A DNA stretch of 64,000 nt, taken from Bacteroidia bacterium. Lineage in GTDB: Bacteria; Bacteroidota; Bacteroidia; M30B66. The translations under genes were made by a program, and so were the position numbers. How positions within the stretch are numbered: the stretch's first letter is position 1; each line of letters starts with the position of its first letter. Below the pieces are notes generated by a model. The model ran no database searches, was not told the origin of the DNA, and saw nothing but the letters and a program-made list of their open reading frames with translations. Shown in pieces: positions 1-64,000 of the stretch. The stretch lies in contig OZ257142.1 of assembly GCA_965279035.1 (NCBI GenBank), positions 2,848,001 through 2,912,000 on the forward strand, given 5' to 3'.

Positions 1-282
1 GGTGGAGCTATCGAAAGTCAAATCCAAGATGGTAGCTGGGCTCGTTTACGCGAATTGAGTGCGAGTTATCGAATTAATTTCAAAGCCAATGCGGCTGGAA
101 AGAAATTCATTCAATACATCGATATCAACGCTACAGCAATCAATCTTTTATTATTCACCAAATACAAAGGTGTAGATCCAGAAACTAGTTTGACAGGTGC
201 AGGATCAAATATTCAAGGTTTTGATTACTTCAACAATCCAGGTGTTAAAACATTCTCTTTCGGTATTCGTGCCGGTTTTTAA
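1..282 (+). CDS. SusC/RagA-family TonB-dependent transporter, 3' end (partial at window edge)
   Basis: Frame +1 is open from base 1: ...QDGSWARLRELSASY...NLLLFTKYKGVDPE...GIRAGF. This is a typical SusC C-terminus ending in Phe, directly upstream of a SusD gene. Confidence 0.93.
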   Translation, partial: GGAIESQIQDGSWARLRELSASYRINFKANAAGKKFIQYIDINATAINLLLFTKYKGVDPETSLTGAGSNIQGFDYFNNPGVKTFSFGIRAGF

Positions 283-304
283 TCATCCTTAACTAGAAGA
301 CAAC

Positions 305-1696
305 ATGAAAACTCTTATAAAATCCATGTTGCTGCTAACTCTTACAGCAGCTATTCTCCCAGGATGTAAAAAATACCTGGAAGATGCAACCGAAAATCCC
401 AATGATCCATCTGTTGGCTCACCGGGTTCTTTACTTGCCAATATTGAAGTCGCTACATTTTCTAATTATGCTGGTAATTCTGCTCGCCGTGCTGCCATAT
501 TAACACAACAAATGGCTGGAACGGATGGACAAATGATTCAATTAGCAAATTATCAGATTCTCGAAGGTGATGTGACTAACGAATGGAAAGGAATCTATAA
601 CAATGCAGTCATTAATTGCAATTTGTTGGTAGAAAGCTATGGTGATAAAAACCCCTATTATGCAGGAATTGCTAAAATTCTAAAAGCATTAAATATTGGT
701 TTAGCTACCGATATGTGGGGTGACGTTCCTTTTACTGATGCAGGCTTAGGTCTTACTGGTAATACTGAACCGAAATACGATACTCAAGAAAGTATTTATG
801 CCGGACTTCAAACATTGCTAACAGAAGCAATCAGTGATTTATCGAAAGATCCTACAAGCAATAGCTATTTCCCAACGGGAGATTTAATTTTTTCGGGTGA
901 TGCGGCTTCGTGGATTTCTTCAGCTTGGCTTTTGAAAGCGCGTTATGCCAATCGATTGAGTTTAAGAGATCCATCAGGCTCGGCAAGCTTAGCACTTGAT
1001 TATTTAAACAATGCTGGACTTACAGGTACTGAGAATGATTTAAATTCCATTTTTGGTGAAGGTGGAACTGAATTAAATCAATGGTATGCCTTCGAATCTG
1101 CTCGTGGAGGATACATCCGTATGGGAAAATATTTTGTGGATACACTTACTGCTACCGCCGATCCTCGTTTGCCTTTTTATGCAGCGTTGGATGATAATGG
1201 TGGATATACTGGTTCTTCTGTTGATCCTTCAGAAGCAGATGTGACAACTTCGGCGATTGGTCCATATTTCGGAAGTGCTGCATCTGTAGCACCGATTGCA
1301 ACGTATGTTGAAGCAAAATTTATCGAAGCGGAAGCCAAATTTCGTGCAGGAGATAATGATGGTGCTGCAACAGCACATAACGATGCTGTAAAAGCTTCCA
1401 TACTTCAAATTACTGGTACAAACGACGATACCTACGAGGCTGCCTTTGCTGCTGAATTTGCGGGTACTATTTCATTGGAAAAAATCATGTTCCAAAAATA
1501 CATCGCCTTATTTACGCAAGTAGAAGTTTGGAATGATTGGAGAAGAACCAATATTCCTCAATTAACACCAAATCCTAGCGGTGTTGTTCCAGGAATTCCA
1601 AGTATTTTACCTACTTCTCAGGATGAACGTTTGTATAATCCGAAAGCTACTGTTATCACTAATTTGCTCTCTAAAGTTTGGTGGGATAACAACTAA
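305..1696 (+). CDS. SusD/RagB-family outer-membrane lipoprotein
   Basis: Lipobox (ILPG-C), DMWGDVPF, KYDTQESIY, QKYIALF and WNDWRRT motifs; follows SusC. Confidence 0.95.
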   Translation: MKTLIKSMLLLTLTAAILPGCKKYLEDATENPNDPSVGSPGSLLANIEVATFSNYAGNSARRAAILTQQMAGTDGQMIQLANYQILEGDVTNEWKGIYNNAVINCNLLVESYGDKNPYYAGIAKILKALNIGLATDMWGDVPFTDAGLGLTGNTEPKYDTQESIYAGLQTLLTEAISDLSKDPTSNSYFPTGDLIFSGDAASWISSAWLLKARYANRLSLRDPSGSASLALDYLNNAGLTGTENDLNSIFGEGGTELNQWYAFESARGGYIRMGKYFVDTLTATADPRLPFYAALDDNGGYTGSSVDPSEADVTTSAIGPYFGSAASVAPIATYVEAKFIEAEAKFRAGDNDGAATAHNDAVKASILQITGTNDDTYEAAFAAEFAGTISLEKIMFQKYIALFTQVEVWNDWRRTNIPQLTPNPSGVVPGIPSILPTSQDERLYNPKATVITNLLSKVWWDNN

Positions 1697-1712
1697 AAGT
1701 TCGATTTAATTT

Positions 1713-1749
1713 ATAAAAAAGGCAGTCAATAATTGACTGCCTTTTTTAT
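1713..1749 (+). terminator. Rho-independent terminator after susD
   Basis: Perfect inverted repeat ATAAAAAAGGCAGTCAAT-A-ATTGACTGCCTTTTTTAT. Confidence 0.9.
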
Positions 1750-2431
1750 TATAAGAACTTGAATTACTTAAATTATTCAACCCCGATTGTATTGAAAAAC
1801 ATGAAATGAAGTTGGATTTGCAAACAAAAATTGAGATTTGATTAGTCTCAAGGAAGAAATGAAGAATTAATTTTAGCTGAATTAGAAGGTGAATTGGAAG
1901 AAGAGTAATACGAAAAAACTACATTGGTTAGGAAAAAAGTAAATCCAATTGGAGTTAGCAAATTCAAATTTAGAAAAACAACCTTTTAAAGACTAGTAAA
2001 TTAAATTATGAATAAATCTACTTATGTATTAATTCTAGTAACCAAAATTCGCTTGATTGTTAATTAGAGAATTCAAATAAAATAATGAATTCTCTATTAT
2101 TTAATTTACACTTAATAAATTTAATCTATTTGATATTTCAAATTAAATACTAACTCTAATTTCTTCATCTTAACTATCCATTTATCAAGAAATTGAAATT
2201 GGAAATTGTATAAATTCCCCTCTCAAGCTCTCAATTGAATGAAACCAAATCGAATAGGCTTTTATCATTATTCAGAGATTAATTGGGATATGTATTAGTC
2301 TATCGATGGATTAAAATAACAAGTGAATCATTGATAAATGAATTTAATCACCAAAAAACATTAAATTGATTAAACTTTAAATGAAATTGAGAATCAACAG
2401 GAATTCATTTCTAGAATTGAACCTAATAATT

Positions 2432-4090
2432 ATGAAATTAATAAAAGTGCTAATTATTTTATTAGCAATATCCAATTTTTCAATTGCTCAAACTACAGTT
2501 GGACTTCTTCAAAATGAGGCGGGAACATTAGAAGATGGGTATGTATTATTTGCACCATTAGGAAGTACAACTACTTATTTAATAGACAAATGTGGCAAAC
2601 AAGTAAAAACCTGGCCAAGTAGTTTTAAGCCGGGACAATCATGTTATATTTTACCAGATGGAACTTTATTGAGATCAGGAAATACAAACAATACAACTTT
2701 CAATGCAGGTGGTAAAGGAGGAATCATTGAAAAGATCGATTGGAATGGTAATGTAACATGGAGCTATACTATTTCCAATTCAAGCGAATGCCAACATCAC
2801 GATATTAAAGCTTTGCCCAATGGAAATGTATTAGCTATTGTTTGGGAATCAAAAACAAATACAGAAGCGATTGCTCTAGGTAGAAATCCCGCATTAACTA
2901 CACAAAGTATTTGGACTGAAAAAATCATAGAAATACAACCTATTGGATCAACAGGAGGAACGGTTGTTTGGGAATGGCATCTTTGGGATCATTTAATACA
3001 AGATTTTGACAATATAAAACCTAATTATGGCAGCGTTGCTTCTAATCCTCAATTAGTAAATGTCAATTATAATGCGAGTTCCAACACGTCAAATGGTCAA
3101 GATTGGATTCACATGAACTCCATTGACTATAACCCAAGTTTAGATCAAATATTAGTAAGTTCTCATTCATTTAATGAAATTTGGATTATTGATCATAGCA
3201 CAACTAGTTCTCAGGCAGCCAATCATTCAGGTGGAACTTCAAATAAAGGTGGTGATTTATTATATCGATGGGGAAATCCTCAAGCCTATGGGAATGGTAC
3301 TGTAAGCAATCAAAAGTTTTTCGGGCAACATCATGCGCACTGGATAGAAATTGGATTTCCTTATCAAAATGAGATAATGGTTTTCAATAATGGTAATGGT
3401 AGAACAGGAGGAAATTATTCTACCATCGAAATTATCAATCCACCTATAAATGGAATTGACTATCAGTCAATATTGCCGTATTTGCCTTCCTCAACTTCAT
3501 GGATTTATAATGCGACCAATTCGAATAGTTTTTATGCTCAAAATATTTCAGGAGCACAACAACTTTCCAATGGAAATGTACTTTTTTGTAATGGTCCAAG
3601 TGGAAGTTTTTATGAAATCGATTCGCTAGGAAATATTCTTTGGACTTATATAAATCCAGTATCTACTACTGGGATAATCGCTCAAGGTTCAACTCCAATA
3701 CAAAACTTAGTATTTAGATGCAGCTTTTATTCAAGCAATTATTCGGGTTTTACAAGTCAAACAATATTGCCTTCAAACACTATAGAAAACTCCAATACAA
3801 ACTCATCTTCCTGTACTTTAGTTCTTAATAATCATGATATGTATGAATCTAAAATCGTAGTTTATCCAAATCCAGCTCATCAATTTCTAACAATGAAATT
3901 TGAAAATGATTTCTCTAGTATTTTACAAATTGAATTAAAAGATTTTTTAGGAAGAACAATATTCTCTAAGGAAATAACGGAGTCAATAAATTCATATTCA
4001 ATTGATATTTCAGGATTTTCGAAAGGATTATATTTTGCCCAATTTAAATTTGAAAATAGTATCACAACAAAAAAAATAATTCTTGAATAA
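2432..4090 (+). CDS. Aryl-sulfate sulfotransferase (ASST)-family protein with T9SS C-terminal domain
   Basis: QHHD, DWIHMNSIDY, LYRWGNPQAY, QHHAH and SGAQQLSNGN motifs; CTD VYPNPA...GLYF...KKIILE. The signal peptide fits ATG 2432 better than the ORF-track start at 2381. Confidence 0.85.
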   Translation: MKLIKVLIILLAISNFSIAQTTVGLLQNEAGTLEDGYVLFAPLGSTTTYLIDKCGKQVKTWPSSFKPGQSCYILPDGTLLRSGNTNNTTFNAGGKGGIIEKIDWNGNVTWSYTISNSSECQHHDIKALPNGNVLAIVWESKTNTEAIALGRNPALTTQSIWTEKIIEIQPIGSTGGTVVWEWHLWDHLIQDFDNIKPNYGSVASNPQLVNVNYNASSNTSNGQDWIHMNSIDYNPSLDQILVSSHSFNEIWIIDHSTTSSQAANHSGGTSNKGGDLLYRWGNPQAYGNGTVSNQKFFGQHHAHWIEIGFPYQNEIMVFNNGNGRTGGNYSTIEIINPPINGIDYQSILPYLPSSTSWIYNATNSNSFYAQNISGAQQLSNGNVLFCNGPSGSFYEIDSLGNILWTYINPVSTTGIIAQGSTPIQNLVFRCSFYSSNYSGFTSQTILPSNTIENSNTNSSSCTLVLNNHDMYESKIVVYPNPAHQFLTMKFENDFSSILQIELKDFLGRTIFSKEITESINSYSIDISGFSKGLYFAQFKFENSITTKKIILE

Positions 4091-4359
4091 TGTGGCTTCA
4101 AAAACTTTCATGAATTCAAACAATTTCAATAAAGAAATAAATGCGAGAAACTAAATACTTGATACATAGAAATTAATTTATCCAAATAAATTCAACGATT
4201 TTATGTTGATTTAAACAAATAGCAATAGCATATTCTTTAAATACAATACTCGAATTTGTTGTTTTAAAATGGCCTCCATTTTTCAAAAATATACAGATTA
4301 TATTGAACATTTATTTTATAGTATATTCGCTTTTTATTTGAATAATACATCTTCCCAAC

Positions 4360-5202
4360 ATGAAAAAATTGCTTCCAGCTTTTGCTGCATTTATCATTCT
4401 GTTCAATCTTCCTATTCACGCACAATCAACCAATCCTGCCCCCTATTGTGATGCATCGTTTGATGACATGGATGGAACTTTTAATGTAGCAGATCAAATA
4501 AAAAGCGTTTCGTTTGGCACTTTAAGTAATACAAGCAATGCGCAATATGCTTTTCCACATTATGTATTTTACAATAATTTGTCTGTTCCAAATTTAACAA
4601 TTGGAGCTGCCTATTCGTTTAGCGCAACATTCGAAGTGCATGGTGGTGCAGGTTTTGGCATTTGGATAGACTATAATCATAATAATGTCTTTGAAGTAAC
4701 TGAGAAAGTTGCTGGTTCAATATTCAATGCGTGGATGGAAATTTCAGATAACACGATGATAAATGAAAGCATTACGATTTCTCCTATAGCAATGGCAGGA
4801 CAAACACGCATGCGCGTTAGAATTGTTGAAGATGATATGTATACTGGAGCAAATGGAGCAGCAATTTCGGCATGTAATGCAAGTGCAACTGCAGAAGACA
4901 TTATGGATTGGGGAGAAACGGAAGATTATATAGTGAATATTATTTCTTCGGTAGGAATTCCAACTGTTGAAATTCAAAATTCCGAATTGGTTTTTCCAAA
5001 TCCAGCAATATCCTTCCTTAACATCGCTTCAAAAAATTCAACTAACTATCGAATAGTTAATTTAACAGGAAGTCTTATTCAAAGTGGAATAGTCAATTCG
5101 TTTAAACAAATCAATATCGAAACACTTGCGCATGGTGTTTATTTTATTCAATTGTTTGAAAATGATAAAACGATTGCTGTAAAGCGCTTTGTTAAAGCAT
5201 AA
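4360..5202 (+). CDS. GEVED-domain T9SS cargo protein
   Basis: WIDYNHNNVF, TRMRVR and GETEDY motifs; FPNPA...GVYF CTD; signal peptide. Confidence 0.85.
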   Translation: MKKLLPAFAAFIILFNLPIHAQSTNPAPYCDASFDDMDGTFNVADQIKSVSFGTLSNTSNAQYAFPHYVFYNNLSVPNLTIGAAYSFSATFEVHGGAGFGIWIDYNHNNVFEVTEKVAGSIFNAWMEISDNTMINESITISPIAMAGQTRMRVRIVEDDMYTGANGAAISACNASATAEDIMDWGETEDYIVNIISSVGIPTVEIQNSELVFPNPAISFLNIASKNSTNYRIVNLTGSLIQSGIVNSFKQINIETLAHGVYFIQLFENDKTIAVKRFVKA

Positions 5203-5262
5203 AATAAGTCTAGCTCTCCCCTATTTCCAAATTATTCAGTTGGAATTGAATTCAAATAAACA

Positions 5263-6090
5263 ATGCGAATAATAAGCTGTTTATTTATTTGCACATGTAT
5301 TTTAATATTGAATATACATGCACAAAATTCAAATTCGATGGTAGATCTTCAACCTATGAACACACCTCAAGTTAAAATGAAAGTGGAAGTTTGGAGCGAT
5401 ATTATGTGTCCATTCTGCTACATTGGAAAACGTCATTACGAAGCTGCTTTAAAGCAATTTGCTGACAGTAATTCAATTCAAATTGAATGGAAAAGTTTTC
5501 AATTGGATCCAACAATTCCTCAAAATCCAGAAAATAAAAACAACGTTTATAAATACCTAGCCGAGCGCAAAGGAATGAGCGAAGAACAATCGCGCAAAAT
5601 GCACGATAATGTGGTTGCAATGGCGAAACAAGCTGGATTGAATTATAATTTCGATCAAGCAGTAATTGCGAATTCGTTTGATGCTCATAAAATGATTCAA
5701 CTAGCCAAAACAAAAGGCTTAGGTGATGAAGCTGAAGAACGCTTATTTCGAGCTTATTTTATAGAAGGAAAGGATTTCGCTGATCATACAACATTAATTC
5801 AACTAGGAAAAGAGATTGGGTTAAATGTGGATGAAATTGCAGCTGCTTTAACAAGTGAAGCATTCTCAGCTAAAGTAAAAGACGATATTGAAGAAGCTTC
5901 CCAATTAGGAATTCAAGGTGTTCCATTTTTCGTATTTAATAGAAAATACGCTATCAGTGGTGCGCAACCTGTAGAAGCATTTTTACAGACACTTCAAAAA
6001 TCATTTTCCGAATGGAGATTATCCAATCCTGCTCATTCATTCGAAATTCAAGAAGGCCCCGTTTGTAATCCCGATGGAAAATGTGATTGA
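5263..6090 (+). CDS. DsbA/FrnE-family oxidoreductase
   Basis: EVWSDIMCPFCYIGKR, GVPFFVF and SGAQP motifs; C-terminal CxxxxxC. Alternative start at 5377. Confidence 0.9.
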   Translation: MRIISCLFICTCILILNIHAQNSNSMVDLQPMNTPQVKMKVEVWSDIMCPFCYIGKRHYEAALKQFADSNSIQIEWKSFQLDPTIPQNPENKNNVYKYLAERKGMSEEQSRKMHDNVVAMAKQAGLNYNFDQAVIANSFDAHKMIQLAKTKGLGDEAEERLFRAYFIEGKDFADHTTLIQLGKEIGLNVDEIAAALTSEAFSAKVKDDIEEASQLGIQGVPFFVFNRKYAISGAQPVEAFLQTLQKSFSEWRLSNPAHSFEIQEGPVCNPDGKCD

Positions 6091-6101
6091 TTGTTTATGA
6101 A

Positions 6102-8537
6102 TTAATGAATCACTTGAAAAACCTTTCCTTCGATGTGTCTTCCGTCCAAGTTCTGAATATTCAGAATATACGTTCCATTATTTAATTTCGAAACATCCAA
6201 AGAAAATTCAGCATTGGAGTTCAAATTTGCTTGTAGGCAAAGTCTTCCATCTACTGAATAAATCGAATAAATCAATTTTTCATTTTGTTTATTGTCGATG
6301 GAAATTTTCAGTAATTGATTGGATGGATTTGGGTAGATTTTAATAGAAGCTGAATTCCCTTTTTCGGGGTTAATGTTAGCGAGAATATTTCCATTAGCAA
6401 ATGCATAATCACCTTTTCGTAATTGAGAGATTTTCATGGAACCAATGCCATTGGTAATGGATCCTGCATTTAATGTAAAGTCGGTATACACTTTCCATTG
6501 TGCTGAAGCATTTTCTCGATAGATAAGAACAGCTTGGGCTTCGGTATTATCAAAAAGATCATTATCTAATGATTCACTTGTATTTCCAACATAATTTAAT
6601 TGTGCATGCATTTCGGTTGTAGCCGGCCAAATTCCATCAACATGCCAGTAATGATTAGCAGAAAATTGATAAATATCTTCTGAACGTAAACTCGAATCGG
6701 GAGCTGCCCAAATATGATCAATGCGAACTAATGTTGAATCTGTAAGCGTATCTAAATACAAACGCATTTCAGAATAAGGTAATATTCCATTTAAAATGCT
6801 TTCATCGGGAACAAACGTATTTTCATAATCTGTGCGAGCCTGATTCAATCGTGTATGACGATTTAAAATCACCATTTTAGGTTCAAATGATGAAGTAATA
6901 TTTACATTAGAATATTGACCGTTGGCAGTAATTCTAACATCTTGACTTTGTCGATTTGCGCCAATCAGAGTTAAATCCAATGGAACATCACCATAAAAAC
7001 TTGGACATTTTCTCAATTTCTGTTGAATGTGAATCGTGGAATTCCAATTCGCCCCAGATTGTGTTGAGGCAAATGAATCAACAACAAATACAGAAAATCC
7101 CGGTTTGTAAACTTGATCTTCAAAAAAATCGTGTAAATCAAAACCGCTAGCTGCTTCTAAATAATCACGTAACTGAAATGGAGTGATGGTTTCATAAGGA
7201 TGAGCAGCTTGAACTGCCGACATAGCTTGACGAAATAAATCATCACCCAAATACCCACGTAAATTATGCATCACAGAAGCTCCTTTGTAATATGTGTGAT
7301 CGCCGTATATATTATCGTCAGGCATTGGTGAAAGGGCAAAATATCCATTATCTGTGATGTGAGCTGTTTTTAAAACATATTCATGATTATCCTTCACCTC
7401 GTTTATAAATGCATCATGTCCATCAACTTCTTCTACGGTTAGATGTGCGCTATATTCTGCTGGTCCTTCTTTCAACCACATATCATTGTGATTGTATGGA
7501 GCGATCCAATTCCCCCACCAATAATGACCTAATTCATGTGCGAAAAGATTCCGATTTTCTAATTCGGCTTGTCCCATCATAAATTGAGGATAAGCCACAT
7601 TTCCCGTTATTTCTAAGGCACCATCGGTTGTTAGTGCATAACCTACTCCAGGCCATCCCGTTGGACCGTACCAATTTTCACAGGCATTGATGGCATTTCC
7701 TAGATTTAAAAATTTAGTACGCATTGCACTTGTATCGGCCGGTTTTGCTGTGAGTTTAACGGGAACTGGAGCATAATTCCCCTGATGTACGTATGTTAAA
7801 TCACGATAATCTGATGCAGCAAATGCAGAAAGATGCGTAGGCAAAGGTTGATTAAAGGAATAGCTGCGAATAACAGTATCACCACCAACATTGGTTTCTC
7901 CTTCGAATGTGCCTTGACAATGTGCTTTAAATGCGCCAGAACTCTTTACATGATACCGATACGTGGCACGTTCAACAAAAGAATCAAAACAAGGATACCA
8001 TACTTTTCCAAAATTGGGAGGAATGGTCGATAAGCCTATCCCTAAATTGTAGATATAACCGGATTCAAAATAAAATCCACCCCAAACTGGATCACGATAG
8101 GGATGACCATGATAATATAACGTTAACGTTGTTGTATCATTTAGTGAAAGTGTATTTGCTAAATGAATAGTTACAAATTGACTATCAGTTTCAAATGGTA
8201 ATAGATTGTTTTGATTCTTTACGGAATCAACGGTTAAACGGACTAAATCGAAACGAATGCTTTGTTGAGCATTCATTTTAGGTACAAATTGAATTTGAGT
8301 TTCTGCTTTGATTGTTTGTCCTGCATAATCTGTAATATCGATGGATATATCATAATGCAAAATATCGAAGGTATCACTACGCAGAATGCTTTCGTTTAGT
8401 GAACGACTATCAACCTGATTGGGGATTAGCGTTTGTCCTCCTAGTTTTCGCCAATGTTGACATCCATAAGGATGAGGCTGAGAAAATGAGAATGAAAATG
8501 TACAAACGAAACCAATTATAAATAGGAATTGTCGCAT
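6102..8537 (-). CDS. M1-family aminopeptidase with T9SS CTD
   Basis: HELGH...WLKEG zinc motif, YYKGA, GAMEN-variant GALEITGN, CTD IYPNPS. Confidence 0.88.
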   Translation of the reverse strand: MRQFLFIIGFVCTFSFSFSQPHPYGCQHWRKLGGQTLIPNQVDSRSLNESILRSDTFDILHYDISIDITDYAGQTIKAETQIQFVPKMNAQQSIRFDLVRLTVDSVKNQNNLLPFETDSQFVTIHLANTLSLNDTTTLTLYYHGHPYRDPVWGGFYFESGYIYNLGIGLSTIPPNFGKVWYPCFDSFVERATYRYHVKSSGAFKAHCQGTFEGETNVGGDTVIRSYSFNQPLPTHLSAFAASDYRDLTYVHQGNYAPVPVKLTAKPADTSAMRTKFLNLGNAINACENWYGPTGWPGVGYALTTDGALEITGNVAYPQFMMGQAELENRNLFAHELGHYWWGNWIAPYNHNDMWLKEGPAEYSAHLTVEEVDGHDAFINEVKDNHEYVLKTAHITDNGYFALSPMPDDNIYGDHTYYKGASVMHNLRGYLGDDLFRQAMSAVQAAHPYETITPFQLRDYLEAASGFDLHDFFEDQVYKPGFSVFVVDSFASTQSGANWNSTIHIQQKLRKCPSFYGDVPLDLTLIGANRQSQDVRITANGQYSNVNITSSFEPKMVILNRHTRLNQARTDYENTFVPDESILNGILPYSEMRLYLDTLTDSTLVRIDHIWAAPDSSLRSEDIYQFSANHYWHVDGIWPATTEMHAQLNYVGNTSESLDNDLFDNTEAQAVLIYRENASAQWKVYTDFTLNAGSITNGIGSMKISQLRKGDYAFANGNILANINPEKGNSASIKIYPNPSNQLLKISIDNKQNEKLIYSIYSVDGRLCLQANLNSNAEFSLDVSKLNNGTYILNIQNLDGRHIEGKVFQVIH

Positions 8538-8632
8538 AGTAAAAACGTGAACGACGAATTTACCTGAAATTTGAAATAAATCAATGTGAAATAATTGTCT
8601 TTCACATTCGATATAACAATAAATGATTATAA

Positions 8633-9021
8633 ACCCGTTGTGCGGTTAAAAATTAGAATTATTCGTCAAAACTATTTATCGCTTACCCAAATAATCAATA
8701 CTTATGTAATGCCTTTAGATTAAATTATTTAAATTAAAATTAGGTTTAGAAACGGATCAGTGTGGAGGCTATGTCTGGGCGGCGAGGGTGTGTTTCGACA
8801 TAGATGAGAAAAAAGCTTATCCGAGCAAAATGGTCGAAAAAAGGCCTTGAGCGTAAGCAGCATCGTCCAGACTTGACCTTCTTTGATTACTTTCTTGTGT
8901 CAAGACAAGAAAGTAATACGTCGTAGACAAACATGAATGATATAGTGACAAGAAGCATTAACAGTCTTATTTCATTGATTGATATAAAAAAAATAAATTG
9001 ATAATTCAACCGCACATCGGT
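8633..9021. mobile_element. MITE-like non-autonomous element, copy 1 (389 bp)
   Basis: Imperfect terminal inverted repeats ACCCGTTGTGCGGTT / AACCGCACATCGGT, flanked by direct repeat TGATTATAA (8624-8632 and 9022-9030). No ORF. Homologous to 38494-39135. Confidence 0.7.
8772..8940. ncRNA. Putative structured RNA/ssDNA core of the MITE-like element, copy 1
   Basis: Stems GTCTGGGCGG/TCGTCCAGAC and TTTCGAC/GTCGAAA, plus a 13-bp hairpin at 8886-8917. Compensatory changes relative to copy 2. Confidence 0.6.
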
Positions 9022-9043
9022 TGATTATAATGTTCTCAAATAA

Positions 9044-9751
9044 TTAATCAGCATAAAACTTATATCCTATGGTACCAAGAAAACAAACATTTTTATAACG
9101 CGGTGTTGGAGCATTATCCATTGTTGTATTTCTGAAAAAATCCCAGCTAGCACGCGCACTAAGAAACATATGCTTTAAGTTAATATCGGCTCCACAAATA
9201 AATCCAACATTATTCCTTCTTAAGGATTCATTTCTAAATACTTGCTCTTGTGTATAGCTCGAAAAGGAGGTTGTAAATTCATTGCGTTGTTTAAGCAAAT
9301 AGGAATATTGAAAACCAGCTAATAATGAAATAAATTCGGATGGTTTTACAACTACCTGTAAAGGAATATCCATAATCAATGAAGTTCTAGTAAAATTATA
9401 ATTACTAGCGAGCAACAATCCCGAACCTTTAAAACCCTTTTGAGACACTGCAATTTCGGGTTGAAAACCAATGTATTTAGTTACAGGGAAATGAATTAAA
9501 GCACCAGCAGTTAAAGCATATTTAGTTTCAGCTTGAAACTGATCACCTTGTCCTGCAAATACATCCGAAATGCACATACCTGCTTTCACTCCAAATTGCA
9601 ATTTTTCTCGATTATCTGTTGGTAAATTGTTCGTTCCGGTAGTTGAGCTAGTATTGGTATTCACTGTTATATTCGTCTTAGTTGAATCCTGTGCATTCAA
9701 ATGAAAGGAAACAACTAAAAGAAAAAATGAAAAGAGAAGATTAAGTTTCAT
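9044..9751 (-). CDS. Outer-membrane beta-barrel (porin/PorT-like) protein
   Basis: Signal peptide; FGVKAG, FQPEI.VSQKG and terminal IGYKF. Confidence 0.8.
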   Translation of the reverse strand: MKLNLLFSFFLLVVSFHLNAQDSTKTNITVNTNTSSTTGTNNLPTDNREKLQFGVKAGMCISDVFAGQGDQFQAETKYALTAGALIHFPVTKYIGFQPEIAVSQKGFKGSGLLLASNYNFTRTSLIMDIPLQVVVKPSEFISLLAGFQYSYLLKQRNEFTTSFSSYTQEQVFRNESLRRNNVGFICGADINLKHMFLSARASWDFFRNTTMDNAPTPRYKNVCFLGTIGYKFYAD

Positions 9752-9840
9752 ACGTAGAGTCTTTGGTTTTAGTTTAATGAAGAATTCATATTATTTTGAA
9801 TTATTTCAATAAACAAAACTGCACATTTGACACAACAGAT

Positions 9841-9874
9841 GACTTACACAATTCGGAATTAGACTTACATAATT
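9841..9874. promoter_or_regulatory. Phased direct repeat, putative transcription-factor site
   Basis: GACTTACACAATT (9841) and GACTTACATAATT (9862), 21-bp period, upstream of the minus-strand porin gene. Confidence 0.55.
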
Positions 9875-9893
9875 TAATTGATAGGAATACATT

Positions 9894-11564
9894 TTATTTT
9901 CTTCTAGATTGTATATTCTTACCTAAGTTTATTTTCTTTTCACCAAGAAGCGCTTGAGATATTCCACTAATAATTGCTTGAGATGCATAATGTAAAAAAT
10001 AGCGTGAAGTGTCTCTTGTTGCACTTATATTACTTGTTCTTAAAAATCCTGATTGATCAGGATTTCGAACCTGAACAACCAGTTTATTTAGGAAGAATGA
10101 TGATAATTTCTTATGCATGATTGATTCTTTCTTGTGCCCTTTTAAATTATCTACGTTTAAATTATGATAGTTGAATGTCATTTTCCCACGAGCTACTTTC
10201 TCTCCTGCATGAAAATGGAAAGAAACACCATCGATATTACCTTGAGTAAATTGAATATTTAATGTATTTCGAACTAGCCCATTAAAGGCTGAAAAAGGCA
10301 TATTTCCTAAAGATCCATTGCAATCAAATGTTTTATTATTCTTTCCATAAGGGAAGATAAATTCCATGTTCAATTTTCCCGTATTCATAATTTGTGCATC
10401 CATATTTAATCGAATGAGTACTAATGAATTATCATTTGGATAATCAGATTTAAAATCATGAATGGCTATATTCATTTTATTCAAAAAGAGTTCACCCGGC
10501 TTTGATTGTTTAGGTGCAATCACACGAAAATGTGCAGATGCATTTTTAACAAATAGTGATTCGATTGATAATTGAATTGGAATATTTCGAATAATCTCCT
10601 GGAGTGTTAAACATGTTTTTGGAATAATTTTAATGTTATTATCTCTGTATGCTTCAATTATACCATCATTCAAATGAAGCTCCTTTAAATGAAGTTTTGC
10701 ATTTTCATTCATCAAATGCAATGGATTAAATCCAGAACAAATTATTTTGGGAATATGAATGGACGTGTAGGTTGATTGCCGGCCAGCTTTATCTCCAAAT
10801 TCTTCTGGTTCATAGATTGGATCTAAATTTAGAGAGTCGATGATAAGTAATGAGTCTAAATAATTAAAAGAAATTGAATTGCTTTTTAACGTATATAAAT
10901 CACTTTTAATTGGAAATTGAAAATGATTCAATTGAACATTAAATTTTGAAAATCCAAATTCAGGACTTAATAATGTATCATGAATCTTATAGTTAATATT
11001 CTGGATATCCAATTTAAATTGAGCTTCTGAAAGAGATTGATTCAGTTCGGTTCTAGCACCAATAATCTGCATTAGAATATTTTCAACATAAATCGAATTG
11101 ATAGAAATAGACTGAATTTGAGAATCAGAATTCTGTTTATTTTTCTCAAATGAATGATTAATTGGTTTCGAATTTATTTGTTTAGGAGATATGAATATTT
11201 GAGGATTCTTAAATAGTATTTTATCTATTCGAAGAGATTTGCTAGACCAAAAAGTAAATAAATTCAAATCAGTAAAACGAATACGATCTGCTTTAAAATC
11301 AATGGAATTAAATGAATGATCATCCTTATTAGTAGGCTTAAATGAAATCTTATTAAGATTAATTGATGATGATAAATACTGTATATCAATATCTTCAATA
11401 TCTAATTTATAATTTCCTTTGCTACGTTGATCAACTAATTCAACTAACTCATTTATGATTCTTTTTTTAATATATGAATGAATAAAAAATAAACTACCTA
11501 TAAATAAAATACAAAATAGGACTAACAAAAAAATAATTCGATGATATTTAGTTTTAGATTTCAT
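9894..11564 (-). CDS. AsmA/DUF748-like envelope protein
   Basis: N-terminal transmembrane helix followed by long beta-rich repeats of the type seen in Bacteroidota AsmA-like proteins. Confidence 0.55.
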   Translation of the reverse strand: MKSKTKYHRIIFLLVLFCILFIGSLFFIHSYIKKRIINELVELVDQRSKGNYKLDIEDIDIQYLSSSINLNKISFKPTNKDDHSFNSIDFKADRIRFTDLNLFTFWSSKSLRIDKILFKNPQIFISPKQINSKPINHSFEKNKQNSDSQIQSISINSIYVENILMQIIGARTELNQSLSEAQFKLDIQNINYKIHDTLLSPEFGFSKFNVQLNHFQFPIKSDLYTLKSNSISFNYLDSLLIIDSLNLDPIYEPEEFGDKAGRQSTYTSIHIPKIICSGFNPLHLMNENAKLHLKELHLNDGIIEAYRDNNIKIIPKTCLTLQEIIRNIPIQLSIESLFVKNASAHFRVIAPKQSKPGELFLNKMNIAIHDFKSDYPNDNSLVLIRLNMDAQIMNTGKLNMEFIFPYGKNNKTFDCNGSLGNMPFSAFNGLVRNTLNIQFTQGNIDGVSFHFHAGEKVARGKMTFNYHNLNVDNLKGHKKESIMHKKLSSFFLNKLVVQVRNPDQSGFLRTSNISATRDTSRYFLHYASQAIISGISQALLGEKKINLGKNIQSRRK

Positions 11565-11802
11565 TCATGTTAAAATAAACAGAATTACCGACAATATAAT
11601 TATAAGAAATTTAATATTCCTTATATAATTCACATTTCTTAAAACACAATCAAGATTTGATATAAATATAAGGTAGAAATAAATTATACGTGAAAAAAAC
11701 CCGATTAAAAACAGGAAAATTCACGGTCATTTCAAAGCTATTCACACTAGCTTGGAATTAAAATAAAGCTATTTTTATTTTAAAATAATCATTTAACAAT
11801 CT

Positions 11803-12840
11803 ATGAAAACAATCCGTATTCTTTCAATCGACGGTGGTGGCCTTCGGGGCGTAGTTCCACTTACCATTTTATCTGATATTCAACGAAGAATCCCCAATGC
11901 TCCAGAGCTTTGGAAATGTTTCGACCTTATTGCAGGAACTTCAACAGGAGGTTTAATAACTTCTGCCATGACCTTAGGTGATCGATCTACTGGAAAAGCC
12001 AAGTACACATTAAACGATATACTCAATGTATACATTAATAGAGGACATGAAATTTTTCCACATCATAATGTAATTGGGAATTTATTCCATAAAATAAAAG
12101 ATATCGCAAGACCAACATTTGATGATGATGGAATTGCAAAAGTATTTCGCGATGTAGTTGGAAATAGTAAAATTTCGGATTGCTTAACGAATATTTTGGT
12201 TAGTACCTATGATTTGAATAATAATATGCCTTTATTTTTTAAGTCGATCGACCATTTAGAAAACCCTGCATTGGATGCGGAATTATATAATATATGCCGT
12301 GCCACTTCGGCTGGTCCAACTTATTTACCAACGTATCGTTTTAATTATCCTAAAAATCCAGACAAAGAACTTCCTCATCGAAATTGTATCGATGGTGGTG
12401 TGTATGTGAATAATCCTTCCATGGCAGCACTATCCGAATTCATTAAGAATTTCAAACATTACGATCCAAGCATTGAGAAAAAGGAAGATATACATTATGA
12501 TAATATTTTTGTCCTTTCTATAGGTACAGGAACGTATTCAAGCTCTATTAAAGACGATGAAAGTGCCAATAAAGGAGAAATTTATTGGGCCAAAAATATC
12601 AGTGATATTATGATGCGCGGTGTGAATAAAACAACACACTATGAAATGTCGGAAATGATGGAAGAAGGAAATTATTTACGACTGACAATCAATATCGACA
12701 ATGAAGAACATGCTGATATGAGTAATTCAAGCCAAGAAACAATCGATTATTTAATCAATGCAACACAAACACAAGTGCTTCAGGATACAAAACTTATGAA
12801 TGATTTGGAAGCATTTTTAACGAAAAGTGGTTTAAAATAA
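11803..12840 (+). CDS. Patatin-like phospholipase
   Basis: ILSIDGGGLRG, GTSTG nucleophile, DGGV and LSIGTG motifs. Confidence 0.92.
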   Translation: MKTIRILSIDGGGLRGVVPLTILSDIQRRIPNAPELWKCFDLIAGTSTGGLITSAMTLGDRSTGKAKYTLNDILNVYINRGHEIFPHHNVIGNLFHKIKDIARPTFDDDGIAKVFRDVVGNSKISDCLTNILVSTYDLNNNMPLFFKSIDHLENPALDAELYNICRATSAGPTYLPTYRFNYPKNPDKELPHRNCIDGGVYVNNPSMAALSEFIKNFKHYDPSIEKKEDIHYDNIFVLSIGTGTYSSSIKDDESANKGEIYWAKNISDIMMRGVNKTTHYEMSEMMEEGNYLRLTINIDNEEHADMSNSSQETIDYLINATQTQVLQDTKLMNDLEAFLTKSGLK

Positions 12841-12848
12841 TGCCCGAT

Positions 12849-12894
12849 AAATTAAAGGTTGCTTTGTATAAAACGAAGCAGCCTTTAATTTTTA
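12849..12894. terminator. Terminator between convergent genes
   Basis: Hairpin AATTAAAGGTTGCTTTG...CGAAGCAGCCTTTAATT followed by a T-tract. Confidence 0.75.
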
Positions 12895-12911
12895 AGTCTC
12901 AATAGAATATT

Positions 12912-13487
12912 TTAATGAACCTCTTTGGTTTGTTTTGTTTCCGCCCCATTCAATTCTCTAAATGTTCCAATAATTTTCGACATATCAGACGAATGTTCAT
13001 TCTTCTTATCTTTCAACGTCCACAATAATACTTGATAATAGTGGCTTTTACCTTCCACTAATGCGTATTTAAAATAAGCATCTACTTTATTCGAAATCGC
13101 ATCATATTCAACCAATTTCGCTTTCAAATTGTGAATAGTTGTGTCTCGTTTTTCAGATTGATAACTTACTTCAACATTTGATTCGAAATTATCTAAAATT
13201 AATTTTGAATAACCATCCAAATTATTCTCATACAATCCTTGCAATGCATTATTATCCAATGCTTTTTGCATTTCATCTTTCGATTCATCAATTATTATAA
13301 TATAAAATTCTTTGAGTATATTTTTATATTGTAATGAAGCATTCTCATTCAAATCAGTTGAAACACTCAAGAAATCAGGCAAATCAATAGCATATTGATT
13401 CTTCACTTTTACCTCCTGCATTTTTGTAGCTTGATTACAAGAAAACAGAAATAAAATGCCAATAGAAACACTCAAATACTTGATCAT
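12912..13487 (-). CDS. Hypothetical lipoprotein
   Basis: Lipobox LFS-C; 191-aa ORF. Confidence 0.7.
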   Translation of the reverse strand: MIKYLSVSIGILFLFSCNQATKMQEVKVKNQYAIDLPDFLSVSTDLNENASLQYKNILKEFYIIIIDESKDEMQKALDNNALQGLYENNLDGYSKLILDNFESNVEVSYQSEKRDTTIHNLKAKLVEYDAISNKVDAYFKYALVEGKSHYYQVLLWTLKDKKNEHSSDMSKIIGTFRELNGAETKQTKEVH

Positions 13488-13619
13488 TTTTATTCAATTA
13501 AAAATCTGTTTCAATATTAATCATAATTGACGAAAACTAAAACGTGCATTTGAAATTTCTAAATTTCTTTGCCTTGATTCATAAACAAGATCATAGGTTA
13601 AAGTAATTATGTTGAATAT

Positions 13620-13706
13620 TTGGGCAGCATTCGCGCTTTACGCTGTACTCCGCGCCACCCTTTGCCAGCCTTTGGCGTGGTACACGCTTCAATCGCTGCT
13701 GCTTAA
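13620..13706 (+). ncRNA. Flavo-1-like RNA/repeat motif
   Basis: GC-rich island closed by TTGGGCAGCA/TGCTGCTTAA, with CGCGCTTTACG and GCTTCAATCGCT segments and an inner CCGCGCCA/TGGCGTGG hairpin. Resembles the Flavo-1 consensus as I recall it. Confidence 0.6.
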
Positions 13707-13878
13707 TTGATGCATGGAAAATCCTTAAACGATTGAAATATTGAAACGAATCTAAATGACACAAACACCTTGATTTATGAGAGATTCATAAACATGATTC
13801 ATTCCTGATTTTAGATTTTATTCGAGTGGATTATCCCAATAAACTCAATTACATTTGCATATACTGCTATTCAATAAA

Positions 13879-14592
13879 ATGAAAAGGCTCATAAAAAAAC
13901 TAGTACTTACTGAAAATCCCAAATCCTTATCTTCATCGAATGGAATAATAACTAAACGTATTCAAAACATCCGTGGCATTTGGAATAATGAACACCATGA
14001 TGATGTTGGAATTGAAAAACTATTTCGCTTAGTGTTAGCTACATCGCAATTCATTTTCCCCGGATTGTATGTGAAACATTTTTTTTCCAAGCAAGGCAGC
14101 GATTTCCAAGATTTAGCCATGGATTTTTATATCCTCGGCAAAGTTGTTTTACCAGTTACACTGTTGTATTTCTCCAATTGGATTCCCTATCCTATTTCAA
14201 TTTACATCATCATTTGGTTCCTATTAGAAACGCTCTTATACATTCCCACATTAATCTTTGCATCCGATTTCTTTTCTCGCCCTAGCTCCTATCGGCGTTC
14301 GATGCTTATGTTATTTTTTAATTACCTGGAAATTGCATTTGCTTACGCCTATATCTATTCCTGTGGAAATTATTTAAATCAAGCGTTCGAACATTGGTAC
14401 GATCCTATTTATTTCAGCATGGTGATATTATCTACAATCGGATTAGGTGAATATTACCCAATCACCGGAATTGGAAAACTACTTGTTTGTTCTCAATCGG
14501 TTATATTCTTAATGTTTGTTGTTTTATTCATCAATTTCTTTTCAAATAAAGTTGAAAGTCGTGGGTATTTCGATCATTCAAATAAAGATTAA
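13879..14592 (+). CDS. Potassium-channel-family (Ion_trans_2) membrane protein
   Basis: YFSMVILSTIGLGEYYPITGIGK pore region. A TACATTTG -7 box at 13850 supports ATG 13879. Confidence 0.8.
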   Translation: MKRLIKKLVLTENPKSLSSSNGIITKRIQNIRGIWNNEHHDDVGIEKLFRLVLATSQFIFPGLYVKHFFSKQGSDFQDLAMDFYILGKVVLPVTLLYFSNWIPYPISIYIIIWFLLETLLYIPTLIFASDFFSRPSSYRRSMLMLFFNYLEIAFAYAYIYSCGNYLNQAFEHWYDPIYFSMVILSTIGLGEYYPITGIGKLLVCSQSVIFLMFVVLFINFFSNKVESRGYFDHSNKD

Positions 14593-14642
14593 TTTGAATG
14601 GTTGAATTAAAATGAACGTAGTGAAAACAACAATTCAAAAAT

Positions 14643-16001
14643 TTAATTTTTCAAAATCCGGAATGTTCTCGAATCTGCTTTGGTCGATTTAACTTGAACG
14701 AAATACATTCCTTGATTCCAATAGTGTGTATCCAATTCTAGTGAAGTTGAATTTCCAGTAATTGATTCCAATTGCTGTCCAATACTAGAAAATACACACA
14801 CATTCCATGTTACATCTTGGGGCAAATTTTGAATACTCAAATGATCATTAAATGGTACAGGAAAAACACGAATTGATTTAAAATTGGAAGCAGGTTCAAT
14901 TCCTTGAATCGTGTTTTTAAATAATCGAATATAATCGACTTCCATTGTTGCAGGAAACACCGTTGTTGCATCTGGATTTCCTGGCCAATTACCACCAACA
15001 GCCACATTTAGAAGAAAGAAAAATGGTTTCGTAAAAATGGGAGTCGCATTTTGATAATTCGAATATTCGAATTCATAATAAGGCATACTATCAAGAAGAA
15101 ATTGTACGCTTACTTCATCCCAAATTATACCGTAAACATGAAAATCTTGCTCAATCATCGGCACAGAACTGCCTTTGTATGAATGCCCTGTTCCATTATA
15201 CCAATGCATGGTTCCATTCGTAAGCGATTCATTATTGATGTGTTCCATTATATCAATTTCGCCACATTGAGGCCAACCTACGTTTTCGTAATTCGCACCT
15301 AACATCCAGAATGCAGGCCAAATGCCTTGACCAATTGGAGCTTTTATTCGCGCTTCAATTTTACCGTATTGCACTTCCTGCAAATTATTACTTATAATGC
15401 GAGCTGATGAATAATCGCTGCCATTACTGTTTTCATTCCTCGCAGTAATTTTTAATGATCCATTACTTAATTCAATGTTCGATGGCGAATTGGTATAATT
15501 CTGCAATTCATTATTTCCCCATCCACTATTGCCAATCTCATAGCTCCAATTGTTGGAATTGAGCTGAGTTCCTTCAAATTCTTCCGACCAAACTTGATTC
15601 CATACTAGCGTATTCTCAGAAAGACAATCTGAGCACAAACCCCAACATACTGTATTTAAAATAACATCGGAAGTAACAGTTAATGTTCGATTACTAAACG
15701 TTCCATTCGTAATGGTACATCCTCCGGCATCGGATAGATTTTCTTGTCCAGTCCAACTATCAAATGAAAATTTATATTCGTAAGTACCTGAAGGTATTGA
15801 AATAGTTGTTTCCCAAATTCCATCTCCATTCGCATCCGATAGTGCATTGCAGTTGCCACACCAATTATTAAATGTTCCATTTACTTCGGGCAATGTAAAT
15901 CCCGAATATCCGCGCATGTTTAGTCGAAACGTTACTTGAAACGCATCACTATGAAATGGAAATAAAAACAACAGCGAAAATAGAAGAAAGCGAAATTTCA
16001 T
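14643..16001 (-). CDS. GH16 beta-1,3-glucanase-like hydrolase with N-terminal CBM48-like module and T9SS CTD
   Basis: WPAFWMLG and WPQCGEIDIMEH catalytic motifs; N-terminal GTFNNW...GTYEYKF; FPVPF CTD. Confidence 0.88.
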   Translation of the reverse strand: MKFRFLLFSLLFLFPFHSDAFQVTFRLNMRGYSGFTLPEVNGTFNNWCGNCNALSDANGDGIWETTISIPSGTYEYKFSFDSWTGQENLSDAGGCTITNGTFSNRTLTVTSDVILNTVCWGLCSDCLSENTLVWNQVWSEEFEGTQLNSNNWSYEIGNSGWGNNELQNYTNSPSNIELSNGSLKITARNENSNGSDYSSARIISNNLQEVQYGKIEARIKAPIGQGIWPAFWMLGANYENVGWPQCGEIDIMEHINNESLTNGTMHWYNGTGHSYKGSSVPMIEQDFHVYGIIWDEVSVQFLLDSMPYYEFEYSNYQNATPIFTKPFFFLLNVAVGGNWPGNPDATTVFPATMEVDYIRLFKNTIQGIEPASNFKSIRVFPVPFNDHLSIQNLPQDVTWNVCVFSSIGQQLESITGNSTSLELDTHYWNQGMYFVQVKSTKADSRTFRILKN

Positions 16002-16061
16002 AGAATAGAGCTTTGAAGCGAATATAGTAATTGTAAGCTCTACAATAAGTCCCTAGACCTA

Positions 16062-17663
16062 TTATTTTAAAAATACTTGACGAGTACTTTTTATGGTTCC
16101 ATTTACTTTTAATTGTAAACTATAAATTCCAGAATTTAATCCTAGTTCTTTTAAATCAATTTGCTCCACGTATTTGCCATAATCACGATGCTCATTTTTC
16201 ATAAATGATTTTTGAAGTTTTCCAGTCATATCATATAAATCCAAATCGAGAAGCGATGGACCGCGCAACTTGAATGAAACATAAACGAAATCGGAAGATG
16301 GATTGGGATAGTTTTCAAAAGAAAGTTTACCCAGATCCTTGGATTTGTTTGAATTAGTAATAATGTCCTGATAGCTGATTTTATGTGTCCAAATACTTAA
16401 TTGTCCATTATGTTGACGAGTCCAAATAGGCCGAACAATGCCATTGTGAGCAGTGATATTGGTATAATCGCCAAAAAACACCGAACTAATTGGATTGAAG
16501 GGTGATTCAGAAATGCGTTGATTGATAAATGTTGATCCACCGTCGTTCGATACTGCTAAATAAACATCGGTTGTATCGTCTGTATAATCGCGGCGATCGT
16601 AGAAAACGAAAAACAAATTCCCAGTAGTTTGATCAATCGTCATCCAAGTAAAAAATTGATTTCGGGTAGAAGTATCTGTATTAACGCGCGTTGGGCTACT
16701 CCATGAATTTCCACCATCGTCGGAGCGAACCAACCAGATATCGGTATTTTCAGTCCCATTGCGTTGATCTGACCAATTGATATAAATCGTTCCGCTGTTC
16801 GGTCCAGCACTTAAATCGCAGGTGATGACAGGCAATCCATTGACCCTTTCAAAGCCCGAAATGGTATAATTCCAACCACCGGGAATATCGCTGACAAAAA
16901 TTTCTTCATCTAACCATGTTTCACCTTGATCGAAAGAACGATTAAATACAATTCCATTAGGACCTGCCCATGAAACATAAATTTCCCCATTGGGTCCAAC
17001 AACAGGAATAGCACCTTCGACGGTATTGTCGCTATCGAGGCAATCTCCTGCTTGTTTGTTAATACGGTTAGGTGTTGTCCAAGTTAAACCCCCATCGAAG
17101 GATTTTGAAAAAAGAATGATGCTGCTATCGGTTGTAATTGTGCTATTGTATTGATCAAATTGTGTCCAAGTAAGGTACATGATGTTGTTGGTTCGGTCGA
17201 CGCAGCACCATTGTTTGTCTTGTTTTTTGGTGCTATTTAATCCTATAAAACTCCCGTTATTCCAGGTGGTTCCATTGTCGCTTGTTTTTTGACACACAAT
17301 ACGATCTATCCAAGTATTTCCGCCGCTTGGGTTAGATAAATGGAAGAAATAGAAATCACCGGCAGTATCAACAACAAGGCAGGGATCTCCCCAAACACCA
17401 TAGCTAGAACTGAGTGTATGATGAGTCCATGTTGAGCCGGTATCGTTACTCAAATAATAATTATTCAAATTAGCTCCAGCCACCAATACATTGGGGTGAT
17501 TGGGATCCATGATAATGGATGGTTCGTTTGGATTGTTGGTATTGGAAATTAAAACGTTTTGCGATTGTAACTGAGCAATAATACAAACACACATTGCGCA
17601 GAGTATAAAACGGACCATTTGCAAAAGAAAATAGGAAATGGAAAGGTAGTTTTTGTTCAGCAA
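16062..17663 (-). CDS. BNR/Asp-box (sialidase-fold) protein with T9SS CTD
   Basis: Repeated Asp boxes (SDNGTTW, SFDGGLTW, SFDQGETW, SDDGGNSW, SNDGGSTF); YPNPS CTD. The true start may be about 17618. Confidence 0.85.
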   Translation of the reverse strand: MLNKNYLSISYFLLQMVRFILCAMCVCIIAQLQSQNVLISNTNNPNEPSIIMDPNHPNVLVAGANLNNYYLSNDTGSTWTHHTLSSSYGVWGDPCLVVDTAGDFYFFHLSNPSGGNTWIDRIVCQKTSDNGTTWNNGSFIGLNSTKKQDKQWCCVDRTNNIMYLTWTQFDQYNSTITTDSSIILFSKSFDGGLTWTTPNRINKQAGDCLDSDNTVEGAIPVVGPNGEIYVSWAGPNGIVFNRSFDQGETWLDEEIFVSDIPGGWNYTISGFERVNGLPVITCDLSAGPNSGTIYINWSDQRNGTENTDIWLVRSDDGGNSWSSPTRVNTDTSTRNQFFTWMTIDQTTGNLFFVFYDRRDYTDDTTDVYLAVSNDGGSTFINQRISESPFNPISSVFFGDYTNITAHNGIVRPIWTRQHNGQLSIWTHKISYQDIITNSNKSKDLGKLSFENYPNPSSDFVYVSFKLRGPSLLDLDLYDMTGKLQKSFMKNEHRDYGKYVEQIDLKELGLNSGIYSLQLKVNGTIKSTRQVFLK

Positions 17664-17668
17664 AGAAC

Positions 17669-17735
17669 AAGCATGAGCGATAGCAATGGAATATATAGCG
17701 CGCTTGCCGCAGCTTTTGCGAAGGCAACATGCCCT
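17669..17735 (-). ncRNA. Second Flavo-1-like motif (short variant)
   Basis: Minus strand reads GGGCATG-TTGCC...GGCAA-GCGCGCTAT...CATTGCTATCGCT-CATGC: a closing stem plus the same conserved blocks as 13620-13706. Confidence 0.5.
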
Positions 17736-17741
17736 GAAAAT

Positions 17742-17769
17742 AAAAAAGCCCTAGATTTCTCTGAGGCTT
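17742..17769 (-). terminator. Terminator after the minus-strand S8 peptidase gene
   Basis: Minus strand AAGCCTCAGA-GAAA-TCTAGGGCTTTTTT. Confidence 0.7.
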
Positions 17770-17787
17770 CTTCAAAATTTACTTGAA

Positions 17788-20391
17788 TTAATTCACTAAA
17801 ATTTTTTTAACGGCTGAAGCATTGGAAGAAAATAAGCGTAGAAAATAAACTCCTTTGCTTAGATCGTGAACACTGATTTGTCCTTGCGACAGGCCTTTGC
17901 TAATACTTGATTGCTGCACTAAACGCCCTTGTAAATCGATGAGCTGAACTTGAACGGCACTAGTATTTTGAGCAAGTTGAATATGGATTAAATCGTTGCT
18001 AGGATTTGGGAAAACATTCGCCGAAAGAATGGGTGTTTGAATTCCAGTTGGATCGGATGCTGAGTAAATTCCAATATTATCGAGAAATAAATTGGTTCCT
18101 CCACCATTAATTCCACGGAAGCGCACCATGATTGAGTTGGAGGATAAATAAGGTAAAAGATCAATTTTCTTGTAATTCCAATGATGCGGTTTTAAGGGAT
18201 GGAAATTCGTCCAAAGTGAATCAAAGGTTGCTAATTCTTGTCCGCCTTTAAAAAACACGGAAGTCCATGTTTCTCCGCAATCGTCCGAAACTGCAATATC
18301 CAATGTATCACTCAATGTAGTGCTACGAAAGCGGTAAGCAATATCGAAACGTAAAAACAATGAATCAACTGAGGAAGGAACATTGATATTAGGTGTAATG
18401 ATATCATCGAATTGTTTCCGATTGGTATAACTCAAAAACGGCATACGTGCAGAATACGAACTATTGTTCAAACCCGCAGTATGAAGCGTATCCCAGGTTT
18501 TACTGTTATCGTAATTTAAACGTAACCAATTGTTGATACTGAAGTCATTATTTTCGAAACTTTCGGCATAGGGTAATTCGACAATAGGCTGAACGTGAAT
18601 ATGGGCAATGCGACTATTATTTAATAATTCACGTTCAACAAAATTTCCAAATGGAATTAATACTGCTTGAATTTCGTGTATTCCTGGGCTTAAAAAACCT
18701 GAACTTAAAGTTACAAGTTCACTTGCACCGGGTTGAAGAATTGTTTGCCAATCTGTTGACCCAACATTCACTCCATCAATACTCCATGAGATTTGTCCCA
18801 TTCCTGTAGCAACTGTTCCTACATTTCGGATTTCGACTGTGGGTGTGTAATTTCCAACACAAGCAAAACCGGTATTGATAATGGATTCGATAGCGAGATC
18901 GAATTCTGAGGTATTAGGAGGAACTGGCGTATAAAGTGCTGCCAGAAAATTATAAGCATTTTCGAGATTGATAATTCCTTTTCCATAGGTATTATCTTCA
19001 CCAACATCACCTAAATCAGTAGCAGTTTGATATAAAGCATTGAGAATATCTCTACCGGTTAAAAATGGAAATGCTTCTTTCAAAATAAGGACTGAACCAG
19101 CTACGTGAGGTCCAGCCATGGAAGTACCAGAATATTCGGCGTATTGATTTTGTTGAACACTTGAACGCACATTCACACCTGGAGCAGATACTTCGGGTTT
19201 TATTTTCCAAGCATCAATTACATCGCAAGAAGTTGGTCCACGACTTGAAAAACTAGCAATGGGTAAAGTGGATGTGTTGGCATTGAGAGCACCAACAGTA
19301 AAAATGGAGAGACTATCGAAAGTAACGTATTGAGGCAATCCAATGGTTCCAGCTCCGGGTCCTTCATTTCCTGCCGAAAACTCAACGGCAATTCCAGCAG
19401 CATCCAATGAAGAAAAAAGATCAATCATAAATTGAGCTGTGCACAATCCATCAAAAATTGAATCACCAACACCCCAAGAATTACAAATTACATCAGGAAC
19501 ATCATCGCTTGTAGCAACATTGCCATCGGGATTTATAGCAAATTCGAAAGCTTCAAAAATGACAGTTACCGGTTTGATATCAGCAACATCTTCAACAATT
19601 GGATCGGCAGCCATATAGGAAGCATTGAATGCAATTCCAATAGTATCGGCAAAAGCAGTATCCAATCCTAAGATAGTTCCAGTAACGTGTGTTCCATGTG
19701 CATCGGGTTTATCGGCAGGAACATCTGAATCGAATCCTTTCCAGCACCATGCTTGAGGCAAGTAATTTCCTCTGTATTGACGACGAATTGCGGGATGCAC
19801 CGACCAAACTCCTGTATCGCAAGTAAATAATTTACGACCTAATCCGGTGTATCCTAAATTCCACATAAAAGGTGCGTGAATCGCTTCCAATCCGGCTTCA
19901 TGTCCACCAACGCTACGTGAAACAGATTCATGCTTTTCTACAATGGGAACAGGAGTAATGGTGAAGCGGTCGTTCGATTCGATGTAATCCACTTGAGGAA
20001 GAGAAGCTAATTCCATGATCAATGATGGTGTAGCATCAACAACCATAAGGTTGATTATATGGTATTGACGGACGATAGCAGCCATTCCATCTTCATCACC
20101 TAATACGCTTTTAATATATGCAACAACAGGTTCTTGAGACGAGTTTGCTTGTTGAATAAGCGCTTGATTTAGAATTCGATTTCGATCGGCGTTGGATGTA
20201 TGTTGATTTTGAAAATCGATGCTTAGTTGACGTGTATCAACACGATCGCGCATGTATAGCTGAATGCGTTGTTTTTGATTGGGTGCATTGAGCATACGTT
20301 GCTGAAGCATTGAGCTGATTGTAGACTGCGAAAAAGTTGGCAGGCTAAGCAGTATGCTAAGCAATACGATAAGAGAGGAAGGTTGAATCAT
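17788..20391 (-). CDS. S8 subtilisin-like (bacillopeptidase F-like) protease with CARDB-like domain and T9SS CTD
   Basis: Catalytic triad motifs DTG, HGTHVTG and GTSMAGPHV; FPNPS CTD. Confidence 0.92.
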   Translation of the reverse strand: MIQPSSLIVLLSILLSLPTFSQSTISSMLQQRMLNAPNQKQRIQLYMRDRVDTRQLSIDFQNQHTSNADRNRILNQALIQQANSSQEPVVAYIKSVLGDEDGMAAIVRQYHIINLMVVDATPSLIMELASLPQVDYIESNDRFTITPVPIVEKHESVSRSVGGHEAGLEAIHAPFMWNLGYTGLGRKLFTCDTGVWSVHPAIRRQYRGNYLPQAWCWKGFDSDVPADKPDAHGTHVTGTILGLDTAFADTIGIAFNASYMAADPIVEDVADIKPVTVIFEAFEFAINPDGNVATSDDVPDVICNSWGVGDSIFDGLCTAQFMIDLFSSLDAAGIAVEFSAGNEGPGAGTIGLPQYVTFDSLSIFTVGALNANTSTLPIASFSSRGPTSCDVIDAWKIKPEVSAPGVNVRSSVQQNQYAEYSGTSMAGPHVAGSVLILKEAFPFLTGRDILNALYQTATDLGDVGEDNTYGKGIINLENAYNFLAALYTPVPPNTSEFDLAIESIINTGFACVGNYTPTVEIRNVGTVATGMGQISWSIDGVNVGSTDWQTILQPGASELVTLSSGFLSPGIHEIQAVLIPFGNFVERELLNNSRIAHIHVQPIVELPYAESFENNDFSINNWLRLNYDNSKTWDTLHTAGLNNSSYSARMPFLSYTNRKQFDDIITPNINVPSSVDSLFLRFDIAYRFRSTTLSDTLDIAVSDDCGETWTSVFFKGGQELATFDSLWTNFHPLKPHHWNYKKIDLLPYLSSNSIMVRFRGINGGGTNLFLDNIGIYSASDPTGIQTPILSANVFPNPSNDLIHIQLAQNTSAVQVQLIDLQGRLVQQSSISKGLSQGQISVHDLSKGVYFLRLFSSNASAVKKILVN

Positions 20392-20431
20392 GCGGATAAA
20401 CTTTCCGCCAAGATAAAAAAAGAGTTTGAGC

Positions 20432-20917
20432 TTAACTGTTTTGTTTAAGCAGTGTCCTCATATCATCGGTAAAGGACATAGAATTTAAGCCTAATGGCAG
20501 AACAAAATCGCCGTCGATACGATCTATTATTTTAAATGCTTTTGCTAATAAATCTTCACCTTCTTCGCTCAGGGCAAGAGTTTTAGAGCGTGTATCCATT
20601 TTATTTTTCTTCCTACTGAGGAGTCCTTTTTTCTGTAATGTTCTCAGAATTTTGGAAGTCATCATTTTATCGATGCGGCAATGTTTGGCTAAGTCTTGCT
20701 GAGAAACAATATTTTTTTGAGTTCCAATAAACTGCAAAGAAGCAAGAAGTAAGAATTGAGCGTGTGTAATACCGATTGTATCGAGGCCATTTTTAAGTTT
20801 GCGTTGCCAAAGCATCGAAACCTGCCACATGACAAAACCGGCGTTCTGTTCCGGATCACCAAATGGGTGGCGAGCGGAGGAAGCTTTCACAGAAGCCTCA
20901 GAAACTTTCTTTGACAT
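20432..20917 (-). CDS. MarR-family transcriptional regulator
   Basis: ITHAQFLLL, LQKKGLL and DTRSKTLALSEEG motifs; likely start MSKKV. Confidence 0.9.
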   Translation of the reverse strand: MSKKVSEASVKASSARHPFGDPEQNAGFVMWQVSMLWQRKLKNGLDTIGITHAQFLLLASLQFIGTQKNIVSQQDLAKHCRIDKMMTSKILRTLQKKGLLSRKKNKMDTRSKTLALSEEGEDLLAKAFKIIDRIDGDFVLPLGLNSMSFTDDMRTLLKQNS

Positions 20918-21048
20918 AAATTCAGGAATTAAGGTTGCAAGTATAATCAAATTCTACAAGCTGCAAGTACTTAGGCGAAACAATGAATGTAATATTCGCT
21001 ACTTTTGAAAATATTCAATACATCACGTGTTTAGAATCGAGCTATTTT

Positions 21049-21924
21049 TTAATTCGATTTAACAGAAATGGCACTTAACCAACGAGGTAAACCATTGAGA
21101 TCGAAATGAATTTCAACTTGTTTGAATCCAGCATCTTCCCAACAGGCTTTTACTTGGTTTGTTAGAGCAGAGTGACTTTCTGCTAATAAAATTCCATCTG
21201 GTTTGAGTAAGGCATTTCCCCAGCGTGCAAGGTGACGATAGAATATCATAGGATCTTGATCGGGAACGAAGAGTGCCATGGATGGTTCTTGCTCGTGCAC
21301 ATGTTTCGCCATGCTTGGTCGCTCCGATTCAGGAATATAAGGTGGATTAGAAATCAAGATATCTAATTCAGGAAAGCCTTGAGCAGAATCTTGAATAAGA
21401 TCGACTTTAGAAAAAGAAATTTCAAGCTTGAGATTGAGGGCATTTTTTTGAGCGATACGTAATGCTTCATCCGAAAGATCACAGGCAAAAATGCTGGCTT
21501 GAGGAAGATAATTTTTCAAGGCGAAAGCGATACAACCGCTACCTGTACATGCATCTAAAATGACTGGATCGGATGGGATTTTACTTTCTAACAATCCATT
21601 TACAAGCTCTTCCGTTTCGGGACGAGGAATTAAAACACCCGGTTCAACACCGATTTCTAGTCCACAAAACCAAGCGTTACCTAATATATATTGAACTGGT
21701 TCATGGTTTCGAAGTCGTTTTACAAATTGGGAATACTGTAGCAAATCACTTTCATTGACGCGTGTTTCAGGCTGAAGATGGATTTGTATCATCGACCAGC
21801 CATTTATTTTTTCAGCAGCCATACGAAACAAGGCAAGGATTTCACTGCTTGAATAGAGATTTTTCAGTTCTTCTTCAAAATATCGTTTAATATGAGCAAT
21901 GCTATTTCCCTGAATTTTCATCAA
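21049..21924 (-). CDS. prmC: Release factor glutamine methyltransferase
   Basis: EPVQYILG, VLIPRPETEE, CTGSGCIA and SNPPY motifs. Confidence 0.95.
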   Translation of the reverse strand: MMKIQGNSIAHIKRYFEEELKNLYSSSEILALFRMAAEKINGWSMIQIHLQPETRVNESDLLQYSQFVKRLRNHEPVQYILGNAWFCGLEIGVEPGVLIPRPETEELVNGLLESKIPSDPVILDACTGSGCIAFALKNYLPQASIFACDLSDEALRIAQKNALNLKLEISFSKVDLIQDSAQGFPELDILISNPPYIPESERPSMAKHVHEQEPSMALFVPDQDPMIFYRHLARWGNALLKPDGILLAESHSALTNQVKACWEDAGFKQVEIHFDLNGLPRWLSAISVKSN

Positions 21925-22011
21925 TCACCTTGTTAAAAAAAATGCAAGGCAAAGGACATAAAGTTGATTGAAAATCGCACTATGAAACCAGCTTTTCTCT
22001 AATTTGGCAAC

Positions 22012-23073
22012 ATGGAAATGTATATGCGTCGTGCCATTGAACTGGCAGAACAAGGAATGGGCAAAGTTGCACCTAATCCACTGGTTGGTTGTGTGATTGT
22101 TCATCAAGATAAAATTATTGGAGAAGGATTTCATCAACGCTATGGTGGTGCTCATGCAGAAGTGAATGCCATTCAATCTGTTGAAAACAAAGACTTGTTA
22201 AAGGATTCAACACTATTTGTTACACTTGAACCCTGCAATCATACCGGATTTACACCGCCCTGTACTCATCTAATTTTAGAACATAAAATCCCTCGGGTTG
22301 TCATTGCTACTCGAGATTCAAATCCAGTGGTAGCGGGAAAAGGAGTTGAACTTTTGCAAAAGGCAGGAGTGAATGTTCAGGTTGGTTTATTGGAAGACTT
22401 AGCACGTTGGCAGAATCGTCGCTTTTTTACATTTCACGAAAAATACAGGCCTTATATTATATTAAAGTGGGCAGAGACGAAGGATGGATTTATGGATATT
22501 GCCCGTGAACATGGCGAAACTGGAAGCTTTGCTATTAGTGGGAAAGAAGCTAAAATTCAGGTTCATAAATGGAGGACAGAAGAGTCGGCCATATTGGTTG
22601 GTTCACGAACTGTCTTTATAGATAATCCACAATTAACTGCACGTCATTGGCCAGGAAAAGATCCTGTTCGTATTGTAATAGACGCGAATTTGAAGGTGCC
22701 GCGCACTCATAAAATTTTCGAAGATCGCGGAAGGACGATTGTATTTAATCGTTTAGAAACACGTCCTATTTTCAATATTGAATATATCCAACTCAATTTT
22801 GCTGAAGAGATTTTACCACGAATTATGGATTATCTACGTTATGAGAAACTCACTTCGGTGATTGTTGAAGGAGGTTCTGCTACGCTTGGGCGTTTTCTTG
22901 AATTAGGGTTATGGGATGAAATTCGACGTTTTAGAGCACCGATGAATCTTGAAAAAGGATTGAAAGCTCCAACATTAAATTTAAAACCATACGAAAGTAT
23001 CGCGGTTGGAGTAGATGTCTTGGAGCTCTATTATCAATCAAATCCACCTGAAGGATTTCACATTAGTATTTAA
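22012..23073 (+). CDS. ribD: Riboflavin biosynthesis deaminase/reductase
   Basis: PNPLVGC, HAE, LEPC...PPC and VEGG motifs. Confidence 0.96.
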   Translation: MEMYMRRAIELAEQGMGKVAPNPLVGCVIVHQDKIIGEGFHQRYGGAHAEVNAIQSVENKDLLKDSTLFVTLEPCNHTGFTPPCTHLILEHKIPRVVIATRDSNPVVAGKGVELLQKAGVNVQVGLLEDLARWQNRRFFTFHEKYRPYIILKWAETKDGFMDIAREHGETGSFAISGKEAKIQVHKWRTEESAILVGSRTVFIDNPQLTARHWPGKDPVRIVIDANLKVPRTHKIFEDRGRTIVFNRLETRPIFNIEYIQLNFAEEILPRIMDYLRYEKLTSVIVEGGSATLGRFLELGLWDEIRRFRAPMNLEKGLKAPTLNLKPYESIAVGVDVLELYYQSNPPEGFHISI

Positions 23074-24748
23074 TCAATCGGGCAGATTTAAATCCTGATT
23101 TTGTTTGTTGCAAAACAATGTAAATCCCTGGAGTTAATTCCTTCAAATCAATCACACTTTGGTTGATTTCAAGGTTTATTTTTCTTCCGAATTGATCAAT
23201 GATTTGAGTGTTTTCCAGAGTTGAATTTCTTACGTAAACTTGAGAATTAGCCGGATTGGGAAATACTGATAATTGAATTGATTCTTTTGAGTTAATTGAT
23301 AATGCATCCGGAACAAGGTTATACTTAAAGAGAAATCCATCGAGTCCTGAACCAACGCGCGGGATAGAAATTGTTTGAGAAGGATATTCTGGAAAGGTTG
23401 TATTGCTTACTTGACCGCTTTGATATACCAATGTTCCTTTTAAAACAATATCATTCCCAAGTTGATCTCCGTTTCCCCCTTGTTCAAAGTAATTCATAAG
23501 TGACCAATCATCTTCAAAACGAAGTATAAATGCATTGGTCGAATCACCAGAACTAACAGTATAAACAGCTGCTCCAAGTTCTAAATCTACATCGCCTTTA
23601 TAATTCCCTGTAGCAATCATGGTATTATTTGGACCTGTATATAAACGACTTACAGAAGCCGTAAGGGTTTGACTTCCCTGCATGATAACAGCAGAAACTA
23701 AAACTGCCGAAGAGGTATAACGAGCAAGGAATGGAGCGGCATTCGTTCCCGTTTTCGTTAACATAACTGCTGCAGCACCTGGATCAACATCCATACTCGT
23801 ACTGTTTATATTTCCTGTAATTATCACTTGTCCATTTTCTGTCATTGCAACCGCATTCCCCAATTCAAGCGAACTTCCACCGAGTAAAAATCCCCAAGAA
23901 AGTGTTCCATCATTTTGTGAATATCGAATTAAGAAAGCATCCGTTGCAGCAACTAAATTGGTTGTTCCAGCACCTGGATTAATATCGGCTGTACCACCAA
24001 TTAAACCTGTAGAATAAACATAACCATCAGCCCCTAAACAGAAATCAGAAATAAAATCGATGGCAGGTGTTTGAGAGCCAATGACATTCATCCAGATCAA
24101 TTGAAAATCACCATAATATTTTCCAATAAAACAATCACCCGAAAACACATTCGATGTTTTAGAAAAAGTTCCTCCACCAAAATCAAAATCTACTGTTTGA
24201 GTGTATTGTCCAGCAATAAATATTTCGTTGAATTCATTAATTCGAATGCATCGAATATCGATTGTTCCTCCAGAAGTAATGTTTCGATATTCGATTAGTA
24301 CTCCTGTTTGCCCATCATATTTTGCTAAAAAACCCTCCAATGCGCCTGAAGGATCTGAGGTGATTATTTCGGTAGAATCGCTTGGGTCTAAATCGATACT
24401 CGTTTGAAAACGTCCCGCAACCCAAATATTATCGGCAGTATCACAAGAAATGGAAGAAATTTGATCTGTATTGGGTCCACCGATTGAAATTTGCCATAAT
24501 AGTGTTCCATCTGAATTGTATTTGGTTAGAAATACATCTTGAAATCCATAGGAAGGGATTGTTCCCAAAATAGATTGCAATGGTCCAGTAAACGTGCCGG
24601 CAGCAAATACATTCCCATTAGAATCAAGCGCTATACGCTGGATATTATCGGCCGAAGCTCCTCCGTATGTTTTACCCCAAGTAAACTGTTGTGCATCAGT
24701 AATTGTACATGCAGAAACAAACAGTAACATCGTCCAAATTAACTTCAT
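23063..24748 (-). CDS. Beta-propeller (SBBP-like repeat) T9SS cargo protein
   Basis: Repeats such as DSNGNVFAAG...DVFLTKYNSDG..LW; FPNPA CTD. Its 3' end overlaps ribD by 11 bp. Confidence 0.8.
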   Translation of the reverse strand: MKLIWTMLLFVSACTITDAQQFTWGKTYGGASADNIQRIALDSNGNVFAAGTFTGPLQSILGTIPSYGFQDVFLTKYNSDGTLLWQISIGGPNTDQISSISCDTADNIWVAGRFQTSIDLDPSDSTEIITSDPSGALEGFLAKYDGQTGVLIEYRNITSGGTIDIRCIRINEFNEIFIAGQYTQTVDFDFGGGTFSKTSNVFSGDCFIGKYYGDFQLIWMNVIGSQTPAIDFISDFCLGADGYVYSTGLIGGTADINPGAGTTNLVAATDAFLIRYSQNDGTLSWGFLLGGSSLELGNAVAMTENGQVIITGNINSTSMDVDPGAAAVMLTKTGTNAAPFLARYTSSAVLVSAVIMQGSQTLTASVSRLYTGPNNTMIATGNYKGDVDLELGAAVYTVSSGDSTNAFILRFEDDWSLMNYFEQGGNGDQLGNDIVLKGTLVYQSGQVSNTTFPEYPSQTISIPRVGSGLDGFLFKYNLVPDALSINSKESIQLSVFPNPANSQVYVRNSTLENTQIIDQFGRKINLEINQSVIDLKELTPGIYIVLQQTKSGFKSARLIKY

Positions 24749-24891
24749 AAAAACTGCATTTTTAAGGAGGTTAAATTAAACGGAGTCAAGCTTTTAAAAA
24801 GCCCCATTTAGGAAAAGTATCGAGACCCTATTGTTGATAACTACAGGAATCTCTAAGGTAATATAAAGTTATGTATGAACAGAAACGAAAA

Positions 24892-26022
24892 TTAATATTG
24901 AATTACTTGTTGTTCGATTTCTTTTGGTAATTCACGGAATTCATACTGTTGAGTTCTTAATTGAGGCTCAAATCCTGCCTCTTTTATAGCTTGTTGAATT
25001 CCGTCGGCCGTAAACCGATGAGGCGCACCAGCAGCCGAAACAACATTCTCTTCAATCATAATTGATCCAAAATCATTTGCACCAGCATGTAAACAGAGTT
25101 GCGCTGTTTTTTCACCAACAGTAAGCCACGAAGCTTGAATATTGATCACATTCGGCAACATCATTCTACTTAAAGCAATCATTCGGATATATTCATCCCC
25201 AGTAACATGATTGCGTACATTCTTCACTCGTCGCAATAAAGTTCCATCATCCATAAATGGCCATGGAATAAATGCTAAAAATCCTTTTGAATGGGCAGGT
25301 TTCTCACTTTGAACTTGACGAATCCAGGCAAGGTGTTCAAAACGTTCTTCAAGCGTTTCGATATGTCCAAACATCATTGTAGCTGAAGTTGTAATATCCA
25401 ATTGATGAGCAGCTCGCATCACATCCAACCATTCAGCTCCACTGCATTTTCCTTTGGAAATCATACGTCTAACACGGTCATTTAATATTTCGGCACCTGC
25501 ACCAGGCAAGGAATCTAATCCCGCATTTTTTAATCGTGATAAAACTTCAGTATGACTCAAATTTCCCAGTTTTGCAATATGCGCTATTTCAGGTGGACCG
25601 AGAGCATGAAGTTTTATATCTGGAAAATTAGATTTCAAATCACGAAAAAGCTGCTCATAAAATTCAATTCCTAATTCAGGATGATGGCCGCCTTGCAAAA
25701 GCATTTGATCTCCACCTAAACGACGCATTTCCTCAATCTTTACACGGTATTCATCGAGTGTTGTAATATAGGATTCAACATGTCCTGGTATTCTGTAAAA
25801 ATTACAAAACTTACAATTTGCAATACATACATTGGTTGTATTGACATTGCGATCGATCATCCAAGTTACTTTCCCATCAGGCTTTTGCTTCGTTTTTAGT
25901 TCGTTACCTACAAACATGATATCAGCAAGAGGAGCATTTTCAAATAAGAATACTCCTTCTTCAATACTAAGCCACTCCATTTGAAGTGCTTTATTCAAAA
26001 GTGTTTGTACTTCCATATTCAT
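24892..26022 (-). CDS. mqnC: Cyclic dehypoxanthinyl futalosine synthase (CofH/MqnC radical SAM)
   Basis: DRNVNTTNVCIANCKFCNF, LQGGHHP, SLPGAGAEIL and GANDFGSIMIEENVVSAAG motifs. Confidence 0.85.
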   Translation of the reverse strand: MNMEVQTLLNKALQMEWLSIEEGVFLFENAPLADIMFVGNELKTKQKPDGKVTWMIDRNVNTTNVCIANCKFCNFYRIPGHVESYITTLDEYRVKIEEMRRLGGDQMLLQGGHHPELGIEFYEQLFRDLKSNFPDIKLHALGPPEIAHIAKLGNLSHTEVLSRLKNAGLDSLPGAGAEILNDRVRRMISKGKCSGAEWLDVMRAAHQLDITTSATMMFGHIETLEERFEHLAWIRQVQSEKPAHSKGFLAFIPWPFMDDGTLLRRVKNVRNHVTGDEYIRMIALSRMMLPNVINIQASWLTVGEKTAQLCLHAGANDFGSIMIEENVVSAAGAPHRFTADGIQQAIKEAGFEPQLRTQQYEFRELPKEIEQQVIQY

Positions 26023-26522
26023 CTTAACAGGCTGCAAGGTAGAATTTGTTTATAAAATGGTTAAATGGAAAAATCGATTTCAATCAATCGATTTGTTTGC
26101 CCAATAACACCAAGTTTTTAGCTCGAATTCCAACAATCCAATCCATAAAATTCAAATTTCAATTGTTTTGAATTAAGGAAACGAGCAGCAATGGAGAATG
26201 TTCTAAGCAATTAATCTTTCTCCAGCTATATATTTCAACAGCTGTGTTTAGAATTTATTCTGATTTCATTTTCAACATGTTAAATAAATGAATAGCATGA
26301 ATTATTTATCAACATACACGTCGAAAACTATCCGTTCTTAAACGTTTACTATACGACTTACCTCAAAAGGTTAAATTAACTTTGAGTCGGTGGGTGGTTA
26401 GAGGTCGGCCCCCGCGTGCGCGAAGACAATGCTTTATTGATAGGCTTTACAGACAATCTATTCTTAAGTATATTTTCAAATTCTCCTTAAAATTCGTTTT
26501 ACATTCCCTCCCTCCTACTATG

Positions 26523-26540
26523 TTTCTACATTTGTAGAAA
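26523..26540 (+). promoter_or_regulatory. Bacteroidota -7 promoter box inside a palindrome
   Basis: TACATTTG (26527-26534) lies within TTTCTACA-TT-TGTAGAAA, just before ATG 26544. Confidence 0.6.
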
Positions 26541-26543
26541 TCC

Positions 26544-29500
26544 ATGCTCCACCATTCTAAAATTCTGCTTCTGTTACTGCTTTTTCCATTGGGAATTGGA
26601 GCACAACAGTTTCATTTTCGGAATTACTCTTTGAGCGAAGGATTGGCACAAAGCCAAGTTTATACGCTTTGTCAATCTAAAAATGGAACCATATGGATGG
26701 GGACACGCGGAGGCGGTTTAAGTGCTTTCGATGGTATACGTTTTCAAAATTACACTACCAAAGATGGTTTAGCGGATAATTATATTCTCTGTTTAACTGA
26801 AGATTCTAATGGCATTCTTTGGATTGGAACAAACAACGGACTTTGTTCTTTTAATGGAAGAGTATTTAAATCAGAAATTTTACCAGATAGTGGGACAATT
26901 GTCGTTGAGAGTATTTTACTGAATTATCAAAATGCTTTGATCATTGGAACTCAAAAAGGAATCTATGAATTAAAAGCAAACAAATGGAATCGATTCAGAA
27001 CTGATATTAAAAGTATTCAAGAGAATATTACTTGTTTGTATAACGATCATAAAAATCGATTGTGGATTGGGAATAATAGTGGTCTAACGTGTATCGATAA
27101 AAAGACAATTCAACATGTTGGAAGTAAGGAAGGTTTGCCAAGTGAAGCGATACGATGTATAACTGAAGATGCTGGAGGAACAATTTGGATTGGAACGTAT
27201 GGACACGGCATTGCTTGGATAACTACAAAAGGAATTCGAGTAATGAACTCTAAAAGTGTTTTGCCCGATCCGATAGTTCAGAGTCTATATCGAGATAATC
27301 AAAACCGCATTTGGATAGGAACACAAGAGGCAGGAGCTGGGTATTGGAATCCAAGTGATAGTTTATTCCGATTTATTAACGAACGAGATGGACTTTGCAA
27401 TAATCATATTCGCTGCATTATTGATGATTATTGGGGAAATATTTGGTTAGGATCTTCGGGTGGCGGAGTAAGTAAATATTTCGGACAGCAATTCACTCAT
27501 TTCGATCAGCGTAGCGGTTTACCTGGACGCAATGTGTATGCACTTGCTGAAGATAGTTCAGGAGCAATTTGGTTTAGTACATCATCTGGGGGCTTGTGTC
27601 GAGCCGAAGGGAATTTGATAAAGGATTTCAGCCGAGCGGAAGGCTTTCCTACAGTTAAAATTAAAAAACTGATGATTGACCTTCAAAACCGATTGTGGAT
27701 TGGAACTGAAGGTGAAGGAATTTATATATATAATGGAAAAGATTTTACCCATTTAGGAAATGAAAATGGCTTGATGGGTAATTGGATTAGGGACATTATT
27801 CAGGATTTGGCAGGTAATATTTGGATAGCTAAAGCGGGAGGAGGAATAGCAAAAGTTTCGGAAGTAAATTCCAAGTTTGAAATCCGTCAATTTGGGGTAG
27901 AACAAGGATTACCCGAAGATCGCATCAATGCATTATTACAAGATAAAATTGGTAGAATATGGTTTGCAACAACAAGTAGTGGATGTGGTTTTATTGAAAA
28001 TGATTCCATTTATTCGTTCAACACAAAAGATGGATTAAGTAGTCAAAAGTTGCGATCATTGACAATGGCTCCAAATGGTGATGTTTGGATTGGAACTGCA
28101 GATCGAGGACTAAGCGTTGTTACAATGCAAGGTAATCGAGCAAATTTTAGAAGTATTTCGGTAAAGCAAGGTTTAACTTCCGACAATAGTTATTTACTCA
28201 TTTTTGATCATGATGGTCGACTTTGGAATGGAACTGAAAAAGGGCTTGATCGAATAACATTGGGAAGTGATGTTGAGGTTGAAGAAATCAAGCATTACGG
28301 CTATTCCGAAGGATTTATTGGCATTGAAACGTCTCAAAATGCTGCAATTCTTGATAGTCAAGGAAAGCTTTGGTTTGGGACGATTAACGGATTAACGCGC
28401 TTCAATCCTTCCCTTACTGATATCAACAAAATAGCACCAATTCTTCAACTACGAGATATTCGTTTGTTTTTTAAACCATTGTTAGAAACGAATTATGCCC
28501 CCTTTTGGGAAACGATTGATCGAGATACGACGAGTGTTTTAAAATTACCATACAATCAAAATCATTTAAGCTTCGATTTCTTTGGAGTAAATCAACGAAA
28601 TCCCGAACAGGTGAAATACCAATGGAAGCTTGTCGGCTTGGATGAAAACTGGACTCCTGCAGGGTTTCAACATAATATTACTTATTCTAATCTTCCGCCA
28701 GGTGAGTATACTTTATTGTATCGAGCAGAGAATGAGGATGGAATTTGGAGTGAATCAAAATCAATTCATTTTAGCATTGAACAACCTATTTGGAAACGTT
28801 GGTGGTTTTTAACAATCTCAGTTGGATTTTTGGTTGTATTTGTTTGGATATATTTCCGCTGGAGACTAAGACGAATTAAGCACAAAGCGAAAGAAGCTCA
28901 AGAAAAATTGAAGTTGGAAACAGATGTCCTTAAGCTTGAACAAAAAGCTTTACAGCTTCAAATGAATCCGCATTTTATTTTCAATGCATTGAATTCTATA
29001 CAAGCTCTTATTGGTACACAAGACGAAAAAACGGCTCGTTATTATCTGTCGAAATTTTCCCGCTTAATGCGCCAAATACTCGAAAGTAGCCGAGAACAGC
29101 TAATTCCGTTGGAAATGGAAATTAGTATTTTAGAGAATTATTTGAGTATTGAACAATTCAGTCATGGTGTTAAATTCACTTGGAAAATAAATTATGAAGA
29201 TTCTATAGATATTAAAAACACAAGTATTTTACCAATGCTTATTCATCCATTTGTGGAAAATGCTGTTATACATGGACTTATTCCAAAAGGAGCAGATGGA
29301 CACATTCAAATACTATTTAGTAAATTCGAAAATCAATTATTAGTTAGGATAATGGATAATGGTATTGGCCGTGAAAAAGCGCGTGAACGACGTTCTCAAC
29401 AAGATCAACAACATAAATCAACTGCTTTATTAGTTGTTCAAGAACGACTCGCATTACTCGAAGGAAAAACACATATTCAAATAAACGATTTGACCAATGA

Positions 29501-29561
29501 TGATGGCTCCCCAATCGGAACAGAAGTGATTGTGAGCTTACCTTTTACTACATTTGAATAA
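26544..29561 (+). CDS. LytS-type sensor histidine kinase with Reg_prop propellers and Y_Y_Y domain
   Basis: Many LWIGT..GL repeats, YSNLPPGEYT, a TM helix, QMNPHFIFNALNSI, ENAVIHG and DNGIG. Confidence 0.93.
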   Translation: MLHHSKILLLLLLFPLGIGAQQFHFRNYSLSEGLAQSQVYTLCQSKNGTIWMGTRGGGLSAFDGIRFQNYTTKDGLADNYILCLTEDSNGILWIGTNNGLCSFNGRVFKSEILPDSGTIVVESILLNYQNALIIGTQKGIYELKANKWNRFRTDIKSIQENITCLYNDHKNRLWIGNNSGLTCIDKKTIQHVGSKEGLPSEAIRCITEDAGGTIWIGTYGHGIAWITTKGIRVMNSKSVLPDPIVQSLYRDNQNRIWIGTQEAGAGYWNPSDSLFRFINERDGLCNNHIRCIIDDYWGNIWLGSSGGGVSKYFGQQFTHFDQRSGLPGRNVYALAEDSSGAIWFSTSSGGLCRAEGNLIKDFSRAEGFPTVKIKKLMIDLQNRLWIGTEGEGIYIYNGKDFTHLGNENGLMGNWIRDIIQDLAGNIWIAKAGGGIAKVSEVNSKFEIRQFGVEQGLPEDRINALLQDKIGRIWFATTSSGCGFIENDSIYSFNTKDGLSSQKLRSLTMAPNGDVWIGTADRGLSVVTMQGNRANFRSISVKQGLTSDNSYLLIFDHDGRLWNGTEKGLDRITLGSDVEVEEIKHYGYSEGFIGIETSQNAAILDSQGKLWFGTINGLTRFNPSLTDINKIAPILQLRDIRLFFKPLLETNYAPFWETIDRDTTSVLKLPYNQNHLSFDFFGVNQRNPEQVKYQWKLVGLDENWTPAGFQHNITYSNLPPGEYTLLYRAENEDGIWSESKSIHFSIEQPIWKRWWFLTISVGFLVVFVWIYFRWRLRRIKHKAKEAQEKLKLETDVLKLEQKALQLQMNPHFIFNALNSIQALIGTQDEKTARYYLSKFSRLMRQILESSREQLIPLEMEISILENYLSIEQFSHGVKFTWKINYEDSIDIKNTSILPMLIHPFVENAVIHGLIPKGADGHIQILFSKFENQLLVRIMDNGIGREKARERRSQQDQQHKSTALLVVQERLALLEGKTHIQINDLTNDDGSPIGTEVIVSLPFTTFE

Positions 29562-29642
29562 ATTATTTTCACCGCGATTTTAATTGCATACATTCGCTAA
29601 ATACTGTATTAAATTGAATATAAATTATAAACAAGCAAGGTC

Positions 29643-29666
29643 AATTCGTAATTTGTAATTTGTAAT
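29643..29666. repeat. Heptamer tandem repeat (TAATTYG)n, left part
   Basis: AATTCGTAATTTGTAATTTGTAAT directly abuts the IS left end. Confidence 0.85.
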
Positions 29667-29760
29667 CAGTACTGTCCGGTTAAAATTGAGATTGCATGAT
29701 TTACCTTCTGTAGTTGCAGTAAATGCGGGTGTTGATGGTATTTATTTAAAATAAAGCCCC

Positions 29761-30963
29761 CTATGGAGGGAACAATGGCAGTTGAAAGGATTTAATTTGA
29801 TTTCTAATTAGCGATTTTTCAGGATTGATGAGGAATTCAAAAAGGTTGATATAGGTCATCAAATGTAGCCTGACCATGGCTGCAAGATTTGAAAACGACC
29901 AGTTTTTACCAGCTCTTGCTTTGACAATTTTTAAGACAAGGTCAGCGATCAGGGCACACCAGATTTGGATTTTGATCGCATTTTCGCTCTCTCCAAGGAA
30001 GCTTTGCATCGGATAGTTCTGTTTGATACGCTTAAATAGCGATTCGATCTGCCAACGATTTTTATAAAACAGTGCGATTGAGGAGGGTTTGAATTGATTG
30101 TTATTGGTTATGAATTCAAATATCCTCTTCGATTTTTTGTCCTCATATTTTATAAGACGTGCCTTCACTCGTGTATTGTTATTGTGCTTGGTGTGGCCCA
30201 TTTCTATAATCTGGTCGAGCAAAATTCCGTTCTGCTTTTCCTTGTCTGAAATTTTCTTTTCCCGCAGGACTTTGATCACGGTGTTGTTTCGTAATCGGGT
30301 CACCCATGTGACATTTTCTTCCGAGAAACGGTTGTATTGCTTGTAATCATTATAACCACGATCAAACACCACAATGGACCCACGTTGCAGGTGTATGTTC
30401 TGCAGAAATGGGCTGTCGGCTCCAGCTCCAGCAGAGAACCTTATCAAGCAAGGCACGTCTTGATCACTCCTCATTAAAGTATGCACCTTAATACCGCCTT
30501 TGCGCTTACCATCGGCGGGATTACGACCGGCATTTTTCAAAACTTCCTGAAACAACTGAATCGTTGTCGAGTCAACAATATAAAGCCGGGATGCGATTTT
30601 ACTTCGGCTGTCCGGTAAAAAATGCTTGTATCGGTCATAAAGCCAGTAGTAAATATCTTCAAAGACATCGGCTGGTCGACTGGTATTTGCATCTGAAATC
30701 GTGCTCCTTCTGGGAAAGTAGTTGATTCCTAAATGCTGTATCCTGCCTTCCCAGGCAAGTAGGCCTGAGGTCACTTCTCGGATACCTGTACACCGATTAA
30801 AGATTGCGTAAAGCATCGTTACTAGGTGCGTATAAGTCCTGAAGTTCTTATAATACCTATCAGCGTTATGCTCATCAGCTATGTCCTTTACTTTCGTCTG
30901 AGGCAGATAAGAAAGGAGTTGACTGTAAATCGGCTGTCCGGTAAAATATTTACTTTTACTCAT
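29761..30963 (-). CDS. IS4-family DDE transposase (DUF4372-like N-terminus)
   Basis: IVDSTTI, VFDRGY and YKNRWQIESLFK (YREK) motifs; likely start MSKSKYFTGQP. Confidence 0.95.
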   Translation of the reverse strand: MSKSKYFTGQPIYSQLLSYLPQTKVKDIADEHNADRYYKNFRTYTHLVTMLYAIFNRCTGIREVTSGLLAWEGRIQHLGINYFPRRSTISDANTSRPADVFEDIYYWLYDRYKHFLPDSRSKIASRLYIVDSTTIQLFQEVLKNAGRNPADGKRKGGIKVHTLMRSDQDVPCLIRFSAGAGADSPFLQNIHLQRGSIVVFDRGYNDYKQYNRFSEENVTWVTRLRNNTVIKVLREKKISDKEKQNGILLDQIIEMGHTKHNNNTRVKARLIKYEDKKSKRIFEFITNNNQFKPSSIALFYKNRWQIESLFKRIKQNYPMQSFLGESENAIKIQIWCALIADLVLKIVKARAGKNWSFSNLAAMVRLHLMTYINLFEFLINPEKSLIRNQIKSFQLPLFPP

Positions 30964-30999
30964 GATTATTTTGGTGTGTCGTAACTCAAAAATAATCAC

Positions 31000-31032
31000 A
31001 AAAGGAGTGATCGAAATGGTCGCTCCTTTTTT
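31000..31032. terminator. Hairpin inside the IS end, upstream of the transposase
   Basis: AAAAGGAGTGATC-GAAAT-GGTCGCTCCTTTT followed by further Ts. Confidence 0.6.
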
Positions 31033-31061
31033 CTGATTTAAACTTTAACCGGACAGTACTG

Positions 31062-31086
31062 ATTCGTAATTCGTAATTCGTAATTC
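31062..31086. repeat. Heptamer tandem repeat (TAATTCG)n, right part
   Basis: ATTCGTAATTCGTAATTCGTAATTC directly follows the IS right end. Confidence 0.85.
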
Positions 31087-31097
31087 ATTATTCAACC

Positions 31098-31835
31098 ATG
31101 CCTTTCCAAGCACTCATTATTGATGATATTTCTGAAGCTCGTAATAATTTACGTAGAGATTTGACCGATTGGTGTCCAGAAGTGGAAATCATCGGCGAGG
31201 CGGATGGAGTTATTTCTGGGGCGAAAGAAATTCGGAAACTGAAACCTAATTTAGTTTTCCTCGATATTCAAATGCAGGATGGTAGTGGGTTTGATTTGTT
31301 GGATATTCTTGGTGAGATGCAATTACACGTAATTTTCACAACAGCTTCTGATGCTTTTGCTGTTAAAGCTTTTCGGTATGCAGCGATTGATTATTTGCTC
31401 AAACCAATTGATCCAGATGAATTAAAAGCAGCAGTTGCTAAAATTAAAAAACACGAATATTCTGGTGAAAATTTAGAATTTCTAAAACACCAATTAACTT
31501 CAAAAAAACAAACAGATCGCATAGCACTTCATACATTGGAGAAAATTCATGTGGTAACCATTGAAGAAATTATCCACTGCGAATCAGATGATAATTACAC
31601 ACGTTTTTATTTTAAAGATAAATCCAAATTACTAGTTACTCGAACGCTGAAAGAATTTGATGAACTCCTTAGTCCGCTTGGTTTTTTACGTGTACATCAA
31701 AGTCATTTAATAAATCTCAAACAGGTGAAAGAATTTATCAAAGGAGAAGGGGGTTATTTGATCATGAAAGATGGAAGTAATGTTCCTGTTTCGACCCGTA
31801 AAAAACATGAGGTGTTAGAAAAATTAATAGATTAA
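31098..31835 (+). CDS. LytR/AlgR-family response regulator
   Basis: REC domain (IIDD, FLDIQM, DYLLKP) plus LytTR domain (FLRVHQSHLIN, VPVSTRK). Confidence 0.95.
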   Translation: MPFQALIIDDISEARNNLRRDLTDWCPEVEIIGEADGVISGAKEIRKLKPNLVFLDIQMQDGSGFDLLDILGEMQLHVIFTTASDAFAVKAFRYAAIDYLLKPIDPDELKAAVAKIKKHEYSGENLEFLKHQLTSKKQTDRIALHTLEKIHVVTIEEIIHCESDDNYTRFYFKDKSKLLVTRTLKEFDELLSPLGFLRVHQSHLINLKQVKEFIKGEGGYLIMKDGSNVPVSTRKKHEVLEKLID

Positions 31836-31859
31836 TCTCAAATTTGAAAATTCAATCCT

Positions 31860-32387
31860 GTGGTCAATTTCCAACCAACATTAGAAAATGAATTGATTCG
31901 ACTGAGAGCTTTACTTGAGTCGGATTATGAGGAATTATATCAATGTGCTTCCGATCCCTTGATTTGGGAAATCCATCCAAATAAATTTCGCTACAAACGT
32001 GAAGTATTTGATGTGTATTTTCAAGAAGCAATTGCAGGAAAAATGGCTTTTGCAATTGAAGATGTAAAAACAAGAAAAATCATCGGAAGTACTCGATTAT
32101 ACAACTATTTCCCTGAAAAGAAATCCATTGCAATTGGCTATACATTTCTAACTCGTCAGTATTGGGGAGGTATTTATAATCAAGCGATGAAGAAACTCTT
32201 AACAGAGTATGCTTTTCAGTTTTCTGATGAGATAATTTTGCATATTGGAGCTAAAAATATACGTTCTCAAAAGGCAACTGAAAAATTGGGTGCATTAAAA
32301 ATAGCTGAGGAAAATATTCCTTCCCAAGATGAATCAAACACATTAAATTTTGTATATCAATTAAAGAAATCACTTTCAAACCTATAA
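31860..32387 (+). CDS. GNAT (RimJ/RimL-like) acetyltransferase
   Basis: IGSTR, IGYTFL...WG and N.RSQKA.EKLG motifs. Confidence 0.85.
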   Translation: MVNFQPTLENELIRLRALLESDYEELYQCASDPLIWEIHPNKFRYKREVFDVYFQEAIAGKMAFAIEDVKTRKIIGSTRLYNYFPEKKSIAIGYTFLTRQYWGGIYNQAMKKLLTEYAFQFSDEIILHIGAKNIRSQKATEKLGALKIAEENIPSQDESNTLNFVYQLKKSLSNL

Positions 32388-32457
32388 TTCAAGCTAAAAA
32401 TGAAGTACGTTGAGCGTGTCGATTCGTATCCAAGCAAACAAAAAAAAACAAATTCCT

Positions 32458-32973
32458 ATGAATTATCCACTACCATCCGAATATAAACCCTATTTCCATC
32501 GCTATATAAGTTTGGTAAAAGGCGAAGATTTTTTTGAGCAATACGATAAAACAAACCTTGAATTCATTCAATTCCTAGAATCAATCCCACTTGAAAAACA
32601 TGATTATTTCTATGCTCCGGGAAAATGGACAATTAAACAAATCCTTCGTCATCTGATTGATTGTGATCGGGTATTTGGATATCGTGCTCTTGTTGCAGCG
32701 CGTGGAGATAAATCACTTTTATATTCTTTCGATGAGGATTCCTATGCTCAGGTTTCTGCACATGAAACGTGTAGTTTGAATTATCTGATAGAAGAATTTA
32801 AAGCTGTTCGGTTTTCGAATCGTTGCTTATTCGAACAAGTAACAGAAGAACAATCTACATCGCTTGCAAATACCGAAGGACACCCCATGTCGGTTCGAGC
32901 CATTGCATACATTCTCATTGGGCATGTTTTACATCATACTTCCGTAATAAAAGAACGCTACTTGAAAGTATAA
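32458..32973 (+). CDS. DinB-family protein
   Basis: YAPGKWTIKQILRH and GHVLHH...ERYL motifs; likely ATG 32458. Confidence 0.88.
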   Translation: MNYPLPSEYKPYFHRYISLVKGEDFFEQYDKTNLEFIQFLESIPLEKHDYFYAPGKWTIKQILRHLIDCDRVFGYRALVAARGDKSLLYSFDEDSYAQVSAHETCSLNYLIEEFKAVRFSNRCLFEQVTEEQSTSLANTEGHPMSVRAIAYILIGHVLHHTSVIKERYLKV

Positions 32974-32982
32974 TAAGTTAGA

Positions 32983-33915
32983 ATGATTTATCGATTCTTC
33001 GTATATACATTTCTTCTTGCATGCATTTCATCAACAGTAATTGCAAAGAATCACATTGATAATCAACCTAAAATTGCATTAAGTTTTGATGATGGTTCTA
33101 CGAGTGATATGCCCGGCTATTCACTCGAAAAATGGAATGAGCTTTTACTCAAACATCTTCAAAAATATCAAATTCAATCAGCATTATTTTCCTCAGGAAA
33201 AAACAAACAAAATATCAAAGGAAAATTCATTTTAAATTCCTGGAATGCTGCGGGACATCGAATAGGGAATCATTCTTTTTCTCATCAAAATTTCAATAAT
33301 CCTACTTATTCACTTTTACAGTTTGAACAGGATTTTTTAAAAAACGACTCAATCATTCGTTTATATAGCAATTACTTTCCTTTCTTTCGGTTTCCATTTC
33401 TCAAAGAAGGAAATACAGCAGAAAAAGTGAACGGATTTCGAGATTTTCTGAAATCAAAAGGATATTCAAATGCACATGTCAGTATTGATGCTTCGGATTG
33501 GTATATTGATGCTCGTTTGGTAAAACGCTTGAAACAACAACCTAAAGCCAATATCAGTGCTTATAAGAAATATTATATAGAACATTTATTTAATCGCGCT
33601 ACTTATTATGATTCGCTTGCGTTCCAACTCTGTGGGCGACATATTCATCATGTACTTTTATTGCATCATAATTTAGCCGCAGCGCTTTTTTTAGGCGATT
33701 TAATTGAATATTTCAAAGCGAATGGCTGGGAATTTACATCCATTGAAGATGCTTATAACGATGAATTTTATTCTCAAAAGCCCAGCATAATTCCAGCTGG
33801 CGAAAGTTTGGTTTGGGCTTTAGCTAAACAAAGTGGAAAATTTGAGTCTGTTCTCCGCTATCCAGCAGAAGATGGTGAATATGAACGTGAAGCAATGGAT
33901 AAACTTGGATTGTAA
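32983..33915 (+). CDS. Polysaccharide deacetylase (CE4) family protein
   Basis: LSFDDG, GNHSFSH, FRFPFL and LLLH motifs. Confidence 0.88.
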   Translation: MIYRFFVYTFLLACISSTVIAKNHIDNQPKIALSFDDGSTSDMPGYSLEKWNELLLKHLQKYQIQSALFSSGKNKQNIKGKFILNSWNAAGHRIGNHSFSHQNFNNPTYSLLQFEQDFLKNDSIIRLYSNYFPFFRFPFLKEGNTAEKVNGFRDFLKSKGYSNAHVSIDASDWYIDARLVKRLKQQPKANISAYKKYYIEHLFNRATYYDSLAFQLCGRHIHHVLLLHHNLAAALFLGDLIEYFKANGWEFTSIEDAYNDEFYSQKPSIIPAGESLVWALAKQSGKFESVLRYPAEDGEYEREAMDKLGL

Positions 33916-33995
33916 TTTCAGTCACATTTTCTAATACAGACCAAATTTGTAATTAAACGAACTTAAATCAATCTGTTGTAAACCTCTATAATTAT

Positions 33996-34038
33996 ATGAT
34001 TTCTATCAGTTAAATTATTTATTTGACTTGTAATTTTG
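33996..34038 (+). promoter_or_regulatory. Crp/Fnr-type box plus -7 promoter box of the desaturase gene
   Basis: TGAT-TTCT-ATCA at 33997-34008; TAATTTTG at 34031-34038. Confidence 0.5.
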
Positions 34039-34055
34039 CATTCAAATTTTAATCA

Positions 34056-35144
34056 ATGAAAACCGTTAAGTTTGTTAGTAACGATTTGCATCAGAAGCAA
34101 TTTGCCGCAGAAGTCAGAAAAAATGTTTTAGCCTATTTTAAAGAGAATAAACTTTCAACGAAAGGAGATGCAGGCTTATTATTTCGTTCAATTATAATGG
34201 TTTTGTTATATGTGGTTCCATTTATTTTATTTTTCATTTTCCCAATTCCTAATATACTAGCAATTTTTTTTACAATCCTTATGGGAATTGGTATTGCAGG
34301 AACTGGTATGTGTACAATGCACGATGCCGTTCATGGTGCATACTCTTCAAAAAAATGGATGAATACTCTCATGGGTGGTACTTTGTATTTATTAGGAAGC
34401 AATGTATTTAACTGGAAAATTCAACACAATGTACTTCACCACACCTATACGAATATAAATGGTTTAGATCAGGATATTGAATCAAAAGGTCCAATTCGAC
34501 TTTCAGAAAATGCTCCTCTAAAACAATTTCACAAATACCAATTTATACATGCCTTTCTTTTTTATGGATTGATGACTTTAGCTAAGCTGACAAAGGATTT
34601 TACTCAATTAGCATCCTATAATAAAGCAGGAATTACAAAGAATTATAAATTCAATCCAACTATAGAATACATTAAAATGGTTATCTACAAATTAGTGTAT
34701 TTGATGATTATTATCGGACTTCCCATTGCATTTACTAATTATACTTGGTGGCAAGTTCTCATAGGATTTTTAATTATGCATTGGACAGCAGGTGTTATTC
34801 TAAGTACTGTATTCCAAATGGCTCATGTTGTTGAAGGTGCAGAACAACCAATCCCTGATAAAAATGGGATAATTGCCTGTGATTGGACCGTTCATGAATT
34901 GAACACGACTTCTGATTTTGCACCCAAAAACAAATTATTTAATTGGTATGTAGGCGGATTGAACTTCCAAATCGAACATCATATTTTCCCTAATATTTGT
35001 CACATACATTATCCTAAAATTGCCCCCATCGTTGAGGCAACTGCACATAAATACGGATATCAATATAATCTCAAACCAACTTTATGGGATGCGTTTAAAT
35101 CCCATGTTATTCGTTTAAAAGAACTAGGACATACAATCGCTTAG
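34056..35144 (+). CDS. Membrane fatty acid (acyl-CoA) desaturase
   Basis: Histidine boxes HDAVH, HNVLHH and QIEHH. Confidence 0.93.
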   Translation: MKTVKFVSNDLHQKQFAAEVRKNVLAYFKENKLSTKGDAGLLFRSIIMVLLYVVPFILFFIFPIPNILAIFFTILMGIGIAGTGMCTMHDAVHGAYSSKKWMNTLMGGTLYLLGSNVFNWKIQHNVLHHTYTNINGLDQDIESKGPIRLSENAPLKQFHKYQFIHAFLFYGLMTLAKLTKDFTQLASYNKAGITKNYKFNPTIEYIKMVIYKLVYLMIIIGLPIAFTNYTWWQVLIGFLIMHWTAGVILSTVFQMAHVVEGAEQPIPDKNGIIACDWTVHELNTTSDFAPKNKLFNWYVGGLNFQIEHHIFPNICHIHYPKIAPIVEATAHKYGYQYNLKPTLWDAFKSHVIRLKELGHTIA

Positions 35145-35246
35145 TGTTATTTGATTCGAATAAATCAAGAAATTAGTATTTCTAAAACGTTCTATTTGAT
35201 ATTAAGTATAACCCTCTTTCTTTGCATTTAAATTGTGCTTCTTGAA

Positions 35247-37712
35247 ATGGGCGTTTTACGTGTCGGATATTGTTTGATTGTTTCTTTTCTTTTGTTAGGA
35301 ATAAGGATGGATATTCAGGCTCAGTCTATCCGTATTATGGGGAGAATATTTGATTCTGCAACGAATAAGCCGATTGAATTTGTCATTATTTCAGCATTAT
35401 CTCCTTCAGATAGTCTGTTAGGTGGTGGATTAAGTCAAGGGAATGGAGATTTCGTGTTGGAAAACATCTCCCGAAAAACGAGTAAAATCAAAATACAATT
35501 TATTGGTTACGAAACTCAGATTATTTATCTTAAAACTGAGGCTTCCATATCATTGTATGATTTGGGAAATATCCATTTGAAAATAAATCAACAACAACTA
35601 AAAGAAGTTACTATTGAAGGTGAGAAATCTCAAATGACTTTAGGCATCGACCGACGAATCTATCAAGTAGATAAAGACATAGGTGCAAAAGGTGGAACTG
35701 CACTCGATGCGATAAAAAATATTCCTGGAATAACTGTGGGCAGCGACAATTCAGTTCAATTAAGAAATCAAGGACCAACAATCTTTGTTGATGGACGACC
35801 GAGTTTACTCAGTTTAGATCAAATTCCAGCCGACGATATTGATCGTATTGAAGTAATTACCAATCCATCGGTTAAATATTCTGCAAGTGCAACAGGAGGT
35901 ATTTTGAATGTTGTTTTGAAAAAGAACCTTCGCCCAGGTTATTTCGGTTCTCTCAGTGCAGGAATAGGCAGCAACAATCGGTATTCAACAAATGGGAATA
36001 TTAGTGTTAGAGAAAAGAAATTTAGTATTCAACTATCCGGTAATTATGGCTCATCGCAAAATCATAATAATGGATTTACTCGAAGGGAAAGTTTCACATC
36101 AGGAATTTCTTCAGGGAAATTTAATCTAGATAATTCAAATTTAACAAGTCGTTGGAATTCAAGTGGCCGTATTGCTGCTGATTATAAAATCAATATTCGT
36201 TCGCTATTAAGTGCAAATTATAGCTATTCAGAAAATGGTGTAAACACTTCTGAAAATCAAGATTACACTAGTAAAGACAGTCTTTCTCAACTAGTCAATT
36301 CTGGAAATCGAAACAATGATTTGAAGAACAACTGGAAAATACATTCTGCTCAAATTCTATTCAAAAAGAACTACCCAAAACAAGGAAAAGAATTAAGCGC
36401 CGATATTGGATTAACGCATTCGGATAATTATAATTTCTCGCTATTTGATACCTATACAACAAGCAATTTGTTAAATCCGAATTACATTCCTCATGAACAA
36501 CAAAATAATACAGGTAATCGCTCAGCTACGCTTTACAATGGACAAATAGACTATTCAAATCCCTTAAATGCCACTAGCCGCTTAGAATGGGGTGCTCGAA
36601 TTGCCTATAAACAATCGTTTTCCGACTTTGAAGTCAATGCCATAAATCCAATAAATAATCAAATAATAAGTGATACCGGGCTTTCCAATGCCTTTCGTGT
36701 GGATGATTTTATTGGAGCGGCCTATTTGAATTATGCGGGAAAATTAGGTCCATTTCTTTATCAAGCTGGAATAAGATATGAGCATACTTGGTTTGTTGCT
36801 GAATCTCAAAAAACTGGGCAACATTACAGCTATATCTATCCAAATTCAATTCATGATATAGACAAAGTACTTTTTCCGGCGATTTACTTTTCTAAAAAAA
36901 TAAAAGAAAATCACGAGTTCCAATTGAATTTCTCTAGAAAAATTGGGCGGCCAGGATATATGCAATTAATCCCTTTTATCACTTATGCTGATCGACAAAG
37001 TGTGCAAATTGGAAATCCAGTTTTAGGTCCAGAATTCATAAATCTTGCTGAATTTAATTACAGTTTCCAAGGAAATAAATTCAGTGTTTTGAGTGGAATT
37101 TATACTCGACAAACTTTACAAGCTATCACAACTGTATTGTATAAATCTCCAAGCAATCCGGATATTTTGGTTAGTTCATTTGGAAATGGAAAAGACAAAT
37201 TCGATTTTGGATGGGAAAACACATGGAAACAGAAAATCGTTTCCTGGTTAGATTTTAGTTTAAACACCCATGTTTTTTACAGTAAAATCAGCTTAGAGCA
37301 AAAGGGGATTATAACTCAAAATGAAGGTACTAGCTGGAATGCAAAAACAATGTTCAGCATCAAAGCATCAAAAAAACTGAGTTTTCAAGTGAACGGAAGC
37401 TATGAAGCACCGCGAATCATCCCGCAAGGAACGATCAATGCCATTTGGTTTTCGGATGTTTCTTGCAACTTAACAATTAATAAAAAATTCTCCGCTTCTG
37501 CCACTTTAAGTGATGTGTTTAATACCAAACGATATGGCACAAGCTATCAGAGTTTAAGCTTCAATCAGGATATCTCACGTCGTTGGGAAACACGCTATGT
37601 GCGAGTGAATATTACATGGAAATTTGGCGAACCGGATGTATCGCTATTTCGTCGTAGAAATAATTCCAGAAGAGAACCCGGAAGCGGTGGAACAGAAATG
37701 CAGGAATTGTAG
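35247..37712 (+). CDS. TonB-dependent receptor / outer-membrane beta-barrel family protein
   Basis: Carboxypeptidase-regulatory-like N-domain, plug (IEVITNPSVKY...GGILNVVLKK) and barrel. Start uncertain (35235 or 35247). Confidence 0.88.
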   Translation: MGVLRVGYCLIVSFLLLGIRMDIQAQSIRIMGRIFDSATNKPIEFVIISALSPSDSLLGGGLSQGNGDFVLENISRKTSKIKIQFIGYETQIIYLKTEASISLYDLGNIHLKINQQQLKEVTIEGEKSQMTLGIDRRIYQVDKDIGAKGGTALDAIKNIPGITVGSDNSVQLRNQGPTIFVDGRPSLLSLDQIPADDIDRIEVITNPSVKYSASATGGILNVVLKKNLRPGYFGSLSAGIGSNNRYSTNGNISVREKKFSIQLSGNYGSSQNHNNGFTRRESFTSGISSGKFNLDNSNLTSRWNSSGRIAADYKINIRSLLSANYSYSENGVNTSENQDYTSKDSLSQLVNSGNRNNDLKNNWKIHSAQILFKKNYPKQGKELSADIGLTHSDNYNFSLFDTYTTSNLLNPNYIPHEQQNNTGNRSATLYNGQIDYSNPLNATSRLEWGARIAYKQSFSDFEVNAINPINNQIISDTGLSNAFRVDDFIGAAYLNYAGKLGPFLYQAGIRYEHTWFVAESQKTGQHYSYIYPNSIHDIDKVLFPAIYFSKKIKENHEFQLNFSRKIGRPGYMQLIPFITYADRQSVQIGNPVLGPEFINLAEFNYSFQGNKFSVLSGIYTRQTLQAITTVLYKSPSNPDILVSSFGNGKDKFDFGWENTWKQKIVSWLDFSLNTHVFYSKISLEQKGIITQNEGTSWNAKTMFSIKASKKLSFQVNGSYEAPRIIPQGTINAIWFSDVSCNLTINKKFSASATLSDVFNTKRYGTSYQSLSFNQDISRRWETRYVRVNITWKFGEPDVSLFRRRNNSRREPGSGGTEMQEL

Positions 37713-37714
37713 AT

Positions 37715-37747
37715 TCGATGTACGTAAATCGTTGTACGTATTTCGTT
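37715..37747. repeat. Degenerate period-7/14 tandem repeat between convergent genes
   Basis: TCGATGT ACGTAAA TCGTTGT ACGTATT TCGTT. Confidence 0.55.
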
Positions 37748-37750
37748 AAA

Positions 37751-38119
37751 CTATTTATTTCTCAATTGATCCTCTTGGGCTTTAAATGCAACAATTCGTT
37801 CGATTAATTCAACAGGTAAAGGTTGATCTATTGGAAATTGAACTGCTCCTTTTGAACTTTTATAATGGCCAAATTCATGTTGAAAATGAGCGATACCTGA
37901 TCCCGTTGGATAAAATCCGATGTGTTTAGCATATCCGGCAAAATAAACGATGACTCGATTTAATTTATAGGCTGGCATTTTATAACTAATCACTTCTTCG
38001 GCTTGAGGAATTACTGAACGAATAATTGCACGAATATGCTGCAATTGTTTTTGTGTTGTTTCTGGAAATGAGTGAATATATTCATCTACTTCCGGATTTT
38101 TGAGATGAATGCTAGACAT
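37751..38119 (-). CDS. YdhG/DUF1801-family protein
   Basis: VDEYI, EVISYKMPAY, HIGFYP and SKGAVQFP motifs. Confidence 0.88.
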   Translation of the reverse strand: MSSIHLKNPEVDEYIHSFPETTQKQLQHIRAIIRSVIPQAEEVISYKMPAYKLNRVIVYFAGYAKHIGFYPTGSGIAHFQHEFGHYKSSKGAVQFPIDQPLPVELIERIVAFKAQEDQLRNK

Positions 38120-38196
38120 AGTGAAAGAATTTAGAATGAATAAAAATTGTTTTACATCAACGAGAATACGACATTCGCCAAATTAATCAAACTTTT

Positions 38197-38415
38197 ATGG
38201 AAGAAATTATTACCAAAGACAGCAACGGAAACATTTTGAAAGACGGTGATTCTGTAAAATTAATCAAAGACCTCAAAGTGAAAGGTTCTTCCATCACTTT
38301 GAAGCGTGGAACCGTTGTTAAAAACATCAAATTGACCGATGATCCTGATGAAGTGGATTGTCGCGTTGAAAAAATGGGAATTGTACTTCGTACAGAATTT
38401 CTAGCCAAAGCTTAA
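38197..38415 (+). CDS. PhnA/YjdM C-terminal-domain protein (no zinc ribbon)
   Basis: KDSNGNILKDGDSVKLIKDLKVKGSS..LKRGT.VKNI.L. Confidence 0.88.
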   Translation: MEEIITKDSNGNILKDGDSVKLIKDLKVKGSSITLKRGTVVKNIKLTDDPDEVDCRVEKMGIVLRTEFLAKA

Positions 38416-38493
38416 AAAAGCTAATAATCCTATTATTGACATCAACAGTAGTTGTTGAGTAGAATTTTCATGCTTAATAATGAACCTTAATCT

Positions 38494-39135
38494 ACCTGGC
38501 TGTGGTTCAAAAATTAATATTAATACCTTAAAAATAATATTTATCCTTCAACAATGATTATAGTTTACTCTTGGTTGAAAACATTGTTTTGCCTAAATAT
38601 TTATTTTTAATTAGTAAAATTAAGTTTAGAATCGGATCATAGCGATAGCTATTTCTGGGCAGTGACTTCCCCCTCCCTCCTCCCGTCACATAGTGATCCC
38701 TACGGGTAAGGGACCACTATGTGGCAGGAGAGGTGAGATTATTACAGAACTAGAGTTGGCTTTGTCTAGGTGGGGAGGTAACGTTTCGAATTCTAGAAAA
38801 TTCAAATTCTAATACAGTTGAATGATTTACAGTAAACTGAATCTAGCTTAAATTGTAGGAAGTAAACATGAATCTGGTGCGCTGGCCTGTCTGGGCGGCG
38901 AGGCAGCGTTTCGCCATTCCTGAGAAAAATATAACTCCCAGCACAATGGGCGAAAAATGGCATTGCGCGCTGAAGCATCGTCCAGACTTGAACTTCTTTG
39001 ATTACTTTCTTGTTTCAAGACAAGAAAGTAATACGTCGTAGACAAACATGAATGAATAATTGATATTATGCTAATAAAGCATTAATTAAATGAATGAACT
39101 GAAAAAACACTTTGATTACTAAACCACAAAAAAGT
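38494..39135. mobile_element. MITE-like element, copy 2 (about 640 bp, internally expanded, eroded ends)
   Basis: End cores TGTGGTT (38501) / AACCACA (39122-39128). Leader AAAATTAAGTTTAGAATCGGATCA and the ~170-nt core are homologous to copy 1. No clear target-site duplication. Confidence 0.6.
38888..39055. ncRNA. Putative structured core, copy 2
   Basis: Same stems as 8772-8940 with compensatory substitutions; 13-bp hairpin at 39001-39032. Confidence 0.6.
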
Positions 39136-39160
39136 TTTTATATAATAATAATTCTGCCAA

Positions 39161-40135
39161 TTAAGCATGTAATGGTCGTTTCTTAACGATCCCGCCTTTT
39201 GTATCTTTCACACTATTCATTACTACAAATGCCTTGGGTTCGATCCGTTGAATTTCGGCATTCAACTTATTTAATTCCAAACGCGTAATCACCGTAAATA
39301 AAATATCGCGCTCTTCTGATTCGCCCGATTTTCCATATCCGCCTTTTCCTTTATACACAGTAACTCCACGACCTAAATCGTTGATAATCATCAATCGAAT
39401 TTCATCACAACGGGCGGCAATAATTGTTACTCCAATATATTCTTCAATCCCTTCAATTATAAAATCAAGTGTTTTAGAGGCAGATAAATAAGTAATCATC
39501 GAATACAAAGCTATTTCCATAGATAAGAAATAAGCTGCAGAAGAAAAAATAACAACATTTATGAGAATAATAATATCTCCAACTGTAGTCCCAATTTTCC
39601 GACTTAAATATATTGCTAATACCTCGGTCCCATCAATCACAGCGCCTCCTCGCATTGCTAAACCTATTCCAGCACCTAGAAAGAATCCACCAAAAACTGC
39701 AACAAGTAAATTATCATTTGTGACATTGGGAAAAGGGATTGTTGCTACACAAATAGCCAATCCAGTAATAGCTAATGCTGTTTTTATGGCAAATGTTTTC
39801 CCCATAAAATTCTTTCCAAGCAATACAAATGGAGCATTTATTACTATAAGTAAAACGAACAAAGGCCAATCTGTCAATGCTGATATGAGCAATGAAATTC
39901 CTGTTGCTCCTCCATCTATAAAATGATTGGTTAATAGAAATCCTTTAAATCCAAATGTAGCCGATAATATTCCTAAAGAAATCAATAAAAAATCCCGAAT
40001 AAATAATTGGAATTTCAACCGCAATAATCGGTATTGTCGACCAATAAAATAAGCAGAATTCAAATGACTTTCATTCACCTTCGAATCCTGAGATCGAATC
40101 AGTCGAATAATAACATTTCTAAAATAAGCTTTCAT
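39161..40135 (-). CDS. YitT-family membrane protein
   Basis: FIDGGATGISLL, DGTEVLAI and GRGVT motifs; DUF2179-like C-terminus. Confidence 0.9.
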   Translation of the reverse strand: MKAYFRNVIIRLIRSQDSKVNESHLNSAYFIGRQYRLLRLKFQLFIRDFLLISLGILSATFGFKGFLLTNHFIDGGATGISLLISALTDWPLFVLLIVINAPFVLLGKNFMGKTFAIKTALAITGLAICVATIPFPNVTNDNLLVAVFGGFFLGAGIGLAMRGGAVIDGTEVLAIYLSRKIGTTVGDIIILINVVIFSSAAYFLSMEIALYSMITYLSASKTLDFIIEGIEEYIGVTIIAARCDEIRLMIINDLGRGVTVYKGKGGYGKSGESEERDILFTVITRLELNKLNAEIQRIEPKAFVVMNSVKDTKGGIVKKRPLHA

Positions 40136-40394
40136 CTAATACATGTTTGTTCATTTCCATTACGAATCAATGAAAATGAATCATACCAAATCGAAAAGAT
40201 GGAAGAACTAATCCACAATCGATTGTGATTTGATTAATATCCAATGGATCACTTAGAATTCAATTCATTCAAATCAACTACAAACCCAAGTAAGTTCTAA
40301 TTAAAATTACCCGCAACTCTTCGTGTACAAAACAGTTAATAATATACGTCAACAACATAAAAATATACTGACGATTTCGTACCTTCAAATTCTT

Positions 40395-43300
40395 ATGATG
40401 AAACAGTTCAACCTTCTCTGTTTTGCTTTCCTTTTAGGAGCTGCTCCGCTCGCTCAAGCGCAGCACTACGTAATTCCTCAAGGTCTTAAGTCGGATCAAT
40501 ATGTTTCCGGGCAAGTCCTTTTTAAACTTCGAGAACAATACCGTTCTTTAGCGAATGAACATGGAATTAACTCCGAGAAAATTGCTCATGTAATTAATCA
40601 ACTTGGAGGAAGTTCGCTTCATAAAAACTTTCCTGCCTCAAAACAACCGGGTAAGAAATTCAACGAAAATGGAGAACGTTTAGCAGATCTTTCTCTCATC
40701 TATGAGTTAAGATATACAAGCAATACTTCGATTTATCAAGCTGCTGCATTACTTCAAAAAACGGGATTAGTCGAATATGTTCAACCACGTTTTACAGCAC
40801 AACCCATGGCTGTTCCTAACGATCCGCTCGTTGCTCAACAATATCATCATGCCTTAATCAAAACATTCGAAGCCTGGGATATAGAACAAGGTGATTCTAC
40901 AATTCTTATTGGTATTACCGATGGAGGAATTCAGTTTGATCATGAAGATTTGGGGAATTGGCAATACAATTATGCTGAAATAGTAAATGGAATTGATGAT
41001 GACGGTAATGGTTACATTGATGACATAGCCGGTTGGAATACAGCCAACAATACAAACGATCCTACAGCTACACTTTCTCCTCACGGAATGTTTACAAGTG
41101 GAATGAGCAATGCTACTGCGAACAATGGTTTAGGACTTGCCGGAAATGCCAACCAATGCCGTTTTGTTCCTATCCGAATTGACGATGCCACTGGTTTTAA
41201 TTATGGTTATGAAGGAATTGTTTATGCCGCTGCCCGAGGTTGTCAAATAATTAATGCCAGTTGGGGTGGTACATTTCCAAATCCCGTAAATGCAGAAGCC
41301 ATTCTTTATGCAACGGTCAATCAAGGTGTATTAATTGTGGCTGCTTGCGGAAATTCAGGAATAGATGAAAAATACTATCCTGCATCATATGAAAATGTGA
41401 TGAGCGTTGGCGCAACAGGATCTACCGACCTAAAATGGAGCGGATCTACGTTTAATACTTCGGTTGATATTGTTGCTCCCGGTGAACTTGTTCAATCTTG
41501 CTGGCCTTTTAATGGTTACGATATTAGCAGCGGAACTTCATTTTCATCGCCTTTAGTTGCCGGTGCTGCGGCCATTGTGAAAAGTCATTTTCCTAGCTAT
41601 ACTGCTCAACAAGTTGCCGAACGTTTGCGCGTAACTGCCGACAATTCAATCTATTCACTTCCGGGAAATTCTGCTTGGAATGGATTAATGGGGTCGGGTC
41701 GATTGAATATGCTTCGTGCATTGACCGATCCAGCTACACCATCAGTTCATTTCACCAATCCAAACTATTTAGATGCTGGTGGTGATGCAATCTTACAAGC
41801 CAATGAAGATGTTACAATTACTGGTATTTATAAAAACTTCCTTTCTCCAACTACAAATCTCAATGCTACTATTTCGTGTAGTTCTCCCTATGTGACAATA
41901 ATCAATGGAAGTAATCATCCAGGTGCTATTGGAACATTAGCAACTGTGGCAAATAGTAGCAATCCTTTTAGTTTTCATATTGCAGCTAATGCACCGAATA
42001 ATCTCGATTTAATCTTTCGTATCGACTACACGGATGCAGGCTATACAGCATTTGAATACATCGAAGTTCGTGTCAATCTTGATTATTTGAATTTAGATGT
42101 GAATCATCTTCATACTACGATAACAAGTAGAGGAAGTATTGGCTACAACGCCGATTATGCAAGCGAAGGTTTAGGAGTAACACTCGATAGCAGTGCAAGT
42201 ATTATATATGCTTCTGGATTTATGTTGGGAAGCAGTGCATCCAAAGTGGCCGATAATGTTTATGCTTCTTCCATTCCAGGATATGACAATGATTTCTTTC
42301 GTCAAAATGGAGCCCGATACATTCAAAATACTACCAGTCAACAACAAATCCGTTCGACTTTTTATACCGATAGCGCCAGTGTAGGAAGATTGGTAGTAAA
42401 TCAAATGGCTGCAGCCCTTTCAGCATCGCCCGACGATCATGCAGTAATGATGATGTACACCATTAAAAACACAGGAAATTCAGCTGCGAATGGTTTAAGT
42501 GCTGGAATATTTACTGATTGGGATATTCAAAATGCTGGCAATAACCAAGGTGCTTGGGATGCAAGTAGGAATTTGAGTTATGCATTCGAACCCGGAGGAA
42601 TGTATGCAGGAGTTAAACTGTTAGAAGGTCCAGCATCACATGCCTATTGTTTTAATAGTGATGGTTCATCAGGTAGTATTAATTTATATGATGGATTTTC
42701 AGGGACAGAAAAATTTGCGACACTATCTGGTTCTCAAACTCGAAATTCTTCCCCAGCGGGTGATATTGCCAATCTGATTGGAACCAGCTCATTTAATTTA
42801 GCTGCAGGAGATTCTATTACGATTAAGTATGTCATGCTGATTGCTGAAGATTTGTCTCAATTGCAAGCAGCTGCCGATCGAGCACAGAGCCTTTACAATT
42901 ACCTTCAATTGCAAGTATCCGTTGAAGCTGTAGGAGAAAGTTGTTCCCAAAATGATGGCTATTTGAATCTAACTGCAGAAGCAATACCGGGAACTAGTGT
43001 TGAATTAAGCACTTCGGATGGTGTTTCAATAACAACATCAAGCGATTTAAGTAATTTTGAATATAGCGGGTTACCAGCAGGAGATTATCTACTCACCTAC
43101 TCTTTTGCAGATGGTTCAACGTATGATGAATCATTTACTATTGAAGCTTCAACTCCTGTAACTCTTACAACAAGTGCTTCTGCGGAAATTTTAGCATTAC
43201 CAAATTCCATTGTCGATTTCACCGCTTCAGCTAGTGGTGGTGCTCAATTCCTTTGGGATTTTAATGATGACTCCCCTACTTCAACAGAACAAAATCCTAC

Positions 43301-43655
43301 TCATGATTTCTTTGTTGCTGGAACATATCTCGTTACCTGTGTTGCTTTTAATGGATCATGTTCTGATACATCAACTATAGAAATTCTAATCGGCGATCCT
43401 CTTCGTATTGAAAATATTCATGGATTAACTTCCATTTTCCCTAATCCGGTGCATGATGTTTTAACTATTCAATTGCCTGAATTAAATGGAATAGTGAACA
43501 TTCAAATTTATTCAGTAAACGGACAAATCATTTCGCAACAAATAGCGAATCAAGGTTCTAATAAACTGGATGTTTCACAATTAAGCAATGGAATTTATCT
43601 ATTGAAAATATGCTCTGAAAAAGGCATAGAAACACATCGAATTGTTGTGAATTAA
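40395..43655 (+). CDS. S8 serine peptidase with PKD domain and T9SS CTD
   Basis: ITDGG, DDDGNGYIDD, HGMFTSG and GTSFSSP motifs; PKD WDFND...NPTH; FPNPV CTD. The signal peptide fits ATG 40395. Confidence 0.9.
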   Translation: MMKQFNLLCFAFLLGAAPLAQAQHYVIPQGLKSDQYVSGQVLFKLREQYRSLANEHGINSEKIAHVINQLGGSSLHKNFPASKQPGKKFNENGERLADLSLIYELRYTSNTSIYQAAALLQKTGLVEYVQPRFTAQPMAVPNDPLVAQQYHHALIKTFEAWDIEQGDSTILIGITDGGIQFDHEDLGNWQYNYAEIVNGIDDDGNGYIDDIAGWNTANNTNDPTATLSPHGMFTSGMSNATANNGLGLAGNANQCRFVPIRIDDATGFNYGYEGIVYAAARGCQIINASWGGTFPNPVNAEAILYATVNQGVLIVAACGNSGIDEKYYPASYENVMSVGATGSTDLKWSGSTFNTSVDIVAPGELVQSCWPFNGYDISSGTSFSSPLVAGAAAIVKSHFPSYTAQQVAERLRVTADNSIYSLPGNSAWNGLMGSGRLNMLRALTDPATPSVHFTNPNYLDAGGDAILQANEDVTITGIYKNFLSPTTNLNATISCSSPYVTIINGSNHPGAIGTLATVANSSNPFSFHIAANAPNNLDLIFRIDYTDAGYTAFEYIEVRVNLDYLNLDVNHLHTTITSRGSIGYNADYASEGLGVTLDSSASIIYASGFMLGSSASKVADNVYASSIPGYDNDFFRQNGARYIQNTTSQQQIRSTFYTDSASVGRLVVNQMAAALSASPDDHAVMMMYTIKNTGNSAANGLSAGIFTDWDIQNAGNNQGAWDASRNLSYAFEPGGMYAGVKLLEGPASHAYCFNSDGSSGSINLYDGFSGTEKFATLSGSQTRNSSPAGDIANLIGTSSFNLAAGDSITIKYVMLIAEDLSQLQAAADRAQSLYNYLQLQVSVEAVGESCSQNDGYLNLTAEAIPGTSVELSTSDGVSITTSSDLSNFEYSGLPAGDYLLTYSFADGSTYDESFTIEASTPVTLTTSASAEILALPNSIVDFTASASGGAQFLWDFNDDSPTSTEQNPTHDFFVAGTYLVTCVAFNGSCSDTSTIEILIGDPLRIENIHGLTSIFPNPVHDVLTIQLPELNGIVNIQIYSVNGQIISQQIANQGSNKLDVSQLSNGIYLLKICSEKGIETHRIVVN

Positions 43656-43677
43656 TTTGAATTTATTTCATCTATTC

Positions 43678-43713
43678 AAAAAAGCCTCGGATTTAAATTC
43701 GAGGCTTTTTTTT
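43678..43713 (+). terminator. Terminator after the plus-strand S8 gene
   Basis: AAAAAAGCCTCGGATT-TA-AATTCGAGGCTTTTTTTT. Confidence 0.88.
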
Positions 43714-43805
43714 GAGTTAATTTCTGATTCCTTATTATTAAATTCAATCGTAATTCTTTTAAAATTAGAAATCAAAATTCATATTATTTTCAAATTAAAT
43801 CACAT

Positions 43806-43833
43806 AAAAAAACCCCAGAGAATTCTGAGGTTT
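43806..43833 (-). terminator. Terminator after the minus-strand hybrid kinase
   Basis: Minus strand AAACCTCAGA-ATTC-TCTGGGGTTTTTTT. Confidence 0.75.
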
Positions 43834-43853
43834 AAGTTTTATTTAGGGGTGAT

Positions 43854-46064
43854 TTAAAGTGTTGGAAGTTGTATTTTAAAAATCGATCCAAGACCAAGAG
43901 TAGATTCAACTTCAATGGTTCCCTGCAATTTCTGAACAGCGTCTTTCACATTCGAAAGTCCTAGTCCATTGCTATCAGGACGATCACCTAATTTATAATA
44001 CGAATCAAAAATTCGACTATGATGTTCTGTTGAAATTCCAATTCCATTATCCTCCACTTGGATTTCTAACATTAACGGATATTCAATGCAAGCTACTTTA
44101 ACATAACATTCTGGTTTCGTTGGATCAGAATATTTGATTGCATTGGAAATTAAGTTACTTAATATAACACGTAAACGGGCTGGATCAGAACTCAACTGAA
44201 CTTCCTCTTCTATTTCATTTTGAAATAATATAGATTCAGCTCCAGGTGCAAATCGCAATTCATCAATCACATCTTGAACTTGCTGTTTTAAATTCACCTT
44301 GATCGTTACCACTTGTCCTCGGCTTCGAAGAGAAGCAATAATATCATTTGTAAATGTTTCGAGTTTTTTCAAACTCTTCTCCATCATATTGAGGTAATTG
44401 ACAAATTCAGCTGGATTTTTTTCATCACGTGCCAAGGTAATCAAGCCACTCACCGAATTCATAGGTGCTTTCAAATCGTGAGAAAGGATTTTTACCAATC
44501 GATCTAATTCCTTATTGTTATTTTCGATTTCAATAAACTGACCTCGGAATTTCTCATCGGCCATTTTACGTTCAGTAATGTTCATCATACTCACGCATGC
44601 ACCCAAAACATTAAGCTTTTCATCCGAAACTGGACTTAAACTTATGCTGTACCAATGCACCGATGTTGGAGAAAAGCGATAGGCCATTTCCCACTGCACC
44701 TGCTTATCGAGCATGGCTTCACCAAACTTTTTGCTAAAAACTTCGCGAATATCAGCTAGTAAATAATCCGTAAAAGGACTGTTCTCGCGAAGCTCCTCGC
44801 CCATCAATTGGATGTTTTGACGATTCGCAATCACATTATACGCCTTGATCCGCTGGTTATTATCTAGCAAAACAATGCTTTGATTGACATTATTGAAAAT
44901 GGAATTCAACATCGCCACCGTTTCTTTCTGCTTCTCGCTAAAGTAGCGGCTTTGAGTGATGTCTTTACAGACTCGAATTATTCCAATGATTTGACCATTT
45001 TCATCATATAAATGAGAAGCCTTGATGTCGGTCCAAACGATTTTATCATCTTTTGTAATTAAACGAGTTTCCCATTGAGAGATTCGTCCAGCAATTATTT
45101 CATGTTGTTCAACACGAACATTGAGTTTATCAACTTCAGCATACAATTGATCGAAATTTCGTCCAACAATCTCTTCTCTCGAATACCCAAAACTTAATTC
45201 CGCACCTTCGTTCCAGTAGGTAATAATTCCTTTTCGATCTGTAACAAATATGGTATCACGTACATTTTTAAGAACTCCCGCCTGAAAGAGCATTTCTTCC
45301 TGAACATGTCTTTTTTCGGTGATGTCATCTGCCAAAATCAAATAACAATCATGTCCATCAAGTTCGGTTTCTTGAACCCGACATTCAACAGTGATGATGG
45401 TCCCGTCTTTTTTTACATGATGAAATATTTCGGCACTACTATAATCTCCAAAACGCTCACGGATCATACGTTTAAGCGATTCAACTTCTTCGATTGGATG
45501 CAGATCGGTAACCTGCATATGTAAAAACTCTTCTTCCGAATAACCAAAATGATCAATTGCCGATTGGTTTACCTTTAATATACGTAATCCGTCTTTTTCA
45601 CGGATATACATTGGAATTGGATTATTTTCAAAAAGCAGTTTGTAAGAGGCTTGGCTTTGACGGATAAGTTCCATACTGGATTTCCGTTCTATACTATATA
45701 AGATGGATTTAGCTAGTAGTTTTTCTTCAAATTCCCCTTTCACCAAATAATCTTGAGCACCATTTTTTACTGCTTCGTGAGCAAATCGAGTATCGTTTAA
45801 TCCTGATAGAATTAGAATTGGAATGGAAGGATTAACGGCATTGAGTCGTTGAAAAGAATCAAAACCATAAGAATCAGGTAATGAAAGATCGAGCAGTATT
45901 ACATCTGGATCAGAAGCTTCAACCGAACTGATCGCATCCTGCAATGAAGTAACATGAATGATGTCTTTGGAGAAATCACGACTTTCATTCAACATCTGCT
46001 GAATAAGCAGAAAATCTCCTGTATTGTCTTCTACAATTAAAATCTGAAGTCGCTGTGTTTTCAT
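43854..46064 (-). CDS. Hybrid kinase REC-PAS-PAS-PAS-HisKA-HATPase
   Basis: VEDN..D, LLDLSLPD and GAQDYLVKG; PAS/PAC repeats; SHDLKAP, NLISNAIKY, DNGIG and GLGL. Confidence 0.92.
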   Translation of the reverse strand: MKTQRLQILIVEDNTGDFLLIQQMLNESRDFSKDIIHVTSLQDAISSVEASDPDVILLDLSLPDSYGFDSFQRLNAVNPSIPILILSGLNDTRFAHEAVKNGAQDYLVKGEFEEKLLAKSILYSIERKSSMELIRQSQASYKLLFENNPIPMYIREKDGLRILKVNQSAIDHFGYSEEEFLHMQVTDLHPIEEVESLKRMIRERFGDYSSAEIFHHVKKDGTIITVECRVQETELDGHDCYLILADDITEKRHVQEEMLFQAGVLKNVRDTIFVTDRKGIITYWNEGAELSFGYSREEIVGRNFDQLYAEVDKLNVRVEQHEIIAGRISQWETRLITKDDKIVWTDIKASHLYDENGQIIGIIRVCKDITQSRYFSEKQKETVAMLNSIFNNVNQSIVLLDNNQRIKAYNVIANRQNIQLMGEELRENSPFTDYLLADIREVFSKKFGEAMLDKQVQWEMAYRFSPTSVHWYSISLSPVSDEKLNVLGACVSMMNITERKMADEKFRGQFIEIENNNKELDRLVKILSHDLKAPMNSVSGLITLARDEKNPAEFVNYLNMMEKSLKKLETFTNDIIASLRSRGQVVTIKVNLKQQVQDVIDELRFAPGAESILFQNEIEEEVQLSSDPARLRVILSNLISNAIKYSDPTKPECYVKVACIEYPLMLEIQVEDNGIGISTEHHSRIFDSYYKLGDRPDSNGLGLSNVKDAVQKLQGTIEVESTLGLGSIFKIQLPTL

Positions 46065-46362
46065 ATCATCCCGACTTTCCCAAACATAAAATCCTATTCA
46101 TATTCCCAAACATGAAGCTTGAAAAAATGAAAATGGATTTCGAGATTTTATTCTCCTTATGAATGTATCGATTTCTCATTCAATAAATAATAGTACTACG
46201 CCTAGAATCAGTATAAGGTTACATTGAATAAGACAGCCTAAATATAAGCTAATTAAAAATGAAAGAAAGTTCTCATTGATTGGCTAAAATAATTTTATAG
46301 TTGGAATTCTAAAAATATTTGTATTTTCATCGAATAATCATTTTCTGAAAGGAGGCAGACAA

Positions 46363-48888
46363 ATGATCACAAAGGCGATCAGCATTCATCAACAGTTGTT
46401 TGATCAGGGATATGCTCCCCGATGTTTAGTTTTGCTTGATGGTAGCTTTGTTCTTACCAATCAAGCATTTCGGAAACTATTCAAATTGAGTGGTTCTCAT
46501 CTTGAAATTAAAGACTTAAATCTATTTGACGTCATAGCAGAAGCTACAGGGGTTTATCGAGAAAAAATAGATAAAGAGCAATTTTTTCTTAGTGAAAGTA
46601 TAGAACCTATCGAAGGCAAGATTATTTTAATTCAAGATGATGGTAATAAAATAAAACTAGATTATATTCAAAGTAGAGTTGAATTGGACGATTTTCCAAT
46701 GCTCTCATTTGAATGGCAAGATGTCACCGAAAAAGTAGAATCTCGAAAGACATTAAGAAGTACTTATGAGCGACTTCAATTGGCTGCTTCCATCAGTAAT
46801 TTAGGAATTTGGGAATATGAATTTGATAATACTGAATGGTATTTAAATGAATGGATGTGCGCATTATTTAATATTCCAGCACATGGAAAAACAAACATAA
46901 CAGAAGATTTTCTTAAGAAAATTCATCCCTCTGATATCGAACGTTTAACTAAACATTGGAAAGATGTAAAAGAGAATGGAGGAAGCCTTGACATTGAATT
47001 TAGAGTAATCTTATCCGATTCAACAATCCATTATTTACATTGTATGGGACGTTGTCTATATGATACACGTCGTCAACCATGGAAATTTGTGGGCACGATG
47101 GCCGATATTACTGAAAGTAAAATAGAATCGGAGCAACTCATTTTAGATAGAAATCGGATGAGTTCATTAATCGATGCACAAAATTCTCTTCTTATACGAT
47201 TGAATAAAACAGGTGTTGTTACGTATAGCAACATTCGATTTAGAAATTATTTTGGTTTAGAAAATATGTGTTCTGATAGCATTTGGTTATCACCCTTTCT
47301 ACATTCCGATCAACGATTATTATTACAAAATGCATTAGATAAGTGCTTTCAAACACCCGGAAAATCTGAAATTCTACTCTTAAAACTAAAAAACTCCAAA
47401 GGAGAAAATGTTATCCAAGAATGGGAACTCGTAGGTATTGAAAATACAAAGGGGCAAACAGATGAAGTTCAGGGAATAGGACGAGATGTTACAGAGCAAA
47501 TGAATTTGAATGCTCGTATTCTTCAAACAAAAAGTAATCTTGAGTCACTTATTAATAATTTCAACAAAGTAAGTATCTGGTCGATAGATTTGAATTACAA
47601 TTTAACTACCTGTAATAATAATTTTAAAGAAGAACATTTCCAATATTATGGGAATAAACTTGATATTGGTGATAATATCATTGATGCTTTGAGTTCTATG
47701 CCTGAAGTGGCAAACTATTGGAAAGCCCAATATGAATTAGCGTTCAAAGGAAATCAATTCGAGTTGGAATTGGAGGTTGCTGGTAATTATTTTGAGGTGA
47801 GTTTTAACCCCATTTATTTATCGACTGAAATTATCGGTGTTGCCATTTATGGAATGGATATCACTGATTCGAAAAAAGCGGAACAAGAACTTAAATTAAG
47901 TCAAGAACGACTTCATTTTGCTATCGAAGGAAATCAATACGGAGTTTGGGATTATGATGTTGTAAATGACCATTTGTACTTGTCGGATTCGTGTCGAGCA
48001 ATGCTTGGATTAGATGAAAATGATGTAAAGCAAAATTTACTGGCATGGGCAGAAATAATTCATCCAGATGATTTAGATAAGGCAGTAAAAGTTCGAAGAG
48101 ATCTGCTATCAGGAGAAATAGAAGGCTTCCGAAGTGAAATTCGAATGAAACATAAAAATGGTGGGTATAAATGGATCATGGACAAAGGCAAAACCTATGA
48201 AAGAGATTCTGAAGGAAAGCCAACTCGCGTCATTGGTTTGTTTCTAGATATTTCTAAAATAAAGACCGATGAATCTAAACTAAAAGAGTATTTACAACGA
48301 CTTGAGAAATTTGCATATATCACATCTCATAATTTAAGATTACCTGTTGCCAATATTATTGGATTAGTTAATATGATTGATGAAAGCTCATATAAAACAA
48401 AAGAAGATGAAACAGTTATTCGTAAAATAAGAACTTCTGCTCAGCAAATTGATGAAGTAATTAAAGAAATGAATGATGCAATTTCATTTACTAATCAATC
48501 TGTTAGCAAGCCTCAATTAACTTCGTTGAAAAAAATATGGTTTATTGATGATGATGATATTAATAATTTATTGAGTGAGCGATTAATTGGTAAACACTTC
48601 CCTGATACTAAATGCCGTACATTTATTGATGCCGAAGAAGCCTTGAATGAACTTCAAAAAAACAGTACGTTGAAACCAGATGCCATCTTTCTTGATATCA
48701 ATATGCCGAGAATGAATGGATGGGAGTTTTTAGAAGAATTTGAAAAATTAAAACTCCCAATAAACGTGTATATGCTCACTTCTTCTATTGATCCAAGAGA
48801 TCAACAAAAAGCGCATACCTATTCTTTTGTAAAAGATTTTATTTCGAAACCACTGCGCGAAGAACGGCTCCGATTAATTGTAGAATAA
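46363..48888 (+). CDS. Multi-PAS protein with HisKA (DHp) helix pair fused directly to REC, no HATPase
   Basis: PAS/PAC repeats (IHPSD, IHPDD), SHNLRLP, then after about 60 aa WFIDDD...FLDINMP...SKP. No N, G1 or G2 boxes. Confidence 0.85.
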   Translation: MITKAISIHQQLFDQGYAPRCLVLLDGSFVLTNQAFRKLFKLSGSHLEIKDLNLFDVIAEATGVYREKIDKEQFFLSESIEPIEGKIILIQDDGNKIKLDYIQSRVELDDFPMLSFEWQDVTEKVESRKTLRSTYERLQLAASISNLGIWEYEFDNTEWYLNEWMCALFNIPAHGKTNITEDFLKKIHPSDIERLTKHWKDVKENGGSLDIEFRVILSDSTIHYLHCMGRCLYDTRRQPWKFVGTMADITESKIESEQLILDRNRMSSLIDAQNSLLIRLNKTGVVTYSNIRFRNYFGLENMCSDSIWLSPFLHSDQRLLLQNALDKCFQTPGKSEILLLKLKNSKGENVIQEWELVGIENTKGQTDEVQGIGRDVTEQMNLNARILQTKSNLESLINNFNKVSIWSIDLNYNLTTCNNNFKEEHFQYYGNKLDIGDNIIDALSSMPEVANYWKAQYELAFKGNQFELELEVAGNYFEVSFNPIYLSTEIIGVAIYGMDITDSKKAEQELKLSQERLHFAIEGNQYGVWDYDVVNDHLYLSDSCRAMLGLDENDVKQNLLAWAEIIHPDDLDKAVKVRRDLLSGEIEGFRSEIRMKHKNGGYKWIMDKGKTYERDSEGKPTRVIGLFLDISKIKTDESKLKEYLQRLEKFAYITSHNLRLPVANIIGLVNMIDESSYKTKEDETVIRKIRTSAQQIDEVIKEMNDAISFTNQSVSKPQLTSLKKIWFIDDDDINNLLSERLIGKHFPDTKCRTFIDAEEALNELQKNSTLKPDAIFLDINMPRMNGWEFLEEFEKLKLPINVYMLTSSIDPRDQQKAHTYSFVKDFISKPLREERLRLIVE

Positions 48889-48889
48889 A

Positions 48890-51628
48890 TTAACGAGCAA
48901 CACTAAAATAAAACGTACTTCCAAAACCTGGTTTACTTTCCACCCATATTTGTCCGTTGTGTTTTTCTGCAATCTTTTTACATACGGCTAATCCAATCCC
49001 GGTTCCTGAATATTCGTTTCGATTGTGAAGCCGTTTGAATGGTAAATAGATTGTATCGAAAAATCGTGGATCAATACCAATTCCATTGTCCTTGAAACAA
49101 AATACATGGTGTGTTTCTGTTGATTCAGAACGAATATGAATTGTTGGTTTTGATTTATCTGTATACTTCAAAGCATTCGATAATAAATTATCGAAAATCT
49201 GCCCGATTAATGAAGCAATACCATGAATTTTAGGAAGTTTTTCTACAACAATTTCGGCATTTTTATCATGAATAACTTGCTGATATACAAGCAAAGTATC
49301 GTTCAGAATTTCTTCTGTATTCAATTCGATAAAATCTTCTTCGGTAGTTCCAATGCGCGAATAAGTAAGCAAATCCTGTATTAAACGCTTCATTCGAATA
49401 GCTCCATCAATGGCAAAATTGATATACTGTTCGGACTTTTCGTTTTTCTCAATATCAGTACTATTTAAAAGTAATTGCATAAAACTCGAAATCATCCGAA
49501 GTGGTTCCTGCAAATCATGAGAAACGATGTAGGCAAATTGCTCGAGTTCTTTATTAAATCCTTGTAATTGACGCGCTCTCGATTGCAAAGCATCATTCAA
49601 TCGAATGAGTGTTTCTTCACTTTCTTTTAAAGCCGTAATGTCTTGCATTGCACCTATCATTTTCAATGCAACTCCTTTTTCATTTCGAATAAATGTACCT
49701 CGATCAAGAATGAATTTATAGGTTCCGTCTGCGCAACGATAGCGATATTCATCACTCCAAAGTGTGACTGGTTGAAACAACACAGCATTCAAATTATTAT
49801 TTACGCGATCTACATCACTGGGGTGTAAAAAATTCCCCCAACCTTCAAATGAATTGTACGAGGATGTTTCTTGATGACCAAATAAACGTTGAAAATTTTC
49901 TCCCCATTCGATATGATCATGTTGAATATCCCATTCATAAATAACGTCTTTCGTTGCTCTTGAAATTAATTGGAAACGCTCATTATTTAATCTCAATTCT
50001 TCGTCATATTTCATACGAAGTGTAACATCTTTTGCCGCTCCATAAATAACTCCTTCTTCTGGATTATACGAAAGAGACCATTCCAACAACAATCGGTTAT
50101 TTCCCGAAATAAATGCAATTTCGAATCGAATTAATAATTCGACTTTCAAACGTTGAAAAAATTCTACAACAGAATCTAAATACGTTTCATCCACAAATTC
50201 AAAAAATGAATGTGAAGTAAGTTCCTCTACACTTAAACCAATAGTTTGTCGCAAATGCTTATTGGCTCTGTAAAATCGACCTGAAACATCCAGCACACAC
50301 AAGAAATCCGGAACGAGCTCAAAAACCTGATTGAAATCGTACGATAGTCGGCTGCTTTCAATATGAATTCCTATATGATTTGATAATACGCGAACCAGAT
50401 GTATTATTTCTGATTCATTCATATTATTTTCTTGTTCTGAGAAAAATGTTAGCAAGGCAACTGTTTGTCCACCAGAGTTTACCGGAACTGTAAATCCACT
50501 TTTAAGTCCTGCTTTATTTGCCCAATTCTTTCTTGGAAAATTAGCATCAAGAAATAAATTAGTAAACTGATTAGATAATGCATTCCCTTTATGCGTTTGT
50601 AGCGCATCGTTCTTTTGATTCGTTAATTCCAGCGTTGATGAAATTGCTAAAAAATCATTGTATTCATTACTTTCTGGATAATGCCAAGCAAAGAGTTTGC
50701 TTTTTTGATAGTGCTGATCAGGCAACCAACATTCGCCGCATTGCCATCCATAACGATTGCAAATGATACTCAACATTTGCTCTAAATTCGACCTTAAACC
50801 ATCTTTGTTATTGAAAATAGTTAAGATTTGCTCGAGTACCTTTTCATGACGAATGCGTAATACTTCATTTGTTGCCTGATATCCTATAAAATATACTCCT
50901 TGCACATTTCCATTGCTCATCATAGGCGTTACATTGAAGCGAAACCAATGAGGCGAACCTTCTTTTTGTATGATTCGAGCAGAAAACTGTTGAGGAATTC
51001 CTTGTTTCGCCGAATGAAAAGCTTCTTCGACCATATTCTCTTCCCCATCGAGAATTAGTGAGAATATATTATGCTGAAAGATTGATTGTTCCGAATGACC
51101 AGTTTCCCTTAAGAAGGCATCATTGACATACATAATTTGTTGATCAGGAGATAAACAAAACACCAAATCGATACTGTCGTCAAAAACTTTTCTTAGAAAA
51201 TCTTTATTTTCTTCAATCCCCTGATAAACGTTGTTTGGGGCTGTTTCTATTTGAGTCCAAACTTGATAAATTCGTTTGTCTTCTTTAAATGAATGAATGG
51301 AAAAATTGACCGTTCTTTTTTGATTATTATGAACATTAATTTCCAATTCAGTTTTAAGCGTAAGACCAGAAAGCAACGCCGATTTAAAGGTCGAAACTGA
51401 ACGTACAGATTCATTGAAATTAAAACAAAGCAAAGGATTAGAACCTACAATTTGTTTTCGTGGAATATTGGTTATTTTATGAAAGGTTTGATTTACATAA
51501 TCGATCTTCAACAAATAAGTAGAATCACCTTCCTCATAGCTTGAAATAATCACCATGGAAGAAGCATTTTCTACCGCTCCCATGAGGATACTTAAAGGCA
51601 ATTGTGCATCAATCGAAAAATCACTCAT
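48890..51628 (-). CDS. PAS/GAF sensor histidine kinase (Cph1-like transmitter)
   Basis: PAS-PAS-GAF-PAS-PAS, then SHDLQEPLR, NLLSNALKY, DNGIGI and GTGIGLA. Confidence 0.92.
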   Translation of the reverse strand: MSDFSIDAQLPLSILMGAVENASSMVIISSYEEGDSTYLLKIDYVNQTFHKITNIPRKQIVGSNPLLCFNFNESVRSVSTFKSALLSGLTLKTELEINVHNNQKRTVNFSIHSFKEDKRIYQVWTQIETAPNNVYQGIEENKDFLRKVFDDSIDLVFCLSPDQQIMYVNDAFLRETGHSEQSIFQHNIFSLILDGEENMVEEAFHSAKQGIPQQFSARIIQKEGSPHWFRFNVTPMMSNGNVQGVYFIGYQATNEVLRIRHEKVLEQILTIFNNKDGLRSNLEQMLSIICNRYGWQCGECWLPDQHYQKSKLFAWHYPESNEYNDFLAISSTLELTNQKNDALQTHKGNALSNQFTNLFLDANFPRKNWANKAGLKSGFTVPVNSGGQTVALLTFFSEQENNMNESEIIHLVRVLSNHIGIHIESSRLSYDFNQVFELVPDFLCVLDVSGRFYRANKHLRQTIGLSVEELTSHSFFEFVDETYLDSVVEFFQRLKVELLIRFEIAFISGNNRLLLEWSLSYNPEEGVIYGAAKDVTLRMKYDEELRLNNERFQLISRATKDVIYEWDIQHDHIEWGENFQRLFGHQETSSYNSFEGWGNFLHPSDVDRVNNNLNAVLFQPVTLWSDEYRYRCADGTYKFILDRGTFIRNEKGVALKMIGAMQDITALKESEETLIRLNDALQSRARQLQGFNKELEQFAYIVSHDLQEPLRMISSFMQLLLNSTDIEKNEKSEQYINFAIDGAIRMKRLIQDLLTYSRIGTTEEDFIELNTEEILNDTLLVYQQVIHDKNAEIVVEKLPKIHGIASLIGQIFDNLLSNALKYTDKSKPTIHIRSESTETHHVFCFKDNGIGIDPRFFDTIYLPFKRLHNRNEYSGTGIGLAVCKKIAEKHNGQIWVESKPGFGSTFYFSVAR

Positions 51629-51989
51629 GTTCTTCTCCTTCTTTCTTATTGGTACCTAAAATCCCTTCTAAAATTGAATTCACAATGGATAAGATTAAAC
51701 TAAATAAGAGCGCCCAAAAAAAACTATCTACCCGAAATTCAACCAAAAGATAATCAGCAAAAACAATGATTCCTGCATTGATAACCAAAAGAAAAAGCCC
51801 TAAACTGAGCACCGTTACAGGCAAAGTGAGCAGTATTAAGATTGGCTTTAAAAAGGAATTCAAAAATGAAAGTAATATTGCTAGCATGATGGCTGCTTGC
51901 CAATTATCCACTTGGACATGGGGTAACAAATAAGCTGTAATCAATACCGCAACAGACGATACGATTACTCTAAAAAACCAATTCTTCAT
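51621..51989 (-). CDS. YvlD-like 4-TM membrane protein (phage_holin_4_2 family)
   Basis: LKPILILLTLPVTVLSLGLFLLVINA; overlaps the kinase start by 8 bp. Confidence 0.88.
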   Translation of the reverse strand: MKNWFFRVIVSSVAVLITAYLLPHVQVDNWQAAIMLAILLSFLNSFLKPILILLTLPVTVLSLGLFLLVINAGIIVFADYLLVEFRVDSFFWALLFSLILSIVNSILEGILGTNKKEGEEHE

Positions 51990-52072
51990 ACAACTCGAAA
52001 GGTTAAATGTACAGATTCCTATGAGAAAATAGTATCAACTAAAGAACGTCATTTTTCCTATTTTTAACCCGA

Positions 52073-53248
52073 ATGAAACTAGTAACCGTCATTGGGGCTC
52101 GACCTCAAATCATCAAAGCCGCAGCATTAAGTCGCGCAGTCAGGAATTTCAAGGAGAAAGTCACTGAAATCATCGTTCATACTGGTCAACATTACGATGC
52201 CAATATGTCGGAAGTGTTTATTAATGAACTTGGTATACCCCAACCCGATTACAATTTGGGTGTAGGTTCAGGTTCTCATGGCAAGCAAACGGCAGCGATT
52301 ATTTCGGGCATGGAAGAAATATTAATGAAGGAAAATCCCGATTGGTTAGTGGTGTATGGCGATACCAATTCGACCTTAGCTGCAGCTATTGCCGGTTCAA
52401 AAATTCATATTCCGATTGCTCACATCGAATCAGGATTGAGATCGTTTAATAAAAAGATGCCCGAAGAAGTGAATCGGATTGTGTGCGATCATGTTTCAAC
52501 CTTGTTGTTCTCTCCTACTCCAACCGGCTATAACAATTTGCTAAAGGAAGGTTTCAAACAAAATACAGGTCCATTCAATGCTGATCATCCAGGTATTTTT
52601 CAATGTGGTGATTTGATGTATGATAATAGTTTGTTCTTTGCATCTGTTGCCAGAGAAAAAACCGATATCGTAGAAAAACTTCAATTGGATTCTAAGCCCT
52701 ATATTTTGGCGACAATTCATCGGAATAACAATACGGATGAGCCTGATCGACTTAATGCACTGTTCTCGACTTTATTAGATTTAGCCGAAGAATCAGGAAT
52801 TCGAATTCTACTTCCATTGCATCCGAGAACACGAAAAATGATGCAGGATTTATTGACATCTGAAATTCAAGAAAAGCTAAAAAATGAGTGGATTCAACTC
52901 ATTGAGCCTGCCTCCTTTTTAGAAATGATTGTCTTAGAACAAGGAGCTAAACTCGTGATTACCGATTCTGGAGGAGTTCAAAAAGAAGCCTTTTTCTTTA
53001 AGAAGCCATGTATCATTTTACGTCCCGAAACCGAATGGGTAGAACTTGTTCAAAATGGAACTGCACGTATTTGTGATGCCGATCCTGTGCGCATTCGAGA
53101 AGCCTTTCATTATTTTATTAAACAAGCAGATGAATTGAATTTTCCTGCTGTTTTTGGTGATGGAAAAGCTGCTGATTTCATTCTCAATCAATTATTCGAA
53201 AATGTTCAAAAATCAGATGTTCAATTAAATGCAGCTATAGGATTGTAA
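52073..53248 (+). CDS. wecB: UDP-GlcNAc 2-epimerase (non-hydrolysing)
   Basis: GARPQIIK, HTGQHYD, GDTNSTLA, TDSGGVQKEA and ETEWVE motifs. Confidence 0.93.
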   Translation: MKLVTVIGARPQIIKAAALSRAVRNFKEKVTEIIVHTGQHYDANMSEVFINELGIPQPDYNLGVGSGSHGKQTAAIISGMEEILMKENPDWLVVYGDTNSTLAAAIAGSKIHIPIAHIESGLRSFNKKMPEEVNRIVCDHVSTLLFSPTPTGYNNLLKEGFKQNTGPFNADHPGIFQCGDLMYDNSLFFASVAREKTDIVEKLQLDSKPYILATIHRNNNTDEPDRLNALFSTLLDLAEESGIRILLPLHPRTRKMMQDLLTSEIQEKLKNEWIQLIEPASFLEMIVLEQGAKLVITDSGGVQKEAFFFKKPCIILRPETEWVELVQNGTARICDADPVRIREAFHYFIKQADELNFPAVFGDGKAADFILNQLFENVQKSDVQLNAAIGL

Positions 53249-53260
53249 TCTGTACTTTTC

Positions 53261-54568
53261 ATGATTCTTATTTATACACATCGGATTACTTCTAGAAATA
53301 AATACACGTTTAAATTAATCTTCGGAGAAATTTTAGGACTGAGCTATGAAGTAACATCTGATAAAATAAGATTCAAAGAATACACTGGAGCTAAAATCAG
53401 TTATTGCAATCGACCTGTAGCGGATGAGATTTTCTTTTTTGCAACAGATTTACTTTTTGAAAATGGCATTGTTGTTCAAGAAACGGGATTTTTAACTTGG
53501 GGTGGAACGAAAGTTTTTTATCCTACCATTCGTAATTCTGAACTGCCTTTTGATCCATTTGCAGCTTCGTTTTTCTTAGTTAGTCGATACGAAGAATATC
53601 TTCCTCATATCCGCGATAAACACGGTCGATTCGAAGCAAAACAAAGTCTTTCCTACTTGCATGGATTTCTTCAAAAACCCGTAGTCAACCAATGGGCTAT
53701 TGAAATTCTAAGACGCATAGAAGAGCGTTATGGAAAAATTCCAGCCAAAGAACATCATTATAGCTTCAAGCCAACCATCGATATTGACAATGCTTGGGCT
53801 TATCGCCATAAAGGGTTTATTCGCATTGGTGCAGGAATGATTTCCGATTTGATGAATTTGAATTTTGCTGGATTTACGAAGCGTTTCAAAGCTGTTTTTC
53901 ATTTGAGTCATGATCCATATGATACCTATGAATATCAAATAGAATTAATTCAGAAATACAAGCTCAATCAAATCTTTTTTGTATTGCTGGGTGATTATGC
54001 TACGTATGATAAAAGCGTTCCTCATCAAAACAAACACATGCAATCACTCATAAAATTTATGGGTGATTTTGGCGAAGTTGGTATTCATCCATCTTATGCT
54101 TCAAACGACTTTCCGAAGAAAATCCCTTACGAAATCTCACGATTGTCCTATATTCTTCACCAAGAAATTCATTTAAGTCGACAGCATTTCTTAAGATTGA
54201 GTTTACCCGATACCTATCAACGTTTGATAGAATGCGACATCACAGATGATTACACGATGGGATATCCTGATCAACCTGGATTTAGAGCGGGAATTTGTAC
54301 GCCCTTCTTTTTTTACGATCTTGACTTGGAAATAGAAACATCATTAAGACTTCATCCTTTTGCCATTATGGATGGAACATTACGCGATTACATGAATATT
54401 CAGCCTGAAAATGCAAACGAAATTATTCATCCATTAATTGATGAAGTTAAAAAAGTAAAAGGAGAGTTTATTTCTGTTTGGCATAATGAATCTTTTGCTG
54501 AAAATACACGCTGGAAAGGTTGGAGAAAAGTATACGAAGACATGATAGAAAAAGCTTTACCCGAATAA
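53261..54568 (+). CDS. Polysaccharide deacetylase-like (WbmS/DUF7033-type) protein
   Basis: SRYEEY, TIDID, GIHPSY, RQHFLR, GFRAG and WHN motifs. Confidence 0.75.
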   Translation: MILIYTHRITSRNKYTFKLIFGEILGLSYEVTSDKIRFKEYTGAKISYCNRPVADEIFFFATDLLFENGIVVQETGFLTWGGTKVFYPTIRNSELPFDPFAASFFLVSRYEEYLPHIRDKHGRFEAKQSLSYLHGFLQKPVVNQWAIEILRRIEERYGKIPAKEHHYSFKPTIDIDNAWAYRHKGFIRIGAGMISDLMNLNFAGFTKRFKAVFHLSHDPYDTYEYQIELIQKYKLNQIFFVLLGDYATYDKSVPHQNKHMQSLIKFMGDFGEVGIHPSYASNDFPKKIPYEISRLSYILHQEIHLSRQHFLRLSLPDTYQRLIECDITDDYTMGYPDQPGFRAGICTPFFFYDLDLEIETSLRLHPFAIMDGTLRDYMNIQPENANEIIHPLIDEVKKVKGEFISVWHNESFAENTRWKGWRKVYEDMIEKALPE

Positions 54569-54571
54569 ATT

Positions 54572-55504
54572 ATGAATGAATTACCTAAACTAAAATTTCT
54601 TAATCACGCACAAATAAATAAAATACGTTGGGATGAAGCTTTATTGCAAAGTTCAAATGGATTGGTGTATGCTACAACTTGGTATTTAGATGTTGTAACG
54701 AATGATAGTTGGTCGGCTTTAGTGAGTGAAGATTATACATGGTTAATGCCTTTGCCTATTAAAAAGAAAGCAGGAGTTCGTTATCTACCAACACCCTTAT
54801 TTATTCAGCAATTAGGAATTTTTGGCCCCGGTCCATTTACAAGTGAACTGACGGATCATTTTTTAAAACACATCGAAGCCAATGTGAAATTGATCGAATA
54901 TCAACTCAATGCTGAAAATGCAAGACCTTCGGAAGGAAATTTTGAAATTCGTTCTCGATTAAATCATGTAAAACCGATTCCTACCGACCGTTCTTCGATT
55001 TTTAACGAATACAACGAAAACACGCAACGTAATATTAAGAAAGCAGAGAAAGCAGAAATTCGTTTTGGAACGGCATCTATCCGACAAATGATTAAGCTTT
55101 TTCAAGATCACAAAGAGAAAGAAATAGACAATTGGAACATTGAAAATTACAATGTGCTCGATCGCTTATACAATGTGTGCATGCTTCGGAATTTCGGACA
55201 AGCAATAGGAGTTTATAATCCCAATGGGGAATTAATCGCTGGTGCATTTATAACAGAATGGAAAGGACGAGCAACATTTATTTTTTCGTGCAATAGTGTT
55301 GAAGGAAAAGAACATGGTGCTTTACCTGCTTTAATTCATCATTATTTGTCAACGGCTCCTGCACATATACGCATTTTCGATTTCGAAGGCTCTGACCAAG
55401 AAGGGCTTGCACGATTCTACAAGAGTTTTGGTAGCATTGAGTCGAACTATGTACATTTGAAACTTAACCGCCTGCCATTTTACATGCGCTGGCTAAAACC
55501 TTAA
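54572..55504 (+). CDS. GNAT/FemAB-like acyltransferase
   Basis: WYLD, P.FIQQLG and FDFEGS...ARFYKSFG motifs. Confidence 0.7.
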   Translation: MNELPKLKFLNHAQINKIRWDEALLQSSNGLVYATTWYLDVVTNDSWSALVSEDYTWLMPLPIKKKAGVRYLPTPLFIQQLGIFGPGPFTSELTDHFLKHIEANVKLIEYQLNAENARPSEGNFEIRSRLNHVKPIPTDRSSIFNEYNENTQRNIKKAEKAEIRFGTASIRQMIKLFQDHKEKEIDNWNIENYNVLDRLYNVCMLRNFGQAIGVYNPNGELIAGAFITEWKGRATFIFSCNSVEGKEHGALPALIHHYLSTAPAHIRIFDFEGSDQEGLARFYKSFGSIESNYVHLKLNRLPFYMRWLKP

Positions 55505-55507
55505 GCG

Positions 55508-56155
55508 ATGTCGCGGATTTTAAGTAATGAAAATTCATTGGTGAATGTGTTTATTAGCGAACTACGTGATGAGAACATTCAGAAAGATTCTATGCGCTTC
55601 AGACGAAATCTGGAACGTTTAGGGGAAATCATTGCTTATGAGATTAGTAAAACCTTGGAATATACTGAACAGGATGTTACTACACCACTCGGTATTGCTC
55701 AAGTTCCTGTGCTAAAAGATCAACCTGTCATTGCGACAATACTTCGCGCTGGTTTGCCCGTTCATCAAGGAATGCTTAATTATTTCGATCGTGCAGGAAA
55801 TGCCTTTGTATCAGCCTACCGAAAGCACCATAAAGACAATACCTTTGAAATTAAGGTTGAATACATGAGTAGCCCTGAATTGAACGATAAAGTGTTGATT
55901 ATTTGTGATCCCATGTTGGCTACCGGACAATCGATGTTACTTGCATACAAGGCATTAATTCAACGCGGGAAGCCTCGTCATATTCATGTTGTTGGATTAA
56001 TTGCAAGTATTGAAGGACTTTCGTATGTAAAAAGTCATTTCCCCGAAAATACCAGTTTTTGGATGGGCGCTGTGGATGATGAGTTAACTGTAAAATCCTA
56101 TATCGTTCCTGGCTTAGGTGATGCAGGAGATTTGGCTTTCGGTCAAAAACTCTAA
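55508..56155 (+). CDS. upp: Uracil phosphoribosyltransferase
   Basis: ILRAG, DPMLATG and YIVPGLGDAGD motifs. Confidence 0.96.
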   Translation: MSRILSNENSLVNVFISELRDENIQKDSMRFRRNLERLGEIIAYEISKTLEYTEQDVTTPLGIAQVPVLKDQPVIATILRAGLPVHQGMLNYFDRAGNAFVSAYRKHHKDNTFEIKVEYMSSPELNDKVLIICDPMLATGQSMLLAYKALIQRGKPRHIHVVGLIASIEGLSYVKSHFPENTSFWMGAVDDELTVKSYIVPGLGDAGDLAFGQKL

Positions 56156-56228
56156 TCGAACATTGATCTAGATTGAGTGTTTCATCCTTGTAGATGATTC
56201 AAATTGACTTATAATCTACCCAATTCCA

Positions 56229-56696
56229 ATGTCGACTGTTATTCAGTTTGTTCTGCTTTTTTTACTAAGTTCTGTAAAGTTTGTTGTTGGAATTCCATCA
56301 GCATTCAAAGCATTGCATCTGGGTTTTTTCGAATTAATACTTTTTGGAATTGGCTCTGGATTTACAGGAGTTTTTGCTTTTATGTTTTTTAGCAATTACC
56401 TATTTGCGTTTTGGGATACGCTGAAAAGACGAATTTTCCCTGTTAAAAAACCAAAGAAAAAACGTGTGTTTAATCGGTTCAGCAGAATCTATGTGAAAGT
56501 AATTCGCCAATATGGATTAGCAGGAATTGCATTTATTACTCCAACGCTTATTTCAATTCCAGTTGGAACTTTATTGGCTAGGCGCTTATTTCCAGACCGA
56601 AAAAAAGTGTTGCTATACCTGTGTATTTCGATTATTCTTTGGTCAATAACGCTCTCGGTAATCCTTCATTTCCCCAAATTTATTAGTTCATTCTAA
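56229..56696 (+). CDS. Small membrane protein (small multidrug-export-like)
   Basis: Several TM helices; SSVKF and YGLAGIAFITP motifs. Confidence 0.6.
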   Translation: MSTVIQFVLLFLLSSVKFVVGIPSAFKALHLGFFELILFGIGSGFTGVFAFMFFSNYLFAFWDTLKRRIFPVKKPKKKRVFNRFSRIYVKVIRQYGLAGIAFITPTLISIPVGTLLARRLFPDRKKVLLYLCISIILWSITLSVILHFPKFISSF

Positions 56697-57383
56697 ATGG
56701 AAATTCAACATCTTTTTTTTGATCTCGACCGTACCATTTGGGATTATGAAACCAATAGCCGCGAAACGTTAAACGACCTACACGATCAGTATTTAATAGA
56801 TAAAGTTCAAGAAGATAAAGACACATTTGCTAGAATATTTCGTTTCGAAAATTCATTGTTATGGGAAGCATTCACATCCAATAAAATTGACAAAGAATAT
56901 TTACGAAAAAACCGTTTTCTCAACACTATTAAACGACTTGGATTAAACGATTCGGATTTGGCTTTACAATTAGAAGATTCGTATCTCGAAGTAACACCTG
57001 CCAAAAAGAAATTACTTGATGGAGCTAAAGAAACGCTTCAAATTTTATCTAAAAAATATACGCTTCATATCATTACCAATGGATTTGAAGATGTACAGAA
57101 TTTCAAACTCATCAATTGTGGAATACGCGAGTATTTTCAAGAAGTCATTACGAGTGATGGAGCAAATTCCAGAAAACCCAATCCCGAAATTTTCGATTAT
57201 TCCTTAAGTATTGCAGGTGCGACCAAACAAACAAGTATGATGATTGGCGATGATCCTGAAATTGATATTGTGGGTGCTCAGAAAGCTGGTTGGGAGGCTT
57301 TTTTAGTGAATACGATGAATCTAAAACATAATTTAAATGTTCGTGAAGTAGCCACTTTGCCTGAATTGCTAGAACATTTATAA
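56697..57383 (+). CDS. YjjG-family HAD pyrimidine nucleotidase
   Basis: FFDLDRTIWD, ITNGF, KPNPEIF and MIGDD...DI.GA motifs. Confidence 0.9.
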   Translation: MEIQHLFFDLDRTIWDYETNSRETLNDLHDQYLIDKVQEDKDTFARIFRFENSLLWEAFTSNKIDKEYLRKNRFLNTIKRLGLNDSDLALQLEDSYLEVTPAKKKLLDGAKETLQILSKKYTLHIITNGFEDVQNFKLINCGIREYFQEVITSDGANSRKPNPEIFDYSLSIAGATKQTSMMIGDDPEIDIVGAQKAGWEAFLVNTMNLKHNLNVREVATLPELLEHL

Positions 57384-57385
57384 AT

Positions 57386-57427
57386 AAAAAATCCCGTTCC
57401 TTAGGAAGAAACGGGATTCATTTTTTT
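57386..57427. terminator. Bidirectional terminator
   Basis: AATCCCGTT...AACGGGATT stem with A and T tracts, between convergent genes. Confidence 0.75.
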
Positions 57428-57436
57428 CAAAAGCGT

Positions 57437-57757
57437 TTAGTGCGCAGCTTCTGTTTTCTTTTTGTCTTTATCGCACGATTTTGCAGCGTCTTTAGAACAA
57501 CATTTCTTTTCGGTTGATCCGCCATTTCCAGAGCCTGTTGATGCAGCTCCTGATTTTGCGCCTTCACCTTCGTGACAAGATTTAGCTGCTTCTTTTGAAC
57601 AGCACGATTTCTCAGATTTTTTCTTTTTGTCTTTGTCCTTGTCTTTATCCAATTTAGCTACAACAGTATTTCCTTGATTTAAAGCAGATGCTAATGGAGC
57701 TGCAATGGCACTGCTCATAAAAGCAGCAAGGCAAAGCATGGAGATGATTTTTTTCAT
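57437..57757 (-). CDS. Small secreted Lys/Cys-rich low-complexity protein
   Basis: Signal peptide, (DK)n tract and two CCSK[ED]AAKSC repeats. Confidence 0.75.
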   Translation of the reverse strand: MKKIISMLCLAAFMSSAIAAPLASALNQGNTVVAKLDKDKDKDKKKKSEKSCCSKEAAKSCHEGEGAKSGAASTGSGNGGSTEKKCCSKDAAKSCDKDKKKTEAAH

Positions 57758-57810
57758 TTTTAGAGATTGTGTTTTTCAAATGTACGAAAGCTTAATTGCT
57801 TTCAACTGCA

Positions 57811-58470
57811 TTAACGATTAAATTTAGCAATGATTGTGATACCTCCTTTAACCACTTCGCCCAACTTCACTTGAACATCAGCATCCAAAGGCATAAAAAT
57901 ATCCACTCGCGATCCGAATTTTATAAATCCAAACTCGCCTCCTTGCTTTGCCTCATCTCCCACTTTCGAATAAGTAACTATCCGACGAGCCACAGCTCCA
58001 GCAATTTGGCGCAATAAAACAGAACGCTTTCCATCTTCAACAACAACCGTTGTTCGCTCGTTTTCTGTTGAAGATTTTGGATGTGAAGCAATCAAATACA
58101 ATCCTTGGTGATACTTGAAATACGTCACCTTTCCTGAGATAGCATAACGATTCACATGCACATTCAAGGGCGACATAAAAACTGAAACTTGCTTCCGCTT
58201 TCCCTTGTAATATTCAGGTTCATCTACTTCTTCAATGGCAACAATTTTCCCATCGGCTGGACAAAGAACCCAATCATCTCCCAAATTTTGTGTTCTATTG
58301 GGGCTGCGAAAAAACTGCAATACCAAAACAAACACTACGAATGAAGCCAACCAAACGAGTTGATGTGCTAAGGTTGCATCTGGCAAAAGGGCAAAAAGAG
58401 AAACATTGATAATTGCCAGAATAATCAGCAGGGAAAGTAAAATACGATGGCCTTCACGGTGAATGGTCAT
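57811..58470 (-). CDS. psd: Phosphatidylserine decarboxylase proenzyme
   Basis: FFRSP, PADG, SVFMSPLNVHVNR and KFGSRVD cleavage motif. Confidence 0.93.
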   Translation of the reverse strand: MTIHREGHRILLSLLIILAIINVSLFALLPDATLAHQLVWLASFVVFVLVLQFFRSPNRTQNLGDDWVLCPADGKIVAIEEVDEPEYYKGKRKQVSVFMSPLNVHVNRYAISGKVTYFKYHQGLYLIASHPKSSTENERTTVVVEDGKRSVLLRQIAGAVARRIVTYSKVGDEAKQGGEFGFIKFGSRVDIFMPLDADVQVKLGEVVKGGITIIAKFNR

Positions 58471-58540
58471 GTTATAAATTTAGGATGATTGAATCCAAAA
58501 GCTGATTCAAGAATTCTGTTTAAAAGAAATAAACACCCAA

Positions 58541-58885
58541 TTACAAGTGCATGTATTGTTTCTTTGCCAAAAGTTGCTCCTGTGTTTCGCGGTGATCAGG
58601 ATCGTCTACACAACAATCAACCGGACAAACTGCCGCACATTGTGGTTCATCATGAAAACCAACACATTCGGTACATTTATCACTAACAATATAGTATGTA
58701 TCCATTTGAACAGGCTTTTGTGTTGCTCCAGCTTGGTATACACCACTGGCAGCATTCACTTCTCCATTCAAAGAAGTTCCATCAGAGAAACGCCATTCCG
58801 TGCCACCTTCATAGATTGCATTGTTTGGACATTCCGGTTCGCATGCACCACAATTGATGCATTCATCAGTAATCATGATCGCCAT
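58541..58885 (-). CDS. 2x[4Fe-4S] ferredoxin
   Basis: CINCGACEPECP and CTECVGFHDEPQCAAVCPVDCC. Confidence 0.95.
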   Translation of the reverse strand: MAIMITDECINCGACEPECPNNAIYEGGTEWRFSDGTSLNGEVNAASGVYQAGATQKPVQMDTYYIVSDKCTECVGFHDEPQCAAVCPVDCCVDDPDHRETQEQLLAKKQYMHL

Positions 58886-58946
58886 ATCACGTCAGATTTA
58901 AGGTTTATTTTCGCAGCGCAAAACTAAGGTATAATTGCTTTCATAC

Positions 58947-60002
58947 ATGACATCCGAACAACGCATTTCAGCATTTATTCAATTAGGGATCGAGATTCAA
59001 CAAACTTTTTCCCTTCCTACAGAACAACAAAATATTCTTCAACAACAACTATATCAGCTCACTGAGCGCATGCATCATAGTAATGGCTGGTTTACTTTTG
59101 AAAATACACGTCATGCATTATTGGGCATAGCTAACATGCTCGAAAGTCAAACTATTCGCTCTTGGTGGGAAAGCTATTCTGATCAATTTCAAGAAGAAAG
59201 ATTGCATTCGGTTGGAGTTATCATGGCGGGAAACATTCCGGCAGTTGGCTTTCATGATATGCTATGCGTCCTACTTTCTGGAAATATCCTGAATGCCAAA
59301 CTTTCCTCAAGCGACCTAGTTTTGCTTCCAGCTTTAGCTGCAATGCTCTGTGCTATTGAACCTTTGTTTATCGATCGCATTCACTTTACCGAAGAGCGTC
59401 TGCCTAAAATTGATGCCATCATTGCAACAGGTAGCAATAATTCATCACGGTATTTTGACTACTATTTTAGCAAGTATCCTAACATCATTCGTAAAAATAG
59501 AACTTCAGTCGCTGTATTGACTGGCGCCGAAAGTCACCAAGAATTACAGGCATTATGCGAAGACATTTTCCGGTATTTTGGATTGGGTTGTCGCAATGTT
59601 TCTTGTCTGTTTGTGCCCGATGATTTCAAAGTGGATACGTTTTATGAAGCGGCTGAAGATTGGGCCGAATTGTACAATCATCAGAAATACAATAACAATT
59701 ACACGTATAATAAATCGGTGTATTTGGTGAATTCGATCCCACATTTCGACAATAATTTCCTCATCCTTCGGGAAGATGAATCCTTGCATCCACCCATTGG
59801 TGTAATCAATTTCGTTCGTTACAAAGACATTGATTTACTAAAAGAAATGTTGATAACTCGAAAGGATGAATTGCAATGTGTTGTAGCTTCTCCTTTGAGT
59901 GGAATTCCATCGATTCCATTTGGTACTTCTCAAAATCCTGGTCCGGGCGATTATGCCGATGGTGTGGATACGCTTGCATTTCTAGCCTCGATTCCCAATT
60001 AA
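58947..60002 (+). CDS. LuxC-like acyl-CoA reductase
   Basis: AGNIP.VGFHD, ATGSNNS.RYF, YFGLGCRNV and DYADGVDT motifs; likely ATG 58947. Confidence 0.9.
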   Translation: MTSEQRISAFIQLGIEIQQTFSLPTEQQNILQQQLYQLTERMHHSNGWFTFENTRHALLGIANMLESQTIRSWWESYSDQFQEERLHSVGVIMAGNIPAVGFHDMLCVLLSGNILNAKLSSSDLVLLPALAAMLCAIEPLFIDRIHFTEERLPKIDAIIATGSNNSSRYFDYYFSKYPNIIRKNRTSVAVLTGAESHQELQALCEDIFRYFGLGCRNVSCLFVPDDFKVDTFYEAAEDWAELYNHQKYNNNYTYNKSVYLVNSIPHFDNNFLILREDESLHPPIGVINFVRYKDIDLLKEMLITRKDELQCVVASPLSGIPSIPFGTSQNPGPGDYADGVDTLAFLASIPN

Positions 60003-60003
60003 A

Positions 60004-60471
60004 ATGAAACATATTTTCTTCCTTCTATCCCTTATCCCTTTTTCTATGCTTGCACAATCCGATTCTATTATCGTTACAGGAAAATTCTCCGAAGATCTTC
60101 TTTCAAGTGAATGGTTTCGATCATGGAATAGCGAATCGATAAAGTACCTTCCTGATGCTGCCATCATAGATCAACTTGCTCAAATTCCGACAGCGAATTT
60201 GAATGTTATTGTCTATCTCGGAACCTGGTGCGAAGATAGTAAAACACATATTCCGGCTTTTATTCAAGTAGCGAATAAGATGGAATTGAACTATACTTTA
60301 ATTGGAGTGAATCGGGAAAAAGAATGTCCTTTTGATAAGAAGGAATGTAAAAACTGGGATATTACCAATGTGCCTACGATTATTGTTTTTCGTGATGATA
60401 AAGAAATTGGACGCATCGTTGAAACGCCCAAACGTAGTATCGAATTCGATCTTCTAGATATTCTAAAATGA
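60004..60471 (+). CDS. Secreted thioredoxin-fold protein (CxxS)
   Basis: GTWCEDS, VPTII and EIGRIVE motifs; signal peptide. Confidence 0.85.
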   Translation: MKHIFFLLSLIPFSMLAQSDSIIVTGKFSEDLLSSEWFRSWNSESIKYLPDAAIIDQLAQIPTANLNVIVYLGTWCEDSKTHIPAFIQVANKMELNYTLIGVNREKECPFDKKECKNWDITNVPTIIVFRDDKEIGRIVETPKRSIEFDLLDILK

Positions 60472-60749
60472 AAGGATGATTCGAAATGAATTTCACCTCT
60501 TTCAGAATAAATTTCTTGGAGAATTTCAGAGTGATAATCAAGAACGAAGAAGCTATTCAGTTAAATCTTTGATGAATTGAAAATCGTAATCCATTCAAAA
60601 TGTGCGAATTGATTCAGGGAAGGCAAATTGAAAAAAAATTATCTTTACGGCTTCAAAAATTTCAACCACAAAAATTGTTGCTTCTGAATTAGATCATTCG
60701 ATTATCTTGAGAAACAGAAAAAACAGAATCAACCTTTGAAACAAAAAAT

Positions 60750-61553
60750 ATGAAGAACTGGAATTCCACGGAAGTTGTAAAAGCGAGTGACTTACATGAA
60801 AATTATTGGTATCAAGGTTTCTTCTATACAGGTTTTGGTCAGAAAGAATATTATCGCCGCGATTTTGAAGAGATTCGGTTTCGTGATTTAGCCTTGTTTA
60901 CTTTAGGTGGAATTGAAGGAAAAAAGGTCCTCGATATTGGTTGTGGAAATGGATTGTATTCGCTCACGTTTTTGAAAATGGGAGCTGAGTTAGTTGCTGG
61001 ACAAGATTTATCTCAGAAATACCTTGACATTGGAACCGACACATTTAAAAAGAATGGGTATTCTAATTTTGTCATGAAAGCTGGTAATTGTGAATTTCTT
61101 CAATATGAAGATAATTATTTCGATTCAGCCTTTTCGGGTGATGTATTTGAGCACATTACACGTGAACAAAAAATCAATTTTATCAATGAGACTTTCCGAG
61201 TATTAAAACCGGGTGGACGTTTTACCATTAAAACTCCCAATAAAAGTTATTTGAAAATGTCGAATTTTTTCCGTCGGATTTTAGCGCTTGCTAAATTCAA
61301 AAACCCGATGAATATTCACATTGCTCATACGCACAACAATCCCGATAATGAGCACCATGGCTTGACTACACATGCCGAAATGTTGGAGATATTTGGAAAT
61401 ACTATGTTTCATAAACCCGAAATTGTTTTCCAAGAATTGAATAAAAAATCCATCCCCAATTTTATTCGCCGACTCTTTAAAAAGAATGTGTATTTCAATC
61501 AGCAAATCATCATTTCTGTCCAAAAACCTATTTTTTACGGTATTTATAAATAA
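60750..61553 (+). CDS. Class I SAM-dependent methyltransferase
   Basis: VLDIGCGNG, VFEHI and RVLKPGG...TPN motifs. Confidence 0.9.
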   Translation: MKNWNSTEVVKASDLHENYWYQGFFYTGFGQKEYYRRDFEEIRFRDLALFTLGGIEGKKVLDIGCGNGLYSLTFLKMGAELVAGQDLSQKYLDIGTDTFKKNGYSNFVMKAGNCEFLQYEDNYFDSAFSGDVFEHITREQKINFINETFRVLKPGGRFTIKTPNKSYLKMSNFFRRILALAKFKNPMNIHIAHTHNNPDNEHHGLTTHAEMLEIFGNTMFHKPEIVFQELNKKSIPNFIRRLFKKNVYFNQQIIISVQKPIFYGIYK

Positions 61554-61584
61554 GCATTTGAGCTTAATTATTGATTAAATAAAT

Positions 61585-61615
61585 AAGCCTGAGAATTTCA
61601 TTTTCGGGCTTTTTT
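61585..61615 (+). terminator. Terminator after the methyltransferase
   Basis: AAGCCTGAGAA...TTTTCGGGCTTTTTT. Confidence 0.7.
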
Positions 61616-61751
61616 ATTTCCATTTTTTAATTTCAAAGAATTCCAAATTGAATAAGAGGATATTTAAAATATAAAATCCCCAGTGATTGGTATATTTGAT
61701 AGTTTGATTTCAATTTTTATTCCTATTAAATCTTTTAGAAATTCAATTCCA

Positions 61752-64000
61752 ATGAAGATTAATCCTATCCATGTATTTATTTCATTTTGCATTTTACTTT
61801 CTAGTTCAATTTTCGCTCAATTGCCCGATTTCGGTCCGGCATTTTTGCAAAACGAAGTTGCGACTGTTCGTATCACAATAAATCCAGATTCACTCGATGC
61901 ATTGTTGTCGTCGGAATTTGCTGGAACAGATCGCGAATTCCCAGCTACCTTTAAATACGAAAGCAGTGTTTTAACCGATTCTGTTGCTGAAATTGGATTT
62001 CGCCTTCGTGGAAATACGAGTATCAACTCAGACAAGAAATCGTTCAAGGTTTCGTTCAATACCTATCAATCGGCTAAATGGCAAGGGCTAGAAAAACTCA
62101 ACCTAAATGGAAGTGCCAACGATCCTTCGATGATTCGCGCCAAGTTATGTTGGGATATTATTCGTGATGCCGATTTACCGGGTGCTCGCACATCATTCGT
62201 TAAGTTGTATATCAATGGTGAATACCGTGGTTTGTATTCGAACATCGAACATATCGACGAGAATTTTGCCGATTTGTACTTTCCGCAAAGTCAGTATAGC
62301 ACACAGTTTAAATGTTTGTATCCTGCTACGTTGGAATATATTAGCTCCAATCCGAACGATTATAATTACATTCAATTTGATCGTCGCCCCTATGACCAAA
62401 CCACGAACGATTACACCAACGATTACCGTGAATTAGCCGAATTTATCACCATTCTTAACCAAACTTCTTTATCGAATTTGCCCTGTGCTTTAGAGCGCCG
62501 ATTTGATGTGGATAGCTATTTACGTTATGCGGCTTTGGATGTATTGACGGGCAATTGGGACGGTTATATTTACAACAAGAACAATTTCTATTTGCAGAAA
62601 GATTATCAAACCGGGCGTTTTCATTTTATACCGTATGATTTAGACAATACGCTAGGAATCGATTGGGTTGGACAAGATTGGACCACCCGCAATGTGATGA
62701 GCTGGGCACCTTCGAGCGAGAATCGACCTTTGTTCAAACGTTTGTTGCAGGTTCCAGAATATTCGTCACGTTACCAAAATTACATTCGCGAGTTTGCAGC
62801 TTCCGTTTTTCATCCCGATAGCATTGCAGCGAAATCGGCATCTAAGTTAGCATTGATTCAAGATGCTGCAGTAAATGACACGTATCGCACCTTGGATTTT
62901 GGATTTACCTATGATGATTTTTTGAATTCTGCCAGCAGTGCTTGGGGCAGTCATGTAGCTTATGGGATAAATGATTATGCTGCTTTACGAGTGGCTTCTG
63001 CTTTAAATCAAACTACGGCTTCGCAGCAGGTAGCGCATTTAACGGGTGGTTGGATAAAAGTGAATTCTTCTTTAGCGTATGCTCAACTAAACGGACAGGT
63101 AAACGGACTCGTTCAAATTGAAGTAAGTGTTTTAAGTGATATGTCTGCGATACTAGCTACATATACCTTACATGACGATGGGCTATCTCCTGACTTGACT
63201 GCCGATGATGGACTTTATTCGGGTGATTTACCATTTCCACCATTTGAAACAGACCAAATTTATTATCGTTTTCGTTACCAAGAAACGGGTAGTTCTATAA
63301 CTCAATTATGGCCATGTGGTTCGCGTGTATTTTTCATAAATGCATCAAGCGATAATTTACTTAACGAATTGATGAGCGACAATAGCTCTTGCATACCCGA
63401 TGAAGCAGGTGATTTTTCTGATTGGATTGAATTGTATAATAGTCAGGCAAGTACTTTCAGCATTGATGGATATTATCTTTCCAACAAGCAGAATTACCTC
63501 AACAAATGGCCTATGCCGAATGTGTCGATACCAAGTCATGGCTTTAAACTTTTATGGGCAAATAGTGATGAAGAGCTTAGTCGCAACAATGTGAATTTTA
63601 AACTTTCTGCAACGGGCGACACACTCTTGTTGCATCGCAAAGCGGATGATACCTATCAATTAGTAGATCAGGTAATTATTCCTGCATTGGATGTCAATGA
63701 AAGTTATGGTTTGCAAACAGATGGTGGAAATCAGTGGATGGTGTTTGCAGCCAATCTCACCACAGCAAACGAATCGAATAATACGAGCGGATTGTATTTT
63801 TTATCACAATTGAAATGTGGCATTTTCCCTAACCCAACGAATGGAGCACTCACCATTCAATTGGATAGTGAAACAGGTGAAATTAGTTTGTATTCACTCA
63901 CAGGCCAATTAATGATGAGTAAAAGTTTAAGTATGAATTCTACAATATCATTATCTGAACTTGCTGCTGGTACTTATCTGATTGAGGTACAAACAAAAAT
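61752..64000 (+). CDS. CotH kinase-family protein with choice-of-anchor-X-like motif, lamin-tail domain and T9SS CTD (runs off the window end; absent from the ORF track)
   Basis: Manual translation: MKINPIHVFISFC..., RLRGNTS...KKSFKV, NWDGY..NKNNFYL, IPYDLD, LHDDG..D..ADDGLYSG, NELMSDN...DWIELYN and IFPNPT. The late motifs I checked are in frame with ATG 61752. Confidence 0.9.
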   Translation, partial: MKINPIHVFISFCILLSSSIFAQLPDFGPAFLQNEVATVRITINPDSLDALLSSEFAGTDREFPATFKYESSVLTDSVAEIGFRLRGNTSINSDKKSFKVSFNTYQSAKWQGLEKLNLNGSANDPSMIRAKLCWDIIRDADLPGARTSFVKLYINGEYRGLYSNIEHIDENFADLYFPQSQYSTQFKCLYPATLEYISSNPNDYNYIQFDRRPYDQTTNDYTNDYRELAEFITILNQTSLSNLPCALERRFDVDSYLRYAALDVLTGNWDGYIYNKNNFYLQKDYQTGRFHFIPYDLDNTLGIDWVGQDWTTRNVMSWAPSSENRPLFKRLLQVPEYSSRYQNYIREFAASVFHPDSIAAKSASKLALIQDAAVNDTYRTLDFGFTYDDFLNSASSAWGSHVAYGINDYAALRVASALNQTTASQQVAHLTGGWIKVNSSLAYAQLNGQVNGLVQIEVSVLSDMSAILATYTLHDDGLSPDLTADDGLYSGDLPFPPFETDQIYYRFRYQETGSSITQLWPCGSRVFFINASSDNLLNELMSDNSSCIPDEAGDFSDWIELYNSQASTFSIDGYYLSNKQNYLNKWPMPNVSIPSHGFKLLWANSDEELSRNNVNFKLSATGDTLLLHRKADDTYQLVDQVIIPALDVNESYGLQTDGGNQWMVFAANLTTANESNNTSGLYFLSQLKCGIFPNPTNGALTIQLDSETGEISLYSLTGQLMMSKSLSMNSTISLSELAAGTYLIEVQTK

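Follow-up and report, generated by a model that had tools for sequence, protein, structure and literature searches.

The interiors of MITEs are usually regarded as leftovers of the parent insertion sequence (IS). REP/REPIN elements, i.e., short palindromic intergenic repeats that lie at gene 3' ends and occur as doublets and tandems, are copied by a separate route. In prokaryotes, MITEs are defined as elements that are shorter than about 500 bp and have 4-30 bp terminal inverted repeats, and their target-site duplications are said to fade as they age (PMC10969869). IS982-derived MITEs are already known in Bacteroidota, as are MITEs that carry a repeat cargo. For example, MITECca01 of Cardinium is derived from IS982, is mostly intergenic and lacks a transposase (PMC9769881), and BrickBuilt of Porphyromonas gingivalis is an intergenic Bacteroidota MITE in which leader and tail arms surround an internal repeat module (PMC4596501). 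The ends of IS982 elements start with 5'-AC, and their duplications of 2-10 bp are often absent (PMC7335449). The extended TwoAYGGAY elements are multi-copy intergenic sequences in which a long basal stem is combined with a 3' pseudoknot and a terminal hairpin; they often form divergent doublets about 249 bp apart and are reportedly concentrated in Pseudomonadota (bioRxiv 10.64898/2026.09.22.753630).

The element reported here occupies positions 8633-9022 of a 64,000-nucleotide stretch of DNA from a Bacteroidia bacterium (hereafter the window), and it is probably best explained as a two-layer selfish element, namely, an IS982-type MITE shell around a foreign core with its own route of upkeep. 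In this MITE, conservation is concentrated in the interior, which bears no relation to the parent, has its own history, and seems to recur in a second transposon family. If true, this would show how a module of structured RNA or single-stranded DNA can spread through genomes. The defined ends, the known transposase family, and a mutable 5-bp pseudoknot also offer an experimental handle on a widespread class of intergenic repeats.

Compared with the described systems, the element resembles ISRa1 (IS982 family, Riemerella anatipestifer) in its left end, its AC start, its Flavobacteriales host, and duplications that are often absent, but ISRa1 is 980 bp long instead of 390 bp, has a transposase, and differs at end bases 12-13. 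MITECca01 is shorter (about 240 bp) and has an intact parent in the same genome, and the accessible text on it describes no conserved structured cargo (PMC9769881). The cargo of BrickBuilt is a 23-nt minisatellite, as opposed to the rod with pseudoknot found here (PMC4596501). Unlike REP/REPIN, the element is longer and pseudoknotted, is surrounded by DDE-type ends, and has no RAYT-type gene beside any copy. The nearest description is that of extended TwoAYGGAY, which shares the basal stem and the 3' pseudoknot, and whose doublets are like those of the Comamonas, Variovorax, and Ralstonia relatives discussed below; however, paired hairpins with AYGGAY loops are absent from the consensus fold of the element, and the accessible text describes no transposon ends for TwoAYGGAY (bioRxiv 10.64898/2026.09.22.753630). 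TwoAYGGAY (RF01731) had no match in the window or in the related loci scanned. The 3' module of the core may nevertheless have been described already in the extended TwoAYGGAY work, the comparison being one of text descriptions only (bioRxiv 10.64898/2026.09.22.753630). No match to the element was seen in the accessible text of PMC1950547, PMC2864571, and bioRxiv 10.1101/2024.01.18.576219, and none of six short motifs turned up when the Weinberg 2010 alignments were searched by word, a weak negative as these alignments are gapped. In the literature outside subscription papers and bioRxiv supplements, there was no account of the element or of a pseudoknotted cargo common to MITEs of different families. 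What is new is the undescribed, exchangeable core, the function of which is inferred only.

When taken with an 8-bp duplication, the element is 390 bp long and its terminal 15-mers, i.e., the left (8633-8647, plus strand) and right (9008-9022, minus strand) terminal inverted repeats, are complementary at 13 of 15 positions, which places it within the prokaryotic size and end range of MITEs. TGATTATAA forms an exact 9-bp direct repeat at 8624-8632 and 9022-9030, and in the 8-bp register the target-site duplication is GATTATAA, exact at 8625-8632 on the left and 9023-9030 on the right. The inverted repeats and the exact direct repeat claimed in a sequence-only reading of this DNA are thus present. 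The 8-bp register is preferred because it is consistent with ISRa1 and with the near-perfect ends (14/15) of another copy, L006; the alternative register, a 9-bp duplication with loss of one base in the right end of the present copy (copy 1), may also apply. Of 20000 random AT-rich flank pairs given equal freedom of offset and length, 0.2% matched or exceeded the duplication score of copy 1, and the chance of such a score in one of six copies is about 1%.

Between the terminal repeats, the plus strand carries an AT-rich left arm (8648-8749; 21% GC), a conserved structured core (8750-8941; 44% GC) that contains a 3' module of hairpin and pseudoknot (8873-8917) supported by fold and covariation, and an AT-rich right arm (8942-9007). 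The arms at 8635-8663 and 8992-9020 form an inverted repeat of 29 nt with 72% complementarity. Covariation of the end cores, proposed from TGCGGTT vs TGTGGTT, comes down to one matched change in six full copies, and the same position is mismatched in two of them. It is unlikely that the terminal repeats serve as an RNA closing stem; by inspection, their mismatches are mostly non-G-U and resemble decay. The absence of an ORF, as stated earlier, holds in that there is no transposase gene, but short frames of 30-87 aa exist. The start positions of the plus-strand frames vary between copies, and a coding role was dropped since these starts are not conserved.

The shell is, with high confidence, an IS982-type MITE. 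The first 11 bases of its left end are identical to the ISRa1 left end as taken from plasmid pCFC2 (12/15 overall), and other IS982 members agree at 10/11 (a Bacteroides element) and 8/11 (IS1187) positions. The duplication of 8 or 9 bp at copy 1 falls within the 2-10 bp seen for IS982 when present. With respect to the logo AC(N)6T(N)5TT, the element has the AC and the T at position 9, and TT at 14-15 instead of 15-16; ISRa1 likewise misses the TT at 15-16. The left arm is about as long as the left non-coding end of IS982 elements (PMC7335449, Table 1). Missing duplications are not unusual for such ends, because exact duplications amount to 0-2 bp in three ISRa1 copies and the Bacteroides relative (7 bp in IS1187). 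Comparison of the arms and core with five IS982 elements gave no convincing similarity (best of 150 comparisons z 3.7, in AT-rich sequence), and their derivation from IS982 sequence was dropped for the five elements compared. Since, in addition, end bases 12-13 differ, the parent would be a relative of ISRa1 and not ISRa1 itself. The window, the six loci L001-L006 described below, and a 395-kb Persicobacter plasmid encode no IS982 transposase. The length of 390 bp and the lack of such a gene rule out an autonomous IS982 member, which would measure about 1 kb and encode a DDE transposase of ~290 aa, and for the same two reasons the element is classed as a derivative of the family, not a member. 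A group II intron, considered as the ends contain GTGCG, was dropped, there being no intron domain match in the Rfam scan.

A single scan of a genome collection with a core-based pattern returned six loci (L001-L006) in three genomes; because the pattern sits in the core, copies with a decayed core and core-less shells are undetectable by it. Five of the six loci, from two Flavobacteriales genomes, comprise four full copies, one truncated by the end of its contig, and one 5' partial copy. Over 382-397 bp, these four further full copies share 82-93% identity with copy 1. With the window included, six full copies in three genomes have common ends and unrelated flanks: homology between copies extends no further than the inverted repeats, and each site has different flanking genes, with the caveat that assembly from metagenomes can place wrong flanks on either side of a repeat. 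The expectation that the copies share ends is borne out in all six, but an exact duplication is found in copy 1 alone; it is near-exact in L001 (10/11, equalled by one of 30 non-cognate flank pairs) and absent in four, among them L006, the copy closest to copy 1. The common IS982-type ends, the unrelated flanks, and a core that is more conserved than its shell agree with the earlier proposal of a non-autonomous element, bounded by terminal inverted repeats, that spreads a conserved folded core. Solo ends of the shell (up to three mismatches) were not found in the window or in L001-L006, and the plasmid and phage collections contained no copy of the 390-bp element. At L004, a 5' partial copy (4322-4573), cut inside the 3' module, is separated by about 50 bp from the 3' end of a fragment (4626-5042) of a gene for a retron-type reverse transcriptase (PADLOC E 2e-38), which is probably a chance neighbour. 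At L006, a C/G-rich palindromic repeat (5930-5970) lies immediately to the right of the element and resembles in character the hairpin inserted in copy 2 of the window and the middle of a Variovorax doublet.

Among five full copies, mean pairwise identity is 91-92% in the core (91% without the search-pattern columns), 67% in the left arm, 81% in the right arm, and 72% in the ends, and variable columns make up 28 of 162 in the core vs 84 of 169 in the arms (Fisher 4e-10). Supported by covariation, the core folds as a single strand, RNA or single-stranded DNA, into a rod and then a pseudoknotted hairpin. The rod consists of helices P1 (8773-8781/8864-8872), P2 (8782-8789/8843-8850), and P3 (8793-8799/8833-8839) and a variable apex. 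It is followed by a 13-bp hairpin (8886-8898/8905-8917), the loop of which (8899-8903) pairs with 8873-8877, directly after P1, to form the 5-bp pseudoknot. Folding z-scores are -4.6 for the plus strand and -1.6 for the minus strand (40 shuffles), and 97.5% of 281 cells are paired across seven core sequences. Double-sided changes occur in 4 of 41 pairs, one of them within the pseudoknot, and none of 500 shuffles reached the covariation score, although relatedness of sequences alone can beat shuffled scores. Because 30 of the 41 pairs are invariant and the seven sequences are related, this covariation is taken as support and not as proof. In 16 modules with six distinct upstream 5-mers, pseudoknot complementarity is 27 vs a permutation mean of 19.7 (reached by 2/720), with just 3/5 positions paired in two of three Ralstonia modules.

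The invariant G-U pairs of the core lie on the plus strand and, like the pseudoknot, would suit a non-coding RNA that is expressed from a promoter remaining in the IS end, is required for spread, and may be catalytic or guide a protein. The position of the core fits such an RNA as well: it begins about 117 bp from the left end, where IS982 genes start at about 90-105 bp (PMC7335449), and the Persicobacter MITE described below has its core in the same position. However, G-T pairs and knots form in single-stranded DNA too, conservation is lowest in the left arm, and no sigma-70-type promoter lies inside the element, in a scan of a kind that does not cover Bacteroidota promoters. Moreover, DDE transposition is not known to require an RNA. 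Rfam gave no match at gathering score for the whole window, chance-level hairpin matches only for both copies at E<10, no covariance-model match of the Rfam 15 ribozymes and riboswitches to the core, and nothing relevant in the related loci scanned. An expressed RNA is, on balance, an unlikely explanation.

Core and arms differ in the relationships that they indicate. In the arms, informative sites group copy 2 with copy 1 (9:0:1), whereas in the cores they group copy 2 with L004b (0:10:0), and a conflict of this kind is also present in two further quartets. It appears that the core was exchanged between copies while the shell differs in history. It is this conflict, together with the contrast in conservation, that sets decay of the shell against upkeep of the core in the two-layer explanation. 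In that explanation, the shell would be a MITE formed from the ends of an ISRa1-like insertion sequence of the IS982 family and mobilised in trans by an IS982-family DDE transposase into AT-rich intergenic DNA, with duplication of about 8 bp. The ends are those of the family, the copies are dispersed, and one of them is flanked by a duplication; the transposase acting in trans and the jump itself are presumed. In place of the transposase gene, a foreign core of ~190 nt would have been captured between the IS ends. After insertion, ends, arms, and duplications would decay, with the core staying intact and being swapped among copies. The core may itself be selfish, a repeat unit from an older and more widespread family, kept and recopied by its own route, e.g., through recognition of its fold by some protein or gene conversion among many copies, and would hitchhike on the transposon ends after landing between them. 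Next to the copies, no protein was seen that might mobilise the core.

Copy 1 is flanked by the minus-strand genes for an M1 peptidase with a type IX secretion tail (6102-8537) and for an outer-membrane beta-barrel protein (9044-9751), the stop of the latter being 21 bp from the element. The gene content of the window includes type IX secretion tails and a SusD-like protein, which is indicative of Bacteroidota. Both copies in the window had been placed just downstream of the 3' end of a minus-strand gene; site by site, copy 1 has a gene 3' end on one flank and the 5' side of the M1 peptidase gene on the other, and the junction of copy 2 is convergent. All seven copies with a readable left flank abut at least one gene 3' end, and four of the six full copies lie between convergent genes, an arrangement found at 10 of the window's 46 gene junctions (p 0.02). 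This excess is compatible with harmless landing sites as well as with a role at 3' ends, in which the core would be retained for the host as an mRNA stabiliser, a nuclease barrier, or a terminator-like insulator between convergent genes, and the MITE would be mere delivery. That the core outlasts the ends is in line with such a role. On the other hand, harmless insertions give the same 3'-end bias, the terminator pattern is absent from 8500-9100, the insertion sites are not common to genomes, and L004a and L005 sit directly behind a pre-existing terminator-like hairpin. Copy 1, moreover, is antisense to both of its neighbours, yet the fold is strand-specific. Retention for the host is regarded as improbable.

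Relatives of the core or of its 3' module are also found outside this shell. A short core relative without these ends is present in L003, from a further Bacteroidota genome (labelled Chitinophaga; model score 45 bits), and the 3' module occurs without these ends in Comamonas (35 bits). In Variovorax, the match of the 3' module to the element was as good in 0/300 shuffles. The Betaproteobacteria Comamonas, Variovorax, and Ralstonia, traced from a plasmid match, contain divergent doublets that end in the same hairpin. The rods do not align to that of the element in either Persicobacter or Variovorax (72 and 180 of 300 shuffles, respectively). A Pseudomonas relative that bridges the 3' module to TwoAYGGAY was not found among the matches listed (60 of 163 and 60 of 177 records). 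The occurrence of the 3' module without the shell bears on whether the element could simply be an old, ordinary MITE whose interior is neutral and foldable, its extra conservation and swapping resulting from the way copies were found and from routine repeat recombination. MITE transcripts commonly fold (PMC10969869), the search pattern selected intact cores, and compensatory changes are few, all of which would be compatible with neutrality. Against this stand not only the shell-free modules but also the conservation contrast, which persists without the pattern columns, and the pseudoknot, which changes on both sides across phyla, and a neutral interior is considered very unlikely.

The shell-free relative in L003 (9961-10088) lies just upstream of coaX on the same strand and adjoins a tRNA gene, at which a serine-recombinase element (10212-11872) is integrated. 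The Burkholderiales doublets, e.g., L007 2480-3070, L010 1940-2660, L023 1150-1650, and L025 1110-1660, are divergent copies of a ~170-nt structured repeat that has no Rfam match where scanned; related matches occur in 163-177 plasmid records, in at least 21 places in one of them.

In Persicobacter JZB09, a similar core is present at 33 places on five plasmids. Six copies with both ends (L009 1191-1607, L011 1375-1779, L012 1362-1779, L013 1361-1779, L014 1374-1778, and L019 10121-10537) are MITEs of 405-419 bp with CAGGG-type ends that are unrelated to the IS982-type shell. Their right ends start with CAGGG in 3/6 copies and their left ends mostly with CACGG, and their 10-bp duplications agree at 10, 10, 10, 9, 8, and 7 of 10 positions. 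ISAs1 elements are characterised by 14-22-bp ends that start with CAGGG and by a 10-bp duplication (PMC11946415), and the Persicobacter MITE is of ISAs1 type in both its ends and its 10-bp duplication. Its layout is that of the IS982-type element, with a core that is rod-like and has a pseudoknotted hairpin at its end, and its conservation profile, 74/92/83%, is alike; five of the six copies were chosen as the best match of their record, a choice that favours intact cores. No autonomous partner of this shell was found in the one of five plasmids that was fully read, and the phage collection held no copy of the Persicobacter MITE. The link to the core of the element (6/300 shuffles; 15.5 bits, E 0.09) concerns the 3' module and the layout only, and weakly suggests that the two cores are related. 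Tentatively, and with more doubt than assurance, the core could be a member of an undescribed, cross-phylum family of pseudoknot-ended repeats with its own copying route, captured independently by IS982 and ISAs1 ends and swapping shells. If so, the core would be a hyperparasite or a functional RNA for which MITEs are the vehicles.

The Persicobacter core also occurs without a shell. At L018 (22400-23650 and 5600-6400), it is part of a 393-bp tandem with short repeated palindromic words, in which one unit lacks the rod, apparently via recombination of 8-bp direct repeats at the rod ends. At L008, a shell-free core (1330-1550) lies directly upstream of a tyrosine integrase gene (1614-2759). The Persicobacter plasmid at L018 furthermore contains group II intron pieces (41702-47636), namely, duplicated D1-D4 segments and one catalytic domain.

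A second copy in the window had been noted previously, and this is confirmed for the core and left arm of copy 2 (38493-39136, plus strand), but it has no duplication and its ends (38493-38507 and 39122-39136) are badly decayed. Its intact core (38872-39060) is 85% identical to that of copy 1 over 169 nt, and its left arm (about 38527-38635) aligns with a score of 94, compared with a maximum of 40 in 500 shuffles; the right arm match is weak (35 vs 22+/-4 in shuffles). About 236 additional bases are found at 38650-38887, including a GC-rich hairpin of 65 nt at 38673-38737 and, at 38763, the decayed start of a core; this extra segment looks like two degenerate rods in tandem before the intact core. 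Copy 2 is inserted between the 3' ends of a YjdM/PhnA-domain gene (38197-38415, plus strand) and a YitT gene (minus strand). The former encodes 72 aa, below the 100-aa ORF cut-off, and since it is located on the plus strand, the site of copy 2 is a convergent junction.

Follow-up and report, generated by a model that had tools for sequence, protein, structure and literature searches.

The locus considered here lies in a 64-kb stretch of DNA, hereafter the window, and raises the question of what is encoded by a non-coding core of ~170 nt that is present twice on the + strand. Both copies are situated where a preliminary description had placed them, but the homology between them extends well past 170 nt and spans 389 bp in copy 1 (W1) versus a composite of ~650 bp in copy 2 (W2). 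The reading that we favour, and regard as moderately probable when taken as a whole, is that of a mobile element with IS982 ends carrying the gene of a triple-helix pseudoknot RNA. In the following, genomes are designated by G numbers and loci by L numbers.

The mobile element and its two insertions

W1 is a unit of 389 bp (8633-9021), in the middle of which the core is located. Its left terminal inverted repeat, ACCCGTTGTGCGGTT (8633-8647, + strand), has 0 mismatches to the consensus of copies from two related genomes, and its right terminal inverted repeat, which reads ACCGATGTGCGGTT on the - strand (9008-9021), has 2. The unit is directly adjoined at both ends by a perfect 9-bp target-site duplication, TGATTATAA (8624-8632 on the left and the identical 9-mer at 9022-9030 on the right). 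Target-site duplications of IS982 elements measure 3-9 bp. A clean duplication is absent from all six other bounded units examined, namely five short copies and an element of 1017 bp.

The inverted repeats bound a unit of ~390 bp that is common to 12 aligned copies, and repeats of the W1 type (0-1 mismatch) also bound the 1017-bp element, which belongs to the related genome G001. Pieces of reading frame in this longer element match the NCBIfam model of the IS982 transposase, NF033520 (E 3e-26 and 3e-11), as well as Pfam DDE domains; by these matches, it is a decayed IS982-family insertion sequence. Within 8633-9021, no reading frame of at least 50 aa is present, and the window yielded no intact copy of IS982. 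The right part of the W1 element (8918-9007, + strand) is non-coding and kept among copies, and includes a mini-hairpin, GTC-GTA-GAC (8920-8928, + strand). A short frame starting at 8931 was considered as a coding sequence and rejected, since W2, G1_L004, G1_L010, G2_L023 and G2_L029, five of the 12 aligned copies, all interrupt it early. Antisense control of the IS982 transposase was likewise discarded, as the element and the insertion sequence share no likeness by eye beyond the inverted repeats.

Matches to the element number 16 in G001 and 11 in G002. In the isolate run X1, 184 contig pieces fall on a 1.1-kb stretch around the element, and the read depth is ~630-650 on two unique flanks versus ~12,000-60,000 when summed over the element, a sum that is not to be read as a copy number. 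The element is thus multicopy. The 389-bp unit is unmatched in plasmid and phage collections. Small shares of the element are encountered in wastewater, sludge and freshwater metagenomes, a distribution that is uninformative on habitat. The flanks in the window encode a peptidase, an outer-membrane barrel, a DUF1801 protein and YitT.

W2 (about 38493-39146) is an older, rearranged composite of the element, and local alignment to W1 resolves it into two parts on the + strand. Part A (38493-38802) comprises a degenerate left repeat, ACCTGGCTGTGGTT, a promoter-like box (38617-38639) and a truncated 5' part of the RNA, which is interrupted by a GC-rich hairpin (~38665-38740, + strand). Part B (38803-39146) picks up the element at the equivalent of W1 position 8688 and continues to a degenerate right end, with 74% identity to W1 over 351 columns; its 3' module is identical save two bases. 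The 15-mer GTCTGGGCGGCGAGG occurs 3 times at <=3 mismatches where 0.17 occurrences are expected, and none of 100 shuffles reaches 3. On the evidence of their ends, W1 and W2 are insertions of a non-autonomous transposable element with IS982-type ends and without a transposase gene. Since both are insertions of one element, their near-identity derives partly from descent by transposition and not from selection alone. Duplication of an attachment site around an island between the copies was rejected, each copy having its own inverted repeats and the intervening genes being ordinary.

The putative passenger RNA and its pseudoknot

The interior of W1 contains a putative structured RNA (8754-8940, + strand; ends approximate) composed of a leader, two helices (P1 and P2), a pseudoknot and the mini-hairpin. 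The folding energy of this segment is -59.9 kcal/mol on the + strand (z -3.85), a value matched by 0 of 200 shuffles, versus -39.3 kcal/mol on the - strand (z -1.34). Non-canonical pairs in the two pseudoknot helices, S1 and S2, comprise 32 G.U versus 11 A.C. This strand evidence, the folding asymmetry together with the excess of G.U over A.C, led us to reject a leader of the minus-strand neighbour genes, and the passenger is most likely the gene of a compact + strand structured RNA of ~170-240 nt.

A promoter-like region on the + strand (8714-8748) consists of TTTA at 8714-8717, 23 nt, and TAGGTTTA at 8741-8748. It presumably resembles the -33/-7 consensus of Bacteroidota; the last base of its -7 box is off consensus, and its spacing is 23 nt. 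The window contains exactly two instances of the box AAATTARGTTTAGAAWCGGATCA (8737-8759 and 38617-38639; 0.00 expected), and G001 and G002 retain the promoter-like box in their copies of the element. We put the region forward as a promoter only weakly. The G107 family has no conserved promoter upstream of its unit. In the RNA-labelled runs X22-X24, parts of the element are covered by contigs of ~150 nt, one of which spans 8642-8792 and reaches upstream of the proposed RNA start; these contigs give no strand, end or level, carry-over of DNA is possible in these runs, and they are evidence neither way on transcription. At the other end, S2 is A/U-rich and followed by ACGTCG with no U-tract terminator after it in W1, and intrinsic-terminator-like sites number 0 on either strand between 8550 and 9100.

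The outer stem reported earlier, P1, is present between GTCTGGGCGG (8773-8782) and TCGTCCAGAC (8863-8872), both on the + strand, and the final C of its 3' strand doubles as the first base of S1a, the 5' strand of S1. In an RNAalifold consensus of 10 RNAs of this type, 2 of the 9 P1 pairs carry double-sided changes (UA/CG/UG and GC/AU). P2 pairs TTTCGAC (8793-8799, + strand) with GTCGAAA (8833-8839), and the compensatory change to TTTCGCC/GGCGAAA noted between the copies is present; in the same consensus, 3 of its 7 pairs carry double-sided changes, and its variants further include TTCCACC/GGTGGAA. For the leader and the region between P2 and the 3' strand of P1, the pairings CGAGG/CCTTG and CAGC/GCTG are inconsistent across copies, and a full fold was not derived. 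In all families seen, the closing helix leads gaplessly into S1a.

The pseudoknot follows. S1a, CTTGAC (8872-8877, + strand), pairs with S1b, GTCAAG (8899-8904, + strand), which takes up all 6 nt of the S2 hairpin loop. The 13-bp stem of this hairpin is confirmed between its pyrimidine strand S2a, ATTACTTTCTTGT (8886-8898, + strand), and its purine strand S2b, ACAAGAAAGTAAT (8905-8917, + strand). The corresponding + strand features of W2 are P1 (38889-38898 with 38978-38987), S1a (38987-38992), the linker L1 (38993-39000), S2a (39001-39013), S1b (39014-39019) and S2b (39020-39032). As described previously, ~8859-8940 and 38974-39055 differ only at 8877 (C/A) and 8899 (G/T), and these two positions are partners in CTTGAC/GTCAAG of W1 versus CTTGAA/TTCAAG of W2.

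Whether the CTTGAN/N'TCAAG complementarity persists in further copies was a test set beforehand. The N:N' pair is formed in 85 of 91 unique modules and unpaired in 6, whereas 10,000 shuffles give a mean of 41.2 and a maximum of 60; other S1 sequences likewise retain complementarity. The search model was further evaluated on 85 distinct rows that lay outside model building, S1 being absent from the model. In these held-out rows, 97.2% of cells pair versus 78.7% after shuffling. Double-sided changes affect all 13 pairs of S2 (98.5% of cells paired), the cells of S1 are paired in 94.3% of cases, and S1 and S2 together show double-sided changes in 15 of 19 pairs, which 0 of 500 shuffles reach. Throughout, some counts are inflated by kinship among the sequences and by their having been picked with the search model. 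The proposal that the fold is under selection is borne out: with relatives included, covariation extends to P1, P2, the 13-bp stem and the loop helix. As to the concern that full pairing leaves no linker, the top pairs of S2 covary all the way to the 6-nt loop; judged by sequence, both helices are therefore real, and they may form together or in alternation. The data support assignment of S1/S2 as an H-type pseudoknot with the strand order a-b-a'-b'.

The linker L1 and the predicted triple helix

L1, CTTCTTTG (8878-8885, + strand), is proposed as a third strand in parallel register with S2b. In W1, the proposed register would place U8879-U8884 over A8907-A8912 and C8881 over G8909. With L1[i] set against S2b[i+1] in parallel, 31 of 33 internal C residues face G and 488 of 500 U face A, whereas 2000 permutations of the L1 interior place on average 5.7 and never more than 13 C opposite G. 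The other parallel registers from -2 to +4 bring at most 3 of 33 C opposite G; registers +5 and +6, in which the repeated tract G also aligns, reach 19/32 and 12/31. In the asymmetric tracts, the linker C is mirrored relative to the Watson-Crick strand, and UUCUUUU is found with AAGAAAA, UCUUUUU with AGAAAAA, UUUUCUUU with AAAAGAAA, and UUCUCUUUC with AAGAGAAAG. The exceptions are 2 of the 33 C lying off G (L106 and L181:1413) and 8 of 39 in-range G without a facing C. A triple also leaves unaccounted for that the first base of L1 is often C opposite C and that its last G is invariant. The fixed parallel complementarity of L1 and S2b is probably the signature of a major-groove triple helix, from which we infer the physical triple. 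To our knowledge, few bacterial RNAs other than the cores of riboswitches have long triple helices of the U.A-U / C+.G-C kind.

The same tracts have to be weighed against a conformational switch, in which L1 would compete with S2a for S2b, or S1 with the top of S2, and the RNA would have a regulatory or attenuating function. Linkers of the plain C-U(n)-G form are perfectly complementary, in antiparallel orientation, to C-A(n)-G in S2b and fit such an ordinary helix equally well, and the best antiparallel register still puts 16 of 33 internal C on G. In addition, the zero-length linkers around S1 make full simultaneous pairing look strained, and ~10 of 43 modules are followed within <=120 nt by the start of a same-strand frame. 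However, every asymmetric tract type is mirrored, which in an antiparallel helix would set a C.A mismatch beside a G.U pair; the downstream genes are unrelated to each other, and those at W1 and W2 are convergent. The suggested terminator switch in particular is not favoured, given the lack of terminator-like sites noted above and the mirrored internal C of the linker, which is at odds with the alternative helix. We consider a switch unlikely.

In the favoured pseudoknot arrangement, P1 would enclose a small domain containing P2 and continue gaplessly into S1, whose 6 bp use up the loop of the 13-bp hairpin S2 completely. From the S1/S2 junction, L1 would follow the S2 major groove in parallel orientation to the purine strand, forming U.A-U and C+.G-C triples, and the outer 4-7 bp of S2 would give the chain room to return across the groove to where S2 begins. 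P1, S1 and S2 may stack into one rod, which might cap the RNA on its 3' side and thereby hold off 3' exonucleases, set the 3' end, or both; such a cap could keep a family of multicopy RNAs stable. In this lineage, one member of the family would have been captured between IS982 ends and have spread with them. A rigid cap protecting the RNA 3' end is our best guess for the function.

Distribution, possible role and relation to known systems

Matches to the 60-nt 3' module occur in 60 of 150 related genomes and in 29 of 151 genomes sampled across the phylum Bacteroidota; they total roughly 450, reach 32 in a single genome and are in places arranged in tandem. It recurs after varied, unrelated 5' domains in many genomes, and occurs in repeat families without IS982 inverted repeats. 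A role at the 3' end is suggested by the G045 family, in which conservation ends exactly at the end of S2b, and by the want of a U-tract terminator after the W1 module. Against such a role, conservation in W1 runs ~100 nt past the module.

The module might instead serve as a protein handle in a protein-bound scaffold RNA, with the variable 5' domains giving specificity. This proposal is drawn by analogy: scaffolds of transposon-nuclease guide RNAs contain pseudoknots and base triples. It would suit the retention of the module across very different 5' domains and many genomes, the conserved unpaired motifs in those domains and the association with a mobile element. Yet an all-against-all comparison of 174 products from 34 loci reveals no recurrent protein-coding neighbour, only duplicates within the same locus and one small cluster, and hence no fixed nuclease neighbourhood. 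Variable guide-like segments at a fixed place were not found either, and there are no hits to families of the omega or reRNA type in Rfam. Such a scaffold appears quite unlikely.

As a cis-acting, riboswitch-like leader, the pseudoknot would govern translation by tying up the A-rich stretch that precedes a start codon. Modules lie 1-35 nt ahead of start codons at L048, L094, L086, L083 and L079, and the module is similar in architecture to the SAM-II/SAM-V and preQ1-II aptamers (PMC6061858, PMC13541005). The remaining evidence speaks against a leader. About 33 of 43 modules have no nearby same-strand gene, and W1 and W2 face convergent genes. Where genes do lie downstream they have no common function, and the positioning expected of a riboswitch was not observed; the number of matches per genome and their tandem arrangement are also unfavourable, and no riboswitch family matches in the window at E <=10. 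We regard control in cis as very improbable.

Mirror repeats are a motif that allows intramolecular DNA triplexes. L1 and S2a form one, and the module resides inside a transposable element, but an H-DNA or cruciform site for transposition or replication of the element is the least credible reading, and an ssDNA recognition structure as entertained earlier is not favoured, given that the module is found without inverted repeats, that the IS-bearing contig of G001, with its parental-type insertion sequence, has no module among the matches listed for that genome, that folding is strand-asymmetric with G.U outnumbering A.C, and that S1 and the purine strand share the strand of L1, needlessly for a double-stranded mechanism.

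The broadest interpretation is held more tentatively than the element-borne RNA itself: the module may be a phylum-wide, undescribed RNA element, a helix-capped pseudoknot with a long programmable triplex, which forms the 3' end of many unrelated multicopy RNAs, hitch-hikes on transposons, and would be a bacterial counterpart of the triple-helical stability elements hitherto known from viruses and, in eukaryotes, from long non-coding RNAs and transposons. The position of the C/G layers shifts among family members, which provides a natural series for studying the rules of triplex formation and its pH dependence. The module is abundant but absent from Rfam, and a sizeable class of Bacteroidota non-coding RNA is therefore unannotated. 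Its repeats probably cause assembly breaks. The element is also a case in which the end pair of a DNA transposon captured a putative RNA gene as a passenger, and, if the 3'-cap idea is true, the module would provide a compact means of stabilising RNAs that are expressed in Bacteroidota.

The initial impression that no named family fits is upheld by Rfam 15, with 0 gathering-score matches in the 64-kb window, 0 matches in 16 further loci, and only chance-level hits in 10 more at E <=0.5. An earlier description of the module was not found in the literature searched, which consisted largely of openly accessible articles. Flavo-1, compared through its Rfam model RF01705, is likewise multicopy in Bacteroidota, contains a hairpin whose 5' strand is U-rich and whose 3' strand is A-rich, and sometimes adjoins the module (L090). 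Identity with Flavo-1 was rejected: two L181 modules score 20.6 and 23.7 bits (cut-off 42), on the opposite strand and over the hairpin alone, and the window gives no hit at E <=10. True Flavo-1 loci in G082 and G181 lie apart from the module matches listed, and G107 and G213 have 18 and 12 module matches with 0 Flavo-1 hits.

FopS and GibS are multicopy small RNAs of Bacteroides with their own promoters, and FopS is described as having a 5' seed that is single-stranded and then a terminator hairpin, is confined to Bacteroidaceae and has been deposited in Rfam (PMC11697453). The module, as a putative RNA, resembles them in forming a multicopy small-RNA family in Bacteroidota; identity was rejected, as the architecture so described differs and no Rfam family reaches threshold here. 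For the element as a whole, the nearest counterpart is MITECca01 of Cardinium, an IS982-derived miniature inverted-repeat element, or mobile insertion cassette, of ~240 bp (PMC9769881). Like W1, it is short, lacks a transposase gene, has IS982-family inverted repeats and is present in many copies in a member of the Bacteroidota. In contrast to MITECca01, the interior of W1 is a covarying RNA domain with a promoter-like box rather than leftover IS.

Pyrimidine-motif major-groove pseudoknots of the H type are known from telomerase RNA and from the SAM-II/SAM-V and preQ1-II riboswitches (PMC13541005, PMC6061858). The module shares with them the a-b-a'-b' order, a U-rich first loop parallel to the purine strand of stem 2, and U.A-U triples that give way to C+.G-C at the G-C pairs of the stem, the triples of the module being predicted from its sequence. 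It departs from them in that S1 takes the entire 6-nt loop with no linkers, the triplex tract has 6-9 layers whose C/G positions shift freely between members, and the pseudoknot follows the closing helix of a multicopy RNA rather than belonging to an mRNA leader or telomerase; the Rfam models of these classes give no match in the window at E <=10.

A functional parallel is provided by stability triple helices of the MALAT1 type, in which an ENE acts together with an A-rich tract, and which also occur in plant and fungal transposable-element RNAs (PMC13541005, PMC6379651). The ENE clamps a downstream A-rich tail in a U-rich internal loop, whereas the third strand of the module would be an upstream pyrimidine linker, and the host of the module is bacterial. 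The two have in common a 3' triple helix, proposed in our case, that would act against 3' decay, and an association with transposable elements.

Covarying helices of the repeated core

Pairwise alignment placed both cores on the + strand at 8772-8940 and 38888-39055, as the preliminary description had it. Between ~8859 and 8940 the two copies differ at only two positions, 8877 (C vs A) and 8899 (G vs T), which lie opposite each other if CTTGAC (8872-8877, S1a) pairs with the hairpin loop GTCAAG (8899-8904, S1b) to form the helix S1. Also recovered as previously described are the 13-bp stem S2, formed by the pyrimidine strand S2a (8886-8898) and the purine strand S2b (8905-8917), the outer closing helix P1 (8773-8782/8863-8872), and the change in the inner helix P2 between TTTCGAC/GTCGAAA (copy 1) and TTTCGCC/GGCGAAA (copy 2). 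The 15-mer that opens the core gave three matches at ≤3 mismatches, compared with 0.17 expected by chance.

Among 10 RNAs of this type from five lineages, two pairs of P1 and three of P2 are changed on both sides, the P2 variants including TTCCACC/GGTGGAA. For the 3' part of the putative RNA (S1a, the linker L1, S2a, S1b and S2b), termed the module, a 61-nt covariance model was built from 8 sequences with the S2 hairpin as its only structure. At E ≤0.01 this model detects the module in 60 of 150 relatives, the richest genome having 32 matches; at E ≤0.001 it does so in 29 of 151 genomes from an even sampling of the phylum. A further 80 loci were fetched, the matches were aligned to the model, and pairing was counted in 85 distinct rows outside the model-building set. 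In these rows 97.2% of the cells hold a pair (78.7% in shuffles), all 13 pairs of S2 show double-sided changes, and S1, which is absent from the model structure, is 94.3% paired. The last base of S1a (N) and its partner in the loop (N') are A:U in 43, U:A in 30, C:G in 11, U.G in 1 and unpaired in 6 of 91 unique modules with a six-by-six S1; shuffles paired 41.2 on average and never more than 60 in 10,000 trials. Since N:N' is paired in 85 of 91 modules and other S1 sequences keep their complementarity (CTTGGT/GCCAAG, TGCC/GGCA, TGTC/GACA, TGCAT/GTGCA), the match between CTTGAN and N'TCAAG is not lost at random. The helices P1, P2, S1 and S2 are solid.

The linker L1 as a proposed third strand

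L1, which leads from S1a to S2a, is U-rich with an occasional C and an invariant terminal G, and S2b is A-rich with an occasional G. Every register was tested, with positions in L1 and S2b counted from the ends of S1a and S1b, respectively. In the parallel +1 register, 31 of 33 internal C residues of L1 face G, the two exceptions being in loci L106 and L181:1413; 31 of 39 in-range G are opposite C, and 488 of 500 U are opposite A. The other parallel registers from -2 to +4 give at most 3/33. Parallel +5 and +6 give 19/32 and 12/31, with the repeated G of the tract also aligning in these registers, and the best antiparallel register gives 16/33, a value due to symmetric tracts. When the L1 interiors were permuted, 2000 trials averaged 5.7 and none exceeded 13.

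It is possible that L1 instead forms an antiparallel helix with the purine strand, and plain C-U(n)-G linkers are just as compatible with ordinary pairing to C-A(n)-G. The informative cases are the asymmetric tracts, which the search model does not favour: UUCUUUU/AAGAAAA, UCUUUUU/AGAAAAA, UCUUU/AGAAA, UUUC/AAAG and UUUUCUUU/AAAAGAAA (L1 over S2b), together with UUCUCUUUC/AAGAGAAAG, which comes from a single genome in the phylum-wide set. In each of them L1 is the mirror of the Watson-Crick pyrimidine strand, a pattern opposite to the selection expected for an antiparallel helix. As read from sequence, this mirror pattern is the requirement of a parallel pyrimidine-motif triple helix (U.A-U, C+.G-C), and the predicted triple helix of L1 with S2 is well supported by covariation. 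It does not account for the first base of L1, often a C facing C, or for the invariant last G.

In the geometry of such a triple helix, L1 would run from the S1/S2 junction in the same direction as S2b, and the 4-7 outer S2 pairs past the tract would be about the span needed for the chain to recross the deep groove to the start of S2a. A fully paired 6-nt loop without linkers is known from loop-loop kissing complexes. In all families looked at, no gap separates P1 from S1a, so that P1, S1 and S2 could stack.

A non-autonomous element and its passenger

A degenerate pattern from the 5' core, searched in a one-genome-per-species collection, returned 11 stretches. Two were chance matches in G+C-rich DNA, and nine came from three metagenome-assembled genomes of Flavobacteriales. 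A DNA search found 16, 11 and 2 matches in these three, many of them lying at the ends of contigs. Alignment of 12 copies with their flanks reveals a conserved unit of ~390 bp with inverted repeats at its ends; the ~170 nt previously taken as the repeat thus hold as its core and not as its full extent. Copy 1 (W1, 8633-9021, + strand) has the left inverted repeat ACCCGTTGTGCGGTT and a right repeat with two mismatches, and an identical 9-mer, TGATTATAA, adjoins it at both ends. By eye, repeat mutations in other copies look random and uncompensated, which fits a protein-binding DNA end rather than an RNA stem.

In a related genome the same inverted repeats bound a decayed, 1017-bp insertion sequence of the IS982 family (L041 760-1776, G001:C66). 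Its transposase frame is broken into pieces, and the frames match an IS982-family transposase model (E 3e-26 and 3e-11) and also DDE transposase domains. Given IS982-type repeats and no reading frame of ≥50 aa inside the short unit, its identification as a non-autonomous element with IS982-type ends is solid. Beyond ~25 bp at each end no likeness between the short element and the insertion sequence was seen by eye, and the interior is a passenger, not a remnant of the insertion sequence. A clean target duplication is found in W1 and in none of six other bounded units, which suggests that W1 inserted recently and the others earlier.

The passenger looks like a + strand RNA gene. The window has exactly two occurrences of a 23-nt box, one upstream of each copy, and the box is kept in related copies; it includes TAGGTTTA, which TTTA precedes by 23 nt, and box and TTTA may resemble the Bacteroidota promoter consensus. 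We infer that the putative RNA is transcribed. For 8754-8940 the folding energy is -59.9 kcal/mol on the + strand (z -3.85; none of 200 shuffles as good) and -39.3 kcal/mol on the - strand (z -1.34), and G.U outnumber A.C pairs across modules by 32 to 11. A short frame 3' of the hairpin is broken in 5 of 12 aligned copies, and the two sites have different neighbour genes, all on the - strand. In its minimum-energy fold, W1 pairs a leader (8760-8771, GGAGG...) with 8873-8882 (...CCTTC), part of S1a and L1; this pairing would compete with the pseudoknot and is not kept in other copies.

Copy 2 (W2, ~38493-39146) is a composite of two parts. Part A has the promoter-like box between a degenerate left end and a truncated 5' part, which a G+C-rich hairpin interrupts; part B corresponds to W1 from position 8688 onwards, and its right end is degenerate. 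Overall identity to W1 is 74%, yet the 3' module is identical except for the two S1 bases, so the module is either under constraint or converted. The part A insert (38665-38740) is a G+C-rich hairpin repeat with CCCTC... runs paired to GAGGG...; similar hairpins replace P2 in two copies of related genomes (L023, L030) or lie just outside another copy, downstream of it (L009/L045). These hairpins appear to form a second family of small, nested repeats.

In an isolate sequencing run containing 91% of sampled words, each unique flank of the element falls on one contig at a depth of ~630-650. The stretch carries 184 contig pieces with a summed element depth of 12,000-60,000, which is not a copy number; this points to many element copies in the source genome. 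Both S1 variants are common in the run, 10 contigs having C>A at 8877 and 8 having G>T at 8899. In the window, an M1-family peptidase (6102-8537, - strand) and an S8 subtilase (40323-43655, + strand) have a C-terminal sorting domain of type IX secretion, which fits a Bacteroidota origin.

The module elsewhere and comparison with known families

DNA search of 80 relatives found the full element in two genomes only and a 40-45-nt module alone in four more. In other genomes the module comes after quite different 5' domains, themselves repeated, and the unit boundaries of these families lack IS982 repeats; in one family conservation stops exactly at the last base of S2b. Tandem arrays of three units occur at spacings of ~380 bp (L099) and ~310 bp (L086), and a further cluster lies within one contig (G282:C19:161893-167998). 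No recurrent protein-coding neighbour was found among 34 loci; for ~10 of 43 modules a same-strand reading frame starts ≤120 nt downstream, with unrelated products.

In L076, L057 (G010) and L078 (G011), S2b is broken after ...AAGAA by a ~55-nt insert followed by AAGTAAG/AAGTAGG, and in L075 a short stretch of the 3' end is directly duplicated instead; this precise position appears to be a target of insertion or duplication. The 5' domains of many module-bearing RNAs also contain a recurrent internal loop in which GTTAAG faces TAG, with covarying flanking helices and in either orientation within the RNA (e.g. L077, L082, L166/L168, L089, L093), which may be a tertiary-contact motif.

The core had earlier been left without a named family, and the Rfam scan agrees, with no gathering-score match in the whole 64-kb window, tRNAs included, or in 16 further loci, and chance-level matches only at relaxed thresholds. 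Flavo-1 scored 20.6 and 23.7 bits on two modules (cut-off 42), on the opposite strand and over the hairpin alone; its real loci in two genomes sit elsewhere and look different, and two genomes that have 18 and 12 matches to the module lack it. Flavo-1-type repeats (TAGCCCCGATTGTAGTG...CGAAAAGCGGG) are a separate multicopy element of the same genomes (L090, L189, L190), sometimes right beside a module (downstream in L090). FopS/GibS are reported to combine a single-stranded seed with a terminator and to be confined to Bacteroidaceae (PMC11697453). The available portion of a 2026 triple-helix review lists riboswitches and group II introns as the bacterial cases, and transposon cases only from eukaryotes (PMC13541005). 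No earlier description of the module was found in the literature searched, main texts drawn largely from open-access journals.

The module is a new family; both the structural principle on which it is built and the type of mobile element that carries it here are known ones. As a reasoned guess, it may cap and stabilise the RNA on its 3' side. Its closest structural analogues are the telomerase-type and SAM-II/preQ1-II-type pseudoknots, and the closest functional analogy is the triple-helical 3' stability element.
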